Shown: one piece after another, positions 1 to 64,000 of the stretch
How the letters are laid out: each line of letters starts with the position of its first letter
How positions within the stretch are numbered: position 1 is the stretch's first letter
DNA from: a bacterium
GTDB lineage: Bacteria; Krumholzibacteriota; Krumholzibacteriia; LZORAL124-64-63
Reading direction: 5' to 3'
DNA: 64,000 nucleotides
NCBI GenBank assembly: GCA_031441465.1
Contig: JANOEP010000061.1
Location: forward strand, 1-64,000
The notes under the pieces: generated by a model
The model's input: the letters and a program-made list of their open reading frames with translations, nothing else
Databases searched by the model: none
What the model was told of the DNA's origin: nothing
Translations under genes and position numbers: made by a program

Positions 1-136
1 GGGGGGGGTTAATGCCAATCTCCTGGTTGTTGGTGGGTTAGGTGGGCGGGGCCCGCCATCCTGGTGGTGGGCGGCCGCTTCGCGTAAGTTGTGCCGTCGA
101 AAATGTGTCCGGTCCGATTGATGCCTCGGGCCGGGC

Positions 137-220
137 ATGCACACCACCGACAGTTCTTTCATCCCCCCGCACTGCCCCAACCCCAACTGCCTCCGCCACA
201 GGCAGTTGACCCCAGGCGGC
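137..220 (+). pseudogene. Possible remnant of a transposase N-terminus (Cys-rich zinc-ribbon start)
   Basis: MHTTDSSFIPPHCPNPNCLRH resembles the FxPPxCPNxxC..H start I recall from IS1-like transposases. The resemblance ends after about 27 codons. No terminal repeats were identified. Confidence 0.25.
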
Positions 221-255
221 TCGATCCCGACACCGCGGCGGCGTCCGGCGCGGTC

Positions 256-3156
256 CTATTCCACCATCAGTTCGTCGATGAAGATGAAGGACTCGCCGCC
301 GGCGCCGAGGTGCCAGGCGGGGAGGGGGCCGGCGTTGACGGCGCGGAAGCGCAGGGCGCGCAGTTCGGTGCCGTCGAGAGCGAGGGCGAAGTCGTAGATG
401 ATGACGCCGTCGGTGGCGACGGGGACGTCGTGGCGGAGGCGGCCGATTTCGTGGAACGTGGTTCCATCGGTGGAGACTTCCACGATCACCTCCGGAGGCA
501 GCACGATCCAGGAGCGGGTGTCCTGCAGAAAACCGGCGGCGACGCGCGCGACGGGGGTGGGGCGGCCGAGGTCCAGGACGGCGACGAGGTCCCGGCCCTG
601 GTAGCCCTGCCAGGCGCCGGTGGCCCAGGCGGTCGAGCCGCGGCGGCCGTCGATGAGGGCGTCGGGGCCGCCGGCGGTGTACTGGCTGTTGGGCGTCGCT
701 TGGACGTCGACACGCCAGTCGGTGGGGAGAGCGTCGAAGCGGGCGGTGGTCACGGGACTCCAGCGCTCGCCGTCGATGGCGACGAAGCGCAGGGTGGTCG
801 ACTCGTGCAGGCTCAAGGGTTCCTGGTAGGAACGGCCCTCGCGGGGATCCTGGTTCGGGTCGTCCGTCCAGCGGATCGTGGCGTCGGCGTCGAAGGTGGC
901 CAGGTGGACGTCCATCGCGCCTCGGAAGCGGTCGGCGGGGGCTACGGCCCAGGGCGCCGCGAGGACGGGCGGCGAGAGGGTCGCGGTGCCGGGGCGAGCT
1001 TCGGGCGACGCGCCCCAGTCGCCGGCCTCGCCGAGGTAGAAAACCAGCTCGCCACCGCCGGCGACCTCCTCGTGCCACAGGAAGCTGCGCTCCAGCGGCC
1101 GGCCGTCGAAGGTGACGCGTTCGATCGCGCCCTCGCCCACGCGGCGTGTGGTGAAGGTGCGCCCGTCGGCGAAGCGCAGGCTCATGCGCTCGTGCAGCGG
1201 CGGGATCACGAGCCACTGGCGGGACGTCGGTGCCACGTCGTAGAGGCCGTAGGCGGCCAGCACGTACCAGCTCGACATCTGGCCGCAGTCCTCGTTGCCG
1301 ATCAGGCCGTCGGGGGACGCCGCGTAGAACGAGTCGCGGATACGAGCCACGCGTTCGGCGCTGCGACCCGGCTTCCCGTTGAAATGCGACAGCCAAGCGA
1401 TGTGGTGGCTGGGCTCGTTGCCGTGGGCGTACTGGCCGATAAGGCCGGTGATGTCGGCCTGGTCGCGGCCGGTCGTGGCGCTGTCGGCGGCGAAGAGGGA
1501 GTCGAGCACGGCTTCGCAGGCCGCGTCGCCGCCCAGCAGGGCCGCGTGGTCGCGCAGGTGGTGGGGCGCGGCGAAGCGGTACTGCCAGGCGTTGGCTTCC
1601 GTGTAGTTGAAGTCCACGCGGCGCGGGTCGAAGAGCTGCAGCCAGCGTCCGTTGAGGCGGGGGCGGAAGCAGCGGGACTGCGGGTCGAAGAGATGACGCC
1701 ACGCCTGGGCGCGGTTCTCGAATGTGGTCACGATGTCGTCCCGTCCCAGGAACGCGGCGAAGCGCGCGATGCAGGCGTCGTCGTAGGCGTACTCCAGCGT
1801 CCGGCTGACCGATTCCATTTCCTGCTCGGCGCCGATGTGGCCGTCGCGCCGGTAGGCGGCCAGGCCGAAGCGGTCGCCCTCGGCGCTCGCCAGCATGGCC
1901 CGCAGCGCGAGGTCGGCGTCCTCGACGACGAGGCCCTTGAGGTAGGCGTCGGCGATCACCGAGACGCTGTGGTAGCCGATCATGCAGTCGGTCTCGTTCG
2001 CGGCGAGTTCCCACACCGGCAGCCGGCCGCCCTGCTCGTACTGGGCCAGCATGGTGCGCACGAAGTCGCGGGTGCGCTCCCGCTGGACCAGCGTGAACAG
2101 CGGGTGGGTCGCGCGGTAGGTGTCCCATAGCGAGAAGACGGTGTACTGGTTCCGGTCGACGGCTGCGTGGATCGCCAGGTCCAGGCCGCGGTAGCGGCCG
2201 TCGGCGTCGCTGAACAGGTTCGGGGCCAGGAAGCTGTGGTAGAGGGCGGTGGCCAGGACGGTCGTCTGCTCGGGGTCGGCGCCCTCGACGGCGAAGGGCG
2301 CCAGCTCGGTGCGCCAAGCCTCGCGCGCACGCTCGAGGGTGCCCGCGAAGTCGAACCCGGCCCACTCGGCCACGAGGTTGCGCCGGGCGCCGTCGGCGTC
2401 GACGGCCGAGATCCCCACCTGGACCATCACGTCGCCGCCGGCCAATCCGAAGGACAGGACGGCCTTGGTGAGGCGTCCGGGCGCGGCGGAGTCGCCGGCC
2501 GCGAGACGGGTCGCGGTGAAGGGTCGCGAGAAGCTGGCCCGGAAATACACCACCTGGTCGCGCGCCCAGCCCGTCGAGCGTCGGAAGCCCTCGACGGTGT
2601 GGTCGTCGACCACGCGCAGGTCCGCGTCGAGCAAGCGGTCCCGGTGCTCGAGGTCGACGATCACGTGCGCGGGTTCCCCGGCCGGGAACACGTAGCGGTG
2701 CAGGCCGGTGCGCGGGGTGGCCGTGAGTTCGACGCCGATCCCGCCGTCCCGCAGCCGCACGGCGTAGTAGCCGGCGGCGGCCTTCTCGGTCGTCTTGTCG
2801 AAGGGCGAGGCGTACCCGGCGTCGAATCCCCCGGGGTCGCCGTTCTCGAGCGAGGGTTCGCCGGTGACGGGCATCAGCAGGATGTCGCCGTAGTCGCTCA
2901 CGCCGGTGCCGCTGAGGTGGGTGTGCGAGAACCCGTAGATCACGGTGTCGCTGAAGTGGTACCCGGAACAGCCGTCCCAACCGGAGAGGCGTGTGTCCGG
3001 GCCGAGCTGGACCATGCCGAAAGGCAGCGTCGGGCCGGGGAAGGTGTGGCCGTGCACTCCGGTGCCGATGAACGGGTCGATGAAGTCGACGAGTGCGGCG
3101 GCGCGCAGCGGCCCGGCCACCAGCAGGGCCAGGCACAGCGCCGCGACGCGTGTCAT
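256..3156 (-). CDS. GH92 family alpha-1,2-mannosidase with C-terminal Fn3-associated and F5/8-like domains, secreted
   Basis: Signal peptide MTRVAALCLALLVAGPLRA; GH92 motifs DPFIGTG, GHTFPG, PFGMVQLGPDT, FSLWDTYR, TEANAWQY, HGNEPSHH, GNEDCGQMSSWY. ATG at 3156 overlaps the upstream TGA (ATGA). Confidence 0.93.
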   Translation of the reverse strand: MTRVAALCLALLVAGPLRAAALVDFIDPFIGTGVHGHTFPGPTLPFGMVQLGPDTRLSGWDGCSGYHFSDTVIYGFSHTHLSGTGVSDYGDILLMPVTGEPSLENGDPGGFDAGYASPFDKTTEKAAAGYYAVRLRDGGIGVELTATPRTGLHRYVFPAGEPAHVIVDLEHRDRLLDADLRVVDDHTVEGFRRSTGWARDQVVYFRASFSRPFTATRLAAGDSAAPGRLTKAVLSFGLAGGDVMVQVGISAVDADGARRNLVAEWAGFDFAGTLERAREAWRTELAPFAVEGADPEQTTVLATALYHSFLAPNLFSDADGRYRGLDLAIHAAVDRNQYTVFSLWDTYRATHPLFTLVQRERTRDFVRTMLAQYEQGGRLPVWELAANETDCMIGYHSVSVIADAYLKGLVVEDADLALRAMLASAEGDRFGLAAYRRDGHIGAEQEMESVSRTLEYAYDDACIARFAAFLGRDDIVTTFENRAQAWRHLFDPQSRCFRPRLNGRWLQLFDPRRVDFNYTEANAWQYRFAAPHHLRDHAALLGGDAACEAVLDSLFAADSATTGRDQADITGLIGQYAHGNEPSHHIAWLSHFNGKPGRSAERVARIRDSFYAASPDGLIGNEDCGQMSSWYVLAAYGLYDVAPTSRQWLVIPPLHERMSLRFADGRTFTTRRVGEGAIERVTFDGRPLERSFLWHEEVAGGGELVFYLGEAGDWGASPEARPGTATLSPPVLAAPWAVAPADRFRGAMDVHLATFDADATIRWTDDPNQDPREGRSYQEPLSLHESTTLRFVAIDGERWSPVTTARFDALPTDWRVDVQATPNSQYTAGGPDALIDGRRGSTAWATGAWQGYQGRDLVAVLDLGRPTPVARVAAGFLQDTRSWIVLPPEVIVEVSTDGTTFHEIGRLRHDVPVATDGVIIYDFALALDGTELRALRFRAVNAGPLPAWHLGAGGESFIFIDELMVE

Positions 3157-3311
3157 TCGCCGGCCGCCCGGTCCGCGAAGTGCCGGTAGAGCAGCCAGGT
3201 CGCGGCGGCGGTGATCGCGAACAGCAGGATCGGCACGCCCCAGGTCCAGAAGAAGCCGTGCAGGGGCGTGGACACGGGCAGCGGCGTGAACTCCAGGGAG
3301 GTGCCGTTCAT
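3153..3311 (-). CDS. Small single-TM membrane protein (52 aa)
   Basis: Hand translation MNGTSLEFTPLPVSTPLHGFFWTWGVPILLFAITAAATWLLYRHFADRAAGE*. ATGA overlaps at both ends, GC3-rich codons, one hydrophobic helix. Confidence 0.7.
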   Translation of the reverse strand: MNGTSLEFTPLPVSTPLHGFFWTWGVPILLFAITAAATWLLYRHFADRAAGE

Positions 3312-3427
3312 CGGGGATCATCCTTCCGGTTCCGTTTGCGCCAGTGGTTCCAGGCCAGGGCCAGGCCCAGGAACGAGGCCAGGTAGGCGATGCTCATGCC
3401 GATCAGCATGGTGATTCCCTTGCCCAT
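3308..3427 (-). CDS. Small single-TM membrane protein (39 aa)
   Basis: Hand translation MGKGITMLIGMSIAYLASFLGLALAWNHWRKRNRKDDPR*. Starts 1 nt after the symporter stop; hydrophobic helix plus basic tail; stop overlaps the next ATG. Confidence 0.7.
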   Translation of the reverse strand: MGKGITMLIGMSIAYLASFLGLALAWNHWRKRNRKDDPR

Positions 3428-3428
3428 C

Positions 3429-5339
3429 TCAGCGTCCCCCCTCTTCCTGCCAGCGCAGGCGCTGCTCGAGCTGCTCGACGTAGGCCGCCTGCTTGGCTTC
3501 GTACTCGCTCGAGACGGCCCGCAGCTTGGGATCGATCACCCAGTAGATCACACCCGCACCGCCGAAGGCGCCCAGCAGCAGCAGCAGCCCACCCGGCTGC
3601 AGCAGCAGCAGCTTGGTCACTCCGAGCATCAACGCGGCAAAGACCAGCGGGGACAGCACCACGGCGATCCAGTCCTCGCGGGTCCACGCGTCGGCCTGTT
3701 CGGGCGTCCAGACACGGCGGATCAGGGGGCGGCGGCCCGCGGCCGGTGAAGCGCTGCTCGGCGCCGGCGCCTCGACGATCAGCCCGCGCCGCACCGCCTC
3801 GCGGTGCACCGGACCCCACCGGCCCAGCGGCCGGGTCATCACGTAGTAGCGCACCAGCTGGTCCATCTTCTCGGGGCGCGTGAGCAGGGTGACAGGCAGG
3901 AAGACCGCCGCGCCCAGGGCCATCAGCAGCCAGAACTGCAGGTAGTCCGGCAGCTCGGGCAGCACGCCGAACTCCGGCAGGATCCACACGACCAGCCAGG
4001 ACATGCCGAGGTTGGCCATCCAACCGGCTAGGTAGCCCCAGGCGTTGAAGCGCCACCAGACGACCTGCAGGATGTTGGGCAGCCAGATGCCGGCCATCAT
4101 CAGCCACAGCGCGAAGATCAGCCAGCGCGTGATCTCCTCCATCATCAGCCCGTAGAAGAAGGACCCGATCAGCAGCGCGAAGGTGGACCAGCGGCCGACC
4201 CAGACCAGCTGCTTCTCGCTCGCTTCGGGGCGCAGGTAGCGCTGGAAGATGTCGCGCGTGAAGTAGAGTGCGCCCAGGTTCAGGTGGCTGGAGATGGTCG
4301 AGAGGTGGATGGCCAGGATGGCGCCGAAGAACACGCCCACCATGCCGACGGGCAGCAGCTCGAAGCCCATGCGGAACCAGCCCAGCTCGTACTGCGCGGC
4401 ATCGGTGAGGTGCGGCAGCATCGAGAAGAAGGCGAGGATGCCCGCGGCCCAGAACCCGTTGCGGATCAGGGTGACGGCGCCGCCGGCCCACAGCCCGTAG
4501 GTCGCGTCGCGCACCGTCTTGGCCGACTGGATGCGCTGGGCTTCGACGTACCAGTCGATGCTCGTGCCCATCCCGAAGCCGCCGATCACCGAGATCACCA
4601 GCATGGTCAGCCACCAGGCGATGGGGAAGTCGCCGGTGAACCACCCGGTGAAGGCGAAGGCGTCCAGCCGCCACTGCTGGCCGAGCGCCACGATGTTCGA
4701 GGTCACGGCCTCCGGCCCGCCCGCGGCGGCCAGGCCCACGAACGTCACCAGGAAGATGGCGAAGATCGCGACGATCCCCTGCAGGAAGTCGCCCATCACC
4801 ACGCCCCAGTAGCCGGCGGCCAGCGTGTAGAAGGCGGTGATCACGCTCGGCAGCACCAGGCCCACCCACACCGGCCAGCCGAAGGCCAGAGCGCAGACCT
4901 TGCCCATGGCGATGCCCACCCAGCCGAGGATGAACATGTTCATGAACACCTGCCAGCCCGCCATCCAGCCCCGCAGCAGCTCGGCGCCCAGCCCGCCGAA
5001 GCGCTGGGTCTGCCACTCCGCCTGCGTGTAGGCCAGCGAGCGGCGGAAGATGCGCGCCGAGACGAAGGCGCCGATGGCGGTCCAGGCCGTGAAGAAGGTG
5101 TACCAGAGGCCGCGCAAACCGTTGGCGTAGATGACGCCGGCGATCCACATCGGCGTGTCGGTGGCGGTGTGGGTGCTGAACACCGAGGCGGCCGGCAGCC
5201 ACCAAGGGAGCCCCCGTCCGGCGAGGAAGAAGTCGCTCTCGGAGCGGCGCCCCAGGCGGTAGAAGAAGAAGGCCCCGCCCACCATCAGCAGCAGGTACGC
5301 GGCCGCCCAGAAGATGTCCAGGTTGGTGAAGTGTCCCAC
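3429..5339 (-). CDS. Sodium:solute symporter (SSS/SLC5 family)
   Basis: DFFLAGRGLPWW, AGYWGVVMGDFLQ, QRIQSAKT, STISSHLN motifs; many TM helices. Confidence 0.9.
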   Translation of the reverse strand: MGHFTNLDIFWAAAYLLLMVGGAFFFYRLGRRSESDFFLAGRGLPWWLPAASVFSTHTATDTPMWIAGVIYANGLRGLWYTFFTAWTAIGAFVSARIFRRSLAYTQAEWQTQRFGGLGAELLRGWMAGWQVFMNMFILGWVGIAMGKVCALAFGWPVWVGLVLPSVITAFYTLAAGYWGVVMGDFLQGIVAIFAIFLVTFVGLAAAGGPEAVTSNIVALGQQWRLDAFAFTGWFTGDFPIAWWLTMLVISVIGGFGMGTSIDWYVEAQRIQSAKTVRDATYGLWAGGAVTLIRNGFWAAGILAFFSMLPHLTDAAQYELGWFRMGFELLPVGMVGVFFGAILAIHLSTISSHLNLGALYFTRDIFQRYLRPEASEKQLVWVGRWSTFALLIGSFFYGLMMEEITRWLIFALWLMMAGIWLPNILQVVWWRFNAWGYLAGWMANLGMSWLVVWILPEFGVLPELPDYLQFWLLMALGAAVFLPVTLLTRPEKMDQLVRYYVMTRPLGRWGPVHREAVRRGLIVEAPAPSSASPAAGRRPLIRRVWTPEQADAWTREDWIAVVLSPLVFAALMLGVTKLLLLQPGGLLLLLGAFGGAGVIYWVIDPKLRAVSSEYEAKQAAYVEQLEQRLRWQEEGGR

Positions 5340-5491
5340 GTGACCACCTTAGCCCGGGGCTGGAAAGAGGGGATAAGACGTTGCGCGGCCCGGAGTATAC
5401 CCGCGTCCCCGGCGGCGGGGAAGGCCGATCCGCGCTGCCGTCCCGCGACGGGAAGCTGGCGGAAATCCCCCCGAACCCCCATCATCCCCCT

Positions 5492-6673
5492 ATGTTCGAG
5501 TACCAGCAGCACCGCCGTTATTTCGCCCAGTGCGCGCAGGGTCTGGAAGACCTGCTCGTCGAGGAGCTGCGCGAACTGGGAGCCGAGCCGGAGACGCCCG
5601 GCCGCCAGGGCGTGGGCTTCCTGGCCGATCAGGCGGCGCTCTACCGCACGGTGTACCGCACGCGGCTGGCGGCCCGCGTGCTGGCGCCGCTGATCACCTT
5701 CGACTGCCACAGCGACCGCTACCTCTACGCGACTGCCCGCAAGCTGGACTGGGACGTCCTGCTCACGCCCGCGACCACCTTCGCCGTGGACGCCACCGTC
5801 TCGCAGAGCAACCTCGATCACTCCCAGTTCGCGGCCCAGCGTCTCAAGGACGCCATCGTCGACCACTTCCGCGAGTCGACGGGCAGCCGTCCGAGCGTGG
5901 ACCGCCGCGCGCCGCAGCTGCTGCTGAACCTGCACGTGCGCCAGAACCGCGCCGTGATCAGCCTGGACCTCGGCGGCGGAGCCCTGCACCGCCGCGGCTA
6001 CCGCACCGAGGCGGGGGAGGCCCCGCTGCAGGAGACGCTCGCCGCGGCGATCGTGCGCCTCAGCGGCTGGGACGGCGAGGGTCCCCTGCACGACCCGATG
6101 TGCGGCTCGGGCACGCTGCTGGCCGAGGCCTGGTTGTCGGCTTCGCGCATCCCGGCGGGTTGGCTGCGCGCGCAACTGGCGCCGCCCTGGGCGCTGCTGC
6201 CGGACTTCGACGAGCAGGTGTGGGTCGAAGTGCGGCGCGAGGCGGCGGCGATGCGGCGCAAGCTGGAGCCCGGACTGATCGGCGGCGCCGACCTCGACCG
6301 CGACGTCGTGAAGACAGCCCGCACCAACCTGGCGAAGCTGCCCGGCGGTGCAGCGATCGGGCTGGGCGTCGCCGACGCGCGCAACCTCGCCCTGCCGTCC
6401 GGCGCCACGGTCCTGACCAACCCGCCCTACGGCGTGCGGCTCGGTCAGCGGCGGGAGGTCGAGGCGCTGTACAAGGCCTTCGGGGATACGCTGAAGCGCC
6501 GCTGCTCCGGCACGACGGCCTGGATCCTCTGCGGGGACACGGCGCTGGTCGGGCACTTGGGGCTGCGGCCCGCGAAGCGGGTGCCGCTGTGGAACGGGGG
6601 GATCGAGTGCCGGCTGGTGCGGCTGGATCTCTTCGCCGGCTTCCGCAAGACGGACGAGACACAAGTGACGTGA
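5492..6673 (+). CDS. rlmL: THUMP-domain rRNA methyltransferase (RlmL-like, 23S m2G2445)
   Basis: GLEDLLVEEL, LHRRGYR, APLQETLAAA, DPMCGSGT, TNPPYGVRL, LWNGGIEC. ATG at 5492. Confidence 0.88.
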   Translation: MFEYQQHRRYFAQCAQGLEDLLVEELRELGAEPETPGRQGVGFLADQAALYRTVYRTRLAARVLAPLITFDCHSDRYLYATARKLDWDVLLTPATTFAVDATVSQSNLDHSQFAAQRLKDAIVDHFRESTGSRPSVDRRAPQLLLNLHVRQNRAVISLDLGGGALHRRGYRTEAGEAPLQETLAAAIVRLSGWDGEGPLHDPMCGSGTLLAEAWLSASRIPAGWLRAQLAPPWALLPDFDEQVWVEVRREAAAMRRKLEPGLIGGADLDRDVVKTARTNLAKLPGGAAIGLGVADARNLALPSGATVLTNPPYGVRLGQRREVEALYKAFGDTLKRRCSGTTAWILCGDTALVGHLGLRPAKRVPLWNGGIECRLVRLDLFAGFRKTDETQVT

Positions 6674-6713
6674 AGAAGACGGCGTCCGGGTGCTGCCGCG
6701 CAGTGATCGTCGG

Positions 6714-7778
6714 CTAGAAGAACGCCTTCGCCACCTTCAAGATCCCCTGCTTCCAAGGCACCCGATGCGAAACCCCTGACCGCCCCTCGAACTCCGCCAG
6801 GTGCTCCAGGTACCACCGGTAGTTCCTCACCAGCGCCTGCTTGTTCGAATACTTGGGGTCGAACCCCAGCACCCGCTCCGCCTTCCCGATCGCGACGAAG
6901 GAGTCCTCGCTGGCGGTCTCGTAGACCCACTTGTAGAGCGGCGACAGTTTCAGCGCCTCCAGCAGCCGCAAGGTCGCGATGACCGGCCCGGCCGGAAACC
7001 CGCGGATCTTCTTGCCGAACCCCGCCTCGTCCAGCACCGCCTGGTAGTCCTCGCGCATGGTCGTGAATTCGCGGGCGCCCAGGTTGAAGACGTCGTCGAC
7101 CTTGTCGCGCGGGCCGGTCAGGCAGAGGTGGATGCCCTGGCAGATGTCCTCGACGTCGGCGAGCTGGTAGCGGTTGCGGCCGTCGCCGATCATCGGGAAG
7201 CCCTTGCCGTCCTTGGCCCAGTCGTAGAAGAGGGCGAAGACGCCCAGCCGCTCCGGCCCGATGAAGGACTTCGGGCGCACGATCGGCACGCACAGGCCGC
7301 GCGCGCGGAACCCGGCGCAGACCTGCTCGGCCTCGACCTTGCTCTCGCCGTAGGGACCCACACCGTGCAGTTGGTCGTCCTCGAGCAGCGGGTGGTGGTC
7401 GGGGATGCCGTAGACGGCGGTCGAGGAAACGTGCACGACGCGCTCGCAGCCCGCGTCCAGCGCGGCCTGCAGGACGGTGCGGGTGCCGTCGAGGTCGGTC
7501 GAGCGGATCGTCTCGCGCGAGTAGAGGGGCAGCGCGGCGGCGGCGTGGACGACCTGCGTGCAGCCGGCGAGCGCGCGGTCCACGTCGGCGCGGTCGCGGA
7601 TGTCGCCGTCGACGACGTGCACGCGGGGGTCGTCGCGCTCGGGGTAGTCGAAGGGGGCGATGTCCAGCGAGGCCACCTCGTAGCCGCGCGCGAGCAGGTA
7701 GCGCACCATGTTGATGCCTAAAAATCCGGCGCCGCCGGTGACGAGGCAGCGCGGCTGCGTACCCGATCCGTGATTCAT
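6714..7778 (-). CDS. NAD-dependent epimerase/dehydratase (extended SDR)
   Basis: VTGGAGFLG, HAAA, SSTAVYG and YGESK (YxxxK) motifs. Confidence 0.9.
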   Translation of the reverse strand: MNHGSGTQPRCLVTGGAGFLGINMVRYLLARGYEVASLDIAPFDYPERDDPRVHVVDGDIRDRADVDRALAGCTQVVHAAAALPLYSRETIRSTDLDGTRTVLQAALDAGCERVVHVSSTAVYGIPDHHPLLEDDQLHGVGPYGESKVEAEQVCAGFRARGLCVPIVRPKSFIGPERLGVFALFYDWAKDGKGFPMIGDGRNRYQLADVEDICQGIHLCLTGPRDKVDDVFNLGAREFTTMREDYQAVLDEAGFGKKIRGFPAGPVIATLRLLEALKLSPLYKWVYETASEDSFVAIGKAERVLGFDPKYSNKQALVRNYRWYLEHLAEFEGRSGVSHRVPWKQGILKVAKAFF

Positions 7779-7869
7779 GATGTCGTCCTCGCTCGGGGTT
7801 CTGTCCTGGAACGCGCGGTCGAACATAGGCGGCGCGACGGGACGGCGCCAGTCCGCAAACGTCCGCTGA

Positions 7870-8238
7870 CTAGCCCATGCGCCCGGCCACCAGCACCACC
7901 CCGGCGACGATCAGCAGCAGGCCCAGCCCCTGCACCAGGTCGAGGCTCTCCCCGAGCCAGAGCGCCGAGGCCGACACGACGATCAGGAATCCGGCCGAGG
8001 TCATGATCGGGTAGGCGAGGGACACCGGGACTCGGCTCAGCACGTAGGCGTAGCTCACGACGTTCACCGCGAACAGGGCGATGCCGCCCGCCACCAGGGG
8101 ATTCAGCAGGATCTGGCGCAGGGCGCCGACGGGGTCGGCGAGGTCGACCGGCCGGTCGCGCATGCCGGCGCGGATCAGCAGGTTGGCGGCGGCGTTGGCG
8201 CTCAGGGCCAGGATCAAGGCCAGGACGTGCGGCTTCAT
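7870..8238 (-). CDS. SMR/DMT (ArnE/F-like) small membrane transporter
   Basis: 122 aa, four TM helices, PVSLAYP motif, GE...GLLLIVAGV. Confidence 0.8.
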   Translation of the reverse strand: MKPHVLALILALSANAAANLLIRAGMRDRPVDLADPVGALRQILLNPLVAGGIALFAVNVVSYAYVLSRVPVSLAYPIMTSAGFLIVVSASALWLGESLDLVQGLGLLLIVAGVVLVAGRMG

Positions 8239-8359
8239 GGTCCTCCGGGGGTTGGCGGCCGCCGCAGATCATAGCATCCGATCCGGCGGAACGCACGCCC
8301 GGCCCGCGCGGTGAATGTCCGCTGGCGTTCCCCGCTGTTCGACACTAGGTTTCCCCCCC

Positions 8360-9202
8360 ATGACGCCAACCCACCACACACCCGGCCTGCTGGACGCCCG
8401 CGGCGTCGCCGTCGTTCCCGGACCCTACCACCGCGTGGCCTCGCTGGTGCCGTGCCTGACCGACACCGTGTTCGGCCTCGGTCGCGGCGGCAGTCTGGTG
8501 GCGCGCACCGCCTACTGCGAGGAGCCGCGCGGCCTGGTGGCGGGCATCCCCGCCTGCGGCGGTACCAAGAACCCGCGCCTCGACGCCATCCTCGCGCAGC
8601 GTCCGGACCTCGTCCTGGCCTGCCTCGAGGAGAACAAGACCGCGCATCTGGACGCGCTTGCCGCGGCGGGCGTGCCTGTGTTCGCGGTGATGCCGCGCAG
8701 TCTGGACGACGTCGATGCGCTCCTGAAGGATTTCGGCATCCTGCTCGACGCGTCGGAAGCCGCGCAGACGGCGCGCGCGGCCCTGGCTGCCGCCCGCGCC
8801 GACGTCGCGGCCGCGCGGGGAGGGCGGCAGCCCATTGCCGCGGCGACCCTGATCTGGAAGGATCCCTGGATGGCCGCGGGCGGCGGCACCTACATCGACG
8901 CGGTCATGGCCGAAGTCGGCCTGCGCAATGTCTACGCCGGCCACGAGGACTACCCGGACACGACCCTGGACGAGCTGGCGGTCCTCGCCCCCTCCCTGGT
9001 CCTGTTGCCCGAAGAGCCCTACCACTTCACCAAGCGCGATGCCGCCGCCGTCGCCGAGACCCTGCTGCTGACCGGGTCCGAGCGCTGCCCCCGCGTGCCC
9101 GGCAAGCTGCTGAGCTGGTACGGGACCCGCACGGCGGGTTCGCTGCGAGAATTGCTGCGACTGCTGGACCGCCTCGCCCCTGCCGCTCCCGCTTCCCGGT
9201 GA
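8360..9202 (+). CDS. BtuF-like helical-backbone metal/cobalamin-binding protein
   Basis: RVASLVPxLTD, YCEEP, GGTKNP, PDLVLA, EEN, EPYHF, SWYG. No obvious signal peptide. Confidence 0.75.
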   Translation: MTPTHHTPGLLDARGVAVVPGPYHRVASLVPCLTDTVFGLGRGGSLVARTAYCEEPRGLVAGIPACGGTKNPRLDAILAQRPDLVLACLEENKTAHLDALAAAGVPVFAVMPRSLDDVDALLKDFGILLDASEAAQTARAALAAARADVAAARGGRQPIAAATLIWKDPWMAAGGGTYIDAVMAEVGLRNVYAGHEDYPDTTLDELAVLAPSLVLLPEEPYHFTKRDAAAVAETLLLTGSERCPRVPGKLLSWYGTRTAGSLRELLRLLDRLAPAAPASR

Positions 9203-9226
9203 ACTGATCGCCGGCGGAGGTCACCC

Positions 9227-9865
9227 GTGCATTGGACCGAAATCCTCGGCTACGCGGCCTCGGTGCTCGTGGCGGTCTCGCTGACCATGGGTTCGCTCGT
9301 CAAGCTGCGGGTGTTCAACCTGATCGGCGCCGTCCTGTTCGCCGCCTACGGCGCCCTGCTGGGCGTCTGGCCGGTGCTGCTGGTGAACGGCTTCATCGCC
9401 GTGGTGAACGTGGTTTACCTGGCGCAGTTGCTCAACCGTCGCCCGGACTACTTCCAGCTCATGCCGATGCGGGACCGCGACAACCCCTTCCTGCGCCGCT
9501 TCCTCGAGTTCCACGCGCCGGACGTGCGCCGCTACTTCCCGAAGTTCGACCTCGACCGCCTGCAGAACCCGACGATCGTCTTCATCCTGCGCAACATGGT
9601 GCCGGTGGGGGTGCTGGTCTGCTCGCCGGACACGCCGGGCACGCTGCGGATCGACCTGGACTACGTCCTGCCTCCCTGGCGGGACCTGCGGTGCGCCCGC
9701 TACTTCTATCGTGAGTGGGGTCCGGTCCTGGCCGAAAACGGCTTCCGCCGCTTCGTGGCGCACACGGAAGCCGGCCTGCACCGCAACTACCTGCGCCGGA
9801 TGGGCTACCGGCCGGACGGGGAACGGGGGGAAGGCTGGTATGCACGCCCTGTCCAGGAACCCTGA
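9227..9865 (+). CDS. YgjV-like inner membrane protein with C-terminal GNAT-like domain
   Basis: GYAASVLVAVSL...KLRVFNLIGA...YG N-terminus; LDYV...HRNYLRRMGY C-terminus; GGAGG RBS before GTG. Confidence 0.7.
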   Translation: MHWTEILGYAASVLVAVSLTMGSLVKLRVFNLIGAVLFAAYGALLGVWPVLLVNGFIAVVNVVYLAQLLNRRPDYFQLMPMRDRDNPFLRRFLEFHAPDVRRYFPKFDLDRLQNPTIVFILRNMVPVGVLVCSPDTPGTLRIDLDYVLPPWRDLRCARYFYREWGPVLAENGFRRFVAHTEAGLHRNYLRRMGYRPDGERGEGWYARPVQEP

Positions 9866-9997
9866 TCACCTATGGTTACTTGATGTTAATTGTCAATAAA
9901 TCATGAAGATGCGATGGTTATGTCTTGATTTTCCGCCCCCCGGGTTCCTCTATTTGATCGTCTCTAGTTGATGTGGTTAAAACAGGACGGTCCACAC

Positions 9998-11983
9998 ATG
10001 AAGCGAAGCCTGTTATCCGCCGGCGCCACCCTCCTGCTGGCGGTGTTGCTGCTCGTTCCAGCCGGTCCGGCCCTCGCCTTGACGGCGGCCGACTGCGCCG
10101 ATTGTCACACCGGTTCCGGCGGCGACCCCGCCGAGGTCAACGCCGAGTCCATGGCCGGCAGCGTCCACGACGGTTTCGAGTGCACGGACTGCCATGCCGG
10201 CATCACGGAACTGCCCCACGACACCCTGTCGCCGGTCGACTGCGGCAGTTGCCACGGGGACGAGGCGGCCACCTACCAGGTCCACGGCCGCGGCGTGGTC
10301 GGCAAGTCGCCCTACATCCCGTTCTGCAAGGACTGCCACGGCACGCACGACATCCTGCCCTCGTCCGACCGGCACGCCCTGACCAACCCGATGAACCTGC
10401 CGGCGACCTGCGGCAAGTGCCACGAGGATTCGACCCTCGTCGCCGAAATCAACGTCAAGTTCAAGCACCCGATCCGCGTGTACAGCCAGAGCGTGCACGG
10501 CCGGGCGACGGCCGGCGGCATCCACCAGGCGGCGAGCTGCAATGACTGCCACAGCACCGGCGGCACCGCCCACATGATCCTGCCGCCGAGCGACATGCGC
10601 TCGACCATCGCCCACTTCAACATCCCGACCACCTGCGGCAAGTGCCACGGCGCCATCTCGCAGGACTACTGGGAGGGCATCCACGGCCAGATCACCGCCC
10701 GCGGCGAGGTGGACACGCCGGTCTGCACCACCTGCCACGGCGAGCACGGCATCCTGCCCACCGACGACCCGCGCTCTCCCGTGAGCCCCAACCGCATGGC
10801 CGAGGCGACCTGCACGCCCTGCCACGAGTCGGCGACCCTGAACGAGAAGTACGACCTGCCGACCGGCCGCCTGCAGTCGTTCGTGGACTCCTACCACGGG
10901 CTGAAGAGCAAGGCCGGCGACAAGCTGGTGGCGAACTGCGCCTCCTGCCACGGTGCCCACCTGATCCTGCCTTCGGCCGACCCGCGCTCCTCGGTCAACC
11001 AGGCCAACCTGCAGAAGACCTGCGGCCACTGCCACGCGGGCATCACCGCCGACGTCGCCAACCAGTCGATCCACGAGTCCGCCACCGGCCACCGGTCGGG
11101 TGTGGCCCACATCGTCCAGGTCCTTTACATCACGCTGATCGCGCTGGTGATCGGCGGCATGACGCTGCACTGGCTGATCGACCTGATCCGCCAGATCTAC
11201 CGCGTGATCCACGAGAAGCCCCAGGTCCGCCGCATGGATCCCAACGAGGTGTTCCAGCACACGGTGCTGGCCGTCTCCTTCACCACGCTGGTGGTCACCG
11301 GCTTCTCGCTGCGGTTCTACGATTCGTGGTGGAGTTCGCTGCTCTTCGGCCGCGAGGGCGGTTACGCCGTGCGCGGCTACATCCACCGCGGCGCCGCCGT
11401 GGTGATGATCCTGGGCGCCGTCTACCACGCGTTCTACCTGCTGACGCCCCGCGGGCGCGAGTTCCTGCGCGGCATGATGCCCAACTGGAACGATGCAAAG
11501 CAGCTGCTGCAGCGCACGAAGTACAACCTCGGCCTCAGCCGGGAAACGCCGCAGTTCGGCCGCTTCACCTACGTGGAGAAGGCCGAGTACTGGGCCCTGA
11601 TCTGGGGCACGGTCGTGATGGCGTTGACCGGCTTCGCGCTCTGGTTCGACAACACCGTCACGCACTGGTTCCCCAAGGGCACGATGGACGTCATCCTCGT
11701 GGTCCACTACTACGAGGCCTGGCTGGCGTTCCTGGCCATCCTGATCTGGCACATGTACTCGACGGTCTTCATGCCGGGCGTCTACCCGATGAACCCGTCA
11801 TGGATCACCGGCCTGATGCCGCAGCGCATGTTCGAGCACGAGCACCCCGCGGTCGAGCTGGTCGAGCATCGCCACACGGTGCGCACGCGGGTGCCGGCCG
11901 ACGAGCCGCTCATGGACGGGCGCGAGAAGGTGCAGCCCGGCACCCCGCGGCGCGACGGGCCGACGGAGCCGCCGCTGGTGTGA
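9998..11983 (+). CDS. Multiheme cytochrome c (11 CxxCH) fused to a cytochrome b membrane domain (CbcL-like)
   Basis: Signal peptide and 11 counted CxxCH motifs. C-terminal FdnI-like TM domain with His in FQH, IHR, VHYYEA and IWHMY, plus GRFTYVEKAEYWALIWG. Confidence 0.9.
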   Translation: MKRSLLSAGATLLLAVLLLVPAGPALALTAADCADCHTGSGGDPAEVNAESMAGSVHDGFECTDCHAGITELPHDTLSPVDCGSCHGDEAATYQVHGRGVVGKSPYIPFCKDCHGTHDILPSSDRHALTNPMNLPATCGKCHEDSTLVAEINVKFKHPIRVYSQSVHGRATAGGIHQAASCNDCHSTGGTAHMILPPSDMRSTIAHFNIPTTCGKCHGAISQDYWEGIHGQITARGEVDTPVCTTCHGEHGILPTDDPRSPVSPNRMAEATCTPCHESATLNEKYDLPTGRLQSFVDSYHGLKSKAGDKLVANCASCHGAHLILPSADPRSSVNQANLQKTCGHCHAGITADVANQSIHESATGHRSGVAHIVQVLYITLIALVIGGMTLHWLIDLIRQIYRVIHEKPQVRRMDPNEVFQHTVLAVSFTTLVVTGFSLRFYDSWWSSLLFGREGGYAVRGYIHRGAAVVMILGAVYHAFYLLTPRGREFLRGMMPNWNDAKQLLQRTKYNLGLSRETPQFGRFTYVEKAEYWALIWGTVVMALTGFALWFDNTVTHWFPKGTMDVILVVHYYEAWLAFLAILIWHMYSTVFMPGVYPMNPSWITGLMPQRMFEHEHPAVELVEHRHTVRTRVPADEPLMDGREKVQPGTPRRDGPTEPPLV

Positions 11984-12013
11984 GCCGCGTCTGCGGCTGG
12001 TTGTGGACAAGAA

Positions 12014-12045
12014 GAAGCGGCCCCCGCAACTGCGGGGGCCGCTTC
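12014..12045. terminator. Hairpin between convergent cytochrome genes
   Basis: GAAGCGGCCCCCGCA-AC-TGCGGGGGCCGCTTC perfect inverted repeat. Confidence 0.7.
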
Positions 12046-12088
12046 GCTGTCCGTCCGGTCCCGGCGACCGGCGATCGCTGGTCCGCGA

Positions 12089-12625
12089 TTACTTCGCGGC
12101 GGCCTCGGGCACCGGGTGCTTGATCAGGGCCCACATCTTGTCGTAGTCGAAAGCCTTGAAGGTCGGGCTCCCGGTGTTGTGGCACTTCACGCAGGTCTCC
12201 TTGCCGCCCATCTTCATGCCGGCGGCCATCGCGGCGGCGTGATCCTCCATGACGGCCTTGGACTTGTACTCGGAGCCGGCGCCGTGGCAGGCCTCGCAGC
12301 CCACGCCCTCCTCGGGCACCCACTTCGTGGCGGCCTCGAGCGCCACGCCCAGGAAGCCCTTCGTGGTGTGGCACTTCAGGCAGGCGGCCTCTTCCCAGGG
12401 ATTGCCCAGGCCCTTCTCCTTGGCGATGGCGATGGCCGCGGCGCCCTTCAGGGTGGCGAAGGCGCCGGCGTGCGCCGACTCGGTCCAGATCTTCGCCTGG
12501 TCGCCGGTCTTGACCTTGTGGCACATCACGCACTTGGGAGCGCCGATGATGGTGGGCTCGGCAGCCTGGGCGAGCGCGGCGCAGACCACCGTGAGCGCGA
12601 CCAGGACCAACAGGGACTTCTTCAT
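12089..12625 (-). CDS. Periplasmic tetraheme cytochrome c (c554-like)
   Basis: Signal peptide; CVMCH, CLKCH, CEACH, CVKCH; SAHAGAF and EGVGCEACHGAGS motifs. Confidence 0.88.
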   Translation of the reverse strand: MKKSLLVLVALTVVCAALAQAAEPTIIGAPKCVMCHKVKTGDQAKIWTESAHAGAFATLKGAAAIAIAKEKGLGNPWEEAACLKCHTTKGFLGVALEAATKWVPEEGVGCEACHGAGSEYKSKAVMEDHAAAMAAGMKMGGKETCVKCHNTGSPTFKAFDYDKMWALIKHPVPEAAAK

Positions 12626-12918
12626 GCTTCCTCCTTGCCGTGTGAATCGGCCGGATCAGTGTCGGAACCCCGGCCGGAAAACGTTCGGGTGACGTCGCCG
12701 CTCCCGATGGCCCGAATGTAAACGATCGATCCGGGCCGCCCCAAATAAAAAAGAGGTTCCCCGGGCCGTGATTCGCGTATCGAGAAAGAGAATCAAGACG
12801 CGAACCCAAGGCTGGGATGATCTTTGATATTCTGCTAGACTGATTGGAGTTCCCGTTCAGCGTGCCCGTCGCGAATTACAACCGGAGTCGAATTGTCCCG
12901 CATCCAGGAGAACACCCG

Positions 12919-14577
12919 ATGATCAAGTGCCCGGTCTTCGCCTGTATCTGCTTGCTCCTGTTGCCGCTTGCGGTGCAGGCCGAGCCCCAGTTCGCCTGGT
13001 CGTCGCTGCTGGACAGCGGCGCCGCGCTGGACGACAACGGTGCGGTCGTGGTCGGCCACATTTCGGGCGACGCCGTGGTGGCCGGCGTCAGCCACGACGG
13101 CATCGACGGTTCGGACATCCTCGTGCGGCGCCTGTCGGCCGCGGACGGCGGCCAGGTCTGGTCGCGCCGCATCCCGTCGTTCGACACCTCGTCCATGTCG
13201 GTCACCGACCTGGCGTGGGACCAGGCGGGTGACTTGATCGTGGCCGGGCATGTCCTGGGCTGCGTGGGGTGAGGCCATGGTGACGACATCGTCGTGCTGA
13301 AGCTCGACGATGCGACCGGGGAGGTTCTCTGGTCCCAGCTGTACGCCTCGCCGAACGCCGAAAACGATTCCGCCTACGCCCTGGCCCTGAACGGATCCGG
13401 GGACATCTTCATCGCCGGCCGCGTCAACGTCGCGGGCCGGCTGGACGAGATCGCGCTGCTGAAGTTCGCCAACGTCGACGGCGAACTGCTCTGGACGGCC
13501 TTCGACGGCGGCGCCGCCCGTCTCGATGACCGCGCTCTGGACGTGGCCGTCGGTCCCGACGGCGATCCCGTGGTGACCGGCCTGATCCAGAACGCCAACG
13601 GCACGGCTTCGCTGCTGACCGCCAAGTACGCCACCGCCGACGGCAGTCCGGTGTGGGCCGTCCTGACGACCGGATTGGTCAACGACGCCAGCGGCGACGG
13701 CTGGCTCGGCGTCGACGCCGCCGGCGACGTGCTGGTCGCCGGCAAGGCCTGGCATGCCTCGACCTCGTACGACGTGCTCTGCGCCAAACTCGACGGCGAT
13801 GACGGGCAGCAGCTCTGGCGCGTGGACTGGACCAACGGCACCCGCTCGGACGACCCCGGCGGCATGCTCGTGGACGCGGCCGGCGACCTGGTCGTGGTCG
13901 GCGTCACCGGCGGCGACTACCTGACGGTCAAGCTGAGCGGGGCCAACGGCTCGCGGCGGTGGCTGTCGACCTACAACGGCCCGCAGGGCTGGTACGACGT
14001 GGCCAACGGCGCGGCGTTCGGCTCCGGCGGCGAGATCCTGGTCACCGGCTTCAGCGACGGCACCGGCACCAGCTGGGACGTCGCGACGCTCGGCTACGAC
14101 CCGGCCACCGGCGCCCAGCGCTGGGTGCGGCGCTACGACGGCCCGGCCCACCTGACCGACGAAGCCCGGAGCCTCGTGCTCGCGCCCGGCGGCTCCCTGT
14201 ACGTGACCGGCTACGCCTACGGCGACGCGACCAGCATGGACCAGGTGGTGCTGGCGTATTCCCATCCCGACCTGACGGACGCCGGCGACCTGCCCCCCGC
14301 ACCGGAGCCGTTGGCGGTATACCCCAATCCCTTCAATCCGTCGACGGTCGTGACGTACCGGCTCGAGGCGGCGGCGGCGGTGACGCTCGCGGTCCACGAC
14401 CTCGCGGGTCGGCTGGTCGCCGTGATCGACGGCGGGCGGCGCGATGCGGGATGGCATCGGGCGAGTTGGGACGGTCGAGACGAACGGGGCCGAGCCGCGA
14501 CGAGCGGCACTTACTTCCTGCTTCTGACGACAGAAGACGGGTTCAGGCAGACCAGAACATTGACGTTGTTGAGATGA
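12919..14577 (+). CDS. Secreted beta-propeller repeat protein with FlgD/T9SS-like CTD; in-frame TGA at 13270-13272 (candidate selenocysteine in CxxU, or a nonsense mutation)
   Basis: ORFs ending at 13272 and resuming by 13294 are in the same frame, and the blade repeat (GD..VAG...D....K.....G..LW) continues across the TGA. Signal peptide at the start, PNPFNP...WDG at the end. Confidence 0.8.
13284..13314 (+). promoter_or_regulatory. Candidate bacterial SECIS element
   Basis: Stem CATCGTCG(13287-94)/CGACGATG(13305-12), U-U mismatch, GC/GC pairs, apical loop TGAA starting 26 nt after the UGA. Confidence 0.5.
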
Positions 14578-14995
14578 AGCAGGGAGATGATCGCCGCGGG
14601 TAATGCCATGCCCGAGAGGTTGACGGCGGGGACGTTAGCACGTGTCCGCCGGGCGAGCTGTTATCCAGAAAACAAGCGCCCGGCAACCGCCCACGCGCCA
14701 GATGCTGCTCCCATTGTCTGACAGTTACCCCCTACCGCGAGGCCACAGTCAGCCGCAGGCTCACTGTGGTTGTTGCGTTCGATGACGCATTATTTAATAT
14801 AAGACCATTATCGTAGCGTTAAGTGGTTATCATTTGTACAATCGGTCCAGGACAGGCAGGACCGTGAATCGAGCATTGAAAGGGCAGGTTCAGGCTCGAA
14901 GAGATGTGCATGGGAATCTCGATCCAGCGAGCTGGAGACGGAAGAAATTCAACTCACGTTTCATCTGGCTTCATGAGTGAAAGGTGCAGTGTTCA

Positions 14996-17374
14996 ATGAG
15001 AACCCGACATCTGGTGCTGATCGTTTGTGCTTTGTTTGGAGTTGGGATCGCCCATGCTAATGATCCGGTCACCTTTTCCTGGCGCTACTACCGCCCCGGC
15101 AACACCGGTATCCAGGGCGACTACAACGAATCGATCTGGATCGACGCCGACAACGATCCATGGATCGCCGGCTACAACCCGGTCGCCGAAGAGGGTGGCG
15201 TTGCCAAGTTCGTCCAGGCTGATCATCGCTGGATCAATGTTTCCAACATCGATTACCCGGTGTTCGGGAGTGCCAACGACGTCGGCACCAGCCGAGTAAC
15301 CGACATGGTCGCCGATGGACTGGGAAACCTGTGGCTCGGCACCTGGCGTGGCGTGCTGCGCATGAATCTCGCGGTCGGGCCGAGTTCACTCGTGATGTTC
15401 GGCCCCGGGAACTCGGCCCTTCCGGGCGGGATCACGGCAGACATCACGCGCGCGCCGGACGGGTCGATCTGGATCTCCGCAGGATCCACAGACTGGGCTG
15501 GCGGCGGCTTGACCCGATACGATCCCGCAACCAACGAGTGGTCGCATATCGACGGACATGGCGGACTCAAAATCGCGACCCAACCCAAACCCGGGGGCGG
15601 CTACTACCTTTGGTCTTCCGGCGAGGGATTTACCCCGATGGAGCGGTGGGACAGTTCCACGCAGACCTGGAACAGCTACCCGGCCACTTCGGGCAACCCG
15701 TCACACCTGATTTCGCTCGACTCGGCCGATGACGCCGGCAACGTCTGGATGCAACGGTGGATCGGGGTTCAGGGCGAGGAAACCCTTGATTGCCTCCGCC
15801 CGGACGGTACCTGGGTCACGCCGCCGCTGCCGCCGGTGCACCCGCAGATCGTGGCCGCCGGGGCGCGGGCGTTCGGCACGATGCAGGCCCTCATGGTGAA
15901 CGGGTACGGGCGTCTTTACCGCTTCAACGGCACCTCGTGGACCGACCTGGGACCGGAGCCGTACAGCGGGTTCATCCAGGATCTGGACATCGACGCCGCG
16001 GGCAACATCTGGTTGTGCGGCACGGGCACGGGCGGAGCATTCCGGCGCGACGCCGTTACCGGCATTTGGCAGCGCTACCGCGTCACCAACACCAGCCAGT
16101 TCGATTTTTTCAACAATGACGTCGCCATCGACCCGTATACGGGCGATGTCTACGCGTGCGCCAATGCCTCAGCGGATTTCGGGGGCATGGTCAAGTTCGA
16201 CGGGACTCGGTGGACCGGGTTCGTCAACGATGCGGGCTATGGGTTGACCGGACCGTGGCCTTGGCCGGGAGCACCTCAAAGTGAGGCCGTCTACGTTCGC
16301 CCGTCCAATGGTCACGTCGTGGCCAACCCGATCAATCAATTCACGCACGAGTTCGACGGGACTACGTGGACCGATATCCCCGGCGGACCGGACCAGATGA
16401 AGCAATACGTTGAAGACTCGCTCGGTCGGTTGTGGGGCATCGGTCACTACGGTGGCTTGGGGTTCTTTGAAAACGGCGGCTACACCACCGTCGGCGCCGG
16501 CGTCGGAACCAGTTATCTCCGACGCGATCCGGATCGCGTCGGAACGATCTGGTGCACTGCCGACCTGGAAATCCTGCGCACCGACGGAGCTTACAGCTTC
16601 TCACGCACGATCGAGGACTTTCCTGGTCCAGCGAGTGTCGGTTCATCCTTCCGTGGTCTTGCCGTCGATCACAACGGCATCGCCTGGGTCGGCACTGCGG
16701 CTTTCCAGAGCACGGGAAGCACGCTCATCCGACTCGACGCCAACACCGGCACCTACCAGATATGGGAACACGATCTTGGTTGGCCCTTCCCTGGTGAGCA
16801 TGTTTACCCCGTGACAGTCACGCCCGATGGACGGGTGTGGATGACCTACGATAGTGAGTATCCGTCAACCGACGCCGGATTGTTGTGGTGGGATGGCACA
16901 AACATCGGTGTTTTTCCCGCACCGCCCAACGGCGGATGGCAGTGGGGTGGGCTGCCGCACGCGGGGATCCTGGATCTGGAGGTCAAAGTTGTCCCGGGCG
17001 GCTACGAACTGTGGATGAGCTGCATCAGCCGCGGGCTCGCGGTACTGGAAGTGCAGGTGCCAAATCCGACCGCGATCGGTTCGGGTGAAGTTCCCGCTGA
17101 ATTGGCACTGCAGTCGAACTATCCGAATCCCTTCAACCCCCGCACGATGATCCACTTCACACTCGACCGCGAGCAGCAGGCCGACCTCACGCTGTTTGAC
17201 GCGCGGGGTCGCCGGGTGCGCACGCTCCTGCACGGCCCCGCGAGTGTGGGCGGGCATGCGGTAGCCTGGGACGGGCTCGATGAAAACGGCCACGCCTGCG
17301 CGGCGGGTGTGTACCTGGCGCGGCTCCGTGGCGAAACGGCCGCCGCGACCGCTAAGCTGATGCTGGTGCGATGA
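14996..17374 (+). CDS. Large secreted beta-propeller protein (two-component-regulator-propeller-like repeats) with FlgD/T9SS-like CTD
   Basis: Signal peptide; repeats D..GN.W.GT and FDGT.W; NYPNPFNPRT...WDGLDENG. Less GC-biased codon usage than neighbours. Confidence 0.82.
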   Translation: MRTRHLVLIVCALFGVGIAHANDPVTFSWRYYRPGNTGIQGDYNESIWIDADNDPWIAGYNPVAEEGGVAKFVQADHRWINVSNIDYPVFGSANDVGTSRVTDMVADGLGNLWLGTWRGVLRMNLAVGPSSLVMFGPGNSALPGGITADITRAPDGSIWISAGSTDWAGGGLTRYDPATNEWSHIDGHGGLKIATQPKPGGGYYLWSSGEGFTPMERWDSSTQTWNSYPATSGNPSHLISLDSADDAGNVWMQRWIGVQGEETLDCLRPDGTWVTPPLPPVHPQIVAAGARAFGTMQALMVNGYGRLYRFNGTSWTDLGPEPYSGFIQDLDIDAAGNIWLCGTGTGGAFRRDAVTGIWQRYRVTNTSQFDFFNNDVAIDPYTGDVYACANASADFGGMVKFDGTRWTGFVNDAGYGLTGPWPWPGAPQSEAVYVRPSNGHVVANPINQFTHEFDGTTWTDIPGGPDQMKQYVEDSLGRLWGIGHYGGLGFFENGGYTTVGAGVGTSYLRRDPDRVGTIWCTADLEILRTDGAYSFSRTIEDFPGPASVGSSFRGLAVDHNGIAWVGTAAFQSTGSTLIRLDANTGTYQIWEHDLGWPFPGEHVYPVTVTPDGRVWMTYDSEYPSTDAGLLWWDGTNIGVFPAPPNGGWQWGGLPHAGILDLEVKVVPGGYELWMSCISRGLAVLEVQVPNPTAIGSGEVPAELALQSNYPNPFNPRTMIHFTLDREQQADLTLFDARGRRVRTLLHGPASVGGHAVAWDGLDENGHACAAGVYLARLRGETAAATAKLMLVR

Positions 17375-17390
17375 AGGGTATCAGCATTCG

Positions 17391-17436
17391 ACCCGACGAC
17401 GCCCCGTCTGGTAAGGCGGGGCGTCGTCGGGTAAAA
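17391..17436 (-). terminator. Hairpin between convergent genes (probable terminator)
   Basis: ACCCGACGACGCCCCG...CGGGGCGTCGTCGGGT inverted repeat with adjacent AAAA. Confidence 0.7.
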
Positions 17437-17460
17437 GAAGGGGCTGTACGAGGCCAGGAT

Positions 17461-18117
17461 CTATTTTACCAGGGTCACGGTCCGGGAGCGTGCGCCATCC
17501 GGTGTCTCGAGTCGGACCAGGTAGGAACCCGCGGCCGCCGGCCTCCCATTCTCGTCGCTGCCGTCCCACTCCGCCCGGTGCGCCCCCGCCGGCAGGTCGC
17601 CCAGGTGCAGGCTGCGCACGCTACGGCCGTCGAGGCCGAAGACACGCAGGGTGGCGGAACCCGCCGTGGCCAGTTCGAACGCGATCACGGTGCGGGGATT
17701 GAACGGGTTGGGGAACGGCGCCAGCAACCTCGGCCCGGGACCGGCGACATCGTTCCCCACGCCCACGCTCAGATCCGGCTGGACGTGCACGATCCCGGTC
17801 ATGCCCATGAGCAGGTGGGGGCGGCAGAAGTAGGGCACGTCGCCGGCGACGGCGAAGACGTACTGGAAAGACGGATTGGCCAAGTTGAGCGGCGCGTCGA
17901 ACAGCGTGCCCACGTTGGGGTCCGCCGTCCCGGTGCCGTTGGTGACGGTGTGGGAGAGGCTGGTGCGCACCCAGCGTACGGTGTCGCCTTCGGTGACGGT
18001 GATGTTGTTGGGAACGAACGTCGTGCCGCTCTGCTGGACGACGAAGACGGCCGCCGCAGCGGGCATGGCGACGGCGAGGGTCGCGGCAGCGACCAGGACG
18101 CGGATCCGGGATTTCAT
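17461..18117 (-). CDS. Type-1 blue copper (plastocyanin-like) protein with FlgD/T9SS-like CTD
   Basis: Signal peptide; FVPNNITV.EGDTVRW; Cu ligands SHTVT and YFCRPHLLMGM; C-terminal PNPFNP...WDG. Confidence 0.88.
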   Translation of the reverse strand: MKSRIRVLVAAATLAVAMPAAAAVFVVQQSGTTFVPNNITVTEGDTVRWVRTSLSHTVTNGTGTADPNVGTLFDAPLNLANPSFQYVFAVAGDVPYFCRPHLLMGMTGIVHVQPDLSVGVGNDVAGPGPRLLAPFPNPFNPRTVIAFELATAGSATLRVFGLDGRSVRSLHLGDLPAGAHRAEWDGSDENGRPAAAGSYLVRLETPDGARSRTVTLVK

Positions 18118-18268
18118 GAGGTACTCCTTCGTGGCCCGCCGGGGCGGTGAGGTTGCGTGTGGGGACACGATCGCGAGTCTTCCTCAATGTAACACGATTG
18201 AGGATGAATATGGTATCCAATCGCAGAAATGATCAATACTGATTGATATTCAACAAGTTACAAGAGTA

Positions 18269-18295
18269 GGGGCGCCGGGTGGATCCCGGCGCCCC
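18269..18295 (-). terminator. Hairpin downstream of the ECF operon
   Basis: GGGGCGCCGGG-TGGAT-CCCGGCGCCCC. Confidence 0.55.
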
Positions 18296-18320
18296 GCCCT
18301 GATCGCAATGTCGACCACGC

Positions 18321-19217
18321 TCAACGCTTGACGATCTTCACGTCCCCGCTGAACACCGAAATGCCGATGCGGGCGCCGCCCTTGCCCTCGGTGAAGCGCA
18401 GCTCGCGGCCGGGCGCGTGCTTGCTGGTGCGCTCCGCCTTGTGGCCGTAGCCGTCCTGGATGTCGCCGCTGAAGGCGGAGATGTCGAACGTCGCATCGAT
18501 CTTCGCGGGCAGGCGCAGGATCGCGTCGCCGCTGTGCGTGTCGATCTTCCAACTCGCGCCGTCCACCGGATCGGCGGTGAGGATCAGCTGGCCCGACACC
18601 GCGTTGAACTCGAAATCGCGCAGGGCGCCGGTCTCGATGCGGGCGTCGCCGCTGACGGTGGCGATCTCGAGGTCGTCGAGTTTGCCGCGCGCGCGCACGT
18701 CGCCGCTGACGGTGTCGACCTCCAGGCGGGCGGTGGTGATCTCGGCGTCCACGTCGCCGCTGACGGTCGCGAGGGAGGCCGATGCCGGCTCTCCGCGCAG
18801 GGTCAGCTCGCCGCTCACGGTCGACACCGTCACCGAACCCACGAGCTCGCCCACCGTCACGTCGCAGCTGACGCCGACGGCTTCCAGCGCGCAGCGCCGC
18901 GGGACGCGCAGGGTGAGGCGGGTGCCGTCGGTCGGGCCCTTGAGGTTGCGCTTGTACTTCACCTCGATGGACAGCGCCTGGCGGTCGCCTTCGATCTCGA
19001 GCTTCTCGACCTTGGCGTCCAGCACGCCCTCGAGCCGGACCTCGTCGCGGTCCCAGCCGGCGATCTCGAGGGTTCCGGCCAGGTTGTTGATCGAGACCGA
19101 CGCGGTGGGATCGGCGGGGCGGGATTCGTCGACCTTCCTGGTCTGGGCGCCGGCGGTGGTCGCGGCGAGCGCGACGGCCAGGCCGAGCAGGGCGGTGAGT
19201 GCGGTGCGGGTCTTCAT
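18321..19217 (-). CDS. DUF4097 beta-strand repeat protein, secreted
   Basis: Signal peptide; repeated TVSGDV-type motifs; typical third gene of ECF/anti-sigma operons. Confidence 0.85.
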   Translation of the reverse strand: MKTRTALTALLGLAVALAATTAGAQTRKVDESRPADPTASVSINNLAGTLEIAGWDRDEVRLEGVLDAKVEKLEIEGDRQALSIEVKYKRNLKGPTDGTRLTLRVPRRCALEAVGVSCDVTVGELVGSVTVSTVSGELTLRGEPASASLATVSGDVDAEITTARLEVDTVSGDVRARGKLDDLEIATVSGDARIETGALRDFEFNAVSGQLILTADPVDGASWKIDTHSGDAILRLPAKIDATFDISAFSGDIQDGYGHKAERTSKHAPGRELRFTEGKGGARIGISVFSGDVKIVKR

Positions 19218-19231
19218 GTCGTCCTCCTTCT

Positions 19232-19864
19232 CTACGATTGGGCCACCCGGCTCACGAGCCGTTGCAGCAGGTCGAGTTTGCGGTGGTAGCCGGCAGCGAG
19301 GCCGGGAGTCAGGGACGGGTCGCGGCGGGCCTGGCGCAGCGCGCGCCGGGTCTCGCCGATGGCCTCGTCGATCGCGGCGAAGCCGCTGTCCAGTTCGTCG
19401 CGATCCGCGGCGGACAGATCCTCGCTGGTCTGCTTCATGGCGGACTTCGAGGCATCGTGCAGCAGCGTGTAGCCGTCGCCCAGGACTTCGCCGAGGTCCG
19501 CGGTCCTGTGGCTGCGGTCCAGCAGCCGAGGCAACGCGATGGCCAGGACGAGCACGGCCGCCAGCGCCAGGGCCCGCCGCGGTTGCCGCAGCGACATCAC
19601 GGCGGCAGGGAGGACGGGATTCTCCCGCCTCGGGGGCGCTTCCTCGCTCAGTCGCGCGGCGACCCCGGGCCAGAGGTCGCGCCCGGGAGCGATCTCGCGG
19701 GGCAACGCCGCCGCATCCCGCTGCAGCCGTTGTAGGTCGGCCCAGTTGTCCGCGCAGGCGGGGCAGGAGTCGAGGTGGCGCTGCAGGGCGACGGCGGCGG
19801 CGGCGTCCAGTTCGCCGTCCAGCAGGTCCTGCAGCCGGTCGGTTTGAGCGCAGGGTGTCGTCAT
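19232..19864 (-). CDS. Anti-sigma factor with zf-HC2 zinc finger
   Basis: LLDGEL...HLDSCPAC, one TM helix; ATGA overlap with the sigma gene. Confidence 0.85.
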   Translation of the reverse strand: MTTPCAQTDRLQDLLDGELDAAAAVALQRHLDSCPACADNWADLQRLQRDAAALPREIAPGRDLWPGVAARLSEEAPPRRENPVLPAAVMSLRQPRRALALAAVLVLAIALPRLLDRSHRTADLGEVLGDGYTLLHDASKSAMKQTSEDLSAADRDELDSGFAAIDEAIGETRRALRQARRDPSLTPGLAAGYHRKLDLLQRLVSRVAQS

Positions 19865-20448
19865 GACAGCATCTCCTTGAGTCGAGCCCGGGCGCGGTGG
19901 AGCTGGGCCTTGACCGTGCCCGTCGCCGTGCCCGTCAGCGCGGCCACTTCCGTCAGTCGGTAACCCTCGATCTCGAACAGCACGAACGCGGTGCGGGCGC
20001 CTGGCGGCAGCGCGGCCACGGCGCGCTCGAGGTCCCAGGCCATGCCGGGCGGCGCCGGAACGACCCTCAACCCGGGGTCGAGCGCCGCGTCCTGCAGGGC
20101 GCCGATGTCGTCGTGCCGGCCCTCCCGTCGCTGGAACTCCCGGCGGCGGTCCAGCGCGGCGTTGACCGCGAGCCGGTGCAGCCAGGTGCCCAGGGTGCTG
20201 TCGCCGCGGAAACCGGCCAGCCCGCGCCAGGCCCGCACGAAGGCGTCCTGCACCGCGGCCTCGGCCTCGTTCGCATCGCCGGTCAGGCGCAGGCATACCG
20301 CGTACATCCGGCCGACGTGCTGCCGGTAGATCCGCTCGAAGGCGTCCCGGTCGCCTTGCCGGGTCCGCGAGACCAAGGAGGTCGCCTCGGTTTCGGTCCG
20401 GTCTGCGGGTGAGGGCAGGGGCTGCATCGGATCCTCCGGTCGGGACAT
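19861..20448 (-). CDS. ECF sigma-70 factor
   Basis: GDRDAFERIY, QDAFVRAW, TWLHRLAVN, GTVKAQLHRAR. Confidence 0.92.
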   Translation of the reverse strand: MSRPEDPMQPLPSPADRTETEATSLVSRTRQGDRDAFERIYRQHVGRMYAVCLRLTGDANEAEAAVQDAFVRAWRGLAGFRGDSTLGTWLHRLAVNAALDRRREFQRREGRHDDIGALQDAALDPGLRVVPAPPGMAWDLERAVAALPPGARTAFVLFEIEGYRLTEVAALTGTATGTVKAQLHRARARLKEMLS

Positions 20449-20523
20449 GGTGCTCCTTGGACGGCGGGGGCGCTGGGAAGGATTACGCCTCGCCCCGGGG
20501 ATTGTGTCCGAACGGAGGGGATT

Positions 20524-20555
20524 AAAAAAGGGAAACCGGCCGGGCCGGTTTCCCT
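20524..20555 (-). terminator. Rho-independent terminator
   Basis: GGGAAACCGGC stem followed by a T-tract on the minus strand, just after the lipoprotein stop. Confidence 0.8.
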
Positions 20556-20574
20556 GGCGGAGGATCGGGCGGGC

Positions 20575-21303
20575 TTATTCGGCGGCCTTGATGGACAGGC
20601 CCTTGCCCGAGAAGACCACGTGGGGCTCCATGCCCTCGGCCTGCATCATGTTGTTGGCGTTGATCTCCCAGATGCAGGTGCGCCCCTCGACGCGGTGGGC
20701 ATTGCTCTCGATGACGTCGCCGGGCAGCGTGATGGCCATGGCCATGGTCATCTCAGAAATGTGCGCCATGAGGCGGCCCATCAGCTCCATGGACTTCGTG
20801 GCGTTCTGCATGGCGGCGTTCATGTCCGCCTGCGCGTCCTCCTTCGCGGATTCGTCCAGCGCGGGCTTCTGGACCTGGTAGGAGGAGAGCAGGTAGTCGT
20901 CGCCGTTCTTGGTGATCTTGATGCCGCCGCCGCCGAAAGAGCCGCCGATGGCCTCGGAGAGCGACATCAGATCCGGGTAGCTGAGCTTCATTTCGACGTT
21001 GCGGCGGCCGTTCTGGACGTCGTTGGTGTACGCGACGAGCTTGACGCCGTGCTTGCCGATCTTCTTGGTGAACTCGTCACGGTCGAAGTTGGCGAAGTCG
21101 GGGGCGTCGTCCATCTCCTTGGCCATGTCGCCGCCCAGCGCGTCCATCTCGGCGAGGGTCTGCTCCACTTCCTGGGAGACCGAATAGGTCATGGTGTAGG
21201 TGCCGCTGCCGTCCTTGGCGATGTCGGTCGCCATCTTGACCTGCACGCAGCCGGCCAGGGCCGCGATGAGGACCGCGAGTCCCAAGAGCACGAGCTTCTT
21301 CAT
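20575..21303 (-). CDS. Lipoprotein (LppM-like), function unknown
   Basis: MKKLVLLGLAVLIAALAG-C lipobox; I.KDGSGT; ITLPG.VIESNA...G....W. Confidence 0.75.
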   Translation of the reverse strand: MKKLVLLGLAVLIAALAGCVQVKMATDIAKDGSGTYTMTYSVSQEVEQTLAEMDALGGDMAKEMDDAPDFANFDRDEFTKKIGKHGVKLVAYTNDVQNGRRNVEMKLSYPDLMSLSEAIGGSFGGGGIKITKNGDDYLLSSYQVQKPALDESAKEDAQADMNAAMQNATKSMELMGRLMAHISEMTMAMAITLPGDVIESNAHRVEGRTCIWEINANNMMQAEGMEPHVVFSGKGLSIKAAE

Positions 21304-21422
21304 GTTCGTTCCTTCCTCTGCTCCGGCCGTGGCCGGGTCGTGACGGTGCGGCGGGCGGTTGCGGCGCCGGCGGCGAAGTATGCGCCATCGGCCCTGCGAG
21401 ATCAAGCGCCCGCGGGAAACGG

Positions 21423-23960
21423 TCAGGGCTCGCCGCGCCAGCCGTCGGGCAGCGCGTCCGGCGGCAGCAGCGCCTGCGGGCGGCCGCGCGATTCCCCGAC
21501 CAGGCGCAGGAATTCCAGGCCGGGGTCGACGGGCGCGGGGAGCGCCGCCGACGCGCCGCGCGGCCACGGCAACGTCAGATTCAACGCCATTCCGGGCAGG
21601 GGGAATCCCAGCTTCGGCATTTCCACCCAGGGACGCGACGGCATTTCCTGCAAACGGACGCTCTCGCCGGGCGCGATGCCGGCCAGCTCGCGGGCGCGGG
21701 CGATGGCGTCGCCGAGACCGCCGATGCCGTCGCACAGGCCGCGGTCGACGGCGTCCTGGCCCATCCAGACCCGGCCGCCGCCGATCTCGCGCACCCGCGC
21801 CTCGTCCAGGCCGCGCCCGTCGGCGACGGCGGCCACGAAACGGTCGTACATCTCGAGGATGCGTTCGCGCGCCATCGCCGACTCCTGCGGCGTGAGCGGC
21901 CGCGCCGGCACGTCGAAGCCCAGCGGGTAGCGCACGACGCGCGACATGTCGGCGTGGCGGCCGCGCGCGACGCCGTCGGCGGCAACGCCGGTCTTCTCGT
22001 GCATCTCTTCGTCCCACAGCCAGCCGCCGATCACGCCGATCGAGCCGGTGATCGTCACGGGGGTGGTCAGGATCTCGGTGCCGTTCATGCTGATCCAGTA
22101 GCCGCCCGAGGCGGCGACGTCGCCCTGGCTGACCACGACCGGTTTGCCGGCCTCGCGCAGGGCGCGGATCGCGCCGGCCACCAGGTCGCTCGGCAGGGGA
22201 TCGCCGCCCGGCGAGTCGGCGCGCAGCACGACCGCCTTGACGTCGGGGTCGCGGACCAGGGCGTGCAGGGCCGCGGCGGTGCTGCGGCCCTTGATGCCGG
22301 TGTCCATCGCGCACTCGCCCACCGCGAAGACGACGGCCACGGCCGGACGGCGGCCCCAGCGCTCGTCGGGAAAACCGTGCGACCGCTGCGGGTCGATGCC
22401 CACCAGGACCGCGCCGCGCTCCTGCAGCAGCCGTTCGGAGAGGTCGTGCCAGCGGGCGGTGCTGTCGGCGAGCCCGAGGGCCACGGCGCGCTGGGCCGAC
22501 AGCAGGACCTCGCCGTTGACGATGGAGTCGAAGGCGGCGGGCGTGAGGCGGCGGCCCTCGGCCGTGGCCGCGCGCGCCCACTCGTAGATGACGTCCGTGA
22601 TGCGGCCGCGCTGCTCGCGGTCGGCCGGCGACATGTCGGTGCGCGACAGGACTTCGACGGCGGTCTTGTGATCGAAGTACTGCAGGGCCTCGAAGCCCAG
22701 GCCCAGCTTGTCCAGCAGGCCGCGCATGTACGTGCGGCTGAGCTGGACGCCCGGGAGGTCGAGGCCGCCCTCGGGATCGATGGTCAGGCGGTCGGCCACC
22801 GCGGCGACGGGGTAGAGCATCATGCCGGCGCGGTCGATGTGGATGTCCACGGTCTTGCCGTGAGCCTGCAGGTCGGCGAGGCGCTCGCGCAGCTCCCACA
22901 GCAGCGACGGCCGGCCGCGCAGGCCGGCGAGGTTCACCGCGACGCCGTCGAGCTGCGGGTCGTCGCGCACGGCATCCAAGGCGCGCTGCAGGTCGAGCCA
23001 GGCGACGCGGGTGTCGTCGAACAGGCGCGGCTTCTGGTAGGTCAGCGCCCGGTTCTCGAGATCGAGGACCGCGAGGCGCGGCGGCGCGTTGCCCGCCAGC
23101 GGATTCGGCAGCAGGCCCGCCGGCAGCGACGCGCGCGGGGGCTCGGATTCCACGAGCCACGCCGTGCCCGTCCGTTCGCCGTCGGCGTCGAAGGCGGGCA
23201 GGGCGCCCAGGCCCAGGCCGTCCATCGTCACGCCCAGGCTCCAGGTCGTGTTCCAGTCACCTTCGTGCTCGCGGGCGCGCAGGCCCAGCCGCAAACCGCG
23301 CAAGGGCTGCACGACCAGACCCAGGCCGCCGGCGCCGTCGTCCCAGCGTTGGTCGCCGGTCAGCGCGTAGTCGGCGAAGACGGTCAGCAGGGGCGAGCCC
23401 AGCGGTCGCAACGACACGTCGGCCAGGGCGGCGCGGCCGTCGGACTCGAGGGACTCGATCCCGGTCAAGCCCAGCGCGAGCCCGCGGCCGGGGCGCAGGA
23501 TGTGGCCGAACACCAGGGCTTTCTCGCGGCGCAGACCGACGTCGCCGCGGCTCCAACGGAAGGCCAGCGCGGAGTGGTTGCGTCCGTCGCCGCCGGCGAA
23601 GCCGAACTGCCAATCGGTGGCGCCGCGCGACCCGCCGGGGCCGTCCAGGCTGCGGTGCTGCGCGGCGAGACCCAGGCGCTGACCCCAGCTGAAGCCCCAG
23701 TCGTCGAAGCGGTCGCCGCGGTGGGCGGCATCGGTCCACCAGAAGGCGGCGGAAGCGTGATGCGCCGCCGCCCACGCGGCCGGATTGGCGAACGCGCCGG
23801 CTGCGCCGCCGGAGGCCGAGGGCGGCAGGGCGAGGTAGGGGAAGTCGCCGTGGGGGTCCACCGGCGGGGGGCCGGCGACCACGGACGTCGTCATCGCGAT
23901 GAAGACGGTGGCACAGATAAGCAGGGTGGGAGGGATGGTCGTGACGGCACGGATGCGCAT
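21423..23960 (-). CDS. sppA: Signal peptide peptidase SppA (S49, tandem domains) with extra N-terminal beta-rich domain
   Basis: DSPGG, VAASGGYW, TITGSIGV, GGRVWMG, HKTAVE. Confidence 0.85.
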   Translation of the reverse strand: MRIRAVTTIPPTLLICATVFIAMTTSVVAGPPPVDPHGDFPYLALPPSASGGAAGAFANPAAWAAAHHASAAFWWTDAAHRGDRFDDWGFSWGQRLGLAAQHRSLDGPGGSRGATDWQFGFAGGDGRNHSALAFRWSRGDVGLRREKALVFGHILRPGRGLALGLTGIESLESDGRAALADVSLRPLGSPLLTVFADYALTGDQRWDDGAGGLGLVVQPLRGLRLGLRAREHEGDWNTTWSLGVTMDGLGLGALPAFDADGERTGTAWLVESEPPRASLPAGLLPNPLAGNAPPRLAVLDLENRALTYQKPRLFDDTRVAWLDLQRALDAVRDDPQLDGVAVNLAGLRGRPSLLWELRERLADLQAHGKTVDIHIDRAGMMLYPVAAVADRLTIDPEGGLDLPGVQLSRTYMRGLLDKLGLGFEALQYFDHKTAVEVLSRTDMSPADREQRGRITDVIYEWARAATAEGRRLTPAAFDSIVNGEVLLSAQRAVALGLADSTARWHDLSERLLQERGAVLVGIDPQRSHGFPDERWGRRPAVAVVFAVGECAMDTGIKGRSTAAALHALVRDPDVKAVVLRADSPGGDPLPSDLVAGAIRALREAGKPVVVSQGDVAASGGYWISMNGTEILTTPVTITGSIGVIGGWLWDEEMHEKTGVAADGVARGRHADMSRVVRYPLGFDVPARPLTPQESAMARERILEMYDRFVAAVADGRGLDEARVREIGGGRVWMGQDAVDRGLCDGIGGLGDAIARARELAGIAPGESVRLQEMPSRPWVEMPKLGFPLPGMALNLTLPWPRGASAALPAPVDPGLEFLRLVGESRGRPQALLPPDALPDGWRGEP

Positions 23961-24055
23961 GGCGCTCTCCTCAGTTCGGTCGATGGGGACTTTTGACCGG
24001 CGGGAGCATAACGTCCCGATACGTGCAAGCCAACAGGCGATCCTCGGGGCTCCGG

Positions 24056-24084
24056 TTGACGGCTGCCGTGAAACCGGCTATAAT
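24056..24084 (+). promoter_or_regulatory. Sigma70-type promoter for the AAA ATPase
   Basis: TTGACG (24056-61), 17-nt spacer, TATAAT (24079-84). Confidence 0.7.
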
Positions 24085-24135
24085 AATGACCAGTTTATAT
24101 GAAATTCGGTAATAATTATGACCAGGAGTGATGAA

Positions 24136-25470
24136 ATGTTCGGGTCGCTGCAATCCATCATCCTGGATTTCCAGGAATCCGAGTTGCAGACCGGAGTGCC
24201 CCGGCACCTGCGCATCGAACCCGTACGCGGCAAGGCCGCCGTGTGCATCGGCGTGCGGCGAAGCGGCAAGTCGACGTACCTGTTCCAGGTCATCCAAGGG
24301 CTGTTGGACAAGGGCGTATCGTGCCGGAACATCTTGTACCTGAACCTGTTCGATGACCGGCTCCGCTACCTGCACCGCGACAACATCTCGCTGATCACCG
24401 AGGCCTACTTCTCCCTCTATCCGGACAAGAAGAACGCCGAGACGATCTATTGCTTCTTCGACGAAATCCAAGCGGTCGACGGGTGGGAGCCGTTCATCGA
24501 CCGTCTGCTGCGCACGGAGCGGTGCGAGGTGTACCTCACGGGCTCCTCGGCGCGGATGCTGTCGCGGGAGATCGCGACCCAGATGCGGGGCAGGGCGCTG
24601 TCCTGGGAGATGTTCCCCTTCTCGTTCCGCGAGTTCCTCGATGCCAAAGGCATCGCGAACCGCGCGGCGCTCTCGACGAAGAACCGACTCCGGATCCGCC
24701 ACGCCTTCGAGGAATACTGGGAGACGGGAGGATTCCCGGAAACCGTCGGACTCGACCGCAACCTGCGGATCAGGATCCACCAAGAGTACTTCCACACCAT
24801 CCTGTTTCGTGACCTGGTGGAGCGGCACGACGTCCCGCACCCGAAGGCCGTCGCCGACCTCGCGCGATGGCTGGTCGACAACACGGCCTCGCAGTATTCC
24901 GTCAACAAGCTGACCGGGTACCTCAAGTCGCTTGGCCACAAGGTGCCGAAAGCAGCGGTCGCGGATTATATGGAGTGGTTCGAGGATGCCTACTTCCTGT
25001 TCACCGTACGGATCTTTGACGCGTCGCTGGCGCGCAGCAACACCAATCCCAAGAAGGTGTACTGCATCGACCACGCCCTGGTGGCCTCGGTGTCCTCGGG
25101 GATCCTGATCAACTCCGGGCACCTGCTGGAGAACCTCGTGTTCACGTCGCTCCGCCGGTCGTACCAGGATATCCATTACTACAGGACGAAGTCGGGCCGC
25201 GAAGTCGATTTCATCGTGACGCGGCGCGGCCGCTCGCGGCTGCTGGTCCAGGTATGCGAGACCATCGCCGACCCGTCGACACGGAAGCGGGAAACGGCGG
25301 CCCTGGTCGAGGCGATGGGTGAACTGGGTCTCGATGCCGGTTACATCGTGACCAGGCACGACGACGAGCGGATTGATACCGGAACAGGTATCATTTCGGT
25401 GACCCCGGCTTGGCGCTTCCTGCTCGATCTCGATGGACCACCGGAAACGTCGGGAGCGGACTCGCGATGA
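24136..25470 (+). CDS. AAA_14 + DUF4143 ATP-binding protein (COG1373-like)
   Basis: Walker A GVRRSGKS, FFDEIQ, LTGSS, TGGFPE, KKVYCID, ENLV, EVDF. AGGAG RBS before ATG 24136; alternative ATG at 24118. Confidence 0.9.
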   Translation: MFGSLQSIILDFQESELQTGVPRHLRIEPVRGKAAVCIGVRRSGKSTYLFQVIQGLLDKGVSCRNILYLNLFDDRLRYLHRDNISLITEAYFSLYPDKKNAETIYCFFDEIQAVDGWEPFIDRLLRTERCEVYLTGSSARMLSREIATQMRGRALSWEMFPFSFREFLDAKGIANRAALSTKNRLRIRHAFEEYWETGGFPETVGLDRNLRIRIHQEYFHTILFRDLVERHDVPHPKAVADLARWLVDNTASQYSVNKLTGYLKSLGHKVPKAAVADYMEWFEDAYFLFTVRIFDASLARSNTNPKKVYCIDHALVASVSSGILINSGHLLENLVFTSLRRSYQDIHYYRTKSGREVDFIVTRRGRSRLLVQVCETIADPSTRKRETAALVEAMGELGLDAGYIVTRHDDERIDTGTGIISVTPAWRFLLDLDGPPETSGADSR

Positions 25471-26174
25471 CGTCCTTCTACACCGCGTTCGCCGAGCACT
25501 ATGAGAAAGTCTTCCCGGTCCGCGAGCCGGCCGTGCGTTTCCTGCTGGAGGCCGCGCCGCCCGGCGCGCGCGTGCTGGATCTGGGCTGCGGGCCGGGGCA
25601 CCACTGCGGGCGGCTGGCCGCTGCGGGCCGCCAGCCCGAGGGGCTCGACCTGGACGAGGAAATGATCCGCGCCGCGCTGGCCCGCTACCCCGGCATCCCC
25701 TTCCACATCGGCGACCTGGCCGCGCTGTCGGTGTTGCCCGGGCGGTGGGACGCCGCCTACTGCATCGGCAATGTCGCCTCCCACCTCGACGCGACCGGGA
25801 CGACGGGCTGGCTGGCGGACCTGGCCGCGCGGATGCCCGCGGGCGGCGCCCTGGTCGTGCAGACCGTCGACTGGGACGCGATGCAGGGGAAGACTTCCCA
25901 CGACTTCGCCGATCTCGATTTGGGCGGCGGTGTCGTCTTCGAGCGGGAGTACCGCGACCTCGGACCCGAGCGGACCCGCTTCCTCACGCGGTTGAGCGTG
26001 AAGGGGCGCACGCTGTTCGCCGGCGAGGTCGAGCTGCACCCGCGCAGCGCGGAGCAGTGGCTGGCGCTGTTCGAGGGCGCCGGCTTCGCCGTCGACGGGC
26101 ACTTCGCCGACTTCGCCCGCACGCCCTACGCGCCCGGCGCCGGCGGCAGCGTGTGGCTGGCTCACCGCCTCTGA
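25467..26174 (+). CDS. Class I SAM-dependent methyltransferase
   Basis: VLDLGCGPG, GLDLDEEMI, CIGN; ATGA overlap with the upstream gene. Confidence 0.85.
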   Translation: MTSFYTAFAEHYEKVFPVREPAVRFLLEAAPPGARVLDLGCGPGHHCGRLAAAGRQPEGLDLDEEMIRAALARYPGIPFHIGDLAALSVLPGRWDAAYCIGNVASHLDATGTTGWLADLAARMPAGGALVVQTVDWDAMQGKTSHDFADLDLGGGVVFEREYRDLGPERTRFLTRLSVKGRTLFAGEVELHPRSAEQWLALFEGAGFAVDGHFADFARTPYAPGAGGSVWLAHRL

Positions 26175-26728
26175 GCCGGCTCCTCTTTCAGGGGCTGCGC
26201 TTCCAGCCAATCCTGTCCGAAGATCGACCGCTTCCGCGCCTCGAAGTTCCCCGCCTTCCAGCCGTGGTTCAGGACCGCGCCCCAGCGGCGCCAGCCCGCC
26301 AGGCCCCAGTCCCGCAGCCGCGCCACGGCGCGCAGCCGCGCGGCGGGCGAGGTGTCGGGCGGCAGGTCGCGCCAGGACCGGTGCGCGTCGAAGGACGGGG
26401 GCGTCGTTGGCTTCGGGGGCGGCGCAAGGAACACGTCGTCGAAGATCCGCGCCAGGGATGCCCACCAGGCGGCGACGGCGGGATCCGGTGGCGGCTCCCG
26501 GCCGGACCAGGGCAACAGCGTGACGGGACCGGTGTCGTCAGGGATGGTCGTCAGTCTGGGCTGCGCCGGCAGGTAGTTCTCCGGGAGTCGTGGATGGGGA
26601 GTGGCCTGCAGCCGGTCGCGGGGAGAGGGAGAAGGAGCGGCCGCCGGCTGCCCGACGGCCGTCAACACCAGGAGGCAGGCGCCGACGCAGGACGGCGCCC
26701 CCCGTCGCCGGAGGGCGCGCGTCGTCAC
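26162..26728 (-). CDS. Hypothetical Pro-rich exported protein
   Basis: GTGA-coupled to the PDZ gene; signal-like hydrophobic segment; no recognised domain. Confidence 0.45.
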   Translation of the reverse strand: MTTRALRRRGAPSCVGACLLVLTAVGQPAAAPSPSPRDRLQATPHPRLPENYLPAQPRLTTIPDDTGPVTLLPWSGREPPPDPAVAAWWASLARIFDDVFLAPPPKPTTPPSFDAHRSWRDLPPDTSPAARLRAVARLRDWGLAGWRRWGAVLNHGWKAGNFEARKRSIFGQDWLEAQPLKEEPAQRR

Positions 26729-27639
26729 TTCCTGTCCGCTTCCATCTTCTCGCGCAGCTCGTCGATCATGGCGCGCAACTCGGCGATGTCGGCGTGCAGG
26801 TTCTCGATTTCCTCGCCGGGCATTCCGGCCCGCGGCGCCAGATCGCGGTGCAGGCGCAGGAGAGCCTCGTGGTCCCCGGGGGCGCCGTCGCCGGACCTGA
26901 GCCGGCGCAGTTCGAGGGCGCGCGGCATCTTGCCCATCATGGGCGTCGCGGTGGCGCCGCCCTCGCGCTCGGCCAGCTCGGCCTTCAGCGTCATCTCCTT
27001 GCCCTTGCGCAGGACCTTGGCCTCGAGCTGGTCGCCCTTCGCCATGCCGCGCACGGTCGTGATGACGTCGTCGGGGTCGGCCACCGGCTCGCCGCCCAGC
27101 GCGAGGATCACATCGCCGGCCTGGAAGCCGGCCTTGGCCGCCGGCGAGTCCTCGACCACGGACTCGACCAGGGCGCCGCCGTCCTTGGCGCCGAAGTACG
27201 CGCCCAGCTGCTCGCCGAGTTCGCGCACCTGCACGCCCAGCCAGGCGCCGCCGGCGGCCTGCGGCCAGAAGTCGTCGCCGTAATTCTCGAAGAAGTTGTA
27301 CTCGCCGTCGCCGGACGCGACGTCCTCGTCGTCCAGGACGATGATCTTGTGGCCGTCGAGCTTCATGGTCTCGTCGTCGCCGAGTTCGCGGTCCTCGACC
27401 AGGACCTCCTTGCCGTCCTCGAGCTTCCAGACCTTCAGGTGGGTCTTGCCGTCCTCCTTGACGACTTCAACCTTCAGGTTCTGGTCGACGTCGGTCTCGT
27501 CGTCGCCCTCCAGGACGATGGTGCGGACCTTGACGGTCTTGCCGTCGTCGGCCAGGGCGACCGAGACCGAGAGGGTGAGCGCCAGGGCCACCAGGGCCAA
27601 GCTCGCGAGCCAGGGTTTCGAGGTCAGGGGGCGGATCAT
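26725..27639 (-). CDS. Secreted PDZ-domain protein (no protease domain)
   Basis: Signal peptide; WLGVQV...GALVESVVEDSPAAKAGFQAGDVI; C-terminal coiled coil. Confidence 0.82.
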   Translation of the reverse strand: MIRPLTSKPWLASLALVALALTLSVSVALADDGKTVKVRTIVLEGDDETDVDQNLKVEVVKEDGKTHLKVWKLEDGKEVLVEDRELGDDETMKLDGHKIIVLDDEDVASGDGEYNFFENYGDDFWPQAAGGAWLGVQVRELGEQLGAYFGAKDGGALVESVVEDSPAAKAGFQAGDVILALGGEPVADPDDVITTVRGMAKGDQLEAKVLRKGKEMTLKAELAEREGGATATPMMGKMPRALELRRLRSGDGAPGDHEALLRLHRDLAPRAGMPGEEIENLHADIAELRAMIDELREKMEADRK

Positions 27640-27742
27640 GACGGGGCTTCTTGTCAGGGGTGGGGTCCGGCGCGGGCCGGGCCCGGAATCGGGGATTCCA
27701 GGCGCGTGAAACACATTTGCGCGGCGGGGGTTCCCGCCGCGG

Positions 27743-28816
27743 TCAGGCGTCCGCCGGGGGGCCGGCGTTCTGCAGGTCGTCGTGGAACGCGGTGCCGTAG
27801 ATGTCCCAGACCGACACGAACAGGCCGGCCACGATGGGCCCGACGATGAACCCTGGCATGCCGAACAGCAGCAGCCCGCCGACGGTCCCGAAGAAGATCA
27901 GCAGCTCGTGCAGCTGGGTGTCGTGGCCGACCAGGCGCGGCCGCAGCAGGTTGTCGATGCTGCTGACAACCAGGCCGCAGAAGGCGCCCAGCAGCAGGCC
28001 GCGCGCCGTCTCGCCGGTCGCCAGCAGGATCAGGACGGCGGGCGCCCAGATCATGCCCGCGCCCACGCCCGGGATCACCGACGTCACGACCATGACCGTG
28101 CCCCAGAAGACGGCGCCTTCGATGCCCGCGACGGCGAAGGCGAGGCCGGCGAGGACGCCCTGCGCCAGGCCGATCAGCAGCGTCCCCTTGATGGTCGCGC
28201 GGGTGACCGAGGTGAAGCGGTCCAGCAGCCGGTGCTCGTCCTTCTCCTGCAGGGGCAGGTACCAGATCGCGTGGCGCAGCAGGGACGGGCCGTCCATCAG
28301 GAAGAAGTACATGCAGTACAGCATGACGAACAGCTGCAGCATGGCGTTGATCGTGCCGCGGGTCATGGCGCTCACGCTCTGGAACAGAATCGCGCCGGCC
28401 GAACCCACGATCTCGCCGGCCCTGGTCAGCAGCAGCTCGCGGTAGGGCTCGATCTGCGCCTGGAACGGCAGCGAAGCGAGCAGGCGGGCCATCGCGTCGG
28501 GTTCGGCGAGCCGCTGCTGGGCCCAGGGGATGGCGGTCTCGCTGATGCGCAGCGCCTGGGAGGCGACCACGCCCAGCACCGCGCCCATGGGCACCGCCAC
28601 GACCAGGAACAGGATCAGCAGTGTCGTCAACGAGGCCAGGACCTTGCGCCCGCGCATCCAGGTCAGGAGCCGGTTGTAAACGGGACGGGCCAGGCCGGCG
28701 AAGATCGCCGCGAGCAGGATCGACAGCAGGAAGGTCTTCAGCATGCGGGCGAACAGCACCGAGACGGCGATCACCAGCAGCAGCAGGAAGGTCTTCTGGA
28801 AACGGTCGCGGTCCAT
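27743..28816 (-). CDS. AI-2E family transporter
   Basis: YFFLMDG, IDNLLRPRLVG, GGLLLFGMPGFIVGP. Confidence 0.9.
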   Translation of the reverse strand: MDRDRFQKTFLLLLVIAVSVLFARMLKTFLLSILLAAIFAGLARPVYNRLLTWMRGRKVLASLTTLLILFLVVAVPMGAVLGVVASQALRISETAIPWAQQRLAEPDAMARLLASLPFQAQIEPYRELLLTRAGEIVGSAGAILFQSVSAMTRGTINAMLQLFVMLYCMYFFLMDGPSLLRHAIWYLPLQEKDEHRLLDRFTSVTRATIKGTLLIGLAQGVLAGLAFAVAGIEGAVFWGTVMVVTSVIPGVGAGMIWAPAVLILLATGETARGLLLGAFCGLVVSSIDNLLRPRLVGHDTQLHELLIFFGTVGGLLLFGMPGFIVGPIVAGLFVSVWDIYGTAFHDDLQNAGPPADA

Positions 28817-28826
28817 GGTCCTCCGG

Positions 28827-29461
28827 TCAGGTCAGCGGTTTGCTGACGGTGAAGGCGCCCCGCAGGTCGCCCGTTGCGAAGCCCGTCGCAGCGTCGTCGG
28901 GGTAGAGCTTCTTCACGGCCGCGGCCACGTCCGGCGCGAGTCCATGGCCGTGGCACTGCAGGCACAAGGGCGCCGTGACGATGGCTTTCATGTAGCGGAA
29001 GGTGCGGTGGCCCTCGTCGTCGGTCACGATCTCCCAGGCCTCCAGCGCGCCGGCGCTCTCGCCGGCCTCCTTGCGCGTCGCGAACTCCGCGAGGCGCGCC
29101 CGCTCCCAGTCGTCGGGGGCGTTGGCGGCGTTGCGGACGCGCAGGCCGGTCCGGCTCACGGTCAGGGCCTCCTGAGCGCTGATGGTCCGGGTCAGGGGCA
29201 CGGCCTCGACGCTGCAGAATTCCAAAGCGCCGACGGCGCCCCGCTCCGCGACCGCCTCCTGGAGGGCATCCCGCAGGGTCCGCCCCAGCTTGTCGACGGC
29301 GCCGCGGCAGGCGGTCAGGTGGGCGGTCTGATCGTCTGTGGCCGCCGCGGTCGCGGCGGGTTGCTGCGCGGCGGGCTGCTGCTGCTGCTTGCCTTTGTCG
29401 CCGCAGCCGGCCGGCATCGTCAACGCGGCCAGGGCCGTCAGGTACAGGATGGTCCGGAACC

Positions 29462-29465
<4 letters not shown>
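28827..29465 (-). CDS. DUF3365 (Tll0287-like) monoheme c lipoprotein
   Basis: Lipobox PAG-C; RNAANAPD.WE, FRYMKAI, CLQCH, YP.D.ATGF..GDLRG. Confidence 0.85.
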
Positions 29466-30913
<1,448 letters not shown>

Positions 30914-30921
30914 GTCGCTCC

Positions 30922-31533
30922 TCAGCGGGGGCCGGGTCGGCGCAATCGGGGCAGGAAGGCCGGTACCTCGCGCTGGTAGGCGCGGTAGTCGTCGCCGAAT
31001 GTCCGTACCAGCTTGCGCTCCTCCAGTTGGGTTCCCACCAGCAGGTATAGCACGAAAATGCCCCGCCAGACCACGTTCGTCGTCGTGTAGTCCAGCCCGA
31101 CGGCCAGGATCAGCAGGCCGGCGGCGTACCAGGGGTGGCGGATCAGGCCCAGGACACCGTCGCGCGAGAAGCGGGGCGGCGGCGGGGTGCGGCCGGCGCG
31201 CAAGTCGCGGACCTGTTGCAGGCCCAGCAGCACGCCGCCGTCGTAGCGCCGCGCCCCCAACCAACCCAGCGTTGCCGCGGCCAGAAGGAGCGTCCAGCGC
31301 AGCAGCTGCCAGGGGCCGTGCCACTGCCAGAGAGGGTCGCCGGGGTGGCGGTGGAAGAGGAACCAGACGGCGATCAGCGTGATAGTGCTGAACAGGGTGT
31401 AGGCGAGCCGGTGCCAGGCGGCGCGGGGGCCGACGCGGCGCTGCAGCCAGGCTTCGAAGCCGGGGGTAATCAGCAGGGAGTGCAGGGCGCACCAGAGGGT
31501 GGCGGCCAGGGCGGTGAGGACGAGGTCGTTCAT
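30922..31533 (-). CDS. ICMT/NnrU-like membrane methyltransferase family protein
   Basis: WCALHSLL, IRHPWY, EERKL...FG..Y..Y...VP. Confidence 0.8.
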   Translation of the reverse strand: MNDLVLTALAATLWCALHSLLITPGFEAWLQRRVGPRAAWHRLAYTLFSTITLIAVWFLFHRHPGDPLWQWHGPWQLLRWTLLLAAATLGWLGARRYDGGVLLGLQQVRDLRAGRTPPPPRFSRDGVLGLIRHPWYAAGLLILAVGLDYTTTNVVWRGIFVLYLLVGTQLEERKLVRTFGDDYRAYQREVPAFLPRLRRPGPR

Positions 31534-31680
31534 ACCGGCATCATCCGCCGGGGCGGGCGGTCTGGCAAGTATTGGCAGGGAGGAGGGCGGGCAGGGGCGG
31601 CGCCAACATCCCTGCTGCGCGGGGGGCGCGGGGCGGCTATGCTCCGGGCCCGGGCTTCCAACCAACAACGGCGGGCGACG

Positions 31681-33228
31681 ATGATCCTCCATCAGGACGA
31701 ACACTGGCTGGTCGTGGACAAGCCGGCGGGCATGGCCACCCACGCGCCGCGCGCGGGGGAGCTGGGCGCGGTCGAGTGGCTGGAACTGCACCTGGGGCTG
31801 AAGACCCACGTGGTGTCGCGGCTGGACCGCGAGACCAGCGGCGTGCTGCTGCTGGCGCGCGATGCGGCGTCGTCGGCGCGGGCGCAGAGGATCCACGAGG
31901 AGGGCGGGTCGCGGAAGGTCTACGAGTTCCTGTCGGACCGCGATGCGGGGGCGGCCGGGCTGGGGGCGGAGTGGGTACGGGACGACGAGATCGACGGGAA
32001 GGTGGCGCGGACGGAGTTCCGGCGGCTGGGGGCGGTCGGGCGGTACTGGAGCTACCGGGCGGAGATCGCACGGGGGCGGACCCACCAGATCCGGCGGCAC
32101 GCGGCGGCGAGCGGGGTGCCGATTCTCGGGGACGGGGAGTACGGGGGGGCGGCTTGGCCGCGGTTGTGCCTGCATTGTGCGGAGGTGCGGTGGCCGGGGA
32201 TCGCGGAGCCGGTGCGGGCGGGGAGGCCGGCCTCATTCGGGGAGGTCAAGGCGGGGGCGGTGGATCTGGGGTATGCGCTGTGCCGGGATCGGCGGGGTGA
32301 TTGGATCGCGGCGGTGTCGGACGCGTATCGCGCGGTGCACCGAGACGAGATCAGCGGGGTGCCCGCGTCGGTGGACGTTTACGGGGCGTGGTTCGACGCG
32401 GTGTGGTACCGCGAGGGGACGACGGCGACCGAGGCGGCCGCGGCGCTGGCGCCGCTTTTGGAGATGGTGGCGCGTGACCATGGGTGCCGCGGGGGCGTGG
32501 TGCGGGTGCACCGGCGGAATCCCCACGGGGAGGGGTTGATCGCTGGTCTGGTGACGGTGGGGGAGACGCCGCCGGGGAAGTTCACGGTGAGCGAGCATGG
32601 GTTGCGGTACGAGATCAGCCTAACCAGAACGCAGCACACCGGGTTGTTCTTGGATCAGAGGGATACACGGCGGCGGGTGGCGTTGGCGGCGGCTGGGCGG
32701 CGGTGCGCGAATCTGTTCGCGTACACGTGCTCGTTTTCGGTGGCGGCGGTGGCGGGGGGGGCGGAGGTAGCGGTTTCGGTGGATACGGCCAAGGCCTGTC
32801 TGGCGACGGGGAAGGTGAACTTCGTGCTCAATGGGCTGGCTGCGGAGGGGCAGGGAAAGTTCGTGCAGGGGGATGCCCGGGGGTGGTTGCAGAGGCAGAT
32901 GCGGAAGTGGGAGAGCGAGGGGGCCGGGTATCGGGCTTGGGATTTGGTGGTTTGCGATCCGCCGGTGTTTGCTTCGGCCCGGGATGGTGGGATTTTCTCG
33001 CTGGAAAAGGAGTGGGATGGACTGGCGGGCGCAGCCGCCGCGCTGCTGGCACCCGGCGGGATCGCGGTGTTTGCCAACAATCACCGGGGCGGGGATCAGG
33101 GCAGGTACCACAAGGAACTGCAGGAGGCGTTCAACGAGGTGGTGGAGTTGGGGGCACCGGCGGATTTTCAGGTCTCGGACAGGTCGCAGATGCACTCTCA
33201 CACTTATTGGTGTGGTCCTTTCTCCTGA
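31681..33228 (+). CDS. RluA-family pseudouridine synthase fused to an RlmI/RlmK-type SAM methyltransferase
   Basis: N-terminal VDKPAG, SRLDRETSG, GRTHQIR, PILGD..YG, LCLH; C-terminal TGLFLDQR, NLFAYTCSFS, DPPVF. Confidence 0.85.
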   Translation: MILHQDEHWLVVDKPAGMATHAPRAGELGAVEWLELHLGLKTHVVSRLDRETSGVLLLARDAASSARAQRIHEEGGSRKVYEFLSDRDAGAAGLGAEWVRDDEIDGKVARTEFRRLGAVGRYWSYRAEIARGRTHQIRRHAAASGVPILGDGEYGGAAWPRLCLHCAEVRWPGIAEPVRAGRPASFGEVKAGAVDLGYALCRDRRGDWIAAVSDAYRAVHRDEISGVPASVDVYGAWFDAVWYREGTTATEAAAALAPLLEMVARDHGCRGGVVRVHRRNPHGEGLIAGLVTVGETPPGKFTVSEHGLRYEISLTRTQHTGLFLDQRDTRRRVALAAAGRRCANLFAYTCSFSVAAVAGGAEVAVSVDTAKACLATGKVNFVLNGLAAEGQGKFVQGDARGWLQRQMRKWESEGAGYRAWDLVVCDPPVFASARDGGIFSLEKEWDGLAGAAAALLAPGGIAVFANNHRGGDQGRYHKELQEAFNEVVELGAPADFQVSDRSQMHSHTYWCGPFS

Positions 33229-33258
33229 TGGTATCCGTTGTCACCAGCCATGCCGGAA

Positions 33259-33963
33259 TCACCGCCGGTGCATCACGACCAGGATGAACACAACGACCAT
33301 CGACAGGTCAGCCGCCAAGTGGGCGAAATAGACAGCCCGCCAGCTACCCAACCTCGTGGCCAGGTAGGACCACAGCAGACCCGTCGCTGCAATGAATCCT
33401 GCGCGCACGAGCGCCATGGACCACGGGAACAACGCTGCGAGCAGCACCACATGGTAGAAGCCGAATCCTGCCGTGGCGAGGGCCAGTCCGCGGCGATCCC
33501 CGAAGGTCTCGCGGCAACGCAGTGTTGCCTGGCCTCGCCACCACCATTCCTCGAGCAGCGGATTCAGTCCCACGAACAGAACGAACGCAACCAAGGGATC
33601 GGCGGGGTCGAGACCGAGGGCGGCCACGCGCGCTTGGTAGTCCGCGATATCGCCCAGCCACGGCCGCACGAACAGATAGGCCGCCAGGAAGACCGGACCG
33701 AAAACCGCGGCCAGCGTGATTTCGAGTCGTACCTGCCGCCGCGCCGGCGGCGGATGAAAGGGCAACCCGCCACGGTCGCGCAGGGGCCGGGCGCCCAGCA
33801 GCAGACAGGGGACGAGCAGGCAGCCGCCCAGGAGGTAGAGATAGAACGTGACCGCGATGCTCTCGAAGTGAAACAGACCGAGTGCGCCGAGACCGCTCGG
33901 CGCGGCCAGCGCCGTCAACAGTCGTAGACGCGGCCACCACGCGGAAGGACTCGCCGCCGGCAC
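33259..33963 (-). CDS. CPBP/Abi family intramembrane glutamic endopeptidase
   Basis: EEWWWRG, FGFYH, AHLAAD motifs; multiple TM helices. Confidence 0.8.
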   Translation of the reverse strand: MPAASPSAWWPRLRLLTALAAPSGLGALGLFHFESIAVTFYLYLLGGCLLVPCLLLGARPLRDRGGLPFHPPPARRQVRLEITLAAVFGPVFLAAYLFVRPWLGDIADYQARVAALGLDPADPLVAFVLFVGLNPLLEEWWWRGQATLRCRETFGDRRGLALATAGFGFYHVVLLAALFPWSMALVRAGFIAATGLLWSYLATRLGSWRAVYFAHLAADLSMVVVFILVVMHRR

Positions 33964-35180
33964 TAGCGCACCAATGCAAGCCGCGTCGTCACGGCAAGGC
34001 CATCGACTTCCAGGCGCGCCAGGTAAACGCCGGCAGGCACCTCGCGGCCGTGGTCATCGCGCCCGTCCCAGTGCACGAGACTCAGGCCCGCCGGGCGCCG
34101 CTCGTGGCAGAGTTCGCGGACCCGGCGCCCGGCCAGGTCGAACAGCACGATGCGCGGCAGATCGGCGCGATCGAGCCGCAACGTCAGGACTGTCGCCGGA
34201 TTGAAGGGATTCGGCGCCGCGGTCAGGCCGAAGTCGCGCGGCGTGACGGGTGAGGGAACGGAGGTCGGGCTCCCGGCCTGGAGGTAACTCGAGCCCGGTG
34301 TCGTTTCGAGCCGTGTCTGGAACTCGGCGGCCGCACCCGCCTCGCCGAGCAGCACCGCCCGCACCCACGGTTCAAGGAACAACCAGGTGAGGTTTTGTTG
34401 CTGCTGGCGCGTGATGTCGGCAGAGCAGAACTCGCCCAGCGAGCAGGCGAAGTTGCTCGCCGCGAATTGGCAGTGGCTTGCGCCCGTCAGCGTGACCAGC
34501 GTCCGCCAGCCCGCATTCAGGGCTTCGAACATGGGAATCTGATGGTCCGGCGGGGGTGTGACGCAGTCGTTGGTGCCGGCGAACAGGAGAGCGGGGATCG
34601 CCAACTGACCGCAAGCGACGATTGCCGACGGATTGGTCTCGGCGGCAGCGAAATTCACGACGGCGCTCACGGTCGGATCGTCGCTGGCGGCCAGCAAGCT
34701 GCAACCGCCGCCCAAGCTGTGACCCATCGTCGCCGCCAGGTCGTTCAGGCGTCCGTAGAAGGGAGAGTCGGGGTTGTCGCTCAGCGCGCGCAGGGCCCGG
34801 CCGACGAAGGCGAGATCGAGCGCGAATTCGGCGTGGCTCGGGAATAGCTCGCCGCCGGTCCGCGGCAGGGCGGTGATGCAGCCGACCGCGGCCAGACGTT
34901 GGCCGACCCAGGCGTAGACCGAGGCAGGCATGAGGTAACCGTGCCCGAAGACGACAGATGGAAATCCGCCTGCAGGCGGCGTCGCGGGTGTCTGGCCAGG
35001 GCCGGCGGACACGGCAGGATAGTAGACATCGGCCGCGATCAGCCGGTCATTGCGGTCAGGGTCGACGAACGTCATGTCGGCCGTGCCGACGGCGTATTGG
35101 GCGCTGGCGGTGGTGGCGGCGAAGCAAACCAGAAAAAACAGGGCCGTCCGGCACACTCGCCCAGGGAGGTGCATGGACAT
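33963..35180 (-). CDS. Secreted alpha/beta hydrolase (chlorophyllase/cutinase-like) with FlgD/T9SS-like CTD
   Basis: Signal peptide; GHG, GHSLGGG nucleophile elbow, D in NDCVT, H in SHCQF; PNPFNP...WDG. Confidence 0.85.
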   Translation of the reverse strand: MSMHLPGRVCRTALFFLVCFAATTASAQYAVGTADMTFVDPDRNDRLIAADVYYPAVSAGPGQTPATPPAGGFPSVVFGHGYLMPASVYAWVGQRLAAVGCITALPRTGGELFPSHAEFALDLAFVGRALRALSDNPDSPFYGRLNDLAATMGHSLGGGCSLLAASDDPTVSAVVNFAAAETNPSAIVACGQLAIPALLFAGTNDCVTPPPDHQIPMFEALNAGWRTLVTLTGASHCQFAASNFACSLGEFCSADITRQQQQNLTWLFLEPWVRAVLLGEAGAAAEFQTRLETTPGSSYLQAGSPTSVPSPVTPRDFGLTAAPNPFNPATVLTLRLDRADLPRIVLFDLAGRRVRELCHERRPAGLSLVHWDGRDDHGREVPAGVYLARLEVDGLAVTTRLALVR

Positions 35181-35351
35181 CGTCGACCTCCAGTTGAGGA
35201 GCCTTTGCTGACAATGATACCACAAGTCTGCCGTGGTAGTGGATGCCGATGCGCGACCCTGACCGCTATTGTCAAGCCCCCGACTTGCTGGCAGTATTCT
35301 CGCGAACCGGATGGAATTTTGGCACAGATCATGTCATTCAATAAATGGGAA

Positions 35352-35380
35352 CGAGCCAGTTATCAGGGATGACTGGCTCG
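35352..35380 (-). terminator. Hairpin downstream of the homoaconitase gene
   Basis: CGAGCCAGT...ACTGGCTCG inverted repeat. Confidence 0.55.
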
Positions 35381-35418
35381 CGATCCGTACAATTAGGGAA
35401 CCGTGCGACACCGGCAGC

Positions 35419-37353
35419 TTACTTCAGTGCTGCGCGTACAAGATTTTCCACCCCACCCGCCAGGATGACCTCCTGCACCGGCCTACCCGTAGGCGAAACC
35501 CCAAACTCCTTCCCACCCCAAATAATCTTCGAATTAGCGAAATCCACCTTCAACCCAGGCTCGACCAGCAGCGTCTTCCCATCCCGTCCAGAGAACGCGA
35601 CCTTCATCGCCTCCACCAACTCCGGACTCTCCAAACAAAGGAACCCGTTGTTGATCGCATTCCGCTGATAAGTCTGCGAGTAAGTCCCCGCCACCAGCAT
35701 CCTGATCCCCGCCGCCTGCAGCGCCGTGACCGCCTGCTCCCGGCTCGACCCCGTCCCGAAGTTGTACCCCCCGACCACGAGGTCCCCGGCCCGCACCATC
35801 CCCGCGAACGCCGGGTCGTAGTTCTCCATCACCACCCGCGCCATGTCCTGCGGCGTCATGTCCTCGCGGTAGGTGTAGTCCTTCCCGTAGATGCCGTCGG
35901 TGTTCAGGTTGTCCTGCGGCAGGAACAGCGCGCGCCCCTCGACGATGGCCGGGAACCCGTCGAGGATCTCCACCGCGCCGGCCTTGTGGCCCTTGCCGCC
36001 CGGGGCGAAGGCGTAGGGCGGCATCGAGGCGTCGAACCCCTCGGGCCCGGCGATCTTCCCCGCGATCGCCGATGCGGCCACTACCGCGGGGCTGGCCAGG
36101 TAGCACTGCGCGTCGCGCGAGCCCATCCGGCCCTTGAAGTTGCGGTTGGTGGCCGAGATGCCGACCTCGCCGGCCTCGAGCAGGCCCGTACCCAGCCCGA
36201 TGCAGGGGCCGCAGCTGGGCGGCAGGGCCTTGGCTCCGGTGTCCAGCAGCGCCTGCCAGATGCCGAGCTGCTTGGCCTGGGTCTCCACGAACTGGCTGGC
36301 CGCGGCGATGTAGAAGTCGACGCCCGGGGCCACCTTGTGGCCCAGCATGACGTCGGCGGCGGCCTTGAGGTCCTCCAGCCGCGAGTTGACGCAGGACAGC
36401 AGGTAGGCCTTGTGGATCTTGATGTCCTTGGTCACGAGCTCGGCCAACGGCGCGCTCATCTGCACGGTGTCTGGCCCGGCGACGTGTGGTGAGACCAGCG
36501 ACAGGTCCAGCGTGATCACGCCGGCGTAGAGCGCGCCGGGGTCGGAGGTCAGCGGGTGGCGCTTCCACAGGTTGAGGCGGGCGTCATCGATGCGGTCGTC
36601 GATGCCCTGCACCGCCAAAATCGCCTGGCGCTTCTCCAGGAAGTCGATCGTGATGTCGTCGCAGGGGAACCAGCCGACCAGCGCGCCCCACTCGGTGGTC
36701 ATGTTGGCGATGGTCATGCGCGCGTCCATGCTCAGGCCCGCCACGCCCGGCCCCGCGAACTCGATGGAGGCGTTCAGGACCTCGTCGCGGTTGTACTGGC
36801 CGCAGAGCGTGAGGATCACGTCCTTGCCCGTCACCCCGGCGCGCAGCTCGCCCTGCAGCACGACCTTGACCGTGCGCGGGATCTGCCACCAGAAGCGACC
36901 CGTGGCCCACAGGCAGGCGGCATCGGTGCGCACCACCGGCGTGCCGACCGCGCCCACGGCGCCGTACATGTTCGAGTGGCTGTCGCTGGCCACGCAGAAG
37001 CCGCCCGGCTGGACATAACCGTTCTCGATCATCACCTGGTGGCCGATGCCGGTGCCGGCAGGGTAGAAGTCGATGCCCTGCGCGCGTGCGAAGGCCTCGA
37101 TCCTGGCGTACTTCGCCAGGTTGCCGTCGCTGCGGTTCTGGATGTCGTGGTCCAGGGCGAAGACCGGCTGGCGCGCGTCGTGCACCTTGCCGACGCCCAG
37201 CTTCTCGAACTTCTGCAGCACCGCCGAGGTGTTGTCGTGGGTCATCACGTGGTCGGGCACCAGCGTGACGAAGTCGCCGGCGTGCAGCTCGGCTCCCTTG
37301 GCCAGATCCACGGCGTGGGCCTGCGTGATCTTCTCGATGACGGTCTGGGCCAT
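35419..37353 (-). CDS. Homoaconitase/LeuC-LeuD type hydratase, large and small subunits fused
   Basis: MTHDN, GIGHQ, DSHSNMYG, SCVNSR, SCGPCIG, SATNRNFKGRMG; swivel domain NLNTDGIY and NFGTGSSREQA. Confidence 0.9.
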   Translation of the reverse strand: MAQTVIEKITQAHAVDLAKGAELHAGDFVTLVPDHVMTHDNTSAVLQKFEKLGVGKVHDARQPVFALDHDIQNRSDGNLAKYARIEAFARAQGIDFYPAGTGIGHQVMIENGYVQPGGFCVASDSHSNMYGAVGAVGTPVVRTDAACLWATGRFWWQIPRTVKVVLQGELRAGVTGKDVILTLCGQYNRDEVLNASIEFAGPGVAGLSMDARMTIANMTTEWGALVGWFPCDDITIDFLEKRQAILAVQGIDDRIDDARLNLWKRHPLTSDPGALYAGVITLDLSLVSPHVAGPDTVQMSAPLAELVTKDIKIHKAYLLSCVNSRLEDLKAAADVMLGHKVAPGVDFYIAAASQFVETQAKQLGIWQALLDTGAKALPPSCGPCIGLGTGLLEAGEVGISATNRNFKGRMGSRDAQCYLASPAVVAASAIAGKIAGPEGFDASMPPYAFAPGGKGHKAGAVEILDGFPAIVEGRALFLPQDNLNTDGIYGKDYTYREDMTPQDMARVVMENYDPAFAGMVRAGDLVVGGYNFGTGSSREQAVTALQAAGIRMLVAGTYSQTYQRNAINNGFLCLESPELVEAMKVAFSGRDGKTLLVEPGLKVDFANSKIIWGGKEFGVSPTGRPVQEVILAGGVENLVRAALK

Positions 37354-37620
37354 GACGTCCTCCCGCGGGCTGGGCAGCCGCAGATGGTTGGTGTTCCCCG
37401 GTCGGAAGCGGCGGGATGCCGAGCATCCCTGTTCCAAAATGCCATCATCCCGCGTCTTCCACAAGTTCCCTGTTCGCGGGAGTTTGGCACTCCCACCAAC
37501 GGCAGGGGCGGTATGGAAGCCGGGGGCCAGAATCTGGTTTCAGTTCGTATCTTATTGTATTAATGTCGTTTACTGAACAAATGCAGTGACTTGCGGAGTC
37601 GCGATCGTTGAGGAGTGATC

Positions 37621-37941
37621 ATGTCAGCGAAGAATCTCGATCCCGTGCACCCCGGCGAGGTCCTGCTGCGCGATTTCCTGGAGCCGATGGGCCTGAGCCG
37701 GAATCGACTGGCCCTCAACCTGGGCGTCCCGCCGCGCCGCATCAACGAGATCGTCCTGAAGAAGCGCCGGATCACGGCGGACACCTCGCTGCGACTGGCA
37801 CGCTACTTCGGGATGTCGCCGGAGTTCTGGCTCGGCTTGCAGATGGACTACGATCTCGACGTGGAGAGCGATCTTCTGGGGGATCGCCTCGTCAGGGAAG
37901 TCGGTTGCTACTCGAAAGGAAGTTGGCAGGGCAGCGGCTGA
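37621..37941 (+). CDS. higA: HigA-family antitoxin (HTH), orphan
   Basis: PVHPGEVL..DFLEPMG...RINEI...RRITADT.LRLARYFG.SPEFWL.LQ.YDL. Confidence 0.9.
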   Translation: MSAKNLDPVHPGEVLLRDFLEPMGLSRNRLALNLGVPPRRINEIVLKKRRITADTSLRLARYFGMSPEFWLGLQMDYDLDVESDLLGDRLVREVGCYSKGSWQGSG

Positions 37942-37972
37942 TCTGCACTGTAACCCCACCGCGGCCTGGTCA

Positions 37973-39346
37973 TCACAGTCGATCGCAGACCAGCGCCTCC
38001 ATCAACGCCTCCGCCCTCCCGAGCCGTTCCACCGCCCAGATCGCCTCCTTCGCCCCCTTCAACCGCTCCGGCGACATCACTAGCATCGCCATGGCGTCGA
38101 ACTTCTCGGTCAGCTCCCCATCGGTCATCGGATTGCGCGGATCACCCTTGGGGTAGTCGAGCGTGCGCACCAGCTCGCGGCCGTCGGTCGTCTCGATGGT
38201 GACGTGGACCTTCTGCAGGGCGGGGAACGCGGCCTCGATCTCGGGGTCCGCCACGACCTCGATCTTGCGCAGCTGGGCGCGGATCACCGGGTCCTGGATC
38301 TTCTCCGGCGTGAACTGCTCGGGCGTGACCCGGCGGTCGGCGATGCAGGCGGCCACCACGTAGGGCAGGGAGTGGTCGGCGGTCTCCTTGTTCTGCGGGT
38401 CGTACTTGCTCGGGTCGGCCAGGATGTCGGCCGCGCGCGCGAGGCTGCGGATGCGCACCTTCTTGATGTCGTCGGGCGCGAGGTCGTGCGTCTTGACGAG
38501 GTCCAGCACCGCGGACATCGGCGCGTGGGTGAGGGCCTCGGTGGGGAAGGCCTTCATGCCGCACTGCAGGATGCGCCAGCTCTTGCCGAGCCCCTCGGTG
38601 ACGATGTCCCAGCGCCAGTCGGTCTTCAGGATGTGGCTGAAGCCCTCCTTGCCGTCCAGCACGTGCTCGGGGCCGGTGTAGCCCTTCTCGGCCAGCAGCG
38701 CGGCGAACACGCCCGACTGCACGGCCATCGGATCGACGGTGTTCTTCATCATCGTCAGCTTGCCGGCCGTGACCGAGCCGCCGGTCAGGTGGCGCGAGGC
38801 GCTGATGCCGATGGCGTGCTGGATCTGCTCGGCCGACAGGCCCAGCAGGCGCCCCGCGACGATGGGGGAGACGACCGCGGTCAGGGTGGCGTGGTGCCAG
38901 CCGATCTCGCGGATGCCCGGGAACGACGCCTCGCACAGGCGCTGCTCGAACTCGTAGGCCAGTACGATCCCCAGCAGCAGGTCGCGGCCGGTGCCGCCGG
39001 CGCGCGCCGCGGCGCTCATCGCCGCCGGGATGATGTCGCTGGGGTGCGACGGGTCCTGCTTCCAGTAGATGTCGTTGTAGTCCAGCACGCGGATCAGCAG
39101 CGCGTTGGCCAGCGCGGCCGACACCGGGTCCATCCGCTTGCCGGTGCCGATGACCGAGGCTGGGCCGGGACCGGCGGTCTCGGCGAGCACCTCGATGGCG
39201 ATCTTGCAGTCGTGCTGCAGCAGGCCGCCGTAGGCGCAGCCGACGCTGTCGAACAGGAACCGCTTGGCGGCTTCGATCGCCTCGGGCGCGATGTCCTCGT
39301 AACGCAGGGCGGCCGCCCAGGCCGCCATCTTCCCGCTCACGGTCAT
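37973..39346 (-). CDS. prpD: MmgE/PrpD family dehydratase (2-methylcitrate dehydratase-like)
   Basis: RVLDYND, SHPSD, GWHH, ETADHSLPY, PKGDPRNP. Confidence 0.85.
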   Translation of the reverse strand: MTVSGKMAAWAAALRYEDIAPEAIEAAKRFLFDSVGCAYGGLLQHDCKIAIEVLAETAGPGPASVIGTGKRMDPVSAALANALLIRVLDYNDIYWKQDPSHPSDIIPAAMSAAARAGGTGRDLLLGIVLAYEFEQRLCEASFPGIREIGWHHATLTAVVSPIVAGRLLGLSAEQIQHAIGISASRHLTGGSVTAGKLTMMKNTVDPMAVQSGVFAALLAEKGYTGPEHVLDGKEGFSHILKTDWRWDIVTEGLGKSWRILQCGMKAFPTEALTHAPMSAVLDLVKTHDLAPDDIKKVRIRSLARAADILADPSKYDPQNKETADHSLPYVVAACIADRRVTPEQFTPEKIQDPVIRAQLRKIEVVADPEIEAAFPALQKVHVTIETTDGRELVRTLDYPKGDPRNPMTDGELTEKFDAMAMLVMSPERLKGAKEAIWAVERLGRAEALMEALVCDRL

Positions 39347-39366
39347 GGTCTCGGGTCCTCCGGGGG

Positions 39367-39807
39367 TCAGCGTGGGTACTCGTCGCGGATGTAGTCGGTC
39401 AGGTACTCGATGCGGGCTTCGTGGTCCTGGCTGATCTGACGGACGCAGTCGCCGATGGAGACGAGCCCGGCCAGCCCGCTGTGGTCCACCACCGGCAGGT
39501 GCCGGATGTGCGCCGCGGTCATGATCGCCAGGACGTCGGCCACCTCGTGGTGCTCGCCCACGCAGATCAGCTTCAGCGACATGACCTCGCGCACCTTGGT
39601 GTCGCGCGAGGATCGCCCCTGCAGGGCGATCTTCGCGAGGTAGTCGCGCTCGGTGAAGATGCCGTGGATCTCCTTGCCCTTGGTCACCAGCACGGAGCCG
39701 ACGCCCCGCTCGACCATGCTGGCGATGGCGGACAGGACGGTGTCGTCGGGGTCGACCTGCAGGACGTCGCGACCCTTGGCGGCGAGGATGTCCGCGACTT
39801 TAGCCAT
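39367..39807 (-). CDS. CBS-domain protein
   Basis: GIFTERDY, IRHLPVV, GLVSIGD. Confidence 0.9.
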   Translation of the reverse strand: MAKVADILAAKGRDVLQVDPDDTVLSAIASMVERGVGSVLVTKGKEIHGIFTERDYLAKIALQGRSSRDTKVREVMSLKLICVGEHHEVADVLAIMTAAHIRHLPVVDHSGLAGLVSIGDCVRQISQDHEARIEYLTDYIRDEYPR

Positions 39808-39835
39808 GGCGTCTCCTTCGCCCGGACGCGGCGCG

Positions 39836-41143
39836 TCAGGCCGCGGCCCGGAGCAGTCTCGAGTTCCACACGGCCAGCAGTACGCTGCAGGCCAGGATGA
39901 CGGCGCCGGTGGTCTGGTGCAGCGTCGTCAGGATCACGTCCGCGAGCGCCGGCGCGCCGGCAGCCACGGTCAGGCCCGTCGCCCAGAGCGCGGCCAAGCC
40001 CAGGCAAATCTGCAGGCCGAGCAGGATCATCAGCGCTCGGCCCAGGCCCTGCAGACGGGGCACGTCGGCGTGTTCCCCCCAGGCCCGCAGTCCCGCCAGC
40101 AGGCCGACCACGGCCACGACCACCGCCATCGTGATGTGCAGCAGCAGACCGTGGGACAGGTGGCGAAGGACGGCCCCGAGCACCAGTTGCACGATAACCA
40201 CGATCACCACGGCCCGCGAGAGCAGGACGTCGGTCCGTGCGTCGGCGAAGATCTTGGGCTTGGCGGTGCGCCAGGCGCGGGTCGACATCGCGGCCAGCGC
40301 GATCAGCACGCCCAGGAACACTTGGCCAGTCACGCCGTGGACGATGGCCAGCGTCAGGTTGGGAGCGGTGTGGGCCGGGTCCATGCTCCCGGTGAAGCGG
40401 CCGGTCACCCGCAGGCCGCCCAGCACGCCCTGCACGATCACCAGCAGCAGCGCGGCGGCGGCCAGCAGCTTCACGCCGCGGCGCTCGTCGGTCCGCCACA
40501 GGAAGACCGCCAGCACCAGCGTCGTGAGGCCGACCAGTGAGCCCAGCAGGCGGTGGGCGTGTTCGTAGAAGACGCCGCCGGTCATGCGCGACAGGGGGTA
40601 GAGGAACATGTTCGAGCCGAAGCTGTTGGGCCAGTCGACCACCGCGAGGCCGGCCTGCTGGCCGGTGACGACCCCGCCGGCGGCTAGCAGCAACAGGGTC
40701 GCGCCCGCGGCGACGAAGGCGAAGGCGGCCGGCCAGGCGAAGGGGGGCTTCGCGGTGCGGCGCGCGTTTTCGACCGCGCCCATCGCGCCGAAGATGGCGC
40801 CCATCAGCAGGGATCCCGGCACCCAGAGCAGCGCCGACGGCACGACCCGGTTCGGCGCGTCGCCGGCGGCCAGCAGGCTGCCGAGGATCAGCAGGTTGAG
40901 CGTCGAGGCCAGCAGCCCGACCCAGAGGCCGCCGCGCCATCCGCGGCCCGTCCAACGGCCGGCCAGCCGGCCGCCGAGGATCAGGAGGCCTAACATCAGG
41001 GGCATCAGCACCCACACCGGCGCCTGCACGCCGGGCAGACGGCCGCAGTAGCCGAGGGCCCACATCGCCACCGTGGTGGCGAAGCCGAGAGTCAGGATGT
41101 CGCCGCCGTGGGTCGGTTCGCGCCGCTCGCTCACATTGCTCAC
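39836..41143 (-). CDS. ctaA: Heme A synthase (CtaA/COX15) with N-terminal membrane extension
   Basis: GG.VT...AGLAV.DWP, EHAHRL.G, QG.LGG..V, conserved His in IVHG, LHIT and LHQ; AGGAGG RBS before GTG 41143. Confidence 0.8.
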   Translation of the reverse strand: MSNVSERREPTHGGDILTLGFATTVAMWALGYCGRLPGVQAPVWVLMPLMLGLLILGGRLAGRWTGRGWRGGLWVGLLASTLNLLILGSLLAAGDAPNRVVPSALLWVPGSLLMGAIFGAMGAVENARRTAKPPFAWPAAFAFVAAGATLLLLAAGGVVTGQQAGLAVVDWPNSFGSNMFLYPLSRMTGGVFYEHAHRLLGSLVGLTTLVLAVFLWRTDERRGVKLLAAAALLLVIVQGVLGGLRVTGRFTGSMDPAHTAPNLTLAIVHGVTGQVFLGVLIALAAMSTRAWRTAKPKIFADARTDVLLSRAVVIVVIVQLVLGAVLRHLSHGLLLHITMAVVVAVVGLLAGLRAWGEHADVPRLQGLGRALMILLGLQICLGLAALWATGLTVAAGAPALADVILTTLHQTTGAVILACSVLLAVWNSRLLRAAA

Positions 41144-41246
41144 TGCACGACCTCCTGTTATGCTGCCGTTGGCGCCGGCCGTCCGCCGGCGCCTTGCCGA
41201 CCCCATTGCTAGCACGATTCGCCGGACGCCACCACCACGGAGCGCC

Positions 41247-42182
41247 ATGACCGCCTTGCCGCTGCAGCGCTGGATCGGACTGAGCCTCGAGCTGGGCAAA
41301 GCCCGCCTCGGCCTGCTGGTGCTGATGTCCACGCTGGCCGGTTACCTGATGGCGGCGCGACCGCTGCCCGGCTGGGGCCACCTGGCCGTCACGCTGCTGG
41401 GCACCATGCTGTGCATCCTGGGCGCCAACGGTTTCAATCAGGTGCTCGAACGCGACCGCGACGCCCTGATGGTGCGCACCCAGGGCCGCCCCCTGCCCTC
41501 GGGCCGGATCGGCGTCCGTGCGGCGGCGGTCTGGTCGGGCGCGGTCGTGCTGCTGGGCTTCGGCTTGTTGCTGGCGCTGGCCAACACCGTGGCCGCGGTC
41601 CTGGCGCTCGGCACGGTCCTGCTGTACGTGCTGGTCTACACGCCGCTGAAGCCGCGCAGTAATCTGAACACGCTGGTCGGCGCGGTTTGCGGCGCGATCC
41701 CGCCGCTGATCGGTTGGAGTGCGGTGACCGGCGGCGTCCAGGGCGGCGGCTGGTGGCTGGCCCTGCTGCTGTTCGTGTGGCAGGTGCCGCACTTCCTGGC
41801 GCTGGCCTGGCTCTATCGGGACGACTACCGGCGCGCGGGCTTCCGCATGCTGTCGCTGCAGGACCCGCGCGGCGACCGCACGTTCCGCCTCTTGATGCTC
41901 TACGCCTGGGTGCTGCTGCCTCTGGGCCTGGTCGCCACCTTCACGGGCCTGACCGGGGCCGTGTTCGCCGTGGGCTCGTTGCTGCTCGGCGGCGCCTGGC
42001 TCTGGCTGGGCGTGCGCTGCTATCGCGACCGCAGCCGCCTCAACGCGCGCCGTGTGTTCCTGGGCAGCGTGGTCTACCTGCCGCTGGTGCTCGGCCTGAT
42101 GGTGGCCGACCGCGCGCCGCCCCGACCGGATCGCACTACCGCCGCTGTGGTCGTCGTCGAGACTCCGCCCGGGAGCGCGTGA
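41247..42182 (+). CDS. ctaB: Heme O synthase (protoheme IX farnesyltransferase)
   Basis: NQVLERDRDALMVRT..RPLPSG, YTPLK, GAIPPLIGW, WQVPHFLAL, DY..AG. Confidence 0.92.
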   Translation: MTALPLQRWIGLSLELGKARLGLLVLMSTLAGYLMAARPLPGWGHLAVTLLGTMLCILGANGFNQVLERDRDALMVRTQGRPLPSGRIGVRAAAVWSGAVVLLGFGLLLALANTVAAVLALGTVLLYVLVYTPLKPRSNLNTLVGAVCGAIPPLIGWSAVTGGVQGGGWWLALLLFVWQVPHFLALAWLYRDDYRRAGFRMLSLQDPRGDRTFRLLMLYAWVLLPLGLVATFTGLTGAVFAVGSLLLGGAWLWLGVRCYRDRSRLNARRVFLGSVVYLPLVLGLMVADRAPPRPDRTTAAVVVVETPPGSA

Positions 42183-43228
42183 TGGCCGTCCGCGGCGAAT
42201 GGCGGCGCGGCGGCTGGGTTCTGGCTGCGGCGCTGCTGATCGTGATCGCGGTCATCGTCTGGAAGGTAGGCGCGGACCTGCGTTCCGGCGGCAGCCGGCA
42301 CGCGGTGGGCGACGGCCGCCACCCCCGAACCTACGGCTTCGACCTGGACAACTTCGCCTACCCCGAATCCCTGCTCGCGGCCGGCGGCGTCCCGCGCGAC
42401 GGTCTGCCGACGCTCGACCACCCGCCGCTGCTGACCCCCGCCGGCGTCGATTCGCTCAACGACGCGGAGCGCGGCAAGTACCTCGTCGGCGCCGACCGCG
42501 TGCTGGGCGTGGTCGTGCGGGGCGAAGCCCGCTGCTGGCCCCTGCGCGTGCTGGACTGGCACGAGGTCTGCCTCGACACCCTGGGCGGCGCTCCGTTGGT
42601 CGCCACCTGGAGCCCGCTGTCCGGCAGCGCCGCGGTCTACGGGCGCGCGGTCGGCGGGGACACACTGCGCTTCGGCGTGAGCGGGCTGCTGCTGAACTCC
42701 AACACGCTGCTGTTCGACCGCGCGGTGTCGCCGAGCCTGTGGTGCCAGCTGACCGGCGAGGCCGTCGGCGGCCCCCGGCGCGGTGCGCGGCTGCCCCGGC
42801 TGCCCGCGGTCGTGACGACCTGGGAGCATTGGCGCCGCGATCATCCCGGCACGACCGTGCCGGCGCCTGCGCCGACCTTCAAGCGGCGCTACCAGTCCCG
42901 GCCCTACCAGTCGTACCGATCCGGGGGACGGACCCGCTTCCCCTCGGCGCCGCTGCCCGCGACCGGCCGGCTCGACCCGCTGCTGATCGTCGAGACGCCG
43001 GCCGGCCGCCACGTCCTGGATGCCGTGCGCCTGGTGAGCGACGCCGGTCCCGCCGGTGTCTGGACCGGCGTCCTGGACGGGATCGCGGTGCGGTTGCGCG
43101 TTGCGCCGCAGGCGCCCGGCGAGCAGCCGGCTGTGTGGTCTGAACTGGTCACGGGCGCTGGGTTCACCTTATACTATGCCGATCGCTTCGCTTGGCACGC
43201 TTTCCACCCCGAGGACCGGTTGCCATGA
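42182..43228 (+). CDS. DUF3179 family protein
   Basis: GGVPRDGLP, HEV..D, FGVSGLL.NSN.LLFDR, SLW.Q..GEA, TTW..W...HP, FAW.AFHP. Confidence 0.85.
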   Translation: MAVRGEWRRGGWVLAAALLIVIAVIVWKVGADLRSGGSRHAVGDGRHPRTYGFDLDNFAYPESLLAAGGVPRDGLPTLDHPPLLTPAGVDSLNDAERGKYLVGADRVLGVVVRGEARCWPLRVLDWHEVCLDTLGGAPLVATWSPLSGSAAVYGRAVGGDTLRFGVSGLLLNSNTLLFDRAVSPSLWCQLTGEAVGGPRRGARLPRLPAVVTTWEHWRRDHPGTTVPAPAPTFKRRYQSRPYQSYRSGGRTRFPSAPLPATGRLDPLLIVETPAGRHVLDAVRLVSDAGPAGVWTGVLDGIAVRLRVAPQAPGEQPAVWSELVTGAGFTLYYADRFAWHAFHPEDRLP

Positions 43229-44586
43229 GACACGCCTCGACGTTCGCGCTGCTGTTGACGGTGTCCTTGCTGGCCGCGGGCTGCGGCGGCGGCGATCCCG
43301 ACCCGTCGCCCACCGGCGTCGTGAAGGTGTTCACCTTGCCCGCCACCCTCGACGCGGGCTGGACGCTGTCCGGTCCCGCAGGGGCGGTCATCGACGGCAC
43401 GGACGACGCGCGCCACCCCGGCCGCGCCGCCGGGTCGTGGACGATCGTCTGGGACGAGGTCGTGGACTGGGCGCGGCCGCTCTCGCAGACCCGCACGCTG
43501 GCCGACGGGGACTCCATCACCTTCACGGGCCAGTACGTGTACGACCCGCCGCCGACGACCGGCACCCTGACGATCGACATCGAGCCCAATGACCTGCAGG
43601 CCCGCTGGGTGCTGAAGCGTCTGCCCGGCGGCGACGACGACCTCACCGGCACCGGCGACGCCGTCCTGGACGACCTGCCGCCCGGCCCCTTCACCGTGGC
43701 CTGGCAGCAGGAGCCGGGCTGGACCGTGCCGGCGCCGGGCTGGGTCGACGGCCTGATCACCGCGGGCGAGACGTCGGCCGCGGCCGTGACCTACACGGTG
43801 CTGCCGACCTGGCCGTTCACCACCGTGCGCCTGGAAGCGGGCGTCTTCACGATGGGTTCTCCCGCGCCGGAACTCGGCCGCGAGACGGACGAGGGCCCGC
43901 GGCACGAGGTGACCCTCACGCGCCCCTTGCTGGTCGCGACCACCGAACTCACCAACGGGCAATGGGACGCGGTCGTGCGCGACGGCCGGCTGGTGGACCC
44001 CACCCTCTCCAACCAGCCCGTCGCCTCGGTCACCTGGTACGAAGCGGTGGATTTCTGCAACGCGCTGTCCGCCACCGACGGGCTCACGGCCGCCTACGCC
44101 GTCAACGGTCCGCAGGTGGCCTGGAATCCGGACGCCGACGGTTGGCGGCTGCCGACCGAGGCCGAGTGGGAGGCCCTGTGCCGGGCCGGTTCGCAGGGAT
44201 CGCTGAGCGACGGCGAACTGTCGCGTCTCGACACGGAGATCGATCCCGTGCTGTCGTTCTTCGGCTGGTCGGCGGCCAACTCCGACAACCGCGTGAAACC
44301 GGTGCGGGCCCGGCTGCCCAATCCCCTGGGACTGTACGACGTCCACGGCAACGTGCTGGAGTGGTGCTGGGACCGTTACGGCGCCACCTACTACACGAGC
44401 GACCCCGCGACCGACCCGGCCGGGCCGCTGACGGGGAGCAACCGGGTGCTGCGCGGCGGTTCCTTCGCCGATGCGAACCAGCGGCTGCGCTGTGCGGCTC
44501 GCGCCTACCTCGATCCCGGCGCCGCCGTGGGGATCGTGGGCTTCCGCCCCGTGCGCAACGCGCCGGCGCTCAAGGCCGGGCGGTAA
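43225..44586 (+). CDS. Lipoprotein with formylglycine-generating enzyme (SUMF1)-like domain
   Basis: Lipobox LAAG-C; FTMGSP, DEGPRH, RLPTEAEWE, PN.LGLYD.HGNV.EW, RVLRGGS, GFR. Confidence 0.88.
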   Translation: MRHASTFALLLTVSLLAAGCGGGDPDPSPTGVVKVFTLPATLDAGWTLSGPAGAVIDGTDDARHPGRAAGSWTIVWDEVVDWARPLSQTRTLADGDSITFTGQYVYDPPPTTGTLTIDIEPNDLQARWVLKRLPGGDDDLTGTGDAVLDDLPPGPFTVAWQQEPGWTVPAPGWVDGLITAGETSAAAVTYTVLPTWPFTTVRLEAGVFTMGSPAPELGRETDEGPRHEVTLTRPLLVATTELTNGQWDAVVRDGRLVDPTLSNQPVASVTWYEAVDFCNALSATDGLTAAYAVNGPQVAWNPDADGWRLPTEAEWEALCRAGSQGSLSDGELSRLDTEIDPVLSFFGWSAANSDNRVKPVRARLPNPLGLYDVHGNVLEWCWDRYGATYYTSDPATDPAGPLTGSNRVLRGGSFADANQRLRCAARAYLDPGAAVGIVGFRPVRNAPALKAGR

Positions 44587-44645
44587 ATGCCGATTTTGCA
44601 GATGGTGCGGTAACGCTTATCTTGCCGCGACCGGGAGGCGCACGT

Positions 44646-44978
44646 TTGAATCGACGCTGGATCGCCATGATCGCACTGGTTTGCTTGGCCGCGGGGTTCG
44701 TCCCGGCCCAGGTCGCTGCGGTCTGCGCCTCCGCGCCGGTGCACGACGACGTTTGCCACACCGAGAGCATCCCTTGCGCCGACCCCGACCAGGACGGCAA
44801 CCCCTGCGGTTCGGACTGCCCCTGCGCCTGCTGCCCTGGCCATGGCGCCGTGCCGATGTTCATGGTCGAGTGCCTCACCCATGAGGTTCGGCCTGCCTCC
44901 ATCCGGATCGGCCTGCGCCCCGACGCCCCCGCCCCCCGCGACACCCAGCACGGCATCTTCCACCCTCCTCGCGCCTGA
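44646..44978 (+). CDS. Cys/His-rich small secreted leader protein (CzcI/DUF2946-like)
   Basis: GGGAGG RBS and TTG start; signal peptide; CGSDCPCACCPGH; C-terminal IFHPPRA; directly upstream of czcCBA. Confidence 0.7.
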   Translation: MNRRWIAMIALVCLAAGFVPAQVAAVCASAPVHDDVCHTESIPCADPDQDGNPCGSDCPCACCPGHGAVPMFMVECLTHEVRPASIRIGLRPDAPAPRDTQHGIFHPPRA

Positions 44979-45099
44979 TCAGCCCCGAATCGTCGATATC
45001 GTCGTCCGCTCGCCCACGCGAGCGGCGGGCTCAAGCGTCACGGAACGTACCGCGGGATCGCTCCCGGCTGGGTCGTTCCCCACAGGCAGGTGTGTCGAG

Positions 45100-46338
45100 A
45101 TGCTGATCAACAAGAAACACGTCCTCGCTGCAGGCTTCGTCCTGCTGATCGCGAACGCCGCGGTTGCGGAGCCGGCGGTGATCGAGATCACCTGGTCCGA
45201 GATCACCGGCCTGGTCGACGCGCATCCCCTGCTCGCGGCGGGGGAGTACGGAGTCGAAGCGGCGCAGGGTGCGGTCGCCGCCGCCGGCGCGCGGCCCAAT
45301 CCGGTCCTGGAGGCGGCCTTGGGCCGGGGCCGTGAGCGCCCGGGCGAGGAGTTCGGCCGTCAGTGGGACCTGTCGCTCACGCTGCCCCTGGACTGGCTGT
45401 CTCGGCGCTCGCCGCAGGTGACCGCGGCGAAGGCGGGCCTCGACGCCGCCGCGGCCGAGCGCGAGGCGATCCGGCGCGAGGCCCTGCTGGAACTGCGCAC
45501 GCAGTTCTGGCGACTCGTCCACGACCAGGAGCAGGTCGTGGTGGTCGAGGGACTGGCGCGGGAGACGTCGAACTTGGCGACGGCCGTGGGCAGGCGCGTG
45601 CAGGCGGGCGAGGCGCGGCCCGTCGAACAGACGCAAGTCGAGATCGAACGGGAACTGATCGACGGCGAGCTGGCGGCGGCGCGGTCTTCGCTGGCTTCGC
45701 TCCAGGCGCAGCTCGCGCTCTGGCTCGGTGCTCCCGAGGGCGGGCGGATCGTCGCCGTCGCCGATCTGAATGTGTTGCCCGCCCTGCCGGGTCCCGTGGC
45801 CGAGCTTGGTGCGACCGCGGCCGATCAGCCCGCGCTGCGGGCCGAAGCGGCCCGGGTGCGCGTGCTCGCCGCCGATCTCTCGGCCGAGAAGCGCCAGCGT
45901 CTGCCGGCCTTCTCACTGATGGCCTTCACCACCAAGGAACAGGAGCGGCGAGCCCACGGCGCCGGGATCGCCGTCGATCTGCCCCTGTGGAACTGGAACT
46001 CCGGCGGTATCGCGGTGGCGCAGGCGCAGCTCGCCGCCGGCCGTAGCCGGGAGGAAGCCCGGCGCCGGTCGTTCGCGGCGGAGATCGTCGAAGCCGTCGC
46101 CGCCTGCCGCATCTCGATCGAGTCCGCGTCGCGGTTCGCCGCCGGCGTCGTCCCGCGGTCCGCGTCGGCCGCTTCCGTCATCGAAAAGACCTACCTGCTG
46201 GGCGAAACCAGCCTGCTGGAAGTGATCGACGCGCGGCGCACGCTGCTCGCGTCGCGCCGCCAGCTCCTGGATGCGCTCGCCCAGGCCCAGATCGACCACT
46301 GCCGCCTCCGGGCGCTGATCGGGGAGGAACTCCCGTGA
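45100..46338 (+). CDS. czcC: TolC/CzcC-type outer-membrane efflux protein
   Basis: Signal peptide; PNP.L, LPLWNWN, YLLGETSLLEVIDARR; first gene of the RND triad. Confidence 0.82.
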   Translation: MLINKKHVLAAGFVLLIANAAVAEPAVIEITWSEITGLVDAHPLLAAGEYGVEAAQGAVAAAGARPNPVLEAALGRGRERPGEEFGRQWDLSLTLPLDWLSRRSPQVTAAKAGLDAAAAEREAIRREALLELRTQFWRLVHDQEQVVVVEGLARETSNLATAVGRRVQAGEARPVEQTQVEIERELIDGELAAARSSLASLQAQLALWLGAPEGGRIVAVADLNVLPALPGPVAELGATAADQPALRAEAARVRVLAADLSAEKRQRLPAFSLMAFTTKEQERRAHGAGIAVDLPLWNWNSGGIAVAQAQLAAGRSREEARRRSFAAEIVEAVAACRISIESASRFAAGVVPRSASAASVIEKTYLLGETSLLEVIDARRTLLASRRQLLDALAQAQIDHCRLRALIGEELP

Positions 46339-47651
46339 ACATCCGCAACCTAGCGATCATTGTCGTCTTGGGGCTTCTGCCGGCCGCCGCGCTCGTGTCC
46401 TGCGACCGGTCTTCCCCGCCGCCGCCGGCCACGGCGGAATCCCCGGACCACGACCACGAAGCCGCGGAGGCGGAATCGGAGGCCTCCGACCTCGACCGCC
46501 CGGTCGAGGATCTGTTCGCCGCCGACTGCGAACACCAGGTCAAGACGTTCGCCTGCGATGAGTGCCGCTACGAAGTCGGCGTCGTGCGCGTGCCGGCGAG
46601 CCTGGTCGAGGGCAAGCTGGTCGAGACCGCACAGGTCGAGCGGCGCGCCGTGGATGTCGCGGTCCCGCTGACCGGCGAGGTCCGCTTCGACGAGCGGCGC
46701 GTGGGGCACGTCAGCCCGCTCGTAGAAGGCGTCGTGTCGGCGGTCCATGTCAAGCTCGGCGACCGGGTCCGGCGCGGGCAGGCGCTCGTCGAACTCGAGT
46801 GCACGGCGGTCGGGCAGGCGCAGGCCGAGTACCTCGCGGCGCAGGGGATGCTCGACCTCTCCCGTCGCAACCTGGAACGGGTCTCCGACCTGAGACGGGA
46901 AGCCATCGCCTCGGAGAAGGAATTCCTGCTGGCGCAGCAGGAAGCCGGAGCCGCGCAGATCCGCGCCGACGGGGCCCGCGGCCAGCTCGCGCGCTTCGGC
47001 ATGTCGGAGGCGGCGGTGAGCGCCCTCGCCAGCGGCGACGGCCTGGGTCGGCTGACCCTGCGCGCCCCGTTGGACGGCGCGGTGCTGGCCATGCACGCCG
47101 TGCCCGGGGAAGTGGCCGGGACCGACGCGTCCCTGTTCACGGTCGGCGACCACGCCGTCGTCTGGGTGTGGGCGGACCTCTACGAAGGCGACATCGCGGG
47201 CGTCTCCCGCGCGCAGGCGACGCAGAAGCTGGCGGCGGCGGTCTCGGTCAAGGCCTATCCGGGCGAATCGTTCGCCGGGACCGTGGACCTCGTCAGCCCG
47301 TCCATGGACGAGTCCTCGCGCACGGTGAAGGTGCGCGTGGAGGTGCCGAACCCGGACGGCCGTCTGCTGGCGGGCATGTTCGCCGACGTGGCGCTGCAGC
47401 TGCCTGGGGGCGAGGCGGTCCTGGCCGTGCCGCCGGCGGCCGTCCTCGACGACGAGGGCCGGGAGTTCGTGTTCGTCCACCATCACGACGACTACTTCGT
47501 GCGCCGGCCGGTGAAGACCGGCCGCGCGGCCGCGGGTTGGGTCGAGGTCCTGTCCGGGCTCGCGGCGGGGCAGACCGTGATGACCGAGGGCGCCTTCCTG
47601 CTGAAATCCGACGTGCTGCGCGCCAAGATGGGCGCCGGCTGCGCTGACTAA
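46335..47651 (+). CDS. czcB: RND periplasmic adaptor (CzcB/CusB-like)
   Basis: Lipobox; G.V....VKLGDRV..GQ, LRAPLDG, RTVKVRV...NPDGRL.AGMF, GAF.LKS. Confidence 0.88.
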   Translation: MNIRNLAIIVVLGLLPAAALVSCDRSSPPPPATAESPDHDHEAAEAESEASDLDRPVEDLFAADCEHQVKTFACDECRYEVGVVRVPASLVEGKLVETAQVERRAVDVAVPLTGEVRFDERRVGHVSPLVEGVVSAVHVKLGDRVRRGQALVELECTAVGQAQAEYLAAQGMLDLSRRNLERVSDLRREAIASEKEFLLAQQEAGAAQIRADGARGQLARFGMSEAAVSALASGDGLGRLTLRAPLDGAVLAMHAVPGEVAGTDASLFTVGDHAVVWVWADLYEGDIAGVSRAQATQKLAAAVSVKAYPGESFAGTVDLVSPSMDESSRTVKVRVEVPNPDGRLLAGMFADVALQLPGGEAVLAVPPAAVLDDEGREFVFVHHHDDYFVRRPVKTGRAAAGWVEVLSGLAAGQTVMTEGAFLLKSDVLRAKMGAGCAD

Positions 47652-47665
47652 CAACGGGAGCGATC

Positions 47666-50600
47666 ATGCGTACCGTGACCTTGCTGCTGAACAACCGTCT
47701 CCTGGTGCTGCTGGCGACGGCGGTGCTGGTCGCCGCCGGCGTGGTCGCCTGGCTGCACCTGCCCATCGACGCCTTTCCGGACGTGACCAACACGCAGGTG
47801 GTGATCATCTCCCAGGCCCCGGGTTTCGCCGCGGTCGACGTGGAACAGCGGGTCAGCTACCCGATCGAACAGGTCATGCGCGGCCTGCCGCGCGTGCAGC
47901 AGGTGCGCTCCCTGTCGCGGGCCGGCCTGTCGCAGGTGGTGATCGTGTTCGAGGACGGGGCCGACACCTACTGGACGCGGCAGGTGGTGTTCGAGCGCCT
48001 GGACGCGGCCCGCGAGCAGCTGCCGCCCGGCGTCGAGCCCGAGCTGGGCCCCATCTCGACCGGCCTGGGCGAGATCTACCAGTACACGCTCGAAGGCGAC
48101 GACGAGACCGCGATGGAGCTGCGGTCGATCCAGGACTGGCTCGTCGCCCCCTGGCTGAAGCCGATCCCCGGCGTGAACGAGGTCAACAGCTTCGGCGGCG
48201 AGGTGAAGCAGTACCAGGTCCTGGTCTCGCCCGAGATGCTGCTGAAGTACGGCCTGACCGTGAACGACGTCGTCGACGCCGTCGAGCAGGGCAACGCCAA
48301 CTCCGGCGGCGGCGTGGTCGTGCGCGGCTGGGAGCAGATGTACCTGCGCGGCGTGGGGCTGCTGCGCGACATCCCGGATCTCGAGAACATCGTGCTGAAG
48401 GCCGCGGACGGGGCGCCCGTCTACCTGCGGGACGTCGCGGGGGTGGTCATCGGCGCCGAGCCCCGGCAGGGCGCCGTCTCCCGCGACGGCAAGGGCGAGG
48501 TCGTGGCCGGCATGATCATCATGCTCAAAGGCGAGAACGCCAAGGAGGTGGTCGGCCGGGTCCAAAACGCGGTCGCGAAGCTCCAGGGGGCGCTGCCCGA
48601 GGGCGTCCGCCTCAACGTTTTCTACGACCGCACCTCGCTGATCGAGGCCTGCATCCACACCGTGATCAAGGCGCTGCTCGAGGGCGGGATCTTCGTCATC
48701 CTGGTGCTGTTCCTGTTCGTCGCCGAGCTGCGCTCCGCGCTGATCGTCGTGGTCTCCCTGCCGCTCACCTTCCTGGTGACCTTCATCCTCATGGGCTCCG
48801 CGGGGATCACCTCCAACCTCATGAGCCTCGGCGGCCTGGCGTTCTCCGTGGGCATGGTCGTGGACGCGTCCATCGTGGTGGTGGAGAATTCCCGCCGCCA
48901 CCTCGCGCACCTGACCGATTCCGCCTCGAGGAGGCGGGTCGTCGCCGAGGCCGTCGTCGAGGTGGCGAAGCCCGTCGCCTTCTCGGTGCTGATCATCGCG
49001 GTCATCCTGGTGCCGCTGTTCACGCTGCAGGGGATCGAGGGCAAGATGTTCGCCCCGCTGGCCGGGACGATGCTCATCGCCCTGCTGGTCTCGCTCGTGG
49101 TGGCGTTCACGATCATCCCGGTCCTCGGCGAGCGCTTCCTGGGTCAGGGCCCCGAGCGGGAGTTCGGCTTCATCCGCCGCTTCCACCGCGGCTACGTGCG
49201 CCTGCTCAGCCGCGCCGTGCGGCGTCCCGCGCTGACGCTCGGGATCTCGGGCGGTGTGCTCGTCGCCTCGCTGGCGCTCATCCCGCTCATGGGCACCGAG
49301 TTCATGCCGCCGCTGGACGAGGGGGCGCTCGCCGTGAACGTGGTGCGGCTGCCCAACGCTTCGCTGGACGGCTCGGTGCGCGTCTCCAGCTTCATCGAGC
49401 AGCGCCTGCGGAAGTTCCCCGAGGTCGAGACCGTGGTCAGCAAGACGGGCCGTGCCGAGATTTCGGAGGACCCGATGGGGCCGGAGCAGACCGACGTCTT
49501 CATCATGCTCAAGCCGCGCAAGGAGTGGGACGCCGGGCGCGACAAGGACGAACTCGTGGACGCCATCCAGAAGGACCTCTCCGAGATCCCGGGGTTGCGC
49601 TTCTCGTTTTCGCAGCCGATCGCGCTGCGGGTGAACGAACTCATCTCCGGCGTGAAGAGCGACCTCGCGATCAAGGTCTTCGGCCCCGACCTCGAGGTGC
49701 TGAAGTCGTTCGCGGACCGCGCGGCCGCCGTGCTGCAGGGGATCGAGGGGGCGAGGGACGTGAAGGTGGAGCAGGTGTCCGGCATGTCGCAGATCGACGT
49801 GGTGATCGACCGCCAGGCCGTGGCGAGGCACGGCATCAAGATCGCCGACGTCAACGCCGCCATCGAGACGGCGGTCGCCGGGAAGTTGGCCACGACCCTG
49901 ATCGAGGGGCAGCGGCGCATCGCCGTGGTCGTGCGGTTCCCGGAGGCGGCGCGCGGCAGCATCCCGGTGCTCGAGCGCCTGCTGATCACAGCCCCGGGCG
50001 GGGAGCGGGTGCCGCTGGCGCAGATCGCGGCCTTCGAGGTGGTCGAGGCGCCGGCGCAGGTGAGCCGTGAGAACGGCATGCGGCGCGTCGTGGCCGAAGC
50101 CAACATCCGCGGCCGCGACCTCGGCGGTTTCGTGGGTGAGGTCCAGACGCGCCTCGCGCCGCTGGTGGAGGAACTCCCGATCGGCTACTACGTCGAGTAC
50201 GGCGGTCAGTTCGAGAACCAGCAGCGGGCCATGCGCCAGCTCTCCATCGTGGTGCCGGTGGCGCTCCTGCTCATCATGGTCCTGCTCACCATGGCGCTCG
50301 GCTCGATCTGGAACGCCCTGCTGGTGCTGCTCAACCTCCCGTTCGCACTCATCGGGGGTGTGATCGCCGTCGTGGTCTTCCGGATGCCCGTATCGGTGTC
50401 CGCGGCGGTGGCCTTCATCGTCCTGCTCGGCATCGCCGTGCAGAACGGCGTCGTGCTTGTGGCGTTCTTCCGCCAGCTCCGGGAGCGGGGCGAGTCGGTG
50501 GCCGACACGGTGATCAAGGGCTGCGACCTGCGCTTCCGGCCGCTGCTGATGACCGCGCTCGCGAGCTTCATCGGGCACCTGCCCATGCTCTACGCCACCG

Positions 50601-50737
50601 GATCGGGCGCGGACATCCAGAAGCCGCTCGCGGTGGTGGTGATGGGCGGGCTCGTCACTTCGACCCTGCTCACGCTGATCGTGCTGCCCACCCTCTACGC
50701 GCTGGTGGAAGGACGGCGCGCCGGTCACTCGAAGTGA
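47666..50737 (+). CDS. czcA: Heavy-metal RND efflux permease (CzcA/CusA family)
   Basis: LPIDAFPDVTN.QV, GPISTGLGEIYQY, NLMSLGG, VDASIVVVEN, RFRPLLMTA, QKPLA.VV.GG. Confidence 0.93.
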   Translation: MRTVTLLLNNRLLVLLATAVLVAAGVVAWLHLPIDAFPDVTNTQVVIISQAPGFAAVDVEQRVSYPIEQVMRGLPRVQQVRSLSRAGLSQVVIVFEDGADTYWTRQVVFERLDAAREQLPPGVEPELGPISTGLGEIYQYTLEGDDETAMELRSIQDWLVAPWLKPIPGVNEVNSFGGEVKQYQVLVSPEMLLKYGLTVNDVVDAVEQGNANSGGGVVVRGWEQMYLRGVGLLRDIPDLENIVLKAADGAPVYLRDVAGVVIGAEPRQGAVSRDGKGEVVAGMIIMLKGENAKEVVGRVQNAVAKLQGALPEGVRLNVFYDRTSLIEACIHTVIKALLEGGIFVILVLFLFVAELRSALIVVVSLPLTFLVTFILMGSAGITSNLMSLGGLAFSVGMVVDASIVVVENSRRHLAHLTDSASRRRVVAEAVVEVAKPVAFSVLIIAVILVPLFTLQGIEGKMFAPLAGTMLIALLVSLVVAFTIIPVLGERFLGQGPEREFGFIRRFHRGYVRLLSRAVRRPALTLGISGGVLVASLALIPLMGTEFMPPLDEGALAVNVVRLPNASLDGSVRVSSFIEQRLRKFPEVETVVSKTGRAEISEDPMGPEQTDVFIMLKPRKEWDAGRDKDELVDAIQKDLSEIPGLRFSFSQPIALRVNELISGVKSDLAIKVFGPDLEVLKSFADRAAAVLQGIEGARDVKVEQVSGMSQIDVVIDRQAVARHGIKIADVNAAIETAVAGKLATTLIEGQRRIAVVVRFPEAARGSIPVLERLLITAPGGERVPLAQIAAFEVVEAPAQVSRENGMRRVVAEANIRGRDLGGFVGEVQTRLAPLVEELPIGYYVEYGGQFENQQRAMRQLSIVVPVALLLIMVLLTMALGSIWNALLVLLNLPFALIGGVIAVVVFRMPVSVSAAVAFIVLLGIAVQNGVVLVAFFRQLRERGESVADTVIKGCDLRFRPLLMTALASFIGHLPMLYATGSGADIQKPLAVVVMGGLVTSTLLTLIVLPTLYALVEGRRAGHSK

Positions 50738-50780
50738 CCGGCGCGCTTATCCCGCCAAGGCGGGGCGGACCTGCCGCGGT

Positions 50781-51293
50781 CTAGGCTGCGGCCGGAGGCG
50801 TGGGCGCGGGGCGGACGGCCAGTTCGCGGTCCAGCATGAACATGCCCGGTCCGGTGCCGCCCATCATCGCCAGCTTGCCGAGGATGGCTTCGACGGCCGC
50901 TTCCTCCTCGACCTGCTCGCTGACGAACCACTGCAGCGTGATGTTGGTGGCGTAGTCGTTCTCCTTCATGGCCAGGCCCGCGAGGTTGTTGATGTTTTCG
51001 GTCATGTGACGCTCGTGGTCCAGCGCCGCCTGGAACATCGCGACGGGGTCGGCCCAATCCGTCACGGGCTGGGGCACGGCGCTCAGCAGGGCGTGCCCGC
51101 CGGTGGCGTGGGCGTAGTCGAAGAACTTCATCGCGTGCTGCAGTTCTTCCTGCGCCTGCATGCGCATCCAGTGCGCGAAGCCCTCGTAGTTGCGGGCCTG
51201 GGACCAGGCGGACATCGCCAGGTACAGGTAGGCGGAATAGAATTCGGCCTGGATCTGCTCGTTCAGGGCCTTCTGGATCTTCTCCTTCAGCAC
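50781..51293 (-). CDS. ftnA: Non-heme ferritin
   Basis: LNEQI.AEFYSAYLY, QAQEELQHAMK, HE, LQWFVSEQVEEE ferroxidase residues. Confidence 0.92.
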   Translation of the reverse strand: MLKEKIQKALNEQIQAEFYSAYLYLAMSAWSQARNYEGFAHWMRMQAQEELQHAMKFFDYAHATGGHALLSAVPQPVTDWADPVAMFQAALDHERHMTENINNLAGLAMKENDYATNITLQWFVSEQVEEEAAVEAILGKLAMMGGTGPGMFMLDRELAVRPAPTPPAAA

Positions 51294-51687
51294 GGCGGGT
51301 CTCCTTCGTCGGGGTCGATCAGGGCGGTTCCGGGTCGCAGGATTTCGGGAGGGCCGGGACCCGTCGCGAGGCGACGGCGTACCGGCCGCATGGTCACAAG
51401 GTAAGACCATGCCGGGGCACCGTCACGAAAAAAGCCCCGGACGCCCAATGGGGCATTGCCCTCGCGGGTATATCTTGATATTCGTGTTCAGGTGAGCGGG
51501 TGGCGGCGTCCCTGGTTCGTGCCGATCATGGGCCGCGCCGCCGCGGCGCCCCGATTTTCCGGGGGTGGCCGCGCCGCCTGCGACTCCCGCCTGAACCTGG
51601 CCGGTCCCCGCCGGATCGGCCGTCTTCTCGCGCCCCCCGCACCGGTGCGGGGCCGCGGCCCCCGCGGGCCTGGAAAGGAACGACTCC

Positions 51688-52785
51688 ATGCCGAAGAAGG
51701 AACTCGATACCTTCAGCGTCTCCTACCTCTCCATCCTGGACGAGGACGGGAATGTGGACAAGGAACTCGAGCCGAAACTGAAGAAGCCCGAGCTGATCGA
51801 ACTCTACCGCCAGATGGTCTGGGCGCGCCGCACCGACGAGCGCATGCTCAAGCTGCAGCGCCAGGGCCGCATCGGCACCTTCGGGCCGAGCACCGGTCAG
51901 GAGGCGTCCCAGTGCGCCGTCGCCTTCGCCATGAAGAAGCAGGACTGGTTCGCCGGCGCCTTCCGCGAGCACGGCGTGCGCCTGCTGCGCGGCGAGACCC
52001 TCACCCGGCAGCTGCTCTACTACAACGGCCACGAAGAGGGCAACATCAACGACGGGGCGGCCAACCCGCGCAATCTGCCCATCTCGGTCATCGTGGGCGC
52101 GCAGCCCCTGCACGCGGTGGGCCTGGCCTACGCCATGCGGCTGCAGGGGGAGAACGAGACCTGCGCCGTGACCATGATGGGCGACGGCGCCACCAGCGAG
52201 GGCGACTTCCACGAGGCGATGAACTTCGCGGCCGTCTGGAACCTGCCGGTGCTGTTCGTGGTGCAGAACAACCAGTGGGCGATCTCGGTGCCCCGCTCGA
52301 AGCAGACCAAGTCAGCGACCATCGCGCAGAAGGCCATCGCCTACGGCATGCCCGGCGTCCAGGTCGACGGCAACGACGCGCTAGCGGTCTACGCCGCCGC
52401 CGCCGAGGCGCTCGACCGCGGCCGACGCGGCGAGGGGCCGACCCTGATCGAGACCGTGACCTACCGCCTGATGATGCACACCACGGCCGACGACCAGTAC
52501 AAGTATCGCACCAAGGAAGAGGAAGAGTTGTGGTGGCGCCGCGACCCCCTGGTGCGCTTCCGCGGCTACCTCGAGGCGAAGAAGATCTGGTCGGAGAAGG
52601 ACCAGGAGGCCCTCGAGGAGGAGTACAGGCTGGAGATCGAGAAACAGGTGAAGGCCTTCGAGGAGATGTCGGGCTGGAAGCCGGACGCGCCCTTCGATCA
52701 CGTCTTCGGCACACGTCACGAGCGCATCGAGGCGCAGCGCCGGGAGTTCCTGGCCGAGATCGCGAAGGAGGCCGCCCGTGGCTAA
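51688..52785 (+). CDS. pdhA: 2-oxoacid (pyruvate or branched-chain) dehydrogenase E1 alpha
   Basis: LQRQGRIG, GQEA, GDGATSEGDF...NN TPP motif, HTTADD. Confidence 0.9.
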   Translation: MPKKELDTFSVSYLSILDEDGNVDKELEPKLKKPELIELYRQMVWARRTDERMLKLQRQGRIGTFGPSTGQEASQCAVAFAMKKQDWFAGAFREHGVRLLRGETLTRQLLYYNGHEEGNINDGAANPRNLPISVIVGAQPLHAVGLAYAMRLQGENETCAVTMMGDGATSEGDFHEAMNFAAVWNLPVLFVVQNNQWAISVPRSKQTKSATIAQKAIAYGMPGVQVDGNDALAVYAAAAEALDRGRRGEGPTLIETVTYRLMMHTTADDQYKYRTKEEEELWWRRDPLVRFRGYLEAKKIWSEKDQEALEEEYRLEIEKQVKAFEEMSGWKPDAPFDHVFGTRHERIEAQRREFLAEIAKEAARG

Positions 52786-53758
52786 GCTCAACATGGTCCA
52801 GGCCATCAACCTCGCCCTGGACGAGATGATGGCGGAAGATCCCAGCGTGGTCGTGCTGGGCGAGGATGTCGGCGTCGACGGCGGCGTGTTCCGCGTCACC
52901 GAGGGTCTGATCGAGAAGTACGGCGAGGCGCGCGTGATCGACACGCCGCTGGCCGAGAGCGCGATCATCGGCACGGCCATCGGCATGGCCCTGGCCGGCC
53001 TGAAGCCCGTCGGCGAGATGCAGTTCTGCGGCTTCTCCTACATCATGATCCCGCAGCTCGAAGGCCACGGCTCGCGCTACCGCGCGCGCACGCACGGGCA
53101 GTTCCACGTGCCCCTGGTCATGCGCGTGCCCTACGGCGGCGGCGTGCGCGCGCTCGAGCACCACTCCGAGAGCCGCGAGGCCGCCCTGGGCCACCTGCCG
53201 GGCGTGAAGGTCGTCATCCCGTCGGGACCGCGCAACGCGCGGTCGCTGATGCGGGCGTCGATCCTCGATCCCGATCCGGTGGTCTACATGGAGCCCAAGC
53301 GCTCGTACCGCGCCTTCAAGGAGGAGGTGCCGGAGACGCCCGAGACGATCGAGATCGGCCGCGCGCAGGTGGTGCAGGAAGGCACCGACATCACGGTGAT
53401 CGCCTGGGGCGCGATGATGCACACCACCAAGAAGGCCGTCGAGGAGATCCGCCAGGCGCGCGGCGCCAGCATCGAGCTGATCGACCTGCTGACGATCTCG
53501 CCCATGGACACCGAGACGATCTGCGCCTCGGTGCGCAAGACGGGCCGCCTGGCCGTCGTCCAGGAGGCCCCGCTCAGCTTCGGACCCGCCAGCGAGATCA
53601 TCGCCACGGTCAACGACCACGCCCTGATGCACCTCGAGGCGCCCGTGAAGCGCGTGAGCGGCTACGACGTCGTCACGCCCTACTTCAGCCGCGAGAACCT
53701 CTTCATGCCGACCGTCGGGCGCGCCCGCCGCGGCATCGAGGAAGTGCTGGATTTCTAA
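52778..53758 (+). CDS. pdhB: 2-oxoacid dehydrogenase E1 beta
   Basis: GEDVG..GGVFR.T.GL, DTPLAE, EHHSES, EPK..Y. Confidence 0.9.
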   Translation: MAKLNMVQAINLALDEMMAEDPSVVVLGEDVGVDGGVFRVTEGLIEKYGEARVIDTPLAESAIIGTAIGMALAGLKPVGEMQFCGFSYIMIPQLEGHGSRYRARTHGQFHVPLVMRVPYGGGVRALEHHSESREAALGHLPGVKVVIPSGPRNARSLMRASILDPDPVVYMEPKRSYRAFKEEVPETPETIEIGRAQVVQEGTDITVIAWGAMMHTTKKAVEEIRQARGASIELIDLLTISPMDTETICASVRKTGRLAVVQEAPLSFGPASEIIATVNDHALMHLEAPVKRVSGYDVVTPYFSRENLFMPTVGRARRGIEEVLDF

Positions 53759-53782
53759 ACGGAGCCGTCGAGGAGGAAGCCG

Positions 53783-55180
53783 ATGTTCGAGTTCAAGCTG
53801 CCCGACCTGGGCGAAGGCATCCACGAGGGCGAAGTCCTCAAGTGGCACGTCCAGCCCGGCGACGTCGTGGTCGAGGACGCCCCGCTGGTCGAGGTCGAGA
53901 CGGACAAGGCGGCCGTGACCATCCCGTCGCCCCGCGGCGGCAAGGTGGTCTCCACCACCGGTGAGATCGGCGACGTCGTGGCGACGGGCCAGGTCATCGC
54001 GGTCATCGACGATGGCCAGGGCGCCTCGGTCACGCCTGCGGCGGCCGCCGCCGCTCCCGCGAGCAAGCCCGCCGCCGCCGGCCGCGCCGCGGAGGAGATG
54101 CCGGCCGGGTTGCCCGTCGAAGAGCCGGTAAAGGCCGCGCCCGCCGCCCCTCCCGCCCGCGCCGTGACGCAGCCCAACAGCACGGTCTCCGGCCGGCCGG
54201 TGCCCGCGGCCCCGGCCACGCGCCGCCTGGCCCGTGAACTGGGCGTGGACCTGACGCTGGTGCCCGGCACCGGCCCCGGTGGCCGTGTGACGCCCGCCGA
54301 CGTGCAGGCCTTCCTGGCCGGCGGCGCGCCCGCGCCGGCAGCCGCGGCCGCGACCGCGCCGGCGACCGCAACCGCCGACCGGGCCGTCGACGGCACGACG
54401 CGCATGGCCGCCGCCGCCGCCGCGAGCGCCATCCCGTTCCTGGACCTCGAGCCCATGCCCGACTTCTCGCTGCAGGGTCCGGTGGAGATCGAGCCGCTGC
54501 GCTCGATCCGCCGCAAGGTGGCGCGCAAGATGACGACCTCGATGATCCTGGTGCCGCACGTCGCCCACATGGACGACGCCGACGTCACCGCGCTCGAGGA
54601 GTTCCGCCTGAGGATGAAGACGCAGCGCGAAGGTGAGCCCGTCGGCAAGCTGACCCTGCTGTCGTTCGTGATCCGGGCGATCACCGCGGGCCTGCGGGCG
54701 GCGCCGGCGTTCAACGCCAGCCTCGACCCGTTCCGCGAAGAGATCATCTACAAGAAGTACTACAACATCGGCTTCGCGGCGGACACCGGCAAGGGTCTGG
54801 TGGTGCCGGTGATCCGGGGCACCGACGTCAAGAGCATCCGCGAAATCTCGCGCGAGATCGAAGAGAAGGCCGCGCTGGCCCGCGAGGGCAAGCTGCCGCT
54901 GGAGGACATGCAGGGCGGCACCTTCACGATCACCAACGTCGGCCCGCTCGGCGGCACCGCCCTGATCCCCACGATCAACTACCCCGAGGTGGCGATCCTG
55001 GGCATGGGCCGCGTTCAGGAGAAGCCGGTGGTGCGCGACGGCCAGATCGTGATCCGCAAGATCCTGCCGCTGACCCTGGCCTTCGACCACCGCGTGGCCG
55101 ACGGCGCCGACGCGGCGCGCTTCGTGGGCGAGCTGGTGCGCAACCTGAGCGACCCGAACCTGCTGCTGCTGGACACCTAG
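53783..55180 (+). CDS. pdhC: Dihydrolipoamide acyltransferase E2
   Basis: One lipoyl domain (VETDKA), peripheral-subunit binding domain (RRLARELGVDL..V.GTG..GRV), DHR.ADG. Confidence 0.92.
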   Translation: MFEFKLPDLGEGIHEGEVLKWHVQPGDVVVEDAPLVEVETDKAAVTIPSPRGGKVVSTTGEIGDVVATGQVIAVIDDGQGASVTPAAAAAAPASKPAAAGRAAEEMPAGLPVEEPVKAAPAAPPARAVTQPNSTVSGRPVPAAPATRRLARELGVDLTLVPGTGPGGRVTPADVQAFLAGGAPAPAAAAATAPATATADRAVDGTTRMAAAAAASAIPFLDLEPMPDFSLQGPVEIEPLRSIRRKVARKMTTSMILVPHVAHMDDADVTALEEFRLRMKTQREGEPVGKLTLLSFVIRAITAGLRAAPAFNASLDPFREEIIYKKYYNIGFAADTGKGLVVPVIRGTDVKSIREISREIEEKAALAREGKLPLEDMQGGTFTITNVGPLGGTALIPTINYPEVAILGMGRVQEKPVVRDGQIVIRKILPLTLAFDHRVADGADAARFVGELVRNLSDPNLLLLDT

Positions 55181-55199
55181 ACCGAAGGAGAGGCCGCTC

Positions 55200-56606
<1,407 letters not shown>

Positions 56607-56663
56607 ACGAGCGGCCGGACGGCGGGCGGCCCGCGCCACCGCCCGGCGCGACACCGGGACGCC

Positions 56664-57335
56664 ATGCCCCACCACTTCCATAACGACGAACCAGCCCCCG
56701 GGGACACGTTCGCCGGGGATTTTCCCGACTGGGACCTGGACGCGGACCTGCTCGCGTCGGTGTCCGCCGGCGGGCCCGCGCGCTCGCGCGTGCTGCGCTG
56801 CGGATCCCCGCAGGTCGTGATCGGCCGCGGCGGGCGAGCCGCCGTCGAGGTGGACCTCGCGGCGGCGCGCGCGGCCGGCGTGCCGGTGCTACGGCGCCCG
56901 GGCGGCGGCTGCGCGGTGCTGCTGGATCGGGGCAACCTCGTCGTGTCGCTGGTCGCGCCGATGGCCGGCATCGGCGGCGTGACCACGGCTTTCCGCGCCG
57001 CCACGGCCTGGATCGTGGCCGGCCTGGCCGACTGCGGCGTCGCGGGCGTCGTGGGGGACGGGGTCAGCGACCTGGTGCTGGACGACCGCAAGGTGGGCGG
57101 CTCCTGCATCCAACGCACGCGGGGGCTGGTCTACTACAGCACGACGCTGCTGTTCGACCCCGACCTCGACCTCATGGAGAGGGTCCTGCCTCACCCGCCG
57201 CGCGAGCCTCGTTACCGTCGGGGCCGGTCCCACCGCGCGTTCCTCGGCCGGATCGGTCTGCCTCTGGCGGGCGATCCCGAGGACTTCATCCTCCGGCTCG
57301 GGCAAAGTCTAGCCGCCAATCTTCCGAACCTGTAG
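56664..57335 (+). CDS. Lipoate-protein ligase family protein
   Basis: VLRRPGGGCAVLLD.GNL, SDL....RKVGG. Confidence 0.8.
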   Translation: MPHHFHNDEPAPGDTFAGDFPDWDLDADLLASVSAGGPARSRVLRCGSPQVVIGRGGRAAVEVDLAAARAAGVPVLRRPGGGCAVLLDRGNLVVSLVAPMAGIGGVTTAFRAATAWIVAGLADCGVAGVVGDGVSDLVLDDRKVGGSCIQRTRGLVYYSTTLLFDPDLDLMERVLPHPPREPRYRRGRSHRAFLGRIGLPLAGDPEDFILRLGQSLAANLPNL

Positions 57336-57508
57336 TTCTGGCCGCAAGATTGTCCCTGACTGCGGCGAGGCACCTGGGCCGCGCCGCTTCTGGTACCTCA
57401 GAAGACGCAATTCATTCGATACCAATGGCTTATCGGCAACGCCGCCGTCACCAGGTTGTACCCTCAGTGATGGCTCTCCCGGGACAGGGACAATTTCATG
57501 GCCAGAAC
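57335..57508. ncRNA. Candidate structured RNA or MITE-like element (174 nt)
   Basis: Terminal inverted repeats of 9+10 bp enclosing four internal hairpins; no family recognised. Confidence 0.4.
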
Positions 57509-57519
57509 CATCGGGATCA

Positions 57520-57537
57520 TTGTTGAATAAATAACAC
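57520..57537. promoter_or_regulatory. Possible Rex operator
   Basis: TTGTTGAATAAATAACAC is a degenerate match to TTGTGAA-N4-TTCACAA in the AT-rich region upstream of rex. Confidence 0.35.
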
Positions 57538-57802
57538 TAAAGATGGAGATTTTATCTATTAATATTTCAATACATTACCTAGTGAAAGCCCGCACAGCAA
57601 TGATAATATGAAATCGAGCATCATCATCAATTGACGCGACCAGCCCCCAAATCCCCCCGTGGCGACAAGTTATCTATCGTCATTGTTAACAGTCATCTAT
57701 CGAACCATCGTGAAAATATCTCAATGCCGGCTTGACATGGCCGATTCAAATGATGAGCTTGAAGACGTTAACGAATAAACACGTTGGCGCAGGGAGACCG
57801 AC

Positions 57803-58429
57803 ATGAAGCGGGCCAAGGCGGAGATCCCCCTCAAGACGATGGAGCGCCTGGTGATGTACCGGCGCTTGCTGCAGTACCTCGCCGCCGAGGGGTGCGCGTT
57901 CGTTTTCTCTCATGAACTGGCCAAGCTGGCGAACAACACCGCGGCGCAGGTCCGCCGCGACCTGATGATCATCGGTCACCACGGCAGCCCCATCCGCGGC
58001 TACGGCGTGCGCTCGCTCGGGGCGCACATCGACCGCCTGCTGGCCCACCACGAGCCCAGCCGCGTCGCCCTGGTGGGTGCGGGCAACCTCGGGCGCGCCA
58101 TCCTCGCGCACGTCGGTTTCCAGCTGCCCGGCATCACCATCCTGGCGGCCTTCGACAGCGACGAGGAACGCTCCGGGCGCGTGATCGCCGGCGTGCGCTG
58201 CTACCCGGTGAGGGAACTGGAGCGTCGCGTCGTCGAGTTGGGGATCAACCTCGGGATCCTCGCGGTGCCGGCGTCCGAGGCCCAGGAAGTGGCCGAGCGC
58301 CTCGCGGCGGTCGGCGTGACCGGCATCCTGAACTTCGCCCCGGTCCCGCTGCGCCTGCCGCAGGGCGTGGTGGTGGACGAGATCGACATCGGCATGAAGC
58401 TGGAGCGCATCGCCCTTTGCTGCCAGTGA
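57803..58429 (+). CDS. rex: Redox-sensing transcriptional repressor Rex
   Basis: T..RL..Y, S.ELA......QVRRDL, GY.V, VGAGNLG.A, ILNFAP. Confidence 0.92.
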   Translation: MKRAKAEIPLKTMERLVMYRRLLQYLAAEGCAFVFSHELAKLANNTAAQVRRDLMIIGHHGSPIRGYGVRSLGAHIDRLLAHHEPSRVALVGAGNLGRAILAHVGFQLPGITILAAFDSDEERSGRVIAGVRCYPVRELERRVVELGINLGILAVPASEAQEVAERLAAVGVTGILNFAPVPLRLPQGVVVDEIDIGMKLERIALCCQ

Positions 58430-58443
58430 GGAGGAGCACGATC

Positions 58444-58929
58444 ATGAGCCCGCGCGTCGTCGACATCCTGGATGGCTTTCCCGGCGCCCACCGCGACAGC
58501 CTGATCCCGATCCTGCAGGCCGTGCAGGAGCAGGAGGGTTTCCTGTCGCAGGATTCCGTCCTGGCGATCGGACGCCACCTGGACCTGCCCGCCAGCAAGG
58601 TCTACGGGGTGGCCACCTTCTACAACCAGTTCCGGTTCACGCCGGTCGGCCGCTTGCACGTGCTGGTCTGCCGCGGCACGGCCTGCCACGTGAAGGGTTC
58701 GGCCAACGTGCTCGACGCGATCGAGCGGGAACTCGGCGTGAAGGCGGGCGGCACCACGCGCGACGGGCTGTTCAGCCTCGAGGTCGTGGCCTGCATCGGG
58801 GCCTGCGGCCTCGCGCCGGTCATCTCCGTCGGCGGCGAGTTCCACGCCGGGGTCGCTCCGCGCGACGTGCCCGGCATCTTCGCGGCCTACCGCGAGCGGG
58901 CGAAGGAGGGCAGCACCGATGCAGCCTGA
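58444..58929 (+). CDS. hydC: [FeFe]-hydrogenase gamma subunit (NuoE-like 2Fe-2S)
   Basis: LIPILQ.VQ...G, YGVATFY, CRGTACH, CIGACGLAP. Confidence 0.88.
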   Translation: MSPRVVDILDGFPGAHRDSLIPILQAVQEQEGFLSQDSVLAIGRHLDLPASKVYGVATFYNQFRFTPVGRLHVLVCRGTACHVKGSANVLDAIERELGVKAGGTTRDGLFSLEVVACIGACGLAPVISVGGEFHAGVAPRDVPGIFAAYRERAKEGSTDAA

Positions 58930-60871
58930 CGCGATGAACGGGACGAATTGGTGCGGTGCGCGCCTGAACAGCCTGCTGCGCGACGGCGCCGGTCACGACG
59001 CGGACCTGTCGGCCGAGCTGAGACGGCTGCGCCGCGAGGAGATGGCCCGGCCGGTCGTCTACGTGGGCGCCGGGACCTGCGGCCTCGGCGCGGGCGCGGG
59101 CAAGGTGCTCGCCGCCGTGCGCGAACACCTCGCGGCCGCGGGGGTCGACGCCGAGGTGGTCGAGACCGGCTGCATCGGCCTCTGCTCCGAGGAACCCCTG
59201 CTGGAGGTGCAGTTGCCGGGCCGGGCGCGGGCGGTCTTCAGTCGCGTGAAGCCGCAGGACGTGCCGGGCATCCTCGACGCCATGCTGGCCGGCACGGTGC
59301 CGACGGCGCACTACTTGGGTCAGCACGGGCCGGACGGCCTGCGGCGCTGGGACGGCCTGTCCGCGCTCGCCGACCACCCGTTCTTCGCCAAGCAGACCCG
59401 CTGGGTGCTGCGCAACTGCGGCCTGATCGATCCGGGCCGCATCGAGGAGTCCCTGGCCTGCGGCGGGTACCGGGGCCTGGCCAAGGCGCTGCGGTCGCTG
59501 ACCCCGGCCGAGGTCTGCGCCGAGGTCGAGCGCAGCGGGCTGCGCGGGCGCGGCGGCGGCGGCTTCCCCACCGGCCGCAAGTGGACCTTCGCCCTGAACA
59601 CCGCCGCCGATCAGCGCTACATGATCTGCAACGCCGACGAGGGCGATCCCGGCGCCTTCATGGACCGCGCCGTCATCGAGGGCGACCCGCACCGCGTGCT
59701 CGAAGGCCTGGCCCTGGCCGCCTACGCGATCGGCGCGTCGAAGGCCTACATCTACATCCGCGCCGAGTACCCGCTGGCCATCCGGCGCCTGCGCGCGGCC
59801 ATCGCCCAGGCCGAGGCCTGCGGCCTGCTGGGCGACGACATCCTGGAGAGCGGCTTCGACCTCAAGGTGGTCATCAAGATGGGGGCCGGCGCCTTCGTCT
59901 GCGGCGAGGAGACCGCCCTGATCCACAGCATCGAAGGCCGACGCGGCATGCCGCGGCCCCGGCCGCCGTTCCCGGCCGTCTCGGGTCTGTTCGGCAAGCC
60001 GTCGGTGATCAACAACGTCGAGACCCTGGCCAACGTGCCGGAGATCGTGGTCAGGGGCGCGGACTGGTTCTCCTCGCTGGGCACCGAGGGCAGCAAGGGC
60101 ACGAAGGTGTTCGCGCTGTCGGGCAAGGTCGCGCGCACGGGCCTGGTCGAGGTGGCGATGGGCACGACGGTCCGCGAGATCGTGTTCGGGGCGGGCGGCG
60201 GCATCCCCGGCGGCAAGGCCTACAAGGCCGTGCAGATCGGCGGGCCGAGCGGCGGCTGCATCCCCGAGCAGCACCTCGACATCATGGTCGACTACGAGTC
60301 CCTCAAGACGGTGGGCGCGATGATGGGTTCCGGCGGCCTGGTCGTCATGGACGAGGACACCTGCATGGTGGACGTGGCGCGCTTCTTCATGGACTTCATC
60401 CAGCGCGAGAGCTGCGGCAAGTGCATCCCCTGCCGCGAGGGGACCAAGCACCTGCGCGACATGCTCGACGCGATCGTGCGCGGCCGGCGCCACGAAAAGG
60501 GCGCCGACGCCCTGGCCCGCTTCAAGGGCGTGACCTACCTGCCGCGCCTGGCCGAGGTCATCCGCGAGACCAGCCTCTGCGGGCTGGGCATGACCGCCCC
60601 GAACCCCGTGCTCAGCACGATGCGCTGGTTCCCGGAGGAATACGAGGCGCACATCTACGAGCGCCGGTGCCCCGCCAAGGTGTGCCGCGACCTGCTGACC
60701 TTCGACATCGACACCGAGAAGTGCAAGGGCTGCACGCTGTGCGCGCGGGCCTGCCCGTCCGGCGCCATCGTCGGCGGCAAGAAGCAGCCGCACCTGATCG
60801 TCCACGACAAGTGCATCGCCTGCGGCGCCTGCCTCGAGGCCTGCAAGTTCGAAGCGGTGGAGGTTTCCTGA
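58919..60871 (+). CDS. hydB: [FeFe]-hydrogenase beta subunit (NuoF-like, FMN/NADH)
   Basis: GLRGRGGGGFPTG.KW, CNADEGDPGAFMDR, FVCGEETAL, GGPSGG, SCGKCIPCREG; two C-terminal 4Fe-4S motifs. Confidence 0.92.
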   Translation: MQPDAMNGTNWCGARLNSLLRDGAGHDADLSAELRRLRREEMARPVVYVGAGTCGLGAGAGKVLAAVREHLAAAGVDAEVVETGCIGLCSEEPLLEVQLPGRARAVFSRVKPQDVPGILDAMLAGTVPTAHYLGQHGPDGLRRWDGLSALADHPFFAKQTRWVLRNCGLIDPGRIEESLACGGYRGLAKALRSLTPAEVCAEVERSGLRGRGGGGFPTGRKWTFALNTAADQRYMICNADEGDPGAFMDRAVIEGDPHRVLEGLALAAYAIGASKAYIYIRAEYPLAIRRLRAAIAQAEACGLLGDDILESGFDLKVVIKMGAGAFVCGEETALIHSIEGRRGMPRPRPPFPAVSGLFGKPSVINNVETLANVPEIVVRGADWFSSLGTEGSKGTKVFALSGKVARTGLVEVAMGTTVREIVFGAGGGIPGGKAYKAVQIGGPSGGCIPEQHLDIMVDYESLKTVGAMMGSGGLVVMDEDTCMVDVARFFMDFIQRESCGKCIPCREGTKHLRDMLDAIVRGRRHEKGADALARFKGVTYLPRLAEVIRETSLCGLGMTAPNPVLSTMRWFPEEYEAHIYERRCPAKVCRDLLTFDIDTEKCKGCTLCARACPSGAIVGGKKQPHLIVHDKCIACGACLEACKFEAVEVS

Positions 60872-62607
60872 TGAGCGCGACCGAGACGTTCCGCATCGAA
60901 TTGAACGGGCGGCCCGCCGAGGCCCGGCGCGGCGAGACCCTGCTCGACGTCTGCCGGCACGCCGGCGTGGACGTGCCGACGCTGTGCCACCTGCCCGACC
61001 TCGCCCCGTCGGGGGCCTGCCGGCTCTGCGTGGTGGACGTGCGCGGGCGCGGGCTGGTGCCGAGCTGCTCGTGCCCGGTCGAGCCCGGCATGAGCGTGGA
61101 GACGAACTCGCAGCTCGCCACGCGTGCACGCAAGACGATCGTCGAGCTGCTGCTGGCCAACCACCCGGACGACTGCCTGTACTGCGTGCGGCACGGGGAG
61201 TGCGAACTGCAGGATCTCGCCCAGCGCTACGGCGTGCGCGAGCGGCGGTTCGTGACGGCCAAGAACGACGACCACGTCGACATCTCGAGCCCCTCGCTGG
61301 TGCGCGACCCGGCCAAGTGCATCCTCTGCGGCAAGTGCGTGCGCGTCTGCGAGGAGGTCATGGGGGTCGCCGCCATCGACTTCACGCGCCGCGGCAGCCG
61401 GACCCTGGTGGCGCCGGCCTTCAACCGGGGCCTGAACGTCTCGACCTGCATCAACTGCGGCCAGTGCGTGATGGTCTGCCCGACCGGCGCCCTGCGCGAG
61501 AAGAGTCACCTGAAGGAGGTCCAGGACGCGCTCGACAACCCCGCCGTCACGGTCGTCGTGCAGCACGCGCCGGCGGTCTCGGTGAGCCTGGCCGAGGAGT
61601 TCGGCCTCGCGCCGGGCGCCGACGTCGAGGCCCTGATGGTCACGGTCCTGCGCCGGCTCGGGTTCGCCCGCGTCTTCGACACGTCCTTCGCCGCCGACCT
61701 CACGATCATGGAGGAGGCGTCGGAGCTGGTGAGCCGCCTGAAGGGCGGCGGCCGGCTGCCGATGTTCACCAGCTGCTCGCCCGGCTGGGTCAAGTTCGTG
61801 GAGCAGTCCTACCCCGACCTGATGCCCAACCTGTCCACCTGCAAGAGCCCCCAGCAGATGATGGGCGCCGTGGTCAAGCGGGTCTGGGCCGCGCGCGAGG
61901 GGATCGACCCGCAGCGGGTCTTCAGCGTGGCGGTCATGCCGTGCATCGCCAAGAAGTTCGAGGCGCAGCGCCCCGAGATGGGCGACGCCCACGAGATTCC
62001 CGACGTCGACGCCGTGCTGACCACGCGCGAGCTGGCGCGGCTCATCCGCCTGCACGGGCTGGACCTGGCGCGGATGACCCCCGGCGCCCCCGACCTGCCC
62101 TTCGGCGAGCGCAGCACGGCCGGCAAGCTGTTCGGCGGGACCGGCGGCGTGATGGAGGCAGCCCTGCGCACGGCGCACTGGCTGGTCACGGGCCGCGAAA
62201 TGTACCACCTTACCGTCGGCGCGGTCCGCGGCCTGGACGGCGTCAAGGAAGCCCGCGTGAAGCTGGACGACATCGAGCTGGGCGTCGCGGTGGTCAGCGG
62301 CCTGGGCCGGGCCCGGCGCCTGCTCGAGGAGATCCGCGCCGGCCGCGACGACCTGCACTTCATCGAGGTCATGACCTGCCCCGGCGGCTGCGTCGGCGGC
62401 GGCGGCCAGCCCCTGCGCGCCGCGTCCGGCGCGGTGCTCGAACGGCTCGAAAGCCTGTACCGGATCGACCGCAGCGAGCCGGTGCGCCTGTCGCACCGCA
62501 ACCGCCACGTCCAGGAACTCTACGACGAGGTGCTGGGCGAACCGCTGGGCGCACGCAGCCACGAGCTGCTTCACACGAGCTACCACGGCCGGGACGGAGC
62601 GGTCTGA
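60871..62607 (+). CDS. hydA: [FeFe]-hydrogenase catalytic subunit (group A3-type)
   Basis: H-cluster motifs TSCSPGW, MPCIAKKFE, EVMTCPGGCVGGGGQP; N-terminal 2Fe-2S, His-ligated 4Fe-4S (H...C..C.....C) and 2x4Fe-4S. Confidence 0.95.
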   Translation: MSATETFRIELNGRPAEARRGETLLDVCRHAGVDVPTLCHLPDLAPSGACRLCVVDVRGRGLVPSCSCPVEPGMSVETNSQLATRARKTIVELLLANHPDDCLYCVRHGECELQDLAQRYGVRERRFVTAKNDDHVDISSPSLVRDPAKCILCGKCVRVCEEVMGVAAIDFTRRGSRTLVAPAFNRGLNVSTCINCGQCVMVCPTGALREKSHLKEVQDALDNPAVTVVVQHAPAVSVSLAEEFGLAPGADVEALMVTVLRRLGFARVFDTSFAADLTIMEEASELVSRLKGGGRLPMFTSCSPGWVKFVEQSYPDLMPNLSTCKSPQQMMGAVVKRVWAAREGIDPQRVFSVAVMPCIAKKFEAQRPEMGDAHEIPDVDAVLTTRELARLIRLHGLDLARMTPGAPDLPFGERSTAGKLFGGTGGVMEAALRTAHWLVTGREMYHLTVGAVRGLDGVKEARVKLDDIELGVAVVSGLGRARRLLEEIRAGRDDLHFIEVMTCPGGCVGGGGQPLRAASGAVLERLESLYRIDRSEPVRLSHRNRHVQELYDEVLGEPLGARSHELLHTSYHGRDGAV

Positions 62608-62608
62608 C

Positions 62609-64000
62609 ATGCAGATCGGACAACAACTCGTCGCCACGATCCCCGAGCGGTGCCGCCTGTGCTACACCTGCGTGCGCGACTGTCCGGCGAAGGCCATCCG
62701 CATCACGGGGGGCCAGGCCGAGGTGGTCGCCGAGCGCTGCATCGGCTGCGGCAACTGCGTCAAGGTCTGCCGCCGCAACGCCAAGCAGGTGGCCGGCTCG
62801 ATCGACGACGTGCGCCGCCTGCTGGCCGGACCGCGCCCCGTCGCCGCGGCCGTCGCGCCGAGCTTCCCGGCCGAGTTCCTCGACCTGACGCCCGGGCGGG
62901 TCGTGGGCGCCCTGCGCTCGCTCGGCTTCGACCTGGTCTGCGAGGTCGCCTTCGGCGCCGACCTGGTCGCCCGCCGCTACGCCGAGCTGATCAGCCGGCA
63001 CCCCGGCCGGCGCTACATCGCGACGACCTGCCCCGCCATCGTCTCCTACGTGGAGAAGTTCGAGCCCTCGCTGGTCCCCAACCTCGCGCCGGTGGTCTCG
63101 CCGATGGTCGCCACCGCCCGCGCCCTGCGCCAGCGCCACGGCCAGGACCTGGTCGTGGTCTTCATCGGCCCCTGCATCGCCAAGAAGGTGGAGGCGGTGC
63201 GCGAGGGGATCGCCGGCGACGTCGAGGCGGCGCTGACCTTCGTCGAGCTGCACCGCTTCCTCACCGAGGCCGGCATCGACGCGTCGGCGTGCGAGCCTTC
63301 GGAATTCGACGGACCTTCGCCGGGGCTGGGCGCCCTGTTCCCGATCAGCCGCGGCCTGCTGCAGGCGTCCGGCCTGACCGAGGACCTGCTCAGCAACGAG
63401 GTCGTGGCCGGCACCGGTCCCGACACGTTCATCGAGGCGCTCGACGAGTTCCGCGACGGCGTGCTGGACGTCCAGCTGCTCGAGCTGCTGTCGTGCAAGG
63501 GCTGCATCATGGGCGCGGGCATGACGACCAGCGCGCCGCTGTTCCGCCGGCGCACGGCGGTCAGCAGCTACGTGCGCGAACGGCTCTGGGTCCCGAGCGG
63601 CGAGCGCCGCCGCGCCGAACTGGAGGAGTTCTCCCACCTCGACCTGATGGCGGTCTACGCTCCCGCCGACACGCGCATGCCGCAGCCGTCGCCGCGCGAG
63701 CTGGCCGCGATCCTGGAGCGCCTGGGCAAGGGTGCGCCCGAGGACGAGCTGGACTGCGGCGCCTGCGGCTACCGGACCTGCCGCGAGCACGCCGTGGCCA
63801 TCCACACGGGCATGGCCGAGAACGAGATGTGCCTGCCCTACACCATCGAGCGGCTCAAGGAGTCCCTCGACGAGCTGAACGTCTCCCACCGCGAACTGGC
63901 CAGCGCGCAGCAGGCGCTGATCAACGCCGAGAAGCTCGCCAGCATGGGCCAGCTGTCGGCCGGCATCGCCCACGAGGTGAACAACCCGCTGGGCGTGGTC
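62609..64000 (+). CDS. Sensory (group C-type) [FeFe]-hydrogenase fused to a histidine kinase; truncated by the window end
   Basis: Absent from the ORF track because there is no stop in the window. Hand translation gives 2x4Fe-4S (CRLCYTCVRDC, CIGCGNCVKVC), ATTCP, GPCIAKKVE, ELLSCKGCIMG, DCGACGY.TC...MC, a coiled coil and the H-box EKLASMGQLSAGIAHEVNNPL. Confidence 0.9.
   Translation, partial: MQIGQQLVATIPERCRLCYTCVRDCPAKAIRITGGQAEVVAERCIGCGNCVKVCRRNAKQVAGSIDDVRRLLAGPRPVAAAVAPSFPAEFLDLTPGRVVGALRSLGFDLVCEVAFGADLVARRYAELISRHPGRRYIATTCPAIVSYVEKFEPSLVPNLAPVVSPMVATARALRQRHGQDLVVVFIGPCIAKKVEAVREGIAGDVEAALTFVELHRFLTEAGIDASACEPSEFDGPSPGLGALFPISRGLLQASGLTEDLLSNEVVAGTGPDTFIEALDEFRDGVLDVQLLELLSCKGCIMGAGMTTSAPLFRRRTAVSSYVRERLWVPSGERRRAELEEFSHLDLMAVYAPADTRMPQPSPRELAAILERLGKGAPEDELDCGACGYRTCREHAVAIHTGMAENEMCLPYTIERLKESLDELNVSHRELASAQQALINAEKLASMGQLSAGIAHEVNNPLGVV

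Follow-up and report, generated by a model that had tools for sequence, protein, structure and literature searches.

Does a TGA triplet that interrupts an otherwise continuous frame in a bacterial genome end the protein, or does it encode selenocysteine (Sec)? The bacteria concerned belong to the Krumholzibacteriota, an uncultured phylum of sediment, groundwater, and sludge. Within a stretch of 64,000 nucleotides from one such genome (contig JANOEP010000061.1 of assembly GCA_031441465.1; here called the window), one frame runs from the ATG at 12919 to the TGA at 14575-14577, with 552 sense codons and a sole break, the TGA at 13270-13272 (codon 118), in the context ...LIVAGHVLG-C-V-G-U-G-H-G-D-D-IVVLKLDD. 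Under translation table 11 this frame appears as two ORF pieces, the first ending at 13272 and the second resuming at a GTG at 13294. A preliminary description of this DNA had joined the pieces as one 552-codon frame broken only at codon 118, with which our frame check agrees, and had proposed an exported, Sec-containing propeller. That reading is supported by TGA and an upstream Cys in 69 of 69 orthologues, by the presence of Sec machinery, and by sequencing runs in which the TGA is kept. Very probably, the locus encodes one exported protein of 552 residues in which the organism's SelA, SelB, SelD, and tRNA-Sec place selenocysteine at the UGA of codon 118. The features discussed are collected in Table 1.

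Table 1. Features of the candidate selenoprotein locus and its two neighbours in the window.
Feature	Position	Strand	Basis or remark
Multihaem cytochrome c7/c3-like and cytochrome b561 fusion, upstream neighbour	9968..11983	+	
Cytochrome c554-like multihaem protein, divergent neighbour	12089..12625	-	Pfam PF13435, 58 bits
Whole candidate selenoprotein gene	12919..14577	+	552 codons and terminal TGA, with read-through at codon 118
Probable Sec-type signal peptide, residues 1-21, ...AVQA/EP	12919..12981	+	Read from sequence by eye
Eight-bladed SBBP/PQQ-like beta-propeller (predicted), residues 24-448	12988..14262	+	AF2 model, Foldseek
TGC codon of Cys115, the CxxU partner of Sec	13261..13263	+	Cys upstream in 69/69 orthologues
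In-frame TGA, proposed selenocysteine codon 118	13270..13272	+	TGA in 69/69 orthologues, same aligned column
Hairpin H1 (the hairpin of the preliminary description)	13287..13312	+	89.7% of cells paired; 5/8 pairs changed on both sides
Hairpin H2, proposed SelB-binding part of the SECIS	13314..13334	+	98.9% of cells paired; lowest synonymous variation
C-terminal Ig-like FlgD_ig / T9SS type A sorting domain, residues 476-550	14344..14568	+	PF13860, TIGR04183

Orthologues were drawn from matches at E<=1e-30 among 208 genomes of the phylum; because these genomes are related MAGs, the counts that follow are not independent. Strong matches number 70, and orthologues of the same architecture occur in 68 of the 208 genomes; all except one of the 70 have exactly one in-frame stop. 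In each of these 69 orthologues, which range from 34 to 91% identity and span two families, the stop is a TGA at the same aligned position, and the Cys that had been noticed three residues before it is found at that distance in 64 and four residues upstream in the other 5. The terminal stops of 55 of these genes vary (TAG in 30, TGA in 16, TAA in 9). The upstream Cys is invariant, as are a G-D-D and a T-G-E-V-L-W motif downstream in an alignment of 20 read-through proteins, and few parts of the protein are better conserved than the seven residues (G-x-G-D-D...) that separate the TGA from the GTG. Judged from these alignments, coding conservation is continuous across the UGA. Homologues with Trp, Gly, or Arg at the site and no Cys, which the preliminary description had named as evidence against itself, are absent among these 69. 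It had also asked whether codon 118 is a conserved TGA or aligns with Cys in a CxxC form: the former holds in all 69, whereas the latter was found in none of them.

Neither Cys nor any other residue occupies the position of codon 118 in any of the 69 orthologues, and no Cys-form orthologue was found in the 208 genomes or among the single-stretch matches in a library of 1.84 billion representatives. The latter search returned 172,015 matches at E<=0.001, mostly generic SBBP-repeat proteins, of which five single-stretch ones were informative. The CxxU loop is wholly missing from the five paralogues examined. With no Cys-form orthologue, the Sec/Cys pair that usually identifies a selenoprotein family is therefore lacking. 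Such a pair is a search criterion of prediction pipelines and is no requirement for Sec. From the sequences compared, the family looks strictly Sec-dependent.

An assembly error at the TGA, which the preliminary description had wanted excluded from raw reads, finds no support in runs from a relative that is approximately 91% identical. The TGA is unchanged in an independent DNA run of this relative, and a single study supplied two RNA libraries whose contigs bridge the site and likewise keep the TGA, although bridging is not proof of transcription.

Directly 3' of the UGA lie two consecutive hairpins, H1 and H2, which on comparative evidence form an RNA structure that is under RNA-level selection. 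Their two helices contain 16 pairs, and 94.3% of cells are paired, as against 35-56% in slid controls; double changes occur in eight pairs, and none of 500 shuffles reaches any of five measures. The SECIS-like hairpin of the preliminary description corresponds to H1, and it is real, conserved, and covarying, but it is only the first of the two, and H2 had been missed. In the window, H1 is formed by CATCGTCG (13287-13294) and CGACGATG (13305-13312), with inner GC/GC pairing and a UGAA loop, and in the rest of the family its register is 13290-13297 with 13305-13312 (alignment columns 33-40 and 48-55). It has an 8-bp stem and a 7-nt loop, UGAAGCU, with G second, and the loop lies 25 nt behind the UGA. 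Pair 34-54 is GC in 42 sequences, AU in 17, GU in 6, and CG in 1. The fold energy of H1 alone is not unusual (z = -0.55; 55 of 200 shuffles at least as good), so that single-sequence folding gives no support and H1 stands above chance because of the comparative evidence only.

The second hairpin has the stem GACCGGGG(A)/(U)CUCUGGUC with GGU at its apex (13323-13325). Its pair 64-70 is GC in 56 sequences and CG in 11, and pair 58-76 is AU in 58, UA in 6, UG in 2, and GU in 1. Independent compensatory changes turn the A-U pair at 13315-13333 into U-A or U-G across six genera or more (g5, g34, and g36; within g19, g39, and g17), and the loop reads AGUUG instead of AGGUU in 11 of 69 sequences. Of 174 windows across the gene, synonymous entropy is lowest over H2, at codons 132-138, and GTT is fixed in 55 of 56 sequences though it accounts for 9% of Val codons in these genes. 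H2 starts 44 nt behind the UGA with its apex at about 49-53 nt, approximately 33 nt farther from the UGA than the selD SECIS hairpins of the phylum. The published bacterial SECIS consensus has a loop of 3-9 nt with G in its first two positions, a stem of 4-16 bp (PMC13188914), and a spacing of 16-37 nt between loop and UGA (PMC13188914, section 5); the usual loop is G[G|U] (PMC13188914). In H1 the stem, loop size, spacing (25 nt), and G rule fit this consensus and the loop has GA. By comparison, H2 has a canonical GGU loop and the strongest conservation, with a spacing of 49 nt that falls outside the 16-37 nt range, so that only loop likeness and conservation speak for its proposed role.

Sec machinery, which the preliminary description had put forward as a check through selA, selB, selC, and selD, is present in the same genome: a tRNA-Sec (67.8 bits; ARAGORN anticodon tca) was found, as were selB (359 bits), selA (437 bits), and selD (343 bits), all four above their curated cut-offs. 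Across the phylum, 200 of the 208 genomes have selA. A crude scan of the genome for in-frame TGA, based on GC3, gave 69 candidates, mostly adjacent same-frame genes by appearance, of which five were followed up besides the window gene and two, a HesB-like and a UshA-like gene, were retained; the selD site was located through its profile match. GG-loop hairpins follow the UGA in this genome at +20 (selD), +29 (HesB-like), and +31 (UshA-like), and among relatives 15 of 27 selD loci have a fixed-register GGN triloop. In H2 the GGU loop resembles the SECIS loops of all three genes and matches the GGN loops of selD in the phylum. The UshA-like copy, a PCGU selenoprotein (NF041198) on contig C66 with its TGA at 66082, scores 158 bits against a curated cut-off of 275, its sequence being cut by the end of the locus. 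FdhA was not found in the genome (TIGR01553, E<=1e-20). Among the rejected candidates, C48:14546 marks where a hydrogenase large subunit ends and its protease follows, whereas C10:218923 has the look of non-coding DNA.

What kind of protein would carry this residue? A hydrophobic leader, MIKCPVFACICLLLLPLAVQA/EP, is present as the preliminary description had proposed, and reading by eye makes it a probable signal peptide; the AF2 model has a low-confidence helix here, at residues 6-18. The model (pLDDT 83.9, pTM 0.74) predicts a closed propeller in which 32 strands make up eight four-stranded blades, and Foldseek matches include CylK (8e-17), BamB, tetrathionate hydrolase, and PQQ dehydrogenases. 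The match to the SBBP lipoprotein family NF047494 is weak (50 bits against a cut-off of 400), and neither PF06739 nor PF13360 is matched at E<=0.1 in the window protein. PF13360 is precomputed for some of the 427-aa orthologue fragments in databases. In the model the Sec loop takes up ten residues (114-123) between strands 106-113 and 124-129, compared with 2-7 residues for the equivalent loops of the other seven blades, which makes the earlier estimate of about three extra residues right or too low. This loop has low confidence within a confident propeller and is therefore probably flexible. A thioredoxin-like fold with the motif at the N-terminus of a helix was not found, the model being all-beta with the motif between two strands. 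The secretion-type C-terminal domain noticed earlier is confirmed by two profiles above their cut-offs, PF13860 (41 bits against 27) and TIGR04183 (28.1 bits against 23). Together with the N-terminal leader read by eye, this type A domain marks the protein as predicted cargo of the type IX secretion system (T9SS). The search for T9SS components covered SprA and PorU; SprA is found in the genome (summed 470.8 bits, cut-off 200), and a full-length PorU-like match has 403 bits, just below the cut-off of 420.

These observations bear on how the TGA is to be read. If it were a true stop, the locus would yield a secreted fragment of 117 residues and, starting anew from the GTG at 13294, a second protein of 427 residues, or it would be a decaying pseudogene. 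Gene callers do give exactly 427-aa proteins, the only form in public databases, where annotation cuts the gene in two; fragments in the representative library begin at query residue 127 or later, and the window genome has a GTG seven codons past the TGA. Yet the TGA is fixed in every one of the 69 orthologues whereas the real stops of the same genes vary, and the residues between it and the GTG are among the most conserved. The break would also fall inside blade 2 of the closed eight-bladed propeller of the AF2 model, leaving a 3' part without a signal peptide yet with a secretion domain, much as the preliminary description had argued in saying that neither half makes sense alone. A pseudogene is excluded because the gene is conserved across two families at 34-91% identity, and termination at the TGA is, taken together, extremely improbable. 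Only slightly less remote is a UGA that is recoded, but not as Sec, with the hairpins stimulating near-cognate read-through (Trp, Cys, or Arg) to give a selenium-free full-length protein. Structures behind a stop could in principle promote such read-through, H2 is outside the canonical SECIS distance, and no Cys homologue points to a need for a chalcogen at the site. Against it, hardly any genome of the phylum lacks the full Sec machinery, the Cys conserved at -3 or -4 makes up the common CxxU motif, and the H2 loop copies the selD, HesB-like, and UshA-like loops of the same organism. If any residue would do, a sense codon would be expected somewhere among the 69 orthologues, and none replaces TGA at 34-91% identity.

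A less distant question, within the selenoprotein reading itself, is which hairpin SelB would bind. It is conceivable, if rather unlikely, that H1 is the SelB-binding SECIS and that H2 serves ribosome pausing or mRNA stability or reflects a protein constraint on T-G-E-V-L-W. H1 fits the published consensus (8-bp stem, 7-nt loop, G second, 25 nt) and covaries at pair 34-54, but its loop has GA and not the G[G|U] usual in bacteria, and is unlike the GGN loops in the remaining Sec genes of this organism. The loop sequence also varies (CUGAAG, CUCAAG, GCGAAG, CUGCGAG...) and the register slips in the window's own genus, whereas H2 is nearly invariant even at synonymous sites. On this comparison, H2 looks more like the SelB-binding element than H1 does.

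Most prokaryotic selenoproteins in catalogues are enzymes that are thioredoxin-like or use a metal cofactor. A 2026 catalogue lists 119 prokaryotic selenoprotein families (PMC13188914, Table 1), and none among these 119 is a propeller or SBBP protein; almost certainly, the orthologues described here constitute a previously uncatalogued family of exported Sec beta-propellers. The CxxU selenoproteins of the catalogue include SelW-like, AhpD-like, GrdA, and an FCYXU-type TonB-dependent receptor, NF049945 (PMC13188914). Like these, the window protein has one Sec at an in-frame UGA with Cys three residues upstream and a hairpin directly downstream, and like the FCYXU receptor it would be a cell-envelope protein. 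It differs from them in its predicted eight-bladed beta-propeller, in place of a thioredoxin-like, AhpD, or beta-barrel fold, and in having a T9SS sorting domain and no Cys-form orthologue found. The UshA-like family NF041198 is also exported with a signal peptide and has a GG-loop hairpin behind the UGA, with Sec near Cys in a glycine-rich loop that is followed by His-Gly (P-C-G-U-H-G compared with G-C-V-G-U-G-H-G); unlike the window protein, it folds as a metallophosphoesterase, its motif is spaced as CxU, and its hairpin is no farther off than usual (GG +31). Four-stranded blades are shared with the SBBP/PQQ-like propellers of the CylK C-terminal domain (7ron), BamB (3prw), and tetrathionate hydrolase (6l8a) (Foldseek E 8e-17 to 1e-9; query-normalised TM-score 0.40-0.52), as is the repeat pattern ...D..G.hhhhG......D.hh.Kh...G..hW. 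Identity to these three is only 13-22%, none is a selenoprotein, and relative to such propellers the CxxU loop is an insertion specific to the window orthologous group, missing in the five paralogues. The RNA structure resembles the E. coli fdhF-type SECIS in being a coding-region stem-loop 3' of the UGA with G[G|U] early in a small loop. The H2 loop A-GGU-U follows N1-G-G-N-N2 with N1 and N2 able to pair, and H1 lies within the 16-37 nt spacing rule. Unlike the fdhF-type element, there are two consecutive conserved hairpins, and the one with the canonical loop is beyond the consensus spacing.

The gene neighbourhood is conserved across a small group of relatives. The cytochrome c554-like neighbour is found in the five closest genera only and is adjacent in 17 of 70 loci, and the C-terminal part of the c7/c3-like/b561 fusion is present in 14 of 70. 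In 17 non-syntenic loci, for which Pfam was searched with the longest flanking ORFs, a common neighbour was not found. The flanks of these loci include CDF cation-efflux genes (three f5 genomes), an ArsR-type HTH protein, a rhodanese, and a methyltransferase, along with many blank ORFs that are maybe spurious in GC-rich DNA. As the neighbourhood is unconserved past five genera, it lends little support to any specific function.

Under the selenocysteine reading, H2 with its apical GGU would bind SelB in the way of the GGN-loop hairpins behind the selD UGA in the phylum. The 26-nt H1 may fold as a side branch, moving H2 from +53 to an effective distance of approximately +27 from the UGA, so that the element would be a bipartite SECIS in which a SelB-binding GGU hairpin, displaced by approximately 33 nt, is returned into range by a covarying spacer hairpin. 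Following Sec-dependent translation, the signal peptide would take the protein across the inner membrane, and the C-terminal domain would then direct it to the type IX secretion system for delivery to the cell surface. Exposed there on the propeller, in blade 2 between strands C and D, would be a flexible loop, C-x-x-U-G-x-G-D-D, which may form a selenenylsulfide redox centre, or a centre that binds soft metals or metalloids. The protein may have the extracellular redox or metal-binding role that the preliminary description proposed. The most extended form of this account is tentative, and it is doubtful that all of its parts hold jointly: a strictly selenium-dependent surface protein without a Cys form, the first beta-propeller selenoprotein, exported by the T9SS and translated with a new bipartite SECIS, working in the window's clade with the adjacent multihaem cytochromes as an extracellular redox catalyst or as a binder of chalcogens, metals, or metalloids.

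For annotation, the split gene can be corrected in at least 68 species. The 3' piece is currently named a ‘PQQ-binding-like’ or ‘FlgD Ig-like’ protein. SECIS-based gene finders have a spacing rule of 16-37 nt built in, which the two-hairpin element challenges, and the family may have been overlooked because of that rule. Retention of Sec in 69 of 69 orthologues argues that sulfur is no substitute for selenium at this site, which is unusual and makes the family a good case for the question of why Sec is used over Cys. If the reading is true, Sec would sit in a loop of a surface beta-propeller, a fold in which it has not been seen, and with Sec placed on a surface protein carried by the T9SS, these bacteria would be spending selenium outside the cell.

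The gene runs in one frame on the plus strand from ATG 12919 to TGA 14575-14577, with 552 sense codons and a sole internal stop, TGA 13270-13272 (codon 118). With translation table 11 it falls into two open reading frames, one ending at 13272 and the other restarting at GTG 13294, and these are the same two pieces that the preliminary description had joined into a single 552-codon frame. The peptide around codon 118 reads LIVAGHVLG-C-V-G-U-G-H-G-D-D-IVVLKLDD. Taken together, the evidence makes it very probable that this is a genuine, unannotated selenoprotein family.

Relatives provide evidence for this. A six-frame search with query residues 1-460 of all 208 genomes of the class (a search of the phylum gave the same 208) reached E≤1e-30 for 70 matches, which come from 68 genomes. 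In 69 of these matches the frame is interrupted exactly once, by a TGA; the remaining one, 31% identical, is an uninterrupted paralogue. After all loci had been fetched, every TGA was placed on the query by script, and in 69/69 orthologues, which are 34-91% identical to the query, it occupies the same aligned position. A Cys lies three residues upstream in 64, in keeping with the CxxU motif proposed earlier, and four residues upstream in five, and selenocysteine (Sec) is followed by G[HQEAGT]G(G)DD, with the first G replaced by D or S in 5/69. Terminal stops, seen in 55 genes, are mixed (TAG 30, TGA 16, TAA 9), and the internal codon is invariably TGA. Five paralogues (23-30% identity over the best aligned segment) have neither Cys nor Sec there, nor the additional residues of the loop. 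Since the orthologues all carry TGA and the paralogues do not have the loop, there is no Cys form, and the loop is an insertion specific to the orthologous group. The family occurs in two of nine GTDB families (f1, 56/90 genomes; f5, 11/12), and the six-frame search found it in none of the 105 genomes of the other seven.

Sequencing reads speak against the assembly error that the preliminary description had wished to exclude. A contig from an independent DNA run of another study covers 13200-13404 with eight differences, none of them in the TGA; the contig of the probable source run, which is not independent, covers the whole stretch with zero differences. Two RNA libraries from one study gave contigs of a ~91%-identical relative that align without gaps over 13051-14120 and 12962-13766. 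Their sole listed difference in 13235-13339 is 13278 T>C, which is synonymous, and 27 of those listed fall in 13101-13234; another 90 differences are beyond those listed. These contigs are a weak hint of expression, as DNA can occur in RNA libraries.

The genome containing the window (3.49 Mb, 74 contigs, 96.8% complete; the window lies in contig C61) encodes the Sec machinery whose presence had been named as a check. Scores above cut-off were obtained for tRNA-Sec (67.8 bits, gathering score 47; ARAGORN anticodon tca), selB (359 bits, cut-off 242), selA (437, cut-off 268) and selD (343, cut-off 125). With selA in 200 of the 208 genomes, and in 125/125 of the high-quality ones, Sec is used by the whole lineage, so the phyletic pattern cannot separate carriers of the propeller gene from non-carriers. 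Formate dehydrogenase alpha subunit was not found in this genome (TIGR01553, E≤1e-20), and the Sec trait would thus be maintained there by SelD, the propeller and two further proteins. One is HesB/IscA-like (TGA at C49:33568; locus L125:151-546), with the motif FQGFGUGGP and a Gly/Cys-rich C-terminal tail (...GGGSCGSGGCG), an assignment that is the best match below a curated cut-off (NF038090, 55 bits against 85). The other is UshA-like (contig C66; locus L126:463-1500), with a signal peptide, ...GKFEPCGUHGNP... and a CxxCH further on; here too the best NCBIfam match is below cut-off (NF041198, 158 bits against 275), and the locus boundary truncates the sequence. Of 32 selD matches from 30 genomes, 29 are selenoprotein genes themselves (26 selD loci from relatives are L132-L157). 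The three stopless copies, one in G027 and one beside a second copy in each of G013 and G036, look Cys-type or other, so that the latter two genomes hold both types. A crude GC3 scan, in which most genome hits were adjacent genes sharing one frame, also marked TGA codons with coding-like flanks at window position 56604 (+) and, beyond the window, at C61 77185 and 87613.

The SECIS-like hairpin of the preliminary description (H1), CATCGTCG/CGACGATG, is indeed present at 13287-13294/13305-13312. Its fold energy lends it no support: folded alone it has a z-score of -0.55, and 55 of 200 shuffles are as stable or more so, which left comparison with other genomes to decide between chance and a real element. 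From an alignment of 93 nt around the TGA in 69 genes, RNAalifold predicts two hairpins, H1 and a second (H2) at 13314-13334, which in its MFE fold closes a GGU triloop with a stem of 9 bp. When an extended version was counted (H1 columns 33-40/48-55, H2 columns 57-64/70-77), standard pairs filled 94.3% of 1072 cells, compared with 35-56% when the 3' partners were slid by 1-3 columns, and both partners vary in 8/16 pairs. On each of five measures the observed value was out of reach of all 500 shuffles; related sequences can beat every shuffle without structure, so the slid controls and repeated events weigh more. In H1, pair 34-54 is GC 42, AU 17, GU 6 and CG 1, and there a Val-to-Ile change (GTC to ATC) accompanies a synonymous GGC-to-GGT 20 nt downstream. 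H2 pairs 64-70 (GC 56, CG 11) and 63-71 (GU 42, AU 25) also vary. At pair 58-76 (window 13315/13333; AU 58, UA 6, UG 2, GU 1) U-A or U-G is found in genera g5, g34 and g36, and also in part of the members of g19, g39 and g17, a distribution that implies six or more separate switches. Within the genus of the window, GTC repeats allow the 8-bp H1 register first described, and the family register has only 6 bp there. In the genome of one relative, G165, the gene occurs twice in tandem (C8:45341-46666 and 47030-48376; L088 and L111; 43% and 35% identity with the query); each copy keeps the TGA and both hairpins, one with CGGTU and the other with CGTU.

Codon usage gives further evidence for H2. 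When the 69 genes are aligned by codon, the lowest synonymous entropy among 174 six-codon windows (0.24 bits) belongs to those starting at codons 132 and 133, over H2; the next-lowest outside this region is 0.63 bits. The codons ACC (57/58), GAG (57/57), GTT (55/56) and CTC (58/58) are nearly fixed, although just 9% of the Val codons in the orthologue genes are GTT. This shows that the RNA is under selection, and not the peptide T-G-E-V-L-W alone.

Which hairpin binds SelB can be judged against the bacterial SECIS consensus, with an apical loop of 3-9 nt, a G, usually as G[G|U], within the first two loop positions, a stem of 4-16 bp and a UGA-to-loop distance of 16-37 nt (PMC13188914). H1 as the SelB site would have suitable spacing (25 nt) and a G second in the loop, but the loop, UGAAGCU and variants, is variable in sequence and carries GA, and this assignment is the less probable of the two. 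H2 has a canonical A-GGU-U apex, which however lies 49 nt behind the UGA. GG-loop hairpins also follow the UGAs of three other Sec genes of the genome: GGCCC-GGA-GGGCC in selD (GG at +20), GGCUC-UGGAC-GAGCC in the HesB-like gene (GG at +29) and GUGGCCC-GGC-GGGCCAC in the UshA-like gene (TGA C66:66082; 24 nt behind the UGA, GG at +31). Among selD loci of relatives, 15/27 place a GGN triloop at +20 to +22 above at least four consecutive closing pairs in a fixed register, and several of the other 12 have a triloop hairpin in the MFE fold in a shifted register. By this likeness we lean slightly towards H2 as the SelB-binding loop of the lineage, displaced by ~33 nt. H1 spans 26 of the displaced nucleotides (+17 to +42); were it folded as a side branch, the GG of H2 would come to an effective +27.

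An AF2 model built from 20 orthologue proteins (mean pLDDT 83.9, pTM 0.74) places Sec in a loop of blade 2, between strands 106-113 and 124-129. The pLDDT of residues 119-121 is under 50, which makes flexibility of the loop probable. At 10 residues, compared with 2-7, it is the longest of its kind in the propeller, in line with the extra length noticed from the sequence. Foldseek returned generic propellers at 13-22% identity (CylK, 8e-17; BamB; tetrathionate hydrolase; PQQ dehydrogenases). Pfam recognizes only a C-terminal FlgD_ig domain, and NCBIfam gives a weak SBBP-lipoprotein match and, above cut-off, a T9SS type A sorting domain, in agreement with the secretion-type C-terminal domain described earlier. 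With this domain, and with SprA (470.8 bits in sum) and a PorU-like protein matched over its full length (403 bits, cut-off 420) in the genome, export by T9SS is plausible. The genome holds 112 matches to the protein, 111 of them covering only its C-terminal part with the FlgD_ig/T9SS-type domain, a sign that the T9SS has a very large range of cargo. Two lie directly downstream, at window 14984-17374 (+) and 17464-17904 (-); one of them, 796 aa long, weakly matches the two-component-regulator propeller repeat.

Features of the propeller protein, its upstream neighbours and selD (G000, genome containing the window; C25, contig)
Feature	Location	Strand	Remark
Multihaem cytochrome c7/c3-like + cytochrome b561 fusion	9968-11983	+	upstream neighbour in window
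Cytochrome c554-like protein	12089-12625	divergent	upstream neighbour in window
selD	G000:C25:35277-36200		one in-frame TGA
Leader	N-terminal		low-confidence helix, AF2 model
Eight four-stranded blades (32 strands)	residues 24-448		AF2 model
Disordered linker	residues 453-473		AF2 model
Ig-like sandwich	residues 476-550		AF2 model

The neighbourhood points to no function. The small cytochrome is adjacent in 17/70 loci; these belong to five genera, at 47% identity or more, and the flanks of many other loci are too short to show whether it is there. More distant loci (1.5-kb flanks) have other neighbours, including CDF cation-efflux genes in three genomes of family f5, an ArsR-type regulator and rhodanese. 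The upstream fusion combines a c7/c3-like N-terminal part and a b561 (Ni_hydr_CYTB) membrane part in a single ORF, an unusual one-polypeptide electron conduit that is conserved beside the selenoprotein gene in the closest genera. A surface redox or soft-metal/metalloid role is suggested only by the C-x-x-U-G-H-G-D-D chemistry and by these weak hints from the neighbours.

A recent compilation of 119 prokaryotic selenoprotein families and subfamilies lists no propeller, SBBP or T9SS-CTD protein in its Table 1, and ‘propeller’, ‘secret...’ and ‘signal peptide’ are absent from its main text (PMC13188914, 2026). Full-text literature searches gave no match for a selenoprotein with SBBP, no related work, by titles and abstracts, for selenocysteine with type IX secretion, and nothing on bacterial proteins, by the entries listed, for a beta-propeller selenoprotein with SECIS. 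No model of NCBIfam release 20 is specific to the protein. In public protein collections the family appears only in pieces of 427 aa (one 397 aa) starting after the TGA and labelled ‘PQQ-binding-like beta-propeller repeat protein’ or ‘FlgD immunoglobulin-like domain containing protein’, and in a library of 1.84 billion representatives all five single-stretch hits start at query residue 127 or later. The family, its fold and its location are new among selenoproteins, within a system of a known kind. It stands out from an ordinary new catalogue entry by a SECIS that may be non-canonical, with two hairpins, together with the complete absence of Cys forms.
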